Shown one piece after another: positions 1 through 34,009 of a stretch of DNA of 34,009 bases. A model generated the notes under the pieces. That model was given only the letters and a program-made list of their open reading frames with translations. It was not told where the DNA came from and did not search any database. The stretch is taken from positions 1-34,009 of IMG/VR virus record IMGVR_UViG_3300048578_000327; one strand, written 5' to 3'. The translations under genes and the position numbers were made by a program. Positions within the stretch are counted from its first letter, which is position 1. The number at the start of each line of letters is the position of its first letter. This DNA comes from a virus (Duplodnaviria; Caudoviricetes).

Positions 1-234
1 ATGACCACCGCCCCCCAATCCAAAGCCTCCCTCGTGCGCGATCACATGTCCGCTGGCCGCTGGGCCGAGGCCGTCCGCCTGGCCGCATCGTTCCGGCGCC
101 TGGACAAGCACCGCACGGCCATCCTCGACGCCCGCACGGCCTACACGAACCCGCGCTGGCTGGCCCAGCTCGGCATTGACCCCGAGGCCGCCAAGGAAGC
201 CGGGCACGCCGCCCTGCGCGAGCGCTTCGCCTGA
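1..234 (+). CDS. Hypothetical 77-aa helical protein, convergent with the modification cassette
   Basis: Clean ATG-TGA ORF with phage-like GC3 codon usage; stops 10 nt from the PLP gene stop. Confidence 0.75.
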   Translation: MTTAPQSKASLVRDHMSAGRWAEAVRLAASFRRLDKHRTAILDARTAYTNPRWLAQLGIDPEAAKEAGHAALRERFA

Positions 235-244
235 TCCCTTCCCC

Positions 245-937
245 TCACGCCCCCACGTTCCAGAACAGCGCGCCAGGCCCCGCCTCGGCGCGTATGTACT
301 CCCAGGCCTTGGCGTCATAGCCCGGCGCACTCGGAAACGGTGGCCGCACCTTGGCCGCCCGCTCAAAGGGCAGCGGATGCACGATCCGCCGCGCCCGGCC
401 CGTATCGCACCCCTCCCGCCCCACCACCACGGCCACGAACCGCGCCCGTGGCCACGCGCGCTGCAGCGCCCGCGTGAGCACCCCGGAGCCCGCCACGCTC
501 CACACCTCGACAGGCTCCAGGCCCGTGGCCGCCGCCGCCTCGGCAATGGCCCCGAGGCTGGCCGCAGCGTCGGCCCCGAAGGGCACCAGGTGCGCCCCGC
601 GCTCGGCCGCGTAGGCCCGAGCACGTGCTTGAACCACCGACAGGTAGCCGCAAGGCACCGGCACCACGGCCGCGCCAGCGTCGGCCGCCGCCACCGTCAG
701 CGGATGCGGCACCTTGCGCGCGGCCGTGAACACGGTCGCCCGGCGCCCGAGAAGCCGCGCACAGTGCGCCAGGGCCACCTGGGCATAGCCCTGGGCCGGG
801 CTCGCATAGACGAACTCGGCCGCCGCCTGCGCCTGCATCAAGGGCAGCAAGGCGCGCATCTTGGTTCCGCCCGGCAGCAGATCATCCCGGACGACAAAGA
901 CACCCGCATGCTCCTCGATGACAGGCGCAGGCAGCAT
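245..937 (-). CDS. PLP-dependent enzyme, fold type II (ACC deaminase/D-cysteine desulfhydrase/Thr dehydratase-like)
   Basis: VVRDDLLPGGTKMR (PLP lysine), QGYAQVALA, VAGSGVL phosphate loop, terminal YDAKAW...LFWNVG; start shares base 937 with the upstream stop (TGATG). Confidence 0.85.
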   Translation of the reverse strand: MLPAPVIEEHAGVFVVRDDLLPGGTKMRALLPLMQAQAAAEFVYASPAQGYAQVALAHCARLLGRRATVFTAARKVPHPLTVAAADAGAAVVPVPCGYLSVVQARARAYAAERGAHLVPFGADAAASLGAIAEAAAATGLEPVEVWSVAGSGVLTRALQRAWPRARFVAVVVGREGCDTGRARRIVHPLPFERAAKVRPPFPSAPGYDAKAWEYIRAEAGPGALFWNVGA

Positions 938-1950
938 CAGCGCACCGCCCCGCAGGCGGCCGTGGCACGCCGGGCATCGCCCTTCACGAACACCAGCACC
1001 TGCTGGTGCGTCCGGCCCAGCTTGCGCGACACCTCAAACGCCTTGCCCGCCCGGATCGGCAGCGAACCGGCAGACGTGACCAGGATGGCCTCGTTGTAGA
1101 GCTGCGCCCCAGCATCACGGAATGCCGCAATGGTGTCGCCCACGAAACCGCGCTGCAGCCCCTTGGTGTCGCGGAAGTCGCCGACGACGAAACAGGCGAA
1201 GCGGTCAGGCCGCAGCAGGGCCACGGACTCCTTGATGATCTGGCGGTAGGTCTGCAGAAAGCGGGTATAGCGCATGGTGGAAAGGTCGGCCTCGTCGTCG
1301 CTGTAGCGCTCCAAATTACCGTAGGGCGGGCAGGAAAACAGCAAGTCGGCCTGCACCTCGGGCAGCGCCTGGCGCACCGCCAGCGCATCGCCCTGCACCC
1401 AGCGCGGCGCGGGCATGCCCGGCTGGCCCAGTGCGGCCCACTGCGCGCGGTTGGCCTGCACCTGCTCGGCGCGCAGGTCCAGGCCTGCGTAGCCGCGACC
1501 CGTGGCCGCTGCGACGATACCGCGCACGCTGCCGCCTGCGAAGGGGTCGAGCACCAGATGCCCCGGCGCAGAAAACCAGCGGTACACGAGCTCGCACAGC
1601 ACCGGGTCGAACACGCTTGTGCCCTGGTGCCGGATCTTGTCCGGGTGGGCCTGGGCGAACTCGGCCCAGGTGGCCTTGCGGCCGAGAGCGGCTTCGTAGG
1701 CGTTCTTCGCCGCGTAAGTTGCGGGCGGCTGCGCCGAGGTCGGGTACAGCAGGCGGTCACTGCGGCCCAGCTCGGACTGGATGCCGGTCGCCAGCCAGGC
1801 CGCTTTGCGGTCGCGCCACCAGCCCGTGCGGGCATCCAGCAGCGAGAACGGCACCGCCAGATAGCGGTCAGCCAGGGAGGGATTGCGCCCGCAGCTGGGG
1901 ATCGTGTCCAGGCCGGGCGGGGTGAAGGTGGGAAAAGTTGCTTTCGTCAT
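937..1950 (-). CDS. SAM-dependent N6-A/N4-C DNA methyltransferase-like protein at the mom position
   Basis: Motif I-like VLDPFAGGSVRG, GLDL, catalytic motif IV-like FSCPPY, C-terminal HQQVLVFVKG; directly downstream of com. Confidence 0.85.
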   Translation of the reverse strand: MTKATFPTFTPPGLDTIPSCGRNPSLADRYLAVPFSLLDARTGWWRDRKAAWLATGIQSELGRSDRLLYPTSAQPPATYAAKNAYEAALGRKATWAEFAQAHPDKIRHQGTSVFDPVLCELVYRWFSAPGHLVLDPFAGGSVRGIVAAATGRGYAGLDLRAEQVQANRAQWAALGQPGMPAPRWVQGDALAVRQALPEVQADLLFSCPPYGNLERYSDDEADLSTMRYTRFLQTYRQIIKESVALLRPDRFACFVVGDFRDTKGLQRGFVGDTIAAFRDAGAQLYNEAILVTSAGSLPIRAGKAFEVSRKLGRTHQQVLVFVKGDARRATAACGAVR

Positions 1951-2113
1951 TCGAGCGTTTCAAGGGTTGGACGCTCGGCTGGCGCTCTAAAGAGGCGCTC
2001 GGGGCGCTCTGGAACTTGTTCAACGCCCCGCAGCGGGGGCATTTGATGGAGAGGGCCATGTAGATGCCCTCCCCGAGTTTGCAGCGGCAGTTGCCACAGC
2101 GGATTTCATTCAT
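1868..2113 (-). CDS. com: Com-family zinc-finger translational activator
   Basis: EIRCGNCRCKL...IKCPRCGALN (CxxC...CxxC); overlaps the start of the modification gene as in Mu com-mom. Confidence 0.9.
   Translation of the reverse strand: MNEIRCGNCRCKLGEGIYMALSIKCPRCGALNKFQSAPSASLERQPSVQPLKRSNDESNFSHLHPARPGHDPQLRAQSLPG
1952..2009 (-). promoter_or_regulatory. Putative Com-responsive translation-initiation element
   Basis: Four GAGCG(C/T)C repeats (2009-2003, 2000-1994, 1987-1981, 1976-1970) and a CGAGCGT/ACGCTCG hairpin ending 1 nt before the ATG at 1950. Confidence 0.7.
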
Positions 2114-2156
2114 TGCAAGCCTGTTACACGGGTTGAAACATCTGGTAGGCTCGCCG

Positions 2157-2257
2157 CACTCTGTACAGGGTGGCGGGCCTTGCCGGCTTGCAGGGCACTT
2201 CTGCAGGTTGGGGCTGTTGCCGGTGTTCGCGCACCGGCAGGGGTCGCCCGTCTTTTT
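2157..2257 (+). ncRNA. Putative structured antisense sRNA upstream of com
   Basis: GTTACA-N17-TAGGCT with extended TG (2123-2151); closing stem 2172-2178/2246-2252; G-U-rich inner stem; hairpin TGCCGGTG-TTCGCG-CACCGGCA; T5 tail. Confidence 0.55.
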
Positions 2258-2273
2258 ACTGGTCTCCTACCTC

Positions 2274-2759
2274 CTACGGGTGCTCGCCCGGTTGCACGGG
2301 CGCAGCGATGATTGCATCGGCGTCAACGTCGTGGCCCGCTTGTCGCAGCAGGGCGATGCCTGCTGGCAGATCGGGGTTGTCCAGGTCGATGTACTTGCGC
2401 ACGCTCGCATCGCGCACCACGGCCGCAACCACCGGCGTGGCGTCGGCCAGGATCGCCCATTTGGCCGGCCCGAAGCGGTCGAAGAACGCGCCGACGCTGA
2501 TGTGACGCGGCACCGGCACAAGATCGACGGCCACCGGCACAAACACCGGCTCGCCTGCTGCTTCGCTCGCCGCGCGGTCGTAGCGCTGGCCCAGCAGATC
2601 TTCGCGCAGTCCGTCTATCTGCACCGATTGCGCATCGTCGATCGGCGAGTGGGACTGCGCCACGGCGATCACAGCATTGCCCGCGTTGAGGTGCGCGTAA
2701 TAAAACGCCTGCACCGTCACCAGGTTGGAGGGGATTGGGGTCGCTTCAATGTCGCTCAT
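2274..2759 (-). CDS. Tail-fibre-associated or assembly protein (161 aa)
   Basis: Start MSDIEATP via ATGA overlap with the upstream gene; C-terminal RHISVGAFFDRF...YIDLDNPDL segment typical of distal tail genes. Confidence 0.7.
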   Translation of the reverse strand: MSDIEATPIPSNLVTVQAFYYAHLNAGNAVIAVAQSHSPIDDAQSVQIDGLREDLLGQRYDRAASEAAGEPVFVPVAVDLVPVPRHISVGAFFDRFGPAKWAILADATPVVAAVVRDASVRKYIDLDNPDLPAGIALLRQAGHDVDADAIIAAPVQPGEHP

Positions 2760-3052
2760 GATGGGTAAAACTCCGTCAATTCCCAGGAAACTTTGGCAGG
2801 GTAAGTTGGATTGCCGAATGCATTGACCGTGACAGATCCACCGCCGGAAGCGAGAGATATGTATCCAGCAGATATGGGAGAGCCATCCCCCCAATACGCA
2901 CTTCCCAGGCTGCCCAGCAGCCTCAGCTCCGTCCACGCAGGATCTACAGGCGCGATCGGCACGGAGACGGCTGTGCCGACCGTGACAAAAACAACGCCCC
3001 GCTGTATCGATTTTCTGCCACCGATACCAAGCACTTGAGACGCAAGCGGCAT
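2756..3052 (-). CDS. Small tail-tip or fibre protein (98 aa)
   Basis: KSIQRG...VSWELTEFY beta-rich pattern; tightly packed in the tail operon. Confidence 0.75.
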   Translation of the reverse strand: MPLASQVLGIGGRKSIQRGVVFVTVGTAVSVPIAPVDPAWTELRLLGSLGSAYWGDGSPISAGYISLASGGGSVTVNAFGNPTYPAKVSWELTEFYPS

Positions 3053-3055
3053 GGC

Positions 3056-3751
3056 TTATATCCATCCTTTCTCATTTCCGGAATAAACAAGTTGAAATTT
3101 CAAACGCGGCACGTTGAGCCGCATCGGCCCACTCAGGCCGCGAATCTTTCCCTCCCCGGGATCGACAATCGCCGCCATCGACATTGACAAGTCCGTGACC
3201 AATACGGTGTCGCGCAGGGCCCCAGGAAACGGCAGCGTGAGCGTGGCGGGCGCGAGGAAGACGTAATGCATGCCCGGTTGCGCCACGGTATCGGCTACCA
3301 CGAATGCAATGGGCGGGGAAAGCGCGCCACCAATCAGCCACCATTCATCGGGCGAGACGGAGGGCTCGGACAGCGCCGTCATGGGCACGCGGCAGCGGTA
3401 CAGCAGGCCGTTGGCCGGGCTCCACACCACCGCGCCGAAGACGTAGTAGTACGGCATGCCGTCCTGGCTGCCCACCCACTTAGTGGCGCCCACGGAAGCC
3501 GCTGCTGCCGCCGCCATGCTGACCGCCTGCGCTTCGCTGGCCGCTGCGGCATTTGCCAATTCGTTCGCGCGTGTGGCGCTCGCATGCGCATCGAGGGCGT
3601 TTTCATAAGTCGCTCCTGCAATCGCATTCACTTCCTCCCGGTGCGGCGTGAGCGCCGCGACGTGGGTGTCGGCGTGCGCGTCGAATTCAGGGTCTCCGAT
3701 GTACGGCGCCACCGGCAGTGGCGCAATCGGCACCGGCACAACAATGGTCAT
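3056..3751 (-). CDS. Tail fibre/adaptor protein (231 aa)
   Basis: Ala-rich coiled segment, WxxxxxY..GAVVWSP..LYRC module, C-terminal TLTLP...LVYS...GWI domain. Confidence 0.75.
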   Translation of the reverse strand: MTIVVPVPIAPLPVAPYIGDPEFDAHADTHVAALTPHREEVNAIAGATYENALDAHASATRANELANAAAASEAQAVSMAAAAAASVGATKWVGSQDGMPYYYVFGAVVWSPANGLLYRCRVPMTALSEPSVSPDEWWLIGGALSPPIAFVVADTVAQPGMHYVFLAPATLTLPFPGALRDTVLVTDLSMSMAAIVDPGEGKIRGLSGPMRLNVPRLKFQLVYSGNEKGWI

Positions 3752-4653
3752 AGGGCCTCCAAATCAATATCTCCTACGGATTCAACGACGTTCGATACGT
3801 CGAGTGGCATGCGGCGATAGACGCCAAAAACAGACACGGGCTCCGCATAGCCGTCTGTCGTGTCACCATCGAGGCCCGCCCACAGCGCCGGCACCGCGTC
3901 AAGCTGTTGGCGGGCGCGCAGGTACTTGACCGCGTTGCTTTTTGGCATGGCAACGCGCACGCGCAAGGTGGGCGAACTCTTGACGGGCACCAACTGGATG
4001 CCGCCCCACTTGTCGCGGTCGATGGTGCTGAAGTTGAGTGCGTCGTTGCGGGGCGACCAGTTGGCGTGCCCGAGCCACGTACTCATGCCCACCGCCGCAT
4101 GCTCCACGCGCACGGAGCCGCCAGCGCGGGTCAGCGTGACCGTGACAATGGCGCCGGAAAACGGCGGCAGGTCGTGCAGAACAAGTGACGGCTCGGTGTA
4201 GTGGCCGCCAAAGTAATAGTCGCTCCACGTGCGCGAGCTGCGCGAGATCAGGCTGCGCTCGATGCGGCGCACCTCCTGACCGTTCACTGTGACCGACACA
4301 ACCACGGCGTGCGCGTCCACCCCGCGCAAGAAAAGGCTGTTGAACCGGCGCCCAGGCGCCAGCGTGAACGTCAGCGGCGACGCTCCGACGCTGGCCGCGT
4401 TCGTGAGGTGGCGGAACATCGCCCAGCGATTTGTGTGGCCGACGTCGAGCCAGTACTCCGGCGCCACTGCGGGCGGCCAGCCCGTGGGCGCCAGGCACTT
4501 GTAGCGCTTCTGGACATCGGGCAGCGCGAGGATTTCTCCTGCCGCCCAGGGTCGGGCAACCCATGGCAGTTCACCCGCGCTTTCATCGACTTCGGGGATG
4601 CTGCAGGCCACAAGGTGCGCGGGCTCCAGCGTGTGAGGGGGGATAACGATCAT
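3748..4653 (-). CDS. Tail tip (distal tail/hub-like) protein (301 aa)
   Basis: Downstream of tape measure; WLDVGHTNRWAMF and NFSTIDRDKWG motifs; AGGAGG Shine-Dalgarno upstream. Confidence 0.75.
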   Translation of the reverse strand: MIVIPPHTLEPAHLVACSIPEVDESAGELPWVARPWAAGEILALPDVQKRYKCLAPTGWPPAVAPEYWLDVGHTNRWAMFRHLTNAASVGASPLTFTLAPGRRFNSLFLRGVDAHAVVVSVTVNGQEVRRIERSLISRSSRTWSDYYFGGHYTEPSLVLHDLPPFSGAIVTVTLTRAGGSVRVEHAAVGMSTWLGHANWSPRNDALNFSTIDRDKWGGIQLVPVKSSPTLRVRVAMPKSNAVKYLRARQQLDAVPALWAGLDGDTTDGYAEPVSVFGVYRRMPLDVSNVVESVGDIDLEAL

Positions 4654-4665
4654 GTCCGTGCCTCC

Positions 4666-5457
4666 TTAAACCATGTTCCACCAGACGTTGGACGCGTCCA
4701 GCCAAGCAACTTGCAGCGCGAAGCCAGGCAGCCGCAGGTTGCACACAAGGTCGCTGTCGAACATCCCCCGGGAGCCGCAGAACCAGGTGCCCACCTCTTG
4801 GCGCGCGATAGTGAAAGCCTGGGCCGGCCACGTCATGTGCAAGTTCAAAAACTCGATGCGATCACCCAGCGCCAGGCTGGCGCGCTTGGGCAGGTACATC
4901 GTGATGGCGCCGCCGCCCGTCCAGATGCTGTAGACCGCGCCCAGTTGCAGCACGCCGCCCTGGGTTTCGCGCAGATAGCACGCCCGCGAGAGATCCCGCC
5001 CGAACGCAAGTGACGGCGTGCCAGAGGTGCCGGGCAGGCCCTGGGCACCCTGGGGCCCCGTAGCCCCTTGCGGCCCCGTGGGGCCTGCAGGGCCTTGGAT
5101 GCCCTGCGCGCCTGTGTCACCTTTCGCGCCTGCGGGGCCTTGTGCGCCCTGTGGCCCGGTCGGGCCTGCCGGGCCCTGGGCGCCGGTTGCGCCGGTCTCC
5201 CCCTTGGCGCCTTGCGGCCCCTGGATGCCCTGGGCGCCGGTGTCGCCCTTGGCGCCCGCAGGGCCCTGGATGCCTTGCGCCCCTGGCGCGCCCGCGTCGC
5301 CCTTGGGGCCGGCCACCCCCTGGGCGCCTTGCGGGCCCGCAGGGCCGACGAAGGCACTGGCGCTGGCGCGGTAGTCCCGTTCCGGGCGGGCCACCATGAT
5401 TTGATCCGACGGCAGGATTGGGCCGGGCAGTGGCCGCAGGCCGAGGAGCGTTGTCAT
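4666..5457 (-). CDS. Collagen-like tail fibre protein
   Basis: 37 uninterrupted Gly-X-Y triplets followed by a globular C-terminal domain; ATGA overlap with the tape measure stop. Confidence 0.85.
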   Translation of the reverse strand: MTTLLGLRPLPGPILPSDQIMVARPERDYRASASAFVGPAGPQGAQGVAGPKGDAGAPGAQGIQGPAGAKGDTGAQGIQGPQGAKGETGATGAQGPAGPTGPQGAQGPAGAKGDTGAQGIQGPAGPTGPQGATGPQGAQGLPGTSGTPSLAFGRDLSRACYLRETQGGVLQLGAVYSIWTGGGAITMYLPKRASLALGDRIEFLNLHMTWPAQAFTIARQEVGTWFCGSRGMFDSDLVCNLRLPGFALQVAWLDASNVWWNMV

Positions 5458-8400
5458 ACCCGCAGCTCCAGGGCCGACGCGCTGCTAGCGATCTGCATCG
5501 CCTGCGCGCCGCGCGTCACGCGCAGCAGCACGTCGGCGGTGTCGCGCGTGTGCTGCCCAATGTCCCCCAGGCGAGTGCCCTGGGACTCCACCGCCAGCGC
5601 CAGGCGTCCCATGGCGCGGGCCATCTCGGTGCTTAACCCGCCGCCCGCGATCTGCGAGAGCATGTCCCGTGTCTGGCCCGCGCTGTAGATGCGGGACGCG
5701 CCCGTGACCTCAAGCTCCGGACCCTCTTCGCCCACGAGACGCACGCCGCCCAGGTGCGAGCCACCGCGTGCAAAGGCCGGGATGCCATGGTCCTCGAACA
5801 GCTTGCGCATGTCGTCGGCGCCAACACCATACGCATCAGCGATGTCCTCTATCGACCAGTCGTAGAACAATGACATGTTGTACGCCTTGAGCAGATCGTC
5901 GGTGCTGCCCGGATCGAAGCCCTTGAAGTGCCGCAGTATCTTTTCGGCCTCGGTCTCCGGGACGTAACCACCACCACCACCGTCGCCGGGGCCAGAGCCG
6001 CCAATGGCGAATTTGCCGCCACCGCTGCCGCCACTGTCGCCTTCACCGCCTTTGCCTTCGCCGTCCTCTTTTTCTTTCAAGATGGCCGCGCGCAAGGCAT
6101 CCACGGCCGTAGTGACGCCGAGCACCGCTTCTGTGGTGCCCCGCACCGCGTCGATTTCCGCACGGCTGGCGACCAGCAGGTCGTCCAGGTAGCGCAACTG
6201 TTCCTGGGCCGTCTCCAGCGTCTGTTCATCCACGCTGAGCTGGTCGCCGGCCGCCGTGCCCAGGGTTTCGAGCTGGAGGGCGAGCTTGAGCTGTGCTTCT
6301 TCCCACTCCAGGCGCGATGCGTAAGCGCTCTCGCCCATGCCGCCCCGCACTGCGTCGATAGCGCGCGATAGCTCGGCCTGGTCTGGCAAGTAGCCTGTGG
6401 TTGAGGCTGCGGTAATGGCGTCACCGATGAAGCGCTGCGCGCGGGCCGCAGCCATGGCCGCAGTCGCATCGACGGTGCCGCGCAGATCGCGCACCTGGTC
6501 GCGGGTCAGGTCAACGATGGCGCGTTCCTGGTTCACGCGCTCCTGCGCCGCGTCCACGCGCGCCTGGATGGCGTCGCGCTCGGCGGCGACCGCGCGCTCC
6601 AGCGCCTGCAGTGCGGCATCGGTGGCGCTGCGGCGGGCATCGGCTTCGGCCTTGGCCGCCCGAGTGACCGCCTCGGCGCTGTCGGTGCTGGCAGCGGTCA
6701 CGCTCTTGATGGCCTCGGACAGCGCCAGCAGTTCGGCTGCGGCCTGTGCAGCCGCGTCGTCGCCGTTGGCTGCTGCAAGCATGTCCTCGACGATCTTGCG
6801 GTACAGCTCGCGGGCATTCGATGCGTCCAGATCCACGCTCACGCCCAGCGCCGCCAGGCGGTCGTTGATCTCGCGCTTGGCAATGTCGCGGCGCTCGGTC
6901 TCGCTGTAGAAACCTTCGTAGAAGCTCGCCGCGTTCTGGCCCAGCGCTTCGATGCCGCCCGAGGCCGTCAGGATGCGCTCGAAAGCAGTGTCTGTGAGGC
7001 CCGCGAAGCCCGTGATTTTGCGGCCCAGGTCCTCGAAGGCCTGGGCGATGAGGCCGATCTGCGCGACGACGGCGCTCAGGTCCTCCATGCTGGCCGCATC
7101 GCCAATGCCTTCCAGCAGGGTGTTTGCCCAGCTCGGCAAATCCATGTCGAGCAACACTTGGCGCGTGTCTTTGGCGATGGCCGAGAGGTACATCTTCCAG
7201 CCGTCCTCGCCGTCCGCAAAAATCTTCGGCGCCCACTTCGAGGTGCGGCCGTCTTCCCAGTCGAGGAGCTTTTGCCCGTCGCGCGAAATCCGCAGGCTGC
7301 CGAAGCCGGGGTCGTCGGAGCTGTCGTCGCTGTACGCGGTCATGACGCCGAAGGTGCCCCCCTTGCCCAGGGCCTTGCCAAGCCCATTGAGGGTGTCGCC
7401 CACGGCGCGGGCCACGGCATCCACGCCCGCCTGGGCGCCCTGTGTGTAGCGGCCAGCGGTGCCCGAGCGCACGAAGACATCGTTACCCCCGGTCAGGGTG
7501 GTGCCGTCGTACTCGGCGGCGGCGCCCCAGTGGGGCGTGCCGCTCTTGTCGAACTTGCCCACCAGGGCCGCCACGGTGGCAAGGCCCGCGAGCGCCCAGC
7601 CCCAGCCGGGGATGGCGGCAAGGCCCGAGGCGCCCGCCCCAGCGCCAGCACCGGCACCGGCCCCCGCAGTCAGGCCCAAGCCACCGCCCCCTGCGGACAG
7701 CCCAAGGCCGCCGCCCGCCGTCAGGCCCAGGCCCGAGGCACCTGTTCCAAGCGAGTAGAGCGACCCCGCGCCACCGCCAAGGCCCAGCCAGCCCATGGCC
7801 TTGCTGCCCAGGTTGTACAGGCTGGATGCATTGCTGGCCAGGCCCAGCAGATTGCCGCCGCTGCCCAGGCCCACGGCGTTGAGACCCTGCTGGATGACGC
7901 CGTTGATGACCAGCGACACCGGCGTCATGATCGCGCTGATCGTCGGGCGCAAGACCATGGTCTTGAACAGGTTGACGGTGGCGTCGGCCAGGTTCTCGGC
8001 CATGCCTTTGCCATCTTCAAAGCCGCGCATCAGCGCATCGGTCAGGCTGCGGTTGATCTCGTCCGAAGCCCGCGCCATGTACTGCTGTTCGGCCTTCGCC
8101 ACGGCAGCGGCGCTTTCAATGCGCTGCGCGCGCAGCGTTTTTTCCCGCAGGGCCTGCTTCTCGGTGTCGGTGAGGGCCGATTTGTCGATGTCGGCCAGTT
8201 CCTTGGCGTATTTCAGCTCCACGGCGCGCTGCGCCGTGATCTTCTCGCGCTCGAGCGCGGTCAGGCCCGAGAGCTGCAGCTCGTCTTCGTAGGCTGCGGC
8301 CAGTTCCTGCGCGCCGCGCAGCAGCTCGTCCACATGCTTTTCGGCTGCCTTGTAGTCGGCCTGGCCCAGGGCGGTCACGTAGCGCTGCTGCGCGGCGATC

Positions 8401-10892
8401 TTGAGCTCCAGGCCCGCGATGTACTTGGGGTCGAAACTGTCGCTGCCCTGGGCCTCGGCCATCTGCTTTTGCAGCTCGGCCAGGGTGAGCTGCTCGACGG
8501 CCGTCCTGGACTTTCCCAGGGTGGCATTGGCGGCCTCTTGCGCGGCGGCGCGCTCGGTGATCGCGTCCGCATCCTTGTAGACCGCATCTATGCTGGCATG
8601 GTGGGCCTTGAGGGACTTTTCCAGCCCGTCGTTGCTGCGCAGTTGCACGCCCAGCGCGTCTGCAATGGCCTGCTTTTCCTGCAGGCGCGCGATGGTCTTG
8701 GCATCCGTCGTGCGCTTGAGAAGATCGCCGATCTTGAGGGACTCGCGCTCGCCCGCGTTCAGCTCGGACGCGCCCGCGCCCAGCGTTACAAGCTGCTCGT
8801 GGTAAAGCTTGGCGGCCTGTAACTGGCTCTCCAGGTTGGCGAGTTCGGTATCGGAGACCTTGATGCCGCCCGCGCCCTTGGCATCCTTGTATTTCTCCCG
8901 GATGGCGGCCATCCGCTTTTGCAGTTCCTCTTCCGTCGCGCCTGCGGCGGTGGCTTCGCCTCGGGCCTTGGCAAGCTCGCGCTCCATCTGCGCTTGCTTG
9001 TTGAGGAACTTCACGCCCTCCTGATCCCAGGCGGCCCGGGCCTTGCGCCTTTCGTTTTCTTTTGCAGCGGCCTCCGCATTAGCGTTTTCCGCTGCGATCT
9101 TGTCTTCCAAGGCCTTGACCTGAGCGCGTAGATCTTCGGTTTGCTTGCCTGGTTTGATGCCAAGGCTCGCGTTGCGCTCTTCCAAACGTGCGAGGTTTTC
9201 CCGGAGCTGGTCGAGGTTCTGCTGGTCCGTCGTGCCCCGGCCCAGATTGAGCATGGCGTCCCAGGCCCATGCCGCCGCGTCTTTGACACCGAGCCAGGCG
9301 GTTTCGATGTACCCCAGGTTGTTCAGGAGTTCGTCGGCGCGTGTCGTGAGCGCGTCTGCCCAGGCCTGCTGCGCCACGGCGCCGGCCGCGCTGGCGTTGC
9401 CCTGCTCGGTGAGTGCCTTGACCTGCTTGTAGACGCCATCCGTCAGGTAGTTGGTGCCCTCGTTGAGCTTGAGCGTTGCGGCGAGCGGGTCTTTGGCGAG
9501 CGCGGCGAACTGCTCGGCCGTGCTGCTGACGGCGGTGCCGGTGGCCCGCTCCCACCGGATGGAGGCCTGCGCGAACTGGCGCAGGCTGTCTGCGCCCACC
9601 TGGCCGGTATGCGCCAGCGCGGCCAGCGCCCGCGACGCCGCGCCCTGCGTGCCCACGATGGCGCTGACTTGCCGCGCCATGTCGCCCATCTGGCCCACGG
9701 TGGTTCCCGCCGCGTTGCCGGTCATGACGATGGACTGGCGGTAAGCGTCCGCCTCCCTGGAGCCCTGGGCGTATGCGGCAGTCGCCAGGGCAGCGGCGCC
9801 CGCGAGCAGGCCCAAGCCAGCGACAGCAGGCGTGATCGCGCCCAGCATGGCGCGCAGGGCGTTGCCCGCGCCGCCGAAGCTGTCCTTGATCTGGCCGCCC
9901 TGCTGGATGGCGACCATCCAGACCGGCATGCCGCTTGCCACGCTGGTGACCACGTCGGTCATCTGCGCGGGCAGCATGCGCATGGCCTGGGCGTGCTGGC
10001 CCGCAGAGATCGCGCCGTTGATGTTCGCCTTGGCACCGGCCTCCAGCGCGCGGATGTACTGCTCGGCGCCCTCGGTCACGCCAAGCTGGGCGGCGCGGTA
10101 GCGCAGGGCCTCGGTCGAGGACTTGCCCTGTAGCGCGGCCTGCTCACGCAGCCCGGCCAGGAAGTTGTCCTGCGCGGCTGTGGCCTGCTGCTTGGCGGCG
10201 GCGATAGCGCGCTGCGCCGCCTCCTCGGTGCGCGCGGCCTCGGCCGCTGCCGCCTGGGCGGTGCGCTGGCTTTGGAGCTGGGCGATCAACGGGGCGGCTT
10301 CCGCCGCCACGCCCACCTGGGCGGCGCGGTAGCGCAGCAGTTCCTCGGAGGACTTGCCCGCGATGGCGACTTGCTCGCGCAGCGCTCCCAGGAAGCTCTC
10401 CTGCGCGGCCGTGGCCTGCTGCTTGGCAGCGGCGATGGCACGCTGCGCCGCTTCCTCGGCCCGCGCGGCTTCGGCCGCTGCCGCCTGGGCCGCGCGTTGG
10501 TTCTGGAGCTGCAGGATCAGCGGCGAGGCCTCGGCCGCCACGCCCGCCTGGGCGGCGCGGTAGCGCAGCAGCTCTTCGGTGGACTTGCCCGACACCGCAA
10601 TCTGGTCGCGCAGGCCCGCGAGCAGCGCGGCCCCGGCCGTCTGGCTGGCCTGGGCGGCGGCGGCCGTTGCATTGAGCCCCTGCGCGCCTTGCTCGGCCGC
10701 GGTGCGCAGGCCCGCGCCCATGGCCGTGGCGGCGGTCTGCATGGACTGCAAGGCGCTGGACGCCGATGCGCTGCCCGACTGCACCTGGGCCGTGAAGGCA
10801 GCATGCGTTTGCCCGGCACCGGCGACTTCCGCCTTGTACTGGGCTGCATTCGCCTGCAGCGTGACGCCGACCTTGTATTCCTTGGTGCTCAT
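5454..10892 (-). CDS. Tail tape measure protein (1812 aa)
   Basis: Ala-rich coiled coil; lambda-H-type LPAQMTDVVTSVASG...QQGGQIKDSFG; C-terminal FARGG...VGEEGPE. Confidence 0.95.
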   Translation of the reverse strand: MSTKEYKVGVTLQANAAQYKAEVAGAGQTHAAFTAQVQSGSASASSALQSMQTAATAMGAGLRTAAEQGAQGLNATAAAAQASQTAGAALLAGLRDQIAVSGKSTEELLRYRAAQAGVAAEASPLILQLQNQRAAQAAAAEAARAEEAAQRAIAAAKQQATAAQESFLGALREQVAIAGKSSEELLRYRAAQVGVAAEAAPLIAQLQSQRTAQAAAAEAARTEEAAQRAIAAAKQQATAAQDNFLAGLREQAALQGKSSTEALRYRAAQLGVTEGAEQYIRALEAGAKANINGAISAGQHAQAMRMLPAQMTDVVTSVASGMPVWMVAIQQGGQIKDSFGGAGNALRAMLGAITPAVAGLGLLAGAAALATAAYAQGSREADAYRQSIVMTGNAAGTTVGQMGDMARQVSAIVGTQGAASRALAALAHTGQVGADSLRQFAQASIRWERATGTAVSSTAEQFAALAKDPLAATLKLNEGTNYLTDGVYKQVKALTEQGNASAAGAVAQQAWADALTTRADELLNNLGYIETAWLGVKDAAAWAWDAMLNLGRGTTDQQNLDQLRENLARLEERNASLGIKPGKQTEDLRAQVKALEDKIAAENANAEAAAKENERRKARAAWDQEGVKFLNKQAQMERELAKARGEATAAGATEEELQKRMAAIREKYKDAKGAGGIKVSDTELANLESQLQAAKLYHEQLVTLGAGASELNAGERESLKIGDLLKRTTDAKTIARLQEKQAIADALGVQLRSNDGLEKSLKAHHASIDAVYKDADAITERAAAQEAANATLGKSRTAVEQLTLAELQKQMAEAQGSDSFDPKYIAGLELKIAAQQRYVTALGQADYKAAEKHVDELLRGAQELAAAYEDELQLSGLTALEREKITAQRAVELKYAKELADIDKSALTDTEKQALREKTLRAQRIESAAAVAKAEQQYMARASDEINRSLTDALMRGFEDGKGMAENLADATVNLFKTMVLRPTISAIMTPVSLVINGVIQQGLNAVGLGSGGNLLGLASNASSLYNLGSKAMGWLGLGGGAGSLYSLGTGASGLGLTAGGGLGLSAGGGGLGLTAGAGAGAGAGAGASGLAAIPGWGWALAGLATVAALVGKFDKSGTPHWGAAAEYDGTTLTGGNDVFVRSGTAGRYTQGAQAGVDAVARAVGDTLNGLGKALGKGGTFGVMTAYSDDSSDDPGFGSLRISRDGQKLLDWEDGRTSKWAPKIFADGEDGWKMYLSAIAKDTRQVLLDMDLPSWANTLLEGIGDAASMEDLSAVVAQIGLIAQAFEDLGRKITGFAGLTDTAFERILTASGGIEALGQNAASFYEGFYSETERRDIAKREINDRLAALGVSVDLDASNARELYRKIVEDMLAAANGDDAAAQAAAELLALSEAIKSVTAASTDSAEAVTRAAKAEADARRSATDAALQALERAVAAERDAIQARVDAAQERVNQERAIVDLTRDQVRDLRGTVDATAAMAAARAQRFIGDAITAASTTGYLPDQAELSRAIDAVRGGMGESAYASRLEWEEAQLKLALQLETLGTAAGDQLSVDEQTLETAQEQLRYLDDLLVASRAEIDAVRGTTEAVLGVTTAVDALRAAILKEKEDGEGKGGEGDSGGSGGGKFAIGGSGPGDGGGGGYVPETEAEKILRHFKGFDPGSTDDLLKAYNMSLFYDWSIEDIADAYGVGADDMRKLFEDHGIPAFARGGSHLGGVRLVGEEGPELEVTGASRIYSAGQTRDMLSQIAGGGLSTEMARAMGRLALAVESQGTRLGDIGQHTRDTADVLLRVTRGAQAMQIASSASALELRV
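10087..10620 (-). repeat. 231-bp (77-aa) tandem repeat, about 2.3 copies, in the tape measure N-terminus
   Basis: TGGGCGGCGCGGTAGCGCAG recurs at 10087, 10318 and 10549; peptide LREQ...GKS.EELLRYRAAQ occurs three times. Confidence 0.9.
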
Positions 10893-10904
10893 GGGCGAGT
10901 GGAT

Positions 10905-11316
10905 CTAGTCCCGTTGGTTGCGAAACCCCTTGGCCTCGCTCTCCAGAATGCGCACCTGCATGAGCACGGCGCGCTGCTTCGATTTCTTGATGCCCAGCAT
11001 CTGCATGGTGCTGGCGAGGCTGGTGCTGTCGATGCCGTCGTAGTACATGGCTGCGAACCCGACGATCACGCGCCACTGGCTCCAGCAGCACAGAAAGCAC
11101 TCCCACGCGGGCCACAGCGCGGGGGATAGCTCGTAGTCGCCCTGGTCGGGCTCGGGCCCTTGCGCGCCGTCGTCGGCCGCAGCACGCGCCTGGTCGGGAT
11201 CGACGCCGAGGCGGGCCCACTGGGCGCGCAGCTCGGCGTCTTCATCCTCGGCGGCGCTTTGCTGCGCATACCGGGCTCCTAGGAACCAGTGCCGGACGGC
11301 GCCTCGGAGTTTTTTT
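10905..11316 (-). CDS. Tail assembly chaperone, frameshifted C-terminal part (gpT/DUF1799-like)
   Basis: WECFLCCWSQWRV...GIDS...MQVRILESEA; no good start of its own; lies in the -1 frame of the upstream chaperone. Confidence 0.8.
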
Positions 11317-11770
11317 CCTGTTCCTTCGGGTTCGCGGCGGCCTTCTGGGCGTCGGTGTAGCCGCGCACCAGGGCGGCTTCGAAGCCGTCCCAGTCTTCGC
11401 ACACTTCGGCCTTGGCTGCGGCCGTGAAATGGATCACCTCGCCGCCTTTGTCCTTCAAGTCCCAGTCCACCAGCACTTCGGCCAGGAATTCCGCGTCGCT
11501 GATGGGCACGGCCGCGAGGTCGGCTTCGACGTCGGCGCGCTCGCGCTCGGTGAAGCCGCTTGCCGGGTCGTCCAGCTTGGCACGGATGGCGGCGCGCACG
11601 TCGGGCAGCAGGCGGTTGGCGCGAATGCGCCGGTCAAGCGCCTTGCGCTCGGTTGTCTTGAGGCGCTTGTAGCGGCCGCGGAACCTGATGACTTCGGGCT
11701 TGCCGTCGTCGCCAGCGAGCTGGAGGGTGACGGGCGCCCAGAAGGCGACGGATGCGAGGACTACGGTCAT
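11279..11770 (-). CDS. Tail assembly chaperone (lambda gpG analogue, 163 aa)
   Basis: AGGAG SD before MTVVLASVAFWAP; LVDWDLKD motif; ends EKN at the slippery site. Confidence 0.85.
   Translation of the reverse strand: MTVVLASVAFWAPVTLQLAGDDGKPEVIRFRGRYKRLKTTERKALDRRIRANRLLPDVRAAIRAKLDDPASGFTERERADVEADLAAVPISDAEFLAEVLVDWDLKDKGGEVIHFTAAAKAEVCEDWDGFEAALVRGYTDAQKAAANPKEQEKNSEAPSGTGS
11309..11318 (-). other. Programmed -1 ribosomal frameshift site
   Basis: G-GAA-AAA-AAC contains the A-AAA-AAC heptamer; a -1 shift enters the KLRGAVRHWF frame. Confidence 0.85.
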
Positions 11771-11826
11771 GATGGCTCCTGGAATAAAAAGCGGAATAAA
11801 AAGGCGTTGAGGGTGTGGCGCAGGCG

Positions 11827-12771
11827 TCAGGCCGCGATGGACCATTCGTCGTTGCCGGCGTCGCTGGGGATGAAGCGCAGGGGGGTGGTGATCATCTGGA
11901 TGCCGTCTTGTTCGCTGAACGAGGGCTTGCCGATCTGCACGTGCGGCCCCTGGATTGCCACCGTGTTGGTGGCTTCCTGGCCGTGGCGCAGCAGCAGCGG
12001 CACCTTGGCGCTTGCGCGGGCCATCTCGATCCAGTTCTTGGTGGCGACCGAGGTGTTGCGGAACGTGACGCTGCCGGTGGACACGCGGCCGGTGATTTCG
12101 GTGGTGTCCACGTTCATCAAGTCCTGCTTGACGACCTGGTTCCCGAAATCGAATGCGAAGCTGCTGCAGGCGGCGTTGAAGCCGTCCAGCACCAGCGTGG
12201 TGTTGAGCTTGTTGACGCCCAGGGGCCGCAGGAACTTGGCGTAGCTGACGGCGGGCATGGTGGGCACGTCTTCGACGGGCGTGAAAGAGCCGGTGAACTC
12301 GTATTGCCACTTGGGGATTTGCTTGGCGTCCACCATGGCTTTGACGTTGGCCCGCGCGCCGGCCATCTTGTAGAGCAGCTTGTCCACCACGGCGTAGATG
12401 GTCACGCTCTCGATGCCGTCGGTGACGGGGGCGAACACGGTGCCTGCGGCCGGATCGGGCGCGGCGGTGTTCGTCACGCTGGCGGCGCAGGCGCGCATCA
12501 GCGTCGTCCAGCCGGGCAAGTCGCCCACCGCGCCGACGCCGGCAAAGCCCACGCTGAAAGCGATCTTGCGGTACAGCGTGACCAGGGTGGTTTCCGAGGC
12601 GCCGAAGTACGGGCGGATCACGCCTTGATCGACTTCATCGCCCTCGATGGGGGTGAGCGTGACGTCGGAGACTTCGATGGCATCGGTCGCCACGGGCACG
12701 ACGATGGAGCCGACGACGGTCTCGATGGCGACCAGGACGGCCAGTTTCTTGATGAACTTGGGGGCGCTCAT
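11827..12771 (-). CDS. Major tail tube protein (314 aa)
   Basis: AAGGAG SD before MSAPKFIKKLAVLVAIE; VIRPYFGASE motif; precedes chaperones and tape measure. Confidence 0.88.
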   Translation of the reverse strand: MSAPKFIKKLAVLVAIETVVGSIVVPVATDAIEVSDVTLTPIEGDEVDQGVIRPYFGASETTLVTLYRKIAFSVGFAGVGAVGDLPGWTTLMRACAASVTNTAAPDPAAGTVFAPVTDGIESVTIYAVVDKLLYKMAGARANVKAMVDAKQIPKWQYEFTGSFTPVEDVPTMPAVSYAKFLRPLGVNKLNTTLVLDGFNAACSSFAFDFGNQVVKQDLMNVDTTEITGRVSTGSVTFRNTSVATKNWIEMARASAKVPLLLRHGQEATNTVAIQGPHVQIGKPSFSEQDGIQMITTPLRFIPSDAGNDEWSIAA

Positions 12772-13013
12772 TGCGGCTCCTTCGCAGTTGCAGGGGTTGC
12801 GGTGGGTGCAGGAACAGGCACGCGGCGGCCGTTCTTCATCGTGAAGAGGCCGCCCCGGCCGTGGTACGCATCGCGCGGGGGCGCGGCGGGCGGCGTGGCA
12901 GGAACCAGGGCAGCAGCTGCGCTGCCGGTGGCGCTGTCGGTGGCGGTATCGGGCGCCTGCGCGGGCGCTTCCTGGGCCGTGGGGTTGCTTGCTTTGGCAT
13001 GGGGTCTGCTCAC
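12768..13013 (-). CDS. Small hypothetical virion-region protein (81 aa)
   Basis: GTG start overlapping the upstream TGA, AGGAG SD; DAYHGRGGLF..KNGRRVP core. Confidence 0.65.
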   Translation of the reverse strand: MSRPHAKASNPTAQEAPAQAPDTATDSATGSAAAALVPATPPAAPPRDAYHGRGGLFTMKNGRRVPVPAPTATPATAKEPQ

Positions 13014-13441
13014 GGGTTGCTCCTGTAGAAAGTCTTGAAACTGAACTGGTCGATCCACCAGAGGCGGCCATCGCCGTCGAAGCGCAGCAGGCGGCCGCGC
13101 GTTTTCTTGATGGGCTCGCCCGTGTCTTCGTCCGGTGCCCAGCCAGCGAGCGCTTCGCGCACCTGGCGGCGCACGGGCACGAGGCTGGACAGCGCGGCTT
13201 CGCCGCGTGGGTCGCGCACGTTGGAGACAACCTGCACGACGCCAAACTCCCAAACGTCCGATTCGTCATAGCTGCCGGTGTGGGCCAGTTCGGCGCTGTC
13301 GTCGGACAACGGGATGACGTAGACGGCCGGTACAACGACGACCGCCGCCGACAGCACCGCGTCCATGTCGGCCGCGCCACCGATGCCGCGCAGGCCGGCA
13401 GTCCGGTCCCGCAGGCGTTCGATCACGAAATCCAGCTCCAT
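13010..13441 (-). CDS. Tail terminator/completion protein (Mu gp37-like)
   Basis: MELDFVIERLR...PAVYVIPLSD...ALAGWAPD...LWWIDQF; position. Confidence 0.8.
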   Translation of the reverse strand: MELDFVIERLRDRTAGLRGIGGAADMDAVLSAAVVVVPAVYVIPLSDDSAELAHTGSYDESDVWEFGVVQVVSNVRDPRGEAALSSLVPVRRQVREALAGWAPDEDTGEPIKKTRGRLLRFDGDGRLWWIDQFSFKTFYRSNP

Positions 13442-13449
13442 GGCGTGCC

Positions 13450-13935
13450 TCAGAAACCGCGCAAGCTGTCGTCGGTCATCGCGCGCGGCGCGAAGCCGTA
13501 CAGCACGGCGGCGCTTTCGCTGCCATCCGCGCGCAGCAGCTCGCCCGCGCTGCCGCCCCATGGGCAGGACAGTTGCGCCTTGCCCTCGGCGATGGCCTGC
13601 AGCTCGGCCATGGCCGCCTTGTAGCGGCGGTAGACGTCCGAGTCCTCGGAGACGCCATCGCGCAGCCAAAAGCGCGCCAGGTCGCACGCGATGCGCACCA
13701 ACTGCGGCGGCACCACGCGCTCAGGCTGGCTGCCTGGCGCCGTGACCGGCTTGGCGCAGCCCTGCAGCGGCAGGCGGTAGATCTGGCCGATGCGGCCATC
13801 AATGGCGGCCTGGGCATCGTCCAGCTTCGTCTCGACACGGGCGGCGTTGACGGCGCCCGTGTCGGGGTCGGTGAGCTGGGCCAGCTCGGCTTCGCTGAAG
13901 CGCGCGAGCATGTCGGCGACGGTGGCGTAGCGCAT
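13450..13935 (-). CDS. Head-tail adaptor, Mu gp36/DUF1320 family
   Basis: MRYATVADMLARF..EL.QLTD...IACDLARFWL...RYKAAMAEL. Confidence 0.9.
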   Translation of the reverse strand: MRYATVADMLARFSEAELAQLTDPDTGAVNAARVETKLDDAQAAIDGRIGQIYRLPLQGCAKPVTAPGSQPERVVPPQLVRIACDLARFWLRDGVSEDSDVYRRYKAAMAELQAIAEGKAQLSCPWGGSAGELLRADGSESAAVLYGFAPRAMTDDSLRGF

Positions 13936-13945
13936 GGCAGGTGCC

Positions 13946-14320
13946 TCAGGCGTGGACGTGCTTGTAGGTCTGCACTTCGATGAGCTGGCCGCCCTGGGTG
14001 GCGGCGCCCAGCGCGCGGCCGCAGTGGTCGGCCGCGCTGCCCGTGATGGCCTTGCCATCGGTGCCAGGCTTGACCAGGGCGCCGAAGGCGATGGCGGCCT
14101 CGGCCTCGACCAGGTAGCTGTAGCCGGTGACCACGCTCACGGCGTCGCCGGGCTCGGCGGCTGTCTCGTAGATGCCCTGGCAGTCCTTGGCACCGCCTGC
14201 GGCCGAGGGATAGCCGCCGTCATAGGCGGCAAAGCGATGGGCCGCCACGGCGGCGGTAGCCACGACAGTGACCGCGTGCTGCTTGTCGAACTGGCGGCCG
14301 GCGTTGTTTTGCGATGGCAT
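13946..14320 (-). CDS. Capsid decoration/cement protein (DUF2190-like)
   Basis: VEAEAAIAFGALV...GKAI...GRALGAATQGGQLIEV; downstream of capsid. Confidence 0.75.
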   Translation of the reverse strand: MPSQNNAGRQFDKQHAVTVVATAAVAAHRFAAYDGGYPSAAGGAKDCQGIYETAAEPGDAVSVVTGYSYLVEAEAAIAFGALVKPGTDGKAITGSAADHCGRALGAATQGGQLIEVQTYKHVHA

Positions 14321-14347
14321 GTTTCAGCTCCTGCTGGGGGTTGGTGG

Positions 14348-14770
14348 TCAGGCGCGCTTGCGGGTGGCTGCGCTTTTGGCTTCGGCGGGGGCGGCGGCCG
14401 GGCTGGCCTCCGGAGCGCTGGCCTGCTCGATGGCCGGGGCAGCGACCGGGGCAGCGACCGGGGCAGCGGGGCCGGGGGCCTCCTGCGCTTGCAGGCCTGC
14501 GCCGGCTTCCTCGCCCGGGGCGAGCGAGGCGGCTTCGGCGGCAACCCGTATACGGGCCGCGTCGAACACGACGCGGGCGGCCGCTTCTTTCTTGGCGCTC
14601 CACGCTTCCTGGGCAATCACGTCGTCCAGATCCTGGATAGCCCCCGCGTCGAGCAGGTCGGCTTCGTCGTGGGGGGGCAGCGCGGGAACGGGTTCCCCGG
14701 GCTGGATGGTCTTGCGCTTGCCGTCTTCAAAGACGGCAATTGCAATCAGTGCAATCAAGTTCTTCTGCAT
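14348..14770 (-). CDS. Hypothetical head-region protein (140 aa, low-complexity tail)
   Basis: GGAGA SD; IQPGE..P.LPPH....LLDAGAI core. Confidence 0.7.
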   Translation of the reverse strand: MQKNLIALIAIAVFEDGKRKTIQPGEPVPALPPHDEADLLDAGAIQDLDDVIAQEAWSAKKEAAARVVFDAARIRVAAEAASLAPGEEAGAGLQAQEAPGPAAPVAAPVAAPAIEQASAPEASPAAAPAEAKSAATRKRA

Positions 14771-14866
14771 GCGGGTTCTCCGGTCTACCTGCGGCCCGGC
14801 GGCGCGGCGGCCGCCGGGGGTTCTCGCTCGACATCGAGGCGGGGCCCGCAGGCCCCAGGCGGTGGG

Positions 14867-15832
14867 TTATTTCGGGTTGGCGAAGAGGAAAGCGGCGGTG
14901 TTGTAGGCCACGTTCGGGCGGCGCTCGAAGGTGGCCCCGTAGACCCAGCTCTTGAGGCCGTTGTCGTAGTACGGCGTTTCGGCGAAGGGGTGGCCCTCCA
15001 GCACATTGGTGAAGCCGAAGCCGGGCTCGGCCAGGCTGATGTCTGCGCTGCCGGTGCCGCCGATCTTGGGCACGTAGGCCAGGACGGCGTTGTTGCCCCA
15101 CACGTCGCGGCCGGTGTCGGTCTCGTCGATCCACACGGCATCGCCGACGACGATTTCCTCCACGCGCAGGATGGTCTTGAGCTGTTCGTGGGTCGCGGGG
15201 CCCATCTGCGAGGACGGCAGATACGAGCGCACCTCGGCATTGGTGACCAGGGCGCTCTCGGCGTCGGCAGACAGCGTGAGCTTGTTGGGCCGCTTGCCGA
15301 TCTTCTTGCGGATGACATCGCTCGCGGCACGGATGTCGGTCACCGGCGTTCCGGTCGAAGCGCTCCACTTCGTGGGGCCCGCCAGGGCCAGCGCGTGGCC
15401 TGCGGCATAGTTGCCCGCCGTGGTCGCCAGCGTGGCCACCTCGATTTCGTAATCCAGCCCCAGCACGTCATTGGCCGTGGCCATGGCGATGCGGCTGATG
15501 TCCAGGTAGTTGCCCACGTTCAGCTTGCGGCTCTCGTCGGCCTCGCGCAGCAGCTCGCGCGGCAGTGGCACCTCCACCGAATACTGGTCCACGGCGTAGG
15601 TGTTGCCGTCGTACTTGATGTTGATGCGCTTGGTCGGCGCGCCTGGCGCGCGGCGCAGGTTGTAGCGGCGCAGGCGCTCATCGCCCAGCTTCGCCAGCGT
15701 CACGCTGGAGAGCGCTTGGGGCAGGCGCGGAAACAGGCGCTCGGCGATCATGGTGCCCTGGCCCAAGCCCAGCAGCAGGTTGGTCAGGATGGGGTTTTGC
15801 TTGAGCCGGATCTCGGCGGCGGTCATCGTCAT
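14867..15832 (-). CDS. Major capsid protein (321 aa)
   Basis: PILTNLLLG...IAERLFP, GKRPNKLTLS, PGFGFTNVLEG; follows protease/scaffold. Confidence 0.9.
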   Translation of the reverse strand: MTMTAAEIRLKQNPILTNLLLGLGQGTMIAERLFPRLPQALSSVTLAKLGDERLRRYNLRRAPGAPTKRINIKYDGNTYAVDQYSVEVPLPRELLREADESRKLNVGNYLDISRIAMATANDVLGLDYEIEVATLATTAGNYAAGHALALAGPTKWSASTGTPVTDIRAASDVIRKKIGKRPNKLTLSADAESALVTNAEVRSYLPSSQMGPATHEQLKTILRVEEIVVGDAVWIDETDTGRDVWGNNAVLAYVPKIGGTGSADISLAEPGFGFTNVLEGHPFAETPYYDNGLKSWVYGATFERRPNVAYNTAAFLFANPK

Positions 15833-15859
15833 GGTGCGTCCTTGAGGGATGGATGGGGG

Positions 15860-16378
15860 TCAGCTCGTGAACGTGGTGACCGCCGTGAGGGCGTCGGCGT
15901 AGCTCACCTTGTTCTGGCGGGCGTAGTCCTGGGCGGCCTTGTCGATCTCGGCGTCGCTCTTGCCCTTGGCGCCCGTGACAGTCCGCATGGCCTGGCCGCC
16001 GAACTCGCCGAAGCTGACAACCTGCGGGCCGCTGGAGATCAGGTTCTGCAGCCACTGCGCGGGGCTGACCTTGGTGGTGGTGTCGCCTTCGGAGAACTCG
16101 ACCGGCTGCGCGTCCGCCAGCACTTCGAGCGCGGCGACGCACATGGCCTGGTTCTTGGGCAGCAAGTGCCCGGCCTGCACCTGGGCCTCTGCGAACGACA
16201 CGAAGCCCGCCTTGCGGTCGGCGCGGGCGGCCTCCGCGAACGAGGCGGCCTTCTGGTCGGCGGCCTCGGCGTTCTTCTTGGCCTGGGCCGCTTCGGCTTC
16301 GGCCCGGGCCTTGGCTTCGTTTGCGGCGGCCAGGTCGGCCTCGGCCTTCGCCAGTTTGTCTTGCAATTCCTTGTCCAT
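15860..16378 (-). CDS. Nested in-frame scaffolding protein (Mu Z analogue, 172 aa)
   Basis: AGGAG (16392-16388) 9 nt before the in-frame ATG of MDKELQDK, at the start of the coiled-coil region. Confidence 0.6.
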   Translation of the reverse strand: MDKELQDKLAKAEADLAAANEAKARAEAEAAQAKKNAEAADQKAASFAEAARADRKAGFVSFAEAQVQAGHLLPKNQAMCVAALEVLADAQPVEFSEGDTTTKVSPAQWLQNLISSGPQVVSFGEFGGQAMRTVTGAKGKSDAEIDKAAQDYARQNKVSYADALTAVTTFTS

Positions 16379-16891
16379 GTCGTCGGGCTCCTGTGGTGAC
16401 GGTTGGGCGGTTACGGGTTCAGAAAACGAGACGGCGCCGCCCGCGTCGTCTTCGGAGAACTGGATGTCCTTGAGGCCGGCCACGGCCGGGGGCTGCGCGC
16501 CGAGGAAGGCGACATGGCGCAGATACCAATGGCCCGGCGTCGGGTTGTTGGGGGCGTGGGGCGGGTAGAACGAGCTGCTGCGCTTCTTGAAGCGGCCGGC
16601 CGCCACCATCTCGGCAAAGTTGGCTTCGACCTGGTGGGGGTTGGCGACCAGGCGGCCATCGGCCGAGACGCCCACGGACTTGACCCAGCCATAGGCGGGC
16701 AGGTTGTGCTCGGGGTGGCCCACGGTGAGCGGCGCTTCGCGCACGGCGGGGTCGTAGCGCTTGGCGATGCCCTCGATGTCCGCCGCCGTGAAGACGTGGA
16801 CATTGCCCGCATCGTCGATCAGGCGGCCGGGCCGGAAGATCTCGATGCCGTCGGGCAGCGTGGGAGAAGCGGGTGTGGCGGCTTGAGGCAT
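15860..16891 (-). CDS. Prohead protease with C-terminal scaffold (Mu I/Z analogue)
   Basis: IEIFRPG, APLTVGHP, PAYGWV, YLRHVAFLGAQPPAVAGL; coiled-coil C-terminal half. Confidence 0.92.
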   Translation of the reverse strand: MPQAATPASPTLPDGIEIFRPGRLIDDAGNVHVFTAADIEGIAKRYDPAVREAPLTVGHPEHNLPAYGWVKSVGVSADGRLVANPHQVEANFAEMVAAGRFKKRSSSFYPPHAPNNPTPGHWYLRHVAFLGAQPPAVAGLKDIQFSEDDAGGAVSFSEPVTAQPSPQEPDDMDKELQDKLAKAEADLAAANEAKARAEAEAAQAKKNAEAADQKAASFAEAARADRKAGFVSFAEAQVQAGHLLPKNQAMCVAALEVLADAQPVEFSEGDTTTKVSPAQWLQNLISSGPQVVSFGEFGGQAMRTVTGAKGKSDAEIDKAAQDYARQNKVSYADALTAVTTFTS

Positions 16892-16897
16892 GCCGCC

Positions 16898-16943
16898 AGT
16901 GTTCCGGGGCGGTGCCGCGAAGTATTGGGAACTAGGACACTAT
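16898..16943 (-). promoter_or_regulatory. Late promoter for the head operon (activator box plus -10)
   Basis: ATAGTGTCCTAGTTCCCAATAC-N18-AACACT; identical box at 24921-24942. Confidence 0.8.
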
Positions 16944-17028
16944 TTGCCGGGCTGGCCGGGCATGCGCGCCGTGTGGCTGCTGCCGGCCTACCTGCCGCGC
17001 TCGCTTCGGCGCGAACCCCTGCGGGAAG

Positions 17029-17042
17029 GCGTTTATAAACGC
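17029..17042. other. AT-core palindrome in the G-I intergenic region; candidate strong gyrase site
   Basis: Perfect 14-bp palindrome GCGTTTATAAACGC in a 227-bp non-coding gap at the position of the Mu SGS. Confidence 0.45.
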
Positions 17043-17118
17043 GCACAGGGCCCGAATAGCGCGCAGGGCGTGCCGTGGCCCTGTCCATGGCGCTGGGGCG
17101 CTTGTGCGGCCCCTGGCA

Positions 17119-17649
17119 TCACAGGTCCAGCAGCAGGTCGTTGATGGCCTCGACGATGAGGGCGCTTTCCTGGGGGTACAGGGTGCCGTCCTGGCGCACC
17201 GGCAGGTAGGGGCGCGCGGGAATATCGACCTTGAGCCCCCGGCCCGCCTTGCCGCCGAACTGGTGGATCGCGGCATACACGGGCGTGGCCCGCACCGTGA
17301 CCTGGTCGGCCGTGGCCTGCGCGACGATCTGGCGGCGCAAGTCGCCCGAATCGCCGATCAACGGCTTCTTGGCCGCGAGGCGGCGCTCCCCGGCCGCGTT
17401 GAGGTCGCCGCCCTTCTTGCGGTAGCTCTTGCCCAGGCGCGCGGCAACGATGCCGAGCGTGGCCGGCGCGTTGTCCTTCCATTTCACGCCATCGGGGCCG
17501 GTGCTGCTGCCGAAGCGCTGCTTGGTGCGCTCGGCGATGTCGTCGCCAATCGCCTGCAGGGCGGGCTGCAGGTTCTCGGCGCGCTCGGCCAGGCGCTGCA
17601 ACAGGTCCTGGACGGGCTGGTCTTGGACGATGACGGTGAAGCTGGTCAT
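17119..17649 (-). CDS. Virion morphogenesis protein (Mu gpG family)
   Basis: RFGSSTGPDG..W, YAAIHQFGG, IPARPYL. Confidence 0.92.
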   Translation of the reverse strand: MTSFTVIVQDQPVQDLLQRLAERAENLQPALQAIGDDIAERTKQRFGSSTGPDGVKWKDNAPATLGIVAARLGKSYRKKGGDLNAAGERRLAAKKPLIGDSGDLRRQIVAQATADQVTVRATPVYAAIHQFGGKAGRGLKVDIPARPYLPVRQDGTLYPQESALIVEAINDLLLDL

Positions 17650-17655
17650 AATCGA

Positions 17656-17732
17656 AAGCGGTAGGCGGTTGTTTCCAATGGGAATGGTTGGGGGCCCGGC
17701 CCTCATGATCCGGTTCGAATCCGGCGCCGCTT
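17656..17732 (+). ncRNA. Putative tRNA-like antisense RNA between muF and G
   Basis: TGGACG-N17-CATAAT promoter; 7-bp closing stem, two inner hairpins, T-arm CCGG-TTCGAAT-CCGG; G-U pairs form only on the + strand. Confidence 0.65.
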
Positions 17733-18984
17733 ACTCCCTCTTCAAAGGCACCATGTGCGGCTCGGACAGGAGGTTGTCCGGGTTCACCAGCCCCCCTGTT
17801 TGCACGAAGTTGGATACCAGGTGCGCACGCACGCCGTTGAAACGGCCTTTCATGTTGCGATTGACGCGCACCACCAGCTTTCCCCACCGCTCCCCCAGGT
17901 CCACCGAGTAGATCAGCGCCAGGTCGTTGGTATCGAGGTACGCCTCGGCGGTTTGCAGCAAGCGCGGCAGCTCTAGCCACACTTCAACGGGCAGGCCAGC
18001 GCCGCGTGTGGCCTTGGTGTCGCGCAGGGCATGCAGCAGCTCGGTGTCGCGCATCCAGACGGCGGCGTTCTCCAGGGCCACGCCCCGCGCCTCCAGGGCC
18101 CCCACGGTCTCCGGCGCCACGGTATGCACCTGGACGGTTTCCCCGCCCGCGCGCATGGCGCCGGCCGTGCCTTCGACCATGGCGCGCCAGCGCTGCAGGC
18201 GCTCCGCTTCCAGCGCCGGGCGCAACTCCTGCCACATGGCCGCGCCGATGGGCGCATCCAGAGCGAGCAGCTTGTCGTCGATGAAGCGCTGCAGGGGCCA
18301 GTCGGCCGCCGCGCCTGGCGCGTGGTCGAAGCCCTTGTCGATGCCCACCGGAGCGCCGGTCTTGGGGTCGATCTGCTCCCAGCCCTCGGGCGGCTCGCCC
18401 AGCCCGGCCTGCGCGCTGGCCTCGCCCTCGCGGGCGCTCACGGCAACGATGCGGCACTCGCAGCCGAACCCGTTGGGCGCGTAATGCGTTTTCCACCATG
18501 GGTGGTCATGCCGCAGCGTGATCCCGTGCCAGGCCAGGTGGTGCGGGCGCGGGTGCATGACGTTGTCGGAATGCAGGTAGCGCCAGAAGGGCCGCAGACG
18601 CACGTAGCCGGGCTCCAGCATCTGCTGGCGCCGCCCGGCCGCGTAGGACGCGGCCATGTTCGCCTGGTAGATGGTGCGTGTGCGCCAGGCCTCGCCGTCA
18701 GCCGATCCTTCCCCAGTCCAGCCGGTCCACCCATGCTTGGCGACGATGGCCCGGAAGTCGCGCCGGAATGCCTCCAGCCCGAGGCCATCGGTGGCGCGCT
18801 GCACCATGGCGGCCTGCAGGTCGGCCACCAGGTCGGCCTTGGCGGCGCCCGCGACGGCGAAGGCGCGGTCGTGCGCGGCCGCCGCGATCTGGCCCCAGCG
18901 CTCGGTGGGCAAGGCCAGCTTGGCGCGCAGGTAGGCGATCTGCGCATCAAAGGGCGTGCCGAAGCCAAAGGCGGTCTCAGGCAT
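17731..18984 (-). CDS. MuF minor head protein with C-terminal extension (probable PBECR-like RNase domain), 417 aa
   Basis: AHDRAFAVAGA, WRYLHSD..RPHHLAWHG, PNGFGCECRI, GIDKGFDHAPG, then about 190 extra residues. Confidence 0.88.
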   Translation of the reverse strand: MPETAFGFGTPFDAQIAYLRAKLALPTERWGQIAAAAHDRAFAVAGAAKADLVADLQAAMVQRATDGLGLEAFRRDFRAIVAKHGWTGWTGEGSADGEAWRTRTIYQANMAASYAAGRRQQMLEPGYVRLRPFWRYLHSDNVMHPRPHHLAWHGITLRHDHPWWKTHYAPNGFGCECRIVAVSAREGEASAQAGLGEPPEGWEQIDPKTGAPVGIDKGFDHAPGAAADWPLQRFIDDKLLALDAPIGAAMWQELRPALEAERLQRWRAMVEGTAGAMRAGGETVQVHTVAPETVGALEARGVALENAAVWMRDTELLHALRDTKATRGAGLPVEVWLELPRLLQTAEAYLDTNDLALIYSVDLGERWGKLVVRVNRNMKGRFNGVRAHLVSNFVQTGGLVNPDNLLSEPHMVPLKRE

Positions 18985-20527
18985 CGGCGCTGGCCTCGGT
19001 GCGGGCGGCGTCCATGCCCTTGAGCTCGGCCAGCGCGAAGGCGGCGGCGAGCAGGCGCGTGAGGTCGGCGGTGTCGAGCGAACCGTACTGCGCCAGGATG
19101 GCCTGGCGAACACCAGCGGCGTCGCCGGCCTGGCCGACGATTGCCTGCAGGTCGTCCACGACACGCTGCCACTCGGGGGCGGCGGCGCGCTCCAGGGCGT
19201 CCGTGACGGCGGCTACCGCGCTGGGCTGGCCGCCCTCGGCGAAGCTGGCGGGCCTGGTGCCGCCCGGCGCGGTGGGCTCGGGGGTGGGAGGCCCGGGCGG
19301 GGCCGGCTGGCGCTTGTGCCAGCCTTCGCCGTATTTCGCGCGCACCGTGTCTTCGTCGAGGTCGAAGCCCATGTTGTGCACCAGCGTGTCCGCTTCGGCC
19401 TGCGCCTTGATGTCAGCCTCTTCCTTGACCTGGCGGCCAACATGGCAAGGCTCAAAACCGTTGAACTCGCAAATCCAGGCGATGAGCGTTTCGTTGAGGG
19501 TCTCGGAGAGCAAGTCGCTGTCGGCCTGGGTCAAGTCCTGGCGCACGTTCTGGCGCTCTTTGCTGGCCGCAGCCAGCGCGCCGCCACCGGAGCGCGCCGG
19601 CTCCTGGCCCGTCAGCACTTCGCTGATCCAGTCGTCCATGTACTCGCATAGCTGCTGCTGGGTCGTGACGTTGCCCGACAGCTTCGCCTCCAGCAGCGCG
19701 ATCTCCATGCCCTCGGGCGTTGCCAGGTAGCCGTCGTTGCTCATGGCCCGCAGCGCGGCCACCAGCGTGGCTTTTTCCTGCGGTTCGGCGTTGCGCGGGT
19801 ATTTGCCGTGCGGCGTGGGCGAGCCGAAGCGGTCGCACAGCTTGTTCCAGGCCACGATGCCCTTGCGCTTGAAGAACACCGGCCAGAAAAGCTGCAGGCC
19901 CAGGCCCGTGCCGTAGGGGCTGTCGTCCTCGGGGTTGACGCGGTGCACGATGAACTTGCGCTCGGGCACCGGCACGCCCTTGAGCATGGCGCTCCGCGTG
20001 AGCATCTGCAGGCGCGGCGGTCTGTTCTCGTCGTCCTGCACGTACACGAAGCGGCGCTGCGCACGCTTGGGCACCCGCAGAGGTACGACCTGGCCGTCAC
20101 GAATGCCCCACACGATCTCGGCGATGGAGTGGCCCGCGAGCAGCGCCTCCAGCAGGTCGGCGCACAGCTTGTCGAAGGCAAAGCCCTTGAGGATTTCCGT
20201 GACCTTGAGCGCGTCGGCGGTGGCCTTGGCGTGGTTCCTGGCGCGTGGCTCGACCTGCCAGGTCTTGCCGATCAGCGCGAGCTGACGCTTTTGCAGCCCG
20301 GAGAACACCTTGCCGTCGCGGCGCAAGTCGCGGTACAGCTCGACGCCGCCGTTGCCGCGCTCCAGCAGCAGGGGGTCGTTGGTGCGCAGGACGCCCATGT
20401 AGGGCGCCTCGAATGGGTCGCGCAGCCGGTTGGCGAATTCAACGCCCAGCTCAGGCCGGGGCTGGGCGCCCGCGTGGGATGCCGCGCGGGCTGTGCGGCG
20501 TTGATTGCTGCGGGGGGCCTTAGCCAT
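18977..20527 (-). CDS. Portal protein (Mu gp29/DUF935)
   Basis: GHSIAEIVW, PYGTGLG..LFWPVFFKR, DRFGSP...GKY. Confidence 0.95.
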   Translation of the reverse strand: MAKAPRSNQRRTARAASHAGAQPRPELGVEFANRLRDPFEAPYMGVLRTNDPLLLERGNGGVELYRDLRRDGKVFSGLQKRQLALIGKTWQVEPRARNHAKATADALKVTEILKGFAFDKLCADLLEALLAGHSIAEIVWGIRDGQVVPLRVPKRAQRRFVYVQDDENRPPRLQMLTRSAMLKGVPVPERKFIVHRVNPEDDSPYGTGLGLQLFWPVFFKRKGIVAWNKLCDRFGSPTPHGKYPRNAEPQEKATLVAALRAMSNDGYLATPEGMEIALLEAKLSGNVTTQQQLCEYMDDWISEVLTGQEPARSGGGALAAASKERQNVRQDLTQADSDLLSETLNETLIAWICEFNGFEPCHVGRQVKEEADIKAQAEADTLVHNMGFDLDEDTVRAKYGEGWHKRQPAPPGPPTPEPTAPGGTRPASFAEGGQPSAVAAVTDALERAAAPEWQRVVDDLQAIVGQAGDAAGVRQAILAQYGSLDTADLTRLLAAAFALAELKGMDAARTEASADA

Positions 20528-21947
20528 GGATGAAGTCTCCCAGCGGCTGGCTGCTGTCGCGCGGGCCACCGCTCATGTATTCGATGGGGGCCGAGGGATT
20601 GCTGCCCGCGTGCAGGGCAAGCGCGAGCGCCCAGAAGCGGTCGGCGTGGCCGTTGACCTTGGTGCTGTCGTCACCATCGGCGACGAAGCGGATGTTTCCC
20701 GCCGCCGTGGTGGTCTTTTGGATCTTGCGCAGGTCGGCCCGGATCTTTGGGTCTTCGGGGATGCGCACTTGGCGATCCTCCATCGCGCCCTTGAGCGGAT
20801 AGGCCAGCGCTTCTTTCACCGGGCCGGAGAAATTCACCGCCTCCACGCGGTGCAGGCCGAACTGGTCCTGGGCGTCATCGGCCCAGCCGATGCCCAGGCC
20901 CGTGGCGTCGATGCAGATGCGGTCGCAGATCGCAAACCAGGGCCACAAGATGGCCTCCTGTGCGCTCTTGCGCATCTTCTCCATGGCCTCGACGTGGCGC
21001 GTGTAGAACACGTCGCCGAGCTGCTCGACCACCCACAAGACGGTCAAGTCCTTCTTGCGGCCAATGTCCACGCCCGCGAACAGGCGGCCCTGGAACGGCC
21101 CCTGCAGGCCGCGCTGCCAATCGGTGCCGCCGGAGTACTCGCAGGCCGTGATGAGGCCGTACTCCAGGAACTTGGCGTCGTCGTCGGCCGGGATGCACTG
21201 GTACTCCTGATCGAACGATTCTTCATCGGCCGCGCCGGACTTCACGAAGTCGAAGTACTCGGCTTCGTCCATGGCCTGCTGCTCGGCGTCAGGGGGGAGC
21301 GCCTGCTGCAGCTTGAACAGGAAGCCTTGCTCCAGCGCGTCCTGCAGGGTGACGCGGTGCAGGCTCAGCTTCTTGGGGTTGCCCCCGTGGCGGGCCTCGC
21401 GCACCAGGTTGTTGAAGAAGCTGTAGGAGCCGCGGTGCGTGCTGACGATCTCCATGTTGCCGCCCCAGGTGATACCGGGGTAGGCAATGGCCCACATCTT
21501 GCGCTGGTCGCGGTGGATGGCGAACTCGTCCAGGATGCGCGAGCCACGCTTGCCCGCCTGCGCGTCCGGGTTGCTGCTCATGCTGTGGATGCGCCGCCCG
21601 CTGGCGAACTGCAGCACGTAGGCACTGAGCTTCTTGTCGGCGTCCAGCACGACTTCGCCCAGGTCTTTTGCGGCCATGCCCATGATGCCGGCCCACAGCT
21701 TGCAGTCTTCGATGAAGAGGCGTGCCTGGATGTCGTCGCGGCTGCTCACCCACTCATCGAAGCGCGCGCCCTGCGCAGCGGCGCGTTCGCCGGCGCCGTA
21801 GGCGGTGGACCAGCTTATGCCGATCTGGCGCGACTTCTCCATGAGCTTGAGGCGCGACTCGTCCTTGATCCACTTGGACTGGAACGGCAAAAAGATCGCG
21901 TCACGATCCTTTGGAATGCACTTGGCCCGGCCCTTGAGCTGTGCCAT
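20520..21947 (-). CDS. Terminase large subunit (Mu gp28-like)
   Basis: EKSRQIGISW, ILDEFA, GVDIGRKKD, IDATGLG, HADRFWALALA. Confidence 0.95.
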   Translation of the reverse strand: MAQLKGRAKCIPKDRDAIFLPFQSKWIKDESRLKLMEKSRQIGISWSTAYGAGERAAAQGARFDEWVSSRDDIQARLFIEDCKLWAGIMGMAAKDLGEVVLDADKKLSAYVLQFASGRRIHSMSSNPDAQAGKRGSRILDEFAIHRDQRKMWAIAYPGITWGGNMEIVSTHRGSYSFFNNLVREARHGGNPKKLSLHRVTLQDALEQGFLFKLQQALPPDAEQQAMDEAEYFDFVKSGAADEESFDQEYQCIPADDDAKFLEYGLITACEYSGGTDWQRGLQGPFQGRLFAGVDIGRKKDLTVLWVVEQLGDVFYTRHVEAMEKMRKSAQEAILWPWFAICDRICIDATGLGIGWADDAQDQFGLHRVEAVNFSGPVKEALAYPLKGAMEDRQVRIPEDPKIRADLRKIQKTTTAAGNIRFVADGDDSTKVNGHADRFWALALALHAGSNPSAPIEYMSGGPRDSSQPLGDFIHG

Positions 21948-22477
21948 CAGATGATCCCCAGCGCCTCGCGGATGGCGGCCTTGGTCTCGGCCGTCACGCC
22001 GCCCTTGTTGGGCATGGCGTCCAGCTTGGCCCGCTGCTCGGCCAGCAGCTCTTGCCGGATGGCGATGCGGTCTTGCCGGTCCACCCGGCGCGCGGCCAGC
22101 ACGTCCTTGGCGGCGCGTGCGAGCTTGCGCACGGTCTCCACGTCTACATCAGCGCCACCCGCTGCGGTCAGCGCCACCTGGTTGGTCAGCGTGGTGATGG
22201 TCTGCACGAGCAGCGCACCGGCCTTGTCGTCGGGGTTCTCGCCCAGCTCGGAGACCACCAGGCTGGCGATGGCCTGCTGCTCACGCATGCCTTTCATGAG
22301 CTCTTCAAACCCCGCACGGTGGCGATGGATGGCGCTGCGGCTGACCTGCGCGCTGGGGAACTGCTCGCGCATGGCGGCAAGCAGTTCGTCCAGCGTGTGG
22401 CGGTCTTCGCGCAGGAGCTTTTCGAGGTACTTGCGGGCCTCGGGCTCAAGGCGCTTGACGGTGGACTTGCGGCCCAT
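21947..22477 (-). CDS. Mu gp27/DUF3486 family, putative terminase small subunit
   Basis: MGRKSTVKRL...VSRSAIHR...IREALGI; directly upstream of the large subunit. Confidence 0.88.
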   Translation of the reverse strand: MGRKSTVKRLEPEARKYLEKLLREDRHTLDELLAAMREQFPSAQVSRSAIHRHRAGFEELMKGMREQQAIASLVVSELGENPDDKAGALLVQTITTLTNQVALTAAGGADVDVETVRKLARAAKDVLAARRVDRQDRIAIRQELLAEQRAKLDAMPNKGGVTAETKAAIREALGII

Positions 22478-22480
22478 GCG

Positions 22481-22774
22481 TCAGGCCCCCGGCCGCTTGA
22501 CGCCCGGCACCACCGCACGGCCCGCCGCAACGTCGGCGCCGCGCGTGGTGAGGGTGGCGATGTACACACCCTCCACGTCCTGGAAGGCCAGCAGGCCTTG
22601 CTCCTGCAGCCAGGCCAGATCCCCCTTGACCTGGTCGACGCTGGGCTCATGGCCCCATTTCGCCAGCAGCGTGTGGAGCAAGAACGAGTTGGAACGGTAC
22701 GCGGGCATTTCGGCCAGCACGCGCAGGATGACAAGGCGGCGGTCTTCCGCCACGAATGCGCCGAAGTTGGTCAT
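22481..22774 (-). CDS. Mu gp26-like winged-helix protein
   Basis: EDRRLVILRVL...DLAWLQEQGL...LTTRGADVAAG...PGVKRP. Confidence 0.88.
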   Translation of the reverse strand: MTNFGAFVAEDRRLVILRVLAEMPAYRSNSFLLHTLLAKWGHEPSVDQVKGDLAWLQEQGLLAFQDVEGVYIATLTTRGADVAAGRAVVPGVKRPGA

Positions 22775-23073
22775 TTCTGGTTCAGCAAATAGTTTTCAAC
22801 ACGGTCAACGCTGCGCGCGACCGGCTCAATGCGGGCGGCCACCGTCTCGATGGAGCCGCGCAGGCTTGCCACCGTGGCAACCAGCTCATGCAACTGCGCC
22901 TGGCTGGGCACCTGGGCCATCTGCGCCTCCAGCGTGGTCAGGCGCGTGCGCAGCTCCAGCAGCTCAGCGGCACTGGCGGACTGGCGGCCGATGAACCACG
23001 CATACACGCCAATGGCGGATAGCAGCAGCCAGCGCACGGCCTCGAAGCTGAATGTCATGTCGGTGAAGCTCAT
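22771..23073 (-). CDS. Mu gp25/DUF2730-like membrane-anchored coiled-coil protein
   Basis: N-terminal TM segment, RLTTLEAQMAQVPS, ENYLLN end; ATGA overlaps. Confidence 0.8.
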   Translation of the reverse strand: MSFTDMTFSFEAVRWLLLSAIGVYAWFIGRQSASAAELLELRTRLTTLEAQMAQVPSQAQLHELVATVASLRGSIETVAARIEPVARSVDRVENYLLNQK

Positions 23074-23300
23074 CGGGCTTTCGCTCCCTTGGTTTTTTCG
23101 ATGCGGGCCTGGCATGCCACGCAGAACTGGCACCCCGGCTGCGCCTCGCGCCGGGCTTCGGGGATGGGCTCGCCGCAGTCGCTGCAGTCCTGGGCGGACG
23201 CTGCACCCAGGCCATTGCGGGCGCGGTGCGCGTGGTCGCGCAGGGCATCGGCGAGCAGTTCGGCTTCGCGCGCCTGGGCACGGTCTATGTCGTCTGTCAA
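23070..23300 (-). CDS. TraR/DksA C4 zinc-finger protein
   Basis: DDIDRAQ (DxxDxA) and CSDCGEPIPEARREAQPGCQFCVACQ; GGAGG SD before a TTG start. Confidence 0.9.
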   Translation of the reverse strand: MTDDIDRAQAREAELLADALRDHAHRARNGLGAASAQDCSDCGEPIPEARREAQPGCQFCVACQARIEKTKGAKAR

Positions 23301-23566
23301 CGCGCGCCCTCCCGTTCATCCCATTCGATGCGCTCCACGGTGCGGCCTGCGCAAATCGCGTACAGGTCGTACATGCCCTTGAGTGCTTCGGCCACGGGGT
23401 CCACCTCACCAGTCATCGGGGGCGCTGGCGGGGGCGAGGGGCAGCGCACGCCCAATTCCGCTGGAAGCGGCCTCGGCAGCACGCTCGCGCGCGGTGGCGA
23501 GGTTGCGCATGACGCCAGCAGGGAACACGCAACCAGCACGGCTGGCAGCCGTGGCATTGAGTTCAT
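23297..23566 (-). CDS. o-spanin (Rz1-like lipoprotein)
   Basis: Lipobox LLASC, Pro-rich, two further Cys; starts inside the i-spanin gene. Confidence 0.8.
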   Translation of the reverse strand: MNSMPRLPAVLVACSLLASCATSPPRASVLPRPLPAELGVRCPSPPPAPPMTGEVDPVAEALKGMYDLYAICAGRTVERIEWDEREGAR

Positions 23567-23825
23567 GGGAAAGCTCCTGGGATGATTTCTGGTCGGCCTG
23601 CTCGCGCAGGGAGGCAGCGCGGCGCAAATCGCGGCTGGCGGCCTTGGATTGCTTGACCAGGTCGGCATGGGCGTTGATCTGCTGTGTGAGCGACTGGACG
23701 GCCTCGGCGTCCTGGCGACCCTTCTCGGCAGCCTTGCCCTGGTTGAGCCCGTACACATGGCCGCCGATGCCTGCGGCGACGGAAAGCAGCAGGCCCACGA
23801 CGGCGACTTCGGCGGCGGCGCTCAT
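23406..23825 (-). CDS. i-spanin (Rz-like)
   Basis: N-terminal TM segment, coiled coil, single C-terminal Cys; follows endolysin. Confidence 0.8.
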   Translation of the reverse strand: MSAAAEVAVVGLLLSVAAGIGGHVYGLNQGKAAEKGRQDAEAVQSLTQQINAHADLVKQSKAASRDLRRAASLREQADQKSSQELSHELNATAASRAGCVFPAGVMRNLATARERAAEAASSGIGRALPLAPASAPDDW

Positions 23826-24505
23826 AGACCGGGGCCCCATGCCGCATAGCGCGGCTGGATCACGTCCAGGATGCGGCGTGGATAGTCCAGGTTCTCGCGG
23901 CAGTGCACGGCCGCGCGCCGGGCCTTGCCGCATGCCGCATCCACCTGGGCCAGCGTGGGCCGCACGGCCCCGGTAGCCGCCGCCTCCGCCTGCCAATGGC
24001 CCAGCCCGCCGTTGTAGGCACGCAGGGCGACGTGCATGCGTTCGCGCGGCGTGTAGCGCGCGGGGGCGCGGTCGTAGAGCCAGCGGTCGTAGGTGACCAG
24101 TGCGCGCAGCGCCCAAGCGACGTTGAAGGGCTGCTGTGATGCGAGGGCCGGATCGATGCCGGAGATCCACTTCGCGGTAGCGGGCATGAACTGCGCCAAG
24201 CCCTGGGCGCCGACGCGCGAGACCGCATCAGGGCGCCAGGCACTTTCTTGATGTACCTGGGCCGCGAACACGGCGACGGGCGCATCAAGCCCCCAGGCGG
24301 CATGCGCCGTGCGCACCAGCTGCGCGCGGTGCTGTTGCGCTGCCTGGGGCACCTGCGGCGCCTGGGCGCGGGCGCTGCCCGGCGCCAGCGCCATGAGCGC
24401 CAACAACACCAGCAGCGCGATTTGTGCGGCAATGGCTACGCCAATGCCCCACAAGGTGCGGCGGCAATCGCGCTGGAGCGCGTCGGTATCGCCGCGCGTC
24501 ATCAC
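23822..24505 (-). CDS. Endolysin, SLT-family lytic transglycosylase with N-terminal signal/anchor
   Basis: QVHQESAW, GAQGLAQFMPATA, AYNGGLG, EN.DYP.RI. Confidence 0.93.
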   Translation of the reverse strand: MMTRGDTDALQRDCRRTLWGIGVAIAAQIALLVLLALMALAPGSARAQAPQVPQAAQQHRAQLVRTAHAAWGLDAPVAVFAAQVHQESAWRPDAVSRVGAQGLAQFMPATAKWISGIDPALASQQPFNVAWALRALVTYDRWLYDRAPARYTPRERMHVALRAYNGGLGHWQAEAAATGAVRPTLAQVDAACGKARRAAVHCRENLDYPRRILDVIQPRYAAWGPGL

Positions 24506-24867
24506 AGCCCCGCCGCCACGCCCAGCACCACCGAGGCCACGATCAGCGCGCGGCGGATTTGGGCTGTGCAGTACTCGCGCCAGTAGTTGGGCACGACGGG
24601 GTAATCGGCTTCGTGCTCGGGCTCCTCGGTGCCCAGGCGCCAGTCGCGCTGCAGGTAGCCGTCAGGCCGCGCGTAGGGGAACAGCGTGCGGTCGAGCCAG
24701 TACCCCAGCACGGCGGCCAGGGAAACGAGGGAGGCCTTGTAGAGCACCACCGGCAACTGCGGCGGGGCAACGATGGCAATGACGGCCAGCAGCAGCACGG
24801 CCAGCACAAGCCAGGTGGTGGTGCGCGGCGCGCGCAGCCACGCGGGGATGATGTCTCTCACGGGCAC
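24502..24867 (-). CDS. Putative holin (2-3 TM)
   Basis: PQLPVVLYKASLVSLAAVLGYWLDRTLFPYARP...RRALIV; first gene of the lysis operon. Confidence 0.85.
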   Translation of the reverse strand: MPVRDIIPAWLRAPRTTTWLVLAVLLLAVIAIVAPPQLPVVLYKASLVSLAAVLGYWLDRTLFPYARPDGYLQRDWRLGTEEPEHEADYPVVPNYWREYCTAQIRRALIVASVVLGVAAGL

Positions 24868-24896
24868 TCCTACGGGATGACGGTTTGAAAGCCGTC

Positions 24897-24942
24897 AGTT
24901 TTCCCGTGTGGGGGTGCCGTGTATTGGGAACTAGGACACTAT
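24897..24942 (-). promoter_or_regulatory. Late promoter for the lysis/packaging operon
   Basis: ATAGTGTCCTAGTTCCCAATAC-N18-AAAACT; same geometry as 16898-16943. Confidence 0.8.
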
Positions 24943-24989
24943 CAGCGCCTTGGGTCAGGCCGGTGGATGCACCGTCAGGCTGTTTCCTG

Positions 24990-25379
24990 TCATGAGGATT
25001 TCTTGCAATTACTCGACCAGAAAGACACCGTAAATATTTGGTCGCGTGGCGTTTTCTCTATGTCAACAGCAAGGGCCTCGTGCTTGGTACCACTGCTTGG
25101 GACACCCAGGAACACCGCGTAGCGAACAGCACCCGTGTAAGCACCGAATGAGTTCTTTGCATTCACTTCGCCGCAGGCGTACTTGAGCTTGGTGTACTTG
25201 TCACTCGGGTCAGGAAAATCAACGATGTATCCATTGCTGAACTGTGCTGATCCAGGGTCTTTCAGTTCGGCGGACACCGCGCGCTGAGCAACATCCAAAA
25301 GCGCGCTGTCGGATGGAGAGCATCCCGCCAGAACAGCAGAAAAAAACAAGACGGCACTTGCTGTTTGCATGATCTTCAT
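24990..25379 (-). CDS. Lipoprotein moron (129 aa)
   Basis: Lipobox LAGC; LKDPGSAQF...CGEVNAKNSFGAYTG; visibly more AT-rich than the flanks. Confidence 0.85.
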   Translation of the reverse strand: MKIMQTASAVLFFSAVLAGCSPSDSALLDVAQRAVSAELKDPGSAQFSNGYIVDFPDPSDKYTKLKYACGEVNAKNSFGAYTGAVRYAVFLGVPSSGTKHEALAVDIEKTPRDQIFTVSFWSSNCKKSS

Positions 25380-25382
25380 TGG

Positions 25383-25754
25383 TCATTGGCCGCTGCGCGC
25401 GGATTCACGCCGCGCTGCCAGTGCCTTCTTCTGTGCGATGACCTTGCGCTGTTTGGTGGTGGATTGCTTGCGTACCTGAGCGGACTCATGACCCAGAAAC
25501 CGTTCGACGCGCGCTGGCGTTTCCGCGTCGATCTGGTCAAACATGCGCACGGACTCATCGAACTGGCCCGCGCGCTGCAAGTAGAGCGGCAGCTTCAGCC
25601 ACGTCTCGATGGGGTAGCTCACAGGTGATGTCTTCATGCGCTGGTTTGCGCTGCGCAGGGCGGCTGTAGCTTCGTCCCAATTCTTTGCGTCAGCAAATGC
25701 GGTGGCCTGCCGAAGTAGTGCGGCGGTTTCGTCGTCACGGGCAAACATTAGCAC
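25383..25754 (-). CDS. Hypothetical helical-repeat (TPR-like) moron
   Basis: ATAFADAKNWDEATAAL...KLPLYLQRAGQFDES; downstream of the repressor in the same orientation. Confidence 0.75.
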   Translation of the reverse strand: MLMFARDDETAALLRQATAFADAKNWDEATAALRSANQRMKTSPVSYPIETWLKLPLYLQRAGQFDESVRMFDQIDAETPARVERFLGHESAQVRKQSTTKQRKVIAQKKALAARRESARSGQ

Positions 25755-25778
25755 CCTCCGTGCTGGTCATCGGCTGCA

Positions 25779-26135
25779 TCACGCGGCCTTGCCGCGCTTG
25801 GCACCAGTTGCAGGCTTGAACGCGCCTAGCGCGGTCTTTACCCCTGCCTGCACCTGTTGCGGTGCCGCGTGGAAGTTGTCCAGCAGGATGCGGTCGCCTT
25901 CGCTGATAGCCGAAGCCGACACGGGCTGACTGCGCTGGCCGGTGAGGATGTAGAGAACGTCAGCTCCCGCCACCGACATGCCCGCCAATGCCTTGGCCCC
26001 TGGCTCTGCCCCGCCCTCATATCGCGCCCACATCTCACGGCGAATACCCGCCGCATCGGCTGCTGCCTGCTGCGACAAGCCAAGTCGCCTCCTTTCCTCA
26101 AGGATGCGCGCACCTCTTTGTGCATCTAAGTCCAC
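25779..26135 (-). CDS. Prophage repressor, XRE/HTH_3 family (118 aa)
   Basis: GARILEERRRLGLSQ...WARYEGG...GADVLYILTG; AGAGGT SD before GTG at 26135; divergent from the ner-like gene. Confidence 0.9.
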   Translation of the reverse strand: MDLDAQRGARILEERRRLGLSQQAAADAAGIRREMWARYEGGAEPGAKALAGMSVAGADVLYILTGQRSQPVSASAISEGDRILLDNFHAAPQQVQAGVKTALGAFKPATGAKRGKAA

Positions 26136-26173
26136 AAATACCTCTTGACTTGTGCATTTGAATGCACAAAAAT
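26118..26173. promoter_or_regulatory. Immunity switch: two 20-bp operators and early promoter
   Basis: TTGTGCATT-TG-AATGCACAA (26150-26169) and TTGTGCATCTAAGTCCACAA (26118-26137); TTGACT-N17-AAAAAT (26145-26173). Confidence 0.75.
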
Positions 26174-26242
26174 CCACATCAACAAGTTTCAACAAACCGG
26201 CATTTGTCCCCACAAACGCCAACCAAAAAAGGACGCACCCCA

Positions 26243-26488
26243 ATGCCTACCAAGACTCGGGAGCAGATCCGCCAGGAGTTCGCCAGCCACGGCTGGTCGT
26301 ATTCCGGCTGGGCCAAGCAGCATGGCTACTCGGTTGACCTGGTGCGCGAGATCGTCAACGACGATGAGCGCAACCCGCGTCGCAAGTGCTTGCGCGGCGA
26401 GAGCCACAACATCGCCGTTTCGCTGGGCCTGAAGGCTGGCACGGTTTCCCGCAGCACGGCCCCGCGCCTGCAGCTTTCGGCGGCATGA
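26243..26488 (+). CDS. Ner/Cro-like DNA-binding protein (BcepMu gp16-type)
   Basis: TREQIRQEF...GWSYSGWAKQHGY...RGESHNIAVSLGLK; AAGGA SD. Confidence 0.88.
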   Translation: MPTKTREQIRQEFASHGWSYSGWAKQHGYSVDLVREIVNDDERNPRRKCLRGESHNIAVSLGLKAGTVSRSTAPRLQLSAA

Positions 26489-26928
26489 GCGGTATGTCCA
26501 GCAAGCATCTTACTGGCGCGACCGCCGCGCCTGCCACTACGGCCTCCTATCTGGTACGCAAGGTCAGCTCGCTCCTGACGGTCGAAGTGCACGGCAATAC
26601 ATGGTCCGTAGCGGGCCTGCAGGGCGTACAGGTGGGCGACCGCGTGCTGTGCCTGCCCACCCCTGACGAGGCCCAGGTATTCGTGCAGCGCGAGACCATG
26701 GGCGCAGCTCACGGTCTGTGGGCCGCGCCAGTGGTGCGCGACACCTTCGGCTTTCCCGTAGACACCCCCATCATTGGCTGCTCTCTCGCCGGTGTTCCGC
26801 CAAGCGCTCTTGGTACTGCGCGCGCATCTGATCCAGGTGCAGAGCCATCTCTTCTAGGGTGCGGCGCGCGGTCACAAGCTGAGGCTTGTCTGTATCGCTC
26901 GGCACAGCCGCCCGCCAGCGGCGAGTGA
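26485..26928 (+). CDS. Stand-alone protein resembling the transposase C-terminal domain (147 aa)
   Basis: ATGA-coupled to ner; 13/32 ungapped identities to a C-terminal segment of the transposase at 29121-30941. Confidence 0.65.
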   Translation: MSGMSSKHLTGATAAPATTASYLVRKVSSLLTVEVHGNTWSVAGLQGVQVGDRVLCLPTPDEAQVFVQRETMGAAHGLWAAPVVRDTFGFPVDTPIIGCSLAGVPPSALGTARASDPGAEPSLLGCGARSQAEACLYRSAQPPASGE

Positions 26929-27040
26929 GGGAGTGGCCATCCATGTCCGTCTCCCTCTCCATCACCCAGGCCAGCGTGATCACGGCCCGGCCGATGCCTT
27001 CGATGCGGCCCGCGAGTTCGTCAAAGTCCCGTGTGTCCAT
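26771..27040 (-). CDS. Hypothetical 89-aa protein antisense to the early operon
   Basis: Strong GGAGGGAGG SD before MDTRDFDELAGRIEG; helical protein-like sequence. Confidence 0.7.
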   Translation of the reverse strand: MDTRDFDELAGRIEGIGRAVITLAWVMERETDMDGHSLTRRWRAAVPSDTDKPQLVTARRTLEEMALHLDQMRAQYQERLAEHRRESSQ

Positions 27041-27151
27041 GGTTTCCTCCCTCCGTATGGTTGCGATGGCCGCACTGTACGGCTCGCAAACCCTTGCGGC
27101 GCAGGCCAATCCGGCTATTTGTTTGGAAGCCCAGGCGGCGGGGTGCCTCCA

Positions 27152-27619
27152 ATGACCCGCCGCAATTGGAAAGCCCTGCAGCCCACCAGCCTGCGCAACG
27201 CGCTGGAGCTGTGCAAGGACCATGCACGCGAGAAGCTCAACAAGAGCGTGGAGGGCATCGCCGAGGACATGGGCATTGCCGACCATTGGTCGCTCTACAA
27301 GTGGCTGCAGAACGGCCGCATGCCCTTGGTGCTGGTGCGCCCCTACGAACTGGCCTGCGGCATCGACTTCGTGACGCGCTGGATGGCTGCGAGCAGCGGG
27401 CGGCTGCTGGTGCAGGTTGCCACGGGCCGCAAGCTGACCCCTGTTGACGTGGTGGAGCTGCATGAGCACTTCGCCACGGCGGTGAAGCTGCTCACCGACT
27501 ACTACGCCAAGCCCGGCGACCCATCGGCCACGCTGGCCGCCCTGAGCACCCACATGGAGCACGTTGCCTGGCATCGCCAGAACGTGGCCCAGCACATCAA
27601 CCCGCAGTTGGAGCTTTGA
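27152..27619 (+). CDS. Phage regulatory HTH protein (CII-like)
   Basis: SVEGIAEDMG...SLYKWLQNGRMP...YELACG; ends QLEL. Confidence 0.75.
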   Translation: MTRRNWKALQPTSLRNALELCKDHAREKLNKSVEGIAEDMGIADHWSLYKWLQNGRMPLVLVRPYELACGIDFVTRWMAASSGRLLVQVATGRKLTPVDVVELHEHFATAVKLLTDYYAKPGDPSATLAALSTHMEHVAWHRQNVAQHINPQLEL

Positions 27620-27621
27620 CC

Positions 27622-27852
27622 ATGTCCATTACCTTCCACCCCACGGTCGAGAACGAACTGGGCGTTATCCGCCTGGCCGAGCTCAAGCACGACGACGTGC
27701 TCTGGAACATCAAGAGCACACAGCGCGGCGGCTTGGTGATCAGCCGCGATGACGACGGCACCCACGTCAGCCTGCGCGTACCGCGCGAGTTGCTCGTCGC
27801 CCTGGTGCGCGAGATGGCAACCCAGGTGGAAGCGCTGGAGGACCAGTCGTGA
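27622..27852 (+). CDS. Hypothetical early protein
   Basis: GGAG SD; fills the gap with an overlapping stop/start. Confidence 0.7.
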   Translation: MSITFHPTVENELGVIRLAELKHDDVLWNIKSTQRGGLVISRDDDGTHVSLRVPRELLVALVREMATQVEALEDQS

Positions 27853-28157
27853 GCACCGACACGAAAACCGGCGCCCAGGTGGACCGCGCCCTGGACATGC
27901 TGGAGTGCCTGGCCGGCCGCGTGCTGGATGGCATGAGCAACAAGGACTTGGCCGCCGCGCTGCGCTGCCCGCCGCCCTATGTGACGCGCACGGCCGAGCA
28001 GCTCATGCGCAAGGGCTGGGTCGAAAAGGACGAAGCCACCGGGCGCTTTCGCATCACCACCCGCTTTTCCCGCCTGACGTTCCGCGTCCTGGCGGACTTC
28101 GACCGCGCCAAGCAGGCCCTGGAGGCCGCGCAGCGCAACTACACCCTGAGCAACTGA
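27849..28157 (+). CDS. IclR-type winged HTH protein
   Basis: VDRALDMLECL...GMSNKDLAAAL...VTR...L..KGWVEKDEATGRFRI. Confidence 0.85.
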   Translation: MSTDTKTGAQVDRALDMLECLAGRVLDGMSNKDLAAALRCPPPYVTRTAEQLMRKGWVEKDEATGRFRITTRFSRLTFRVLADFDRAKQALEAAQRNYTLSN

Positions 28158-28167
28158 GAGAGGAAGC

Positions 28168-29124
28168 ATGGCACGCACCCCCACCAAAACAACGCCGCCC
28201 GCAGCCGAGCCCGCGCTGAACGAGGCGGCCCTGGCAACGCTGGACGCCGCGCCGCGCCAACTGGCCGTGGCGCACGAAGCCATGGACGAGGTTCTGGCCG
28301 CAGGCATTGACCTGGGACGACTGGAGGCGCTGGACTTTGTGGCCGTGACGGCCAACACAGCAATGCTTGCAATCTACGAAAACGTAAAAAAATCAAAGGC
28401 TTGGCGCTTGTTGCGGAATCCGCAAGATGGCCGAAACGGCCATTTTGAAAGTCTGGAAGATTTTTGCGAGGTCAAGCTCGGTAAGTCCTACAAGCGTCTA
28501 CGCACTCTGGCCGCGCAGAAGAACCTGCTGGGTCAAGACGCCTATGAGCAGGCCGAACGCCTGGGCCTGCGTGACGTTGACTACAACGCCATCAAGGCTC
28601 TGCCTGCACCCGATCAGGAACTGGTGCGCCGCGCGGTGGAAGAAGCCACCACCCGCGAGCAGGTGCTCGACGTGCTGCACGACCTGGCCGCGCGCAACGT
28701 GCAGCGGGAGGCGGCGCTGCAGGCCGAGCTGCAGGATGCGCGCGACCAGGCCGAGGACCTGGCCGCCAGCAAGAAGGCCGTGGAGAGCCAGGTGGCCGAC
28801 CTGCGCAAGCAGGCCCGCCGCCTGGCGCAGGCCACGCCCGACGAGGTGGCCGCCGATCTGCGCGGCCAGGTGATGGACGCCGTGAAGACCATCGAGGCCG
28901 ACATTCGCGGGCCGCTGGCCGATGGCCTGGAACAGCTCATGACCCACGGCGAAGAAACCGGCCACGGGCAGATGGCCTGGGTGAAGGGCCAGCTCGAAGC
29001 GGTGCTGGATCGTCTCAAGACCGTGGCGGGCCGCATGGGCATTGAGCTGGTGGCCGATACCGGCAAGCCGGCCTGGCTCGCGGGCGCGGTTATCCCTGGC
29101 GTGGCGGCCGAGGCGGCGCAGTGA
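28168..29124 (+). CDS. Conserved pre-transposase protein (DUF3102-like, coiled coil)
   Basis: F.SLEDFCEVKLGKSY...NLLG.DAYEQ...LGL; immediately upstream of the transposase. Confidence 0.75.
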   Translation: MARTPTKTTPPAAEPALNEAALATLDAAPRQLAVAHEAMDEVLAAGIDLGRLEALDFVAVTANTAMLAIYENVKKSKAWRLLRNPQDGRNGHFESLEDFCEVKLGKSYKRLRTLAAQKNLLGQDAYEQAERLGLRDVDYNAIKALPAPDQELVRRAVEEATTREQVLDVLHDLAARNVQREAALQAELQDARDQAEDLAASKKAVESQVADLRKQARRLAQATPDEVAADLRGQVMDAVKTIEADIRGPLADGLEQLMTHGEETGHGQMAWVKGQLEAVLDRLKTVAGRMGIELVADTGKPAWLAGAVIPGVAAEAAQ

Positions 29125-30941
29125 TGATGGCCGCGCCAAACCCAGCACAGACCCAGCGGCTCGTGCACTACGGGCAGGCTGTGGCGGCTGCGGCCTGGGG
29201 CCGCAAGACCGCGATCTACGCCGAGGCAGCCCAGGAGCTGGGTTTGTCGGTGCAGACGGTGATCCGCAAGATCGGCGAAGTGACTGCGAAGACGACGGCG
29301 CCGCGCAAGCGCCGCACGGACGCGGGCACGTCGGCCCTGACAAAAGCCGAGGCTGCGCGCATTGCGCTCGACGTGATGGAGCACATGCGCAAGAACGGCA
29401 AGCGCATCCAGTCCATGAAGGACGCGGTGGAGGAGCTGCGCGCCAACGCGCTGATCCGCGCCGAGCGCGTCACGGGCGATGGTGAGGTGGTGCCGCTGTC
29501 GGTGTCGGCCATCGTGGCCGCGCTGCGCAAGTACCGCTTTCATCCTGACCAGCTTCTGGCGCCCGCGCCGGCCATCCGCATGGCGAGCCTGCACCCCAAC
29601 CACTGCTGGCAGATCGACGCCTCGCGCTGCGTGATGTACTACCTTCCGGCCCAGGGCAAGGACACGGGCCTGCGGGTGGCCGATCACACGGACTACTACG
29701 ATAACAAGCCCAAGAACGTGGCACGGCAGGTGCTGGACAGCCTGTGGCGCTATGTGGTGACCGACCATACCTCGGGCGCGATTTTCGTGTGGTACGTGGT
29801 GGGCGGCGAGACGGGCGGGAATCTGGCCGAGGTGTTCATCCAGGCCGTCCACCAGCGTGGCAAAGACCCGTTCTACGGCGTGCCGCGCATGGTGATGCTC
29901 GACCCCGGCGGCGCCAACACCAGCCCGCCGTTTCTGAACCTGTGCAAGGCGCTGCGCGTGCATGTGCAGATCAACAAGCCCAAGAACCCGCGCGCCAAGG
30001 GCCAGGTGGAGAAGGCGCAGGACATCGTGGAGCGCAGCCTGGAGTCGGCCTTCAAGCTGCTCACGCTGGAGACGCTGGAGCAGATCAACGCGGTGGCGCT
30101 GCAGTGGGGCCGGTGGTTCAACGCCACCCAGGTGCATACGCGCCACGACATGACGCGGTTTTCCGCCTGGATGCGCATTGCGCCCGACCAGCTCGTGCTG
30201 GCGCCCGGCATCGAGCTTTGCCGCGAGCTGGCGGTGTCGGCACCGCTCACGCGGGTGGTGAACGACTTCCACGAGGTGGAGTTCCTGGGGGAGACCTGGG
30301 ACGTGTCGGGCGTGCCCGGGATCATCGTGGGCCAGAAGCTGCAGATCGTGCGCAACGCATGGCGCCCGGATTCGGCCCAGGCTGTGGGCGTGGATGCCGA
30401 GGGCCGCGAGTGCTTCCATGTCCTGGAGCGCAAGGTGAAGGGGGATTTCGGATTTCACGAGGGCTCGGCCATCGTGGGCGAGTCGTTCAAGCGCCATGCC
30501 GATACGCCCGCACAGCGCAACCTCGCCGAGATCGAGATGCTGGCTACGGGCGCCAAGACGGCGTCCGAAGCCGCCGAGGTGCGCAAGGCGATGGCGAAGG
30601 GCAAGGGGCCGCAGGTGCTGGGCGGTGCCATTGACCCGCTCAAGCGTATGCGTGATGCCGTGATCCCTATCTATATGCCGCGCAAGGGCACGGCGCTGGA
30701 GGTGGTGAATCCGCTCGCCAACGGCGAGGTGCTCGACCAAGTGGAGACGACGGTCGCTATTCAGCGCATCGCCAAGCGCATCGGCCGCCCGATCACCCGC
30801 GAGGAAAACCGCTTCGTCAAGGGCCGCTGGCCCGACGTGATGCCCGAGGCGCAGGTCGAGGCCCTGGTGGCGCAGTTCTTGGGCAGCGATGCATGGCCGT
30901 CCGAGTCGTTCGAGGGCCTGCGGGCCGTAGGGGGTGCGTGA
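29121..30941 (+). CDS. DDE transposase A (Mu/B3-type)
   Basis: HPNHCWQIDAS (D), MLDPGGAN (D), NPRAKGQVE (E); N-terminal HTH and RKRRTDAG. Confidence 0.95.
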   Translation: MMMAAPNPAQTQRLVHYGQAVAAAAWGRKTAIYAEAAQELGLSVQTVIRKIGEVTAKTTAPRKRRTDAGTSALTKAEAARIALDVMEHMRKNGKRIQSMKDAVEELRANALIRAERVTGDGEVVPLSVSAIVAALRKYRFHPDQLLAPAPAIRMASLHPNHCWQIDASRCVMYYLPAQGKDTGLRVADHTDYYDNKPKNVARQVLDSLWRYVVTDHTSGAIFVWYVVGGETGGNLAEVFIQAVHQRGKDPFYGVPRMVMLDPGGANTSPPFLNLCKALRVHVQINKPKNPRAKGQVEKAQDIVERSLESAFKLLTLETLEQINAVALQWGRWFNATQVHTRHDMTRFSAWMRIAPDQLVLAPGIELCRELAVSAPLTRVVNDFHEVEFLGETWDVSGVPGIIVGQKLQIVRNAWRPDSAQAVGVDAEGRECFHVLERKVKGDFGFHEGSAIVGESFKRHADTPAQRNLAEIEMLATGAKTASEAAEVRKAMAKGKGPQVLGGAIDPLKRMRDAVIPIYMPRKGTALEVVNPLANGEVLDQVETTVAIQRIAKRIGRPITREENRFVKGRWPDVMPEAQVEALVAQFLGSDAWPSESFEGLRAVGGA

Positions 30942-32173
30942 TGCTGAATCTGCGCGCCGACCTGGCTGCTCACGGCGGCTCTCAATCCGATTGCGCCCGC
31001 CATGTGGGCGTGAGCACCGCCACGATTTCGCTGGCGATCAACTTCAACCGCTGGCCCAAGACACGCATCGGCGAAGGCGCCCTGAAGGAGCGCATCCGCC
31101 AGTACCTCACGTTGCTCGGCGCCCCCCCGGAGACGGTGGCGGCGACGTTTGACGAAGCACCTGCAGCCCCGCGCGCCAACGCGGGTCTGCAGGCGATGGC
31201 GCAAGCCACTCACTCCGGCCCCCAAACCAGTCAATTCAAGGACGAGGAAATGCTACCAAGAAAGCACACGATCACCCCGGACGCACGGGACTACTTCAAC
31301 CTGGAACGCGACCCCTTCAACAACGAGGTTCGCAGCGCGGCCGATCTGTGGATGAACGACAACATCCGCCGCGTGCGCGCGGCGGTGCGCAATGTGGCCC
31401 AGCACGGCGGCATGCTGGCGGTGATCGCGGAATCGGGCGCGGGCAAGTCCACGCTGCGCAAGGACTTGGCGCACTGGATCAAGTCGCAGGCGCAGCCGGT
31501 GATCGTGGCGGAGCCGTACATCCTCGGTATGGAGGACAGCATGCGCAAGGGCCGGCCGCTGCGCGCCGAGGACATCACCACGGCGGTGATCAATCGCCTG
31601 CTGCCCGGTGCGCCGATCCGGCAATCCGACCAGCGGCGCAAGGCGCAGATGCACGAGGCGCTGCGGGCCAGCGCGGAGACGGGCAACCGGCACATCCTCA
31701 TTATTGAAGAGGGGCACCGCCTGGCGCGCGAGACGATCCGGCACTTCAAGGGGTTCTATGAGCTGGAGGACGGTTTCACTTCGCTGCTGTCGATCCTGAT
31801 CATCGGTCAGACCGAGCTGGACTGGAAGCTGGGCGAGGGTGACTTCGATGTGCGGGAGGTCGTGCAGCGCCTGGAGAAGCGCTACCTCGACCCTATCGAC
31901 AACGACGTGGAAGGTTACCTGCGGCACAAGTTCGAGCGGGTTGGCGCGGACTACGACAAGGTGATGGCCCCCGACGCCGCTGAGGCCATCGTGGCCCGCT
32001 TGTACGTCAAGTCCGAGGCGCGCGTGCGTGGGCAGCGCTCCCTCGGCCCGCGCTCGCAGTGCCATCCGCTGGCGATCAACAACCTTGTCTCCGGCGCCAT
32101 CAATCTGGCGCACCAAGGCGGCGAAGAGCGCGTCACGGGCAAGCTGGTGGCCCAGGTGGATCGGGGGGAGTGA
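30941..32173 (+). CDS. Transposition AAA+ ATPase B (ExeA-like) with N-terminal HTH
   Basis: Walker A AESGAGKST, Walker B LIIEEGH, IIGQTEL, REVVQR. Confidence 0.92.
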   Translation: MLNLRADLAAHGGSQSDCARHVGVSTATISLAINFNRWPKTRIGEGALKERIRQYLTLLGAPPETVAATFDEAPAAPRANAGLQAMAQATHSGPQTSQFKDEEMLPRKHTITPDARDYFNLERDPFNNEVRSAADLWMNDNIRRVRAAVRNVAQHGGMLAVIAESGAGKSTLRKDLAHWIKSQAQPVIVAEPYILGMEDSMRKGRPLRAEDITTAVINRLLPGAPIRQSDQRRKAQMHEALRASAETGNRHILIIEEGHRLARETIRHFKGFYELEDGFTSLLSILIIGQTELDWKLGEGDFDVREVVQRLEKRYLDPIDNDVEGYLRHKFERVGADYDKVMAPDAAEAIVARLYVKSEARVRGQRSLGPRSQCHPLAINNLVSGAINLAHQGGEERVTGKLVAQVDRGE

Positions 32174-32175
32174 GC

Positions 32176-32328
32176 ATGCGCAGATACCTCTTGATCATCC
32201 ATATGGACGATGGCTCCAAGGGCAGGCTGCGCGGGGAATGGTGCAGCGACTGGGAGGCCATTGCTGCGATTCTCGGCTCGGGTCTGGAGCACGTCATGGC
32301 CGTGGTGCCGCGCCGGGAGGCCGCATGA
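32176..32328 (+). CDS. Hypothetical 50-aa protein
   Basis: MRRYLLIIHMDDGSKG; GGAG SD; coupled to its neighbours. Confidence 0.65.
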   Translation: MRRYLLIIHMDDGSKGRLRGEWCSDWEAIAAILGSGLEHVMAVVPRREAA

Positions 32329-32567
32329 AGCGCCGCCGCAACCATCCTCTGATTCCCATTGTGGTGTGGCTGGGCGTGGCGCTGGCTTGCTGCCTGTTCG
32401 CCCTGGTGCTGGTGCTGATTCGCACGGCCGGCCAGGATGAGCAGCTCGACCGCGCCCACACGGCGGGCATGGAACTGGGGCAGCAGATGTGCCTGGGCTT
32501 GCGCTCGGAGCTGGAGCGCGCCCCGGTGCGCGCGCCTGCCGTCCACGCGCCGGGAGGGCTGCTCTGA
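32325..32567 (+). CDS. Small membrane protein (80 aa)
   Basis: GGAGG SD, basic N-terminus, one long TM segment. Confidence 0.7.
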   Translation: MKRRRNHPLIPIVVWLGVALACCLFALVLVLIRTAGQDEQLDRAHTAGMELGQQMCLGLRSELERAPVRAPAVHAPGGLL

Positions 32568-33181
32568 TGGCTGATCTGGTCAACACCTGTCCGTCCTGCG
32601 GCGCCGAGGAAAGCCTGGACGTGATGTTCAGCCGCATGGTGGACGACGACATCGTGCGCCGTGCCATCCATGACGTGGTGATCAAGTCGCTGCCGCTGGG
32701 CGCCATGCTGCTGCGCTACATCCGCCTGCACAAGCCGCCCAAGCAGCGGCTGCGCATGACACGGCTGCGCGAGCTGCTCTCCGAACTGGCGGGCGACATG
32801 GCGCGCAACGTGATCGAGCGCCACGGCCGCACCTGGGCCGTGACGAACGACGACTGGCGCGGCGCTTTCGAGGCGGTCTTCACGGCCGCGGACAAGGGCA
32901 CGCTGCGGCTTCCGCTGCAAAGCAATAGCTACCTGTATCAGGTGCTGTCGCGCCAGGCCGATGAGGTCGAGGCAGCGCAGGAAGAAAAGCGCGAGCAGGA
33001 GCGCCGCAACGCGGGCCGCGCGCACTCCAGCGCCGCGCCCACGAACGTGGGCGAGCTGCTGGCGGCTGCGGCCCCACCTTCGGCGGCACCTCGGCACGCC
33101 GCATCCATGCCGTCTCCCGGCATGTCTCCCACGGTGCGCGCGATGCGCGCGCAGGTCAAAACCCCGAAAGGCCAGCCATGA
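32567..33181 (+). CDS. Conserved transposable-phage early protein with N-terminal CxxC
   Basis: CPSCGAEESLD...LRYIRLHKPPKQRL...LPLQSNSYLYQVL. Confidence 0.85.
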   Translation: MADLVNTCPSCGAEESLDVMFSRMVDDDIVRRAIHDVVIKSLPLGAMLLRYIRLHKPPKQRLRMTRLRELLSELAGDMARNVIERHGRTWAVTNDDWRGAFEAVFTAADKGTLRLPLQSNSYLYQVLSRQADEVEAAQEEKREQERRNAGRAHSSAAPTNVGELLAAAAPPSAAPRHAASMPSPGMSPTVRAMRAQVKTPKGQP

Positions 33182-33468
33182 GCATCCCATCCCCCACGCC
33201 CGAGCAGCGCGCGGCGTTTCGTCAAAAGGCTCTCGCCATGGCGCATCAGATCGCCAGGGCATTTGAAGGTGATCAAGAAGTTTTTGTCGTACTGGAGGCG
33301 CTCATGCTGGCGCATAGGTATGTCGCCTCCACTCTGCCGCCGGACATGGTTGGCACTGTTGCTATGGAAATGGCTGGCTATGCCGGTGAACTGATGCAGG
33401 CCGATGCCAAACGCATAAGCCTGCGCTTTTCCGGCACCCCTTCCATCCCCATGTCGCCCATGCATTGA
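33178..33468 (+). CDS. Hypothetical 96-aa protein
   Basis: ATGA overlap; more AT-rich than its neighbours. Confidence 0.7.
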   Translation: MSIPSPTPEQRAAFRQKALAMAHQIARAFEGDQEVFVVLEALMLAHRYVASTLPPDMVGTVAMEMAGYAGELMQADAKRISLRFSGTPSIPMSPMH

Positions 33469-33481
33469 AAGGAGCATCTTT

Positions 33482-34009
33482 ATGGATCAATCCGCAGTCC
33501 CCGATGGCTACATGCGCAACGCGCAGGGCCATCTTGTCCCCATCGAACTGGTCAAGCCCATCGACCAAGAGCGCGACCGCCTGGTGCGCGAGCTGACGGC
33601 TCTTGCCAAAGACCTGTCCGCGCGCCTGGTTGCGGGCAAGTCCAAGATATTCGGCGACGTGGCCGCGTTCGCCGAACTGAGCGCCGAGCAGTACGGCGTG
33701 AAGCGCGGCGGCACAAAGGGCAATATCACGCTGCACACCTACGACGGCGCCTTCAAGCTGCAGATCGCCACGGCCGAGAACATGACGTTCGACGAGCGCC
33801 TGCAGGCGGCCAAGGCCCTGGTGGATGAGTGCATCAACGAATGGGCGCGGGGCAGCAGGCCCGAGATCATCGCGCTGGTGCAGCAGGCGTTCCAGACCGA
33901 CAGGGAAGGAAACGTCAACGTGGGCCGCATCCTGGGCCTGCGCCGCCTGGAGATCACGGACGAGCGCTGGCGGGCGGCGATGACGGCCATCGGCGAGTCG
34001 GTGCAGGTG
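33482..34009 (+). CDS. DUF3164-family protein, truncated by the window end
   Basis: AAGGAG SD; MDQSAVPDGYMRNAQGHLVP..LVKPID..RD...GGTKGNITL.TYDG...FDERLQAAKALVDECI; absent from the ORF track because it has no stop. Confidence 0.88.
   Translation, partial: MDQSAVPDGYMRNAQGHLVPIELVKPIDQERDRLVRELTALAKDLSARLVAGKSKIFGDVAAFAELSAEQYGVKRGGTKGNITLHTYDGAFKLQIATAENMTFDERLQAAKALVDECINEWARGSRPEIIALVQQAFQTDREGNVNVGRILGLRRLEITDERWRAAMTAIGESVQV

Follow-up and report, generated by a model that had tools for sequence, protein, structure and literature searches.

A tRNA-shaped antisense RNA coupled to predicted active RNase tips of MuF head proteins in Mu-like phages

Introduction

What could keep a phage head protein in check when its tip looks like a nuclease and no gene for an immunity protein follows it? 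MuF polymorphic toxins have been described with immunity proteins, and the available text of that work leaves the proteobacterial 'Ct_MAD' extensions of MuF unexplained (Jamet et al. 2017, PMC5576092). The locus that raises the question lies in a virus record of 34,009 bases, the whole of which we analysed and call the window, and whose Mu-like late genes (terminase, portal, muF, G, protease and major head) are on the minus strand. Here muF (17731..18984, minus strand, 417 aa) encodes a Mu gp30-like head protein, matched by Pfam Phage_Mu_F over residues 57-179, and is separated by a tRNA-shaped RNA from gene G (17119..17649, minus strand; neck/tail completion, Phage_tail_S). The gap between the two genes measures 81 bp, as a preliminary description of this DNA had stated; it holds no immunity-protein ORF directly downstream of muF, and is occupied by the RNA and a promoter-like site, with the muF stop codon lying within the closing stem of the RNA. 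Close relatives in named genomes are mostly from Betaproteobacteria. At its right end the window has several long ORFs (26774-33990) whose translations match nothing in Pfam or PHROGs, for example 28614-30740, 31253-32116 and 32294-33262 on the minus strand.

Results

The tip of MuF is a predicted RNase domain

The preliminary description had counted about 190 residues beyond the MuF core; indeed, ~193 follow the GIDKGFDHAPG motif, the first ~30 of which are common to short MuF proteins. The C-terminal tip, residues ~276-417 (17734..18159, minus strand), is predicted from alignment, models and structure searches to be a PBECR/MuF-C-like RNase. Its conserved residues in an alignment of 114 homologues are H318 (codon 18031-33), R321, K324, N392 and T396 (codon 17797-99, all on the minus strand), H318 and T396 being at least 90% conserved. 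The published site of PBECR RNases consists of a His in a helix and a C-terminal Thr (Iyer et al. 2017, PMC5512222), and by alignment the helix His and C-terminal Thr of the tip match it.

That the extension resembles a PBECR nuclease had been suggested by eye, and the structural searches found a BECR-like fold, at modest scores. Two AlphaFold models of the tip (pLDDT 93.8 and 91.9) were compared with known structures using VIA-align, and the top rows of both searches list BrnT, colicin D, CdiA-CT and RelE/ParE, with best Z scores of 4.8 and 5.7 (the best match having Z 5.7 and rmsd 3.8 over 75 aligned residues). Foldseek against viral models returned six matches at E<=0.001, and MuF-C-labelled proteins at E 0.002-0.005; against the PDB it gave no match at E<=0.001, and a profile search of PDB sequences with the tip returned nothing relevant. 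As modelled, the tip has the helix and following antiparallel sheet of the BECR fold, a call carried by the agreement among the rows. In Pfam, the window's tip has no PBECR or MuF_C match and lies below all cut-offs; Mu gp30 scores below the MuF_C cut-off too, and MuF_C is found in 5 of 22 relatives (best E 2.7e-6). Leads in the ESM atlas to PBECR2, MuF_C, PBECR3 and LPD3, at 0.79-0.85, are under the tool's reliable range. We class the tip as a PBECR/MuF-C-like domain with predicted RNase activity. Close MuF cores bear PBECR-like tips, HExxH peptidase-like tips or none.

A covarying four-arm RNA lies antisense to the end of muF

The gap had been read as a cloverleaf on the plus strand, and a covarying, tRNA-shaped, four-arm fold was found there, with helices that differ in part from those first drawn. 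This non-coding element, our type A, spans 17661..17734 on the plus strand (its ends are predicted from the closing stem) and is exactly antisense to the late mRNA. For covariation, we aligned 56 distinct copies of type A. The loci had been collected with protein and DNA searches, and the copies were selected in them with a motif expression in which parts of the D- and T-like loops are constant. In the revised fold, 94.9% of 1064 cells are paired across these 56 homologues, against 33-54% in slid controls, and 11 of the 19 pairs show two-sided changes. The acceptor-like closing stem (helix 1), whose 5' strand at 17661..17669 pairs with 17726-17734, is paired in 92.7% of cells, with two-sided changes in seven of nine pairs. 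A middle arm at 17689..17705, which has no anticodon loop, is 100% paired (helix 3) and variable in both length and sequence. The T-arm CCGG-UUCGAAU-CCGG at 17710..17724 (stem 17710-13/17721-24; helix 4) is also 100% paired, with one compensatory pair, in four sequences of the alignment. Between closing stem and middle arm, the segment CCA-AUGGGAA-UGG at 17675..17687 (stem 17675-77/17685-87) resembles a D arm with GG in its loop. Its register is weakly fixed: one pair has three compensatory and 17 unpaired cases among the 56 copies, and RNAalifold, which recovers the same helices otherwise, prefers UUCC/GGAA. Variants of the D-like stem with CCU/AGG were seen, and further compensated variants come from Pasteurella phage AFS-2018a and five other loci. 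The UUCRA loop of the T-arm and the GG of the D-loop are invariant or nearly so in these 56 copies, which were selected partly on these motifs.

Of the fold as first drawn, the hairpin around 17691-17703 and the T-arm at 17710-24 stand, as does the lack of a CCA end and an anticodon arm; the denial of a canonical D arm was probably wrong. The closing stem proposed at 17656-62/17726-32 reaches only 50.9% paired cells across the 56 homologues, and the 11-bp stem rich in G-U pairs (17666-76/17680-90), which shows a two-sided change at 1 of 11 pairs, is excluded by the supported closing stem. The evidence for the fold is comparative, since the single sequence folds no better than its shuffles (z -0.92 to +0.58). 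On these comparative grounds, the RNA element is real and conserved.

A covariance model, R1, gives 87.3 bits to 17661..17734, its sole match in the window. In Pasteurella phage AFS-2018a the model scores a copy at 51.7 bits, although a blastn search of cultured phages with the RNA as query returned no match. At gathering score, Rfam 15 matches nothing in the window, the best resemblance being to tRNA-Sec at E=1.2 only, nor does Rfam match the RNAs in 20 related loci at that score. ARAGORN calls no tRNA in the window. Of ten family loci tested, four are called tRNA (L246, L247, L006 and L194); an eleventh locus, a true tRNA cluster, is outside the ten. From these calls, together with the D-loop GG and the T-loop, we infer that the family is derived from tRNA. 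The middle arm varies freely and the window's RNA has neither an encoded CCA nor an anticodon arm, so the RNA does not look able to decode.

Upstream of the RNA, the site TGGACG-N17-CATAAT that the preliminary description had named is present as a predicted sigma70-like promoter (17624..17652, plus strand; -35 at 17624-29, -10 at 17647-52), its -10 box overlapping the start codon of G. It is the only promoter-like site in 16800-19200 (shuffles give a mean of 0.1). A -10-like hexamer with its end 14-20 nt ahead of the conserved core is present in 57 of 58 copies; a control window has one in 5 of 58, and shuffled sequences average 8.4 (maximum 16). Part of this signal is borrowed, as in 11 of the 58 copies the hexamer is CATAAT and overlaps a start codon. 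Downstream of the RNA we found no terminator-like site.

The RNA goes with tips that keep the predicted catalytic histidine

To relate the RNA to the state of the tip, we reduced 162 locus rows to 103 distinct complete tips, dropping L213, L217 and L160 (contig ends) and L007 and L021 (early stop), and added five cultured phages whose His and RNA state was known beforehand, giving 108. Catalytic status was read from the alignment only; RNA presence and type were read from the loci, the T-loop types being supported by a model and type C assigned by eye and folding. An adjacent antisense RNA accompanies 94 of 96 His-bearing tips and 0 of 12 His-less ones, and no tip of the 108 has the RNA without the His. 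The two His-bearing tips that lack it are L059 and L183, the latter retaining a 3' remnant. Behind the 12 His-less tips, G starts -19 to +5 nt from the muF stop. On a quick, unfinished tree, in which Mu, Bhz63 and JBD18 have long branches, these tips occupy about five places, so the number of independent losses is approximate. Likewise, the Fisher p of 3e-14 for the association is inflated by kinship among the rows and overstates the evidence.

Cultured phages illustrate both states. Phage Mu's own domain has been described as inactive (Iyer et al. 2017, PMC5512222), and in Mu, F overlaps G. JBD18 has neither the His nor a gap, whereas its sister B3 has retained the His, and its gap of 123 nt contains a structured segment; a TATAGT box and complementary loops can be seen there by eye. 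The annotated ORF34 of B3 (L221:1939-2037; 32 aa) lies opposite this predicted kissing-loop RNA, and may be a mis-annotation. Short MuF genes leave no room for an RNA: in all eight with a measured gap (four loci and four phages), -9 to 14 nt separate muF from G, and the RNA is absent there.

We further surveyed 14 phage records chosen by the MuF core alone. Six have an intact-looking PBECR-like tip and a gap with a structured antisense segment, as judged by eye. The others comprise four short MuF proteins, Bhz63 and H71 without a gap, B23 without G, and HS6, in which a peptidase tip is followed by a 75-aa ORF. H71 has a PBECR2 match above the Pfam cut-off and is a counter-example, unless the basic residues that by eye are missing from it mean that the domain is inactive. 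Alteromonadaceae phage B23, which is His-less by eye and has no gene G, was not counted, and Ralstonia phage RS138, whose muF looks frameshifted at the tip, was left out. Peptidase-like tips, screened for T-loop and R1 matches, gave neither. The co-loss shows a coupling of the RNA to the predicted active domain, and does not by itself give the direction of that coupling.

Types, tandems and orphans

Searches that start from the RNA lead back to the tips. A 17-base gap pattern matched 26 viral loci, several of them near-identical phages: two are chance matches, and the other 24 hold the full element, each of them adjoining a tip. Searching with a T-arm pattern produced 70 matches, spread over 69 viral loci, and 68 of these matches lie beside a tip; tips also adjoin type B RNAs at 13 of 16 loci and type C RNAs at 16 of 20. 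A scan of 151 genomes from a single order, in which 30 candidates per genome were scored, matched at least five places; among the matches listed, three are beside tips, one is beside a remnant and one is an orphan.

Types A, B, D and H have D-like and T arms in common, the type A model scoring them at 14-52 bits. Type C keeps the four-arm layout, and in it the first and third loops pair with one another, kissing loops standing in place of the D/T contact; these loop pairs covary (CGGA/UCCG, CAGC/GCUG, UCGGC/GCCGA and CGGC/GCCG). The types cluster on the protein tree, with 18 changes for six labels against a shuffled mean of 48.9. On the other hand, type A is found behind distant KxxRH tips, and types B, D and H lie within the type A clade. 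As types switch between close tips, the pairing is not strictly cognate, which fits recognition by shape and weakens a lock-and-key model of immunity. In the muF tips of L006 and L038, an 11-residue deletion just after the conserved His accompanies a switch from type A to type B.

Other structured segments also lie behind muF. Behind PBECR3-like tips there is another RNA type, in which a CGUUUCGGACGUU-like motif takes two layouts related by circular permutation (L080, L081, L085, L088, L096, L112, L125, L126, L136, L171, L201, L208, L215, L216, L227 and L389-L392). In phages RR1-B and RcWaterboi (L232 and L234), whose PBECR2 tips are His-less and bear Lys/Arg, the muF-G gap holds antisense two-hairpin segments with covarying complementary loops (GCGAU/AUCGC versus GUGAU/AUCAC). 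Distinct structured segments are seen behind PBECR-like tips at L095, L200, L114, L174, L219, L235, L238 and L231, and the five of these that were tested have no Rfam match. A related Mu-like prophage carries a C4 antisense RNA (Rfam RF01695, 67 bits) at L057:3548-3632.

Some loci carry more than one RNA: at L010 type B adjoins the gene with A beyond it, at L020 type C is followed by A, at L046 A by B, and at L461 A by A. At both L010 and L020, the RNA adjoining the gene is of the type that the nearest protein relative has. A viral record of 5830 bp (G158) has a C-A-C array behind a single -10-like TAGAAT box (L384:372-641); the element carries genes like RstA/G2P and RstB, and lacks a MuF tip. 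Other orphan copies occur on the Methylotuvimicrobium conjugative plasmid NC_016108 (L462:3001-3073; type A, upstream of a UvrD helicase gene), in genome G030 (L246/L248, G030:C1:710687-710769; tRNA-like) and in a complete virus record; none of these three records has a tip match, and several other orphan records are fragments. The G030 copy, which ARAGORN calls tRNA-Ser, is closely followed by a 708-aa HIRAN-domain gene and a HigBA-like pair. Copies of this kind may be mis-annotated as tRNAs in genomes (as may L247 and L194). In a Thauera genome, a second type A RNA stands behind a tip remnant (L244, G002:C13:428-511), adjoined by a gene pair which we take to be Xre/RES-like. By analogy, the tandem RNAs and the three-RNA array resemble orphan immunity cassettes.

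Discussion

We posit that the segment 17661-17734 likely gives an RNA that is probably an antitoxin for a virion-borne, predicted RNase at the tip of MuF, and that this RNA replaces an immunity protein. The RNA is likely an antidote as it is missing wherever the tip has lost its predicted catalytic residue, and an antitoxin is the simplest account of an RNA that sits in the slot of the immunity ORF, has its own predicted promoter, is kept with a predicted active enzyme, and has spare and orphan copies. How could this work? The tip would be an active RNase of the BECR kind, with tRNA-shaped targets as its probable substrates, and the RNA would be transcribed in the lysogen and early after infection. 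It would fold into an L shape by a D/T contact or, in the sister types, a kissing loop, and in this shape would occupy the enzyme as a bound inhibitor or a slowly cut decoy. Such an RNA would guard the MuF-making cell in late growth, and lysogens against RNase injected by incoming heads, and a naive cell would be exposed to the RNase until the incoming genome makes the RNA. In a lineage where the catalytic residue is lost, the RNA would become useless and be deleted.

Could the RNA serve the enzyme rather than restrain it? It may be a working partner that is cut or carried by the tip, the complex or a released tRNA mimic acting outward, for instance as a decoy that is packaged and delivered with MuF and aimed at host defences that cut or sense tRNA. 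We regard this as unlikely, even if a partner or decoy explains the co-loss with the catalytic His equally well, and a generic decoy fits both the loose pairing of RNA types with protein clades and the orphans on a plasmid, a chromosome and other viruses. An outward decoy should be useful without the enzyme, yet none of the 12 His-less tips has kept the RNA and most copies adjoin an intact tip; moreover, the separate, opposite-strand, host-type predicted promoter has no tie to late expression.

The position of the RNA, exactly antisense to the late mRNA with its stem over the muF stop codon, and the CATAAT box that overlaps the start of G in 11 of 58 copies, bring to mind control in cis: the RNA or its transcription would dampen muF, by antisense pairing at the junction of muF stop and G start or by convergent transcription, the tRNA shape serving for stability only. 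Such control would be needed only where the tip is harmful. Nevertheless, pairing with the 3' end of muF is not easily a block to translation, and antisense pairing calls for neither near-invariant D- and T-loop letters nor kissing-loop substitutes for them, and neither for tandem copies nor for copies away from muF; we find cis control improbable. Least credible, and very improbable in our view, is that the RNA acts as a tRNA-like signal for processing (t-element), or is what is left of a tRNA gene, unlinked to tip activity. The tRNA ancestry of the family and the ARAGORN calls at four loci speak for it. However, the late mRNA comes from the other strand, so the RNA cannot mark where it is cut, the co-loss with the His would be left without a reason, and the kissing-loop types have no T-loop for processing enzymes to read.

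Returning to the antitoxin, a wider picture is possible, and we offer it tentatively: Mu-like phages would carry polymorphic toxins with RNA immunity, in which L-shaped RNAs, either tRNA-derived or of the kissing-loop kind, check virion-borne PBECR RNases. Cassettes would be swapped at the 3' end of muF and old RNAs left behind, and a filamentous-phage-like element and a conjugative plasmid would collect the orphans as immunity to RNases of incoming phages. If true, this would be the first RNA immunity factor that we could find for a polymorphic or virion-delivered toxin, with tRNA genes recycled as nuclease inhibitors, and the missing immunity ORFs of proteobacterial MuF extensions would be explained. 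The presence of the RNA would then be a genomic read-out of active PBECR domains, and tRNA-shaped targets would be indicated for the family. The module is a small one, a 140-aa domain and a 75-nt RNA, for which contrasts already exist among phages (B3 versus JBD18 and Mu).

A full-text literature search returned no description of the pairing of the RNA with MuF tips; supplements, motif catalogues and subscription papers could list the motif. So could the large RNA-motif surveys that reportedly appeared in 2017 (Weinberg) and 2022 (Fremin). Judging from sequence comparisons and that search, an RNA family coupled to predicted active phage-head RNases is apparently undescribed.

Comparison with known systems

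The RNA shares D-like and T arms with tRNA, tRNA-Sec, tmRNA and the tRNA-like domains of bacterial Y RNAs, but neither it nor the RNAs of 20 related loci match these in Rfam at gathering score. A tRNA gene likewise has a T-arm with a UUCRA loop and GG in the D-loop; here, in contrast, the middle arm varies freely, there is no 7-nt anticodon loop and CCA is not encoded. In type III toxin-antitoxin systems, ToxI lies upstream in the operon of its toxin, ToxN, which cuts it into pseudoknots and is itself a free protein resembling MazF. The locus described here has, by contrast, a single tRNA-derived RNA downstream on the opposite strand, and a predicted toxin fused to a head protein. What the two would share is an RNA that directly inhibits a protein toxin, as in ToxIN and AvcID (PMC11951105), where ToxI is a tandem repeat array.

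Allo-tRNAs, with a 12-bp acceptor branch of 8/4 or 9/3 stems and with anticodon arms, are mostly acidobacterial, and some allo- or irregular tRNAs are non-translating and found near toxin-antitoxin systems (Mukai et al., PMC5389517). They resemble our RNA in their long acceptor stem and short T-stem; the RNA here differs in being about 9/4 with an outer stem of varying length, in having neither anticodon arm nor CCA, and in being tied to one enzyme family. The protein has the MuF fusion, BECR-like fold, helix His and C-terminal Thr of PBECR/MuF-C domains (PMC5512222; Pfam PF18810, PF18812 and PF18819). It differs from those Pfam families in falling short of their cut-offs, and a partner RNA is not described for them in the available text of PMC5512222 or of the 2026 BECR preprint (10.64898/2026.08.28.747851).

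The closest parallel in layout is with the MuF polymorphic toxins (PMC5576092): a MuF N-terminus with a swappable tip, a small element behind the stop codon and a temperate phage. There, a small ORF fills the slot behind the stop codon; here, the slot is taken by a structured RNA that is read from the other strand and preceded by a promoter-like site of its own. The locus departs both from this protein-immunity layout and from the layout features of type III systems that we compared, and would be a new variant of type III if every RNA-inhibited toxin were counted as type III.
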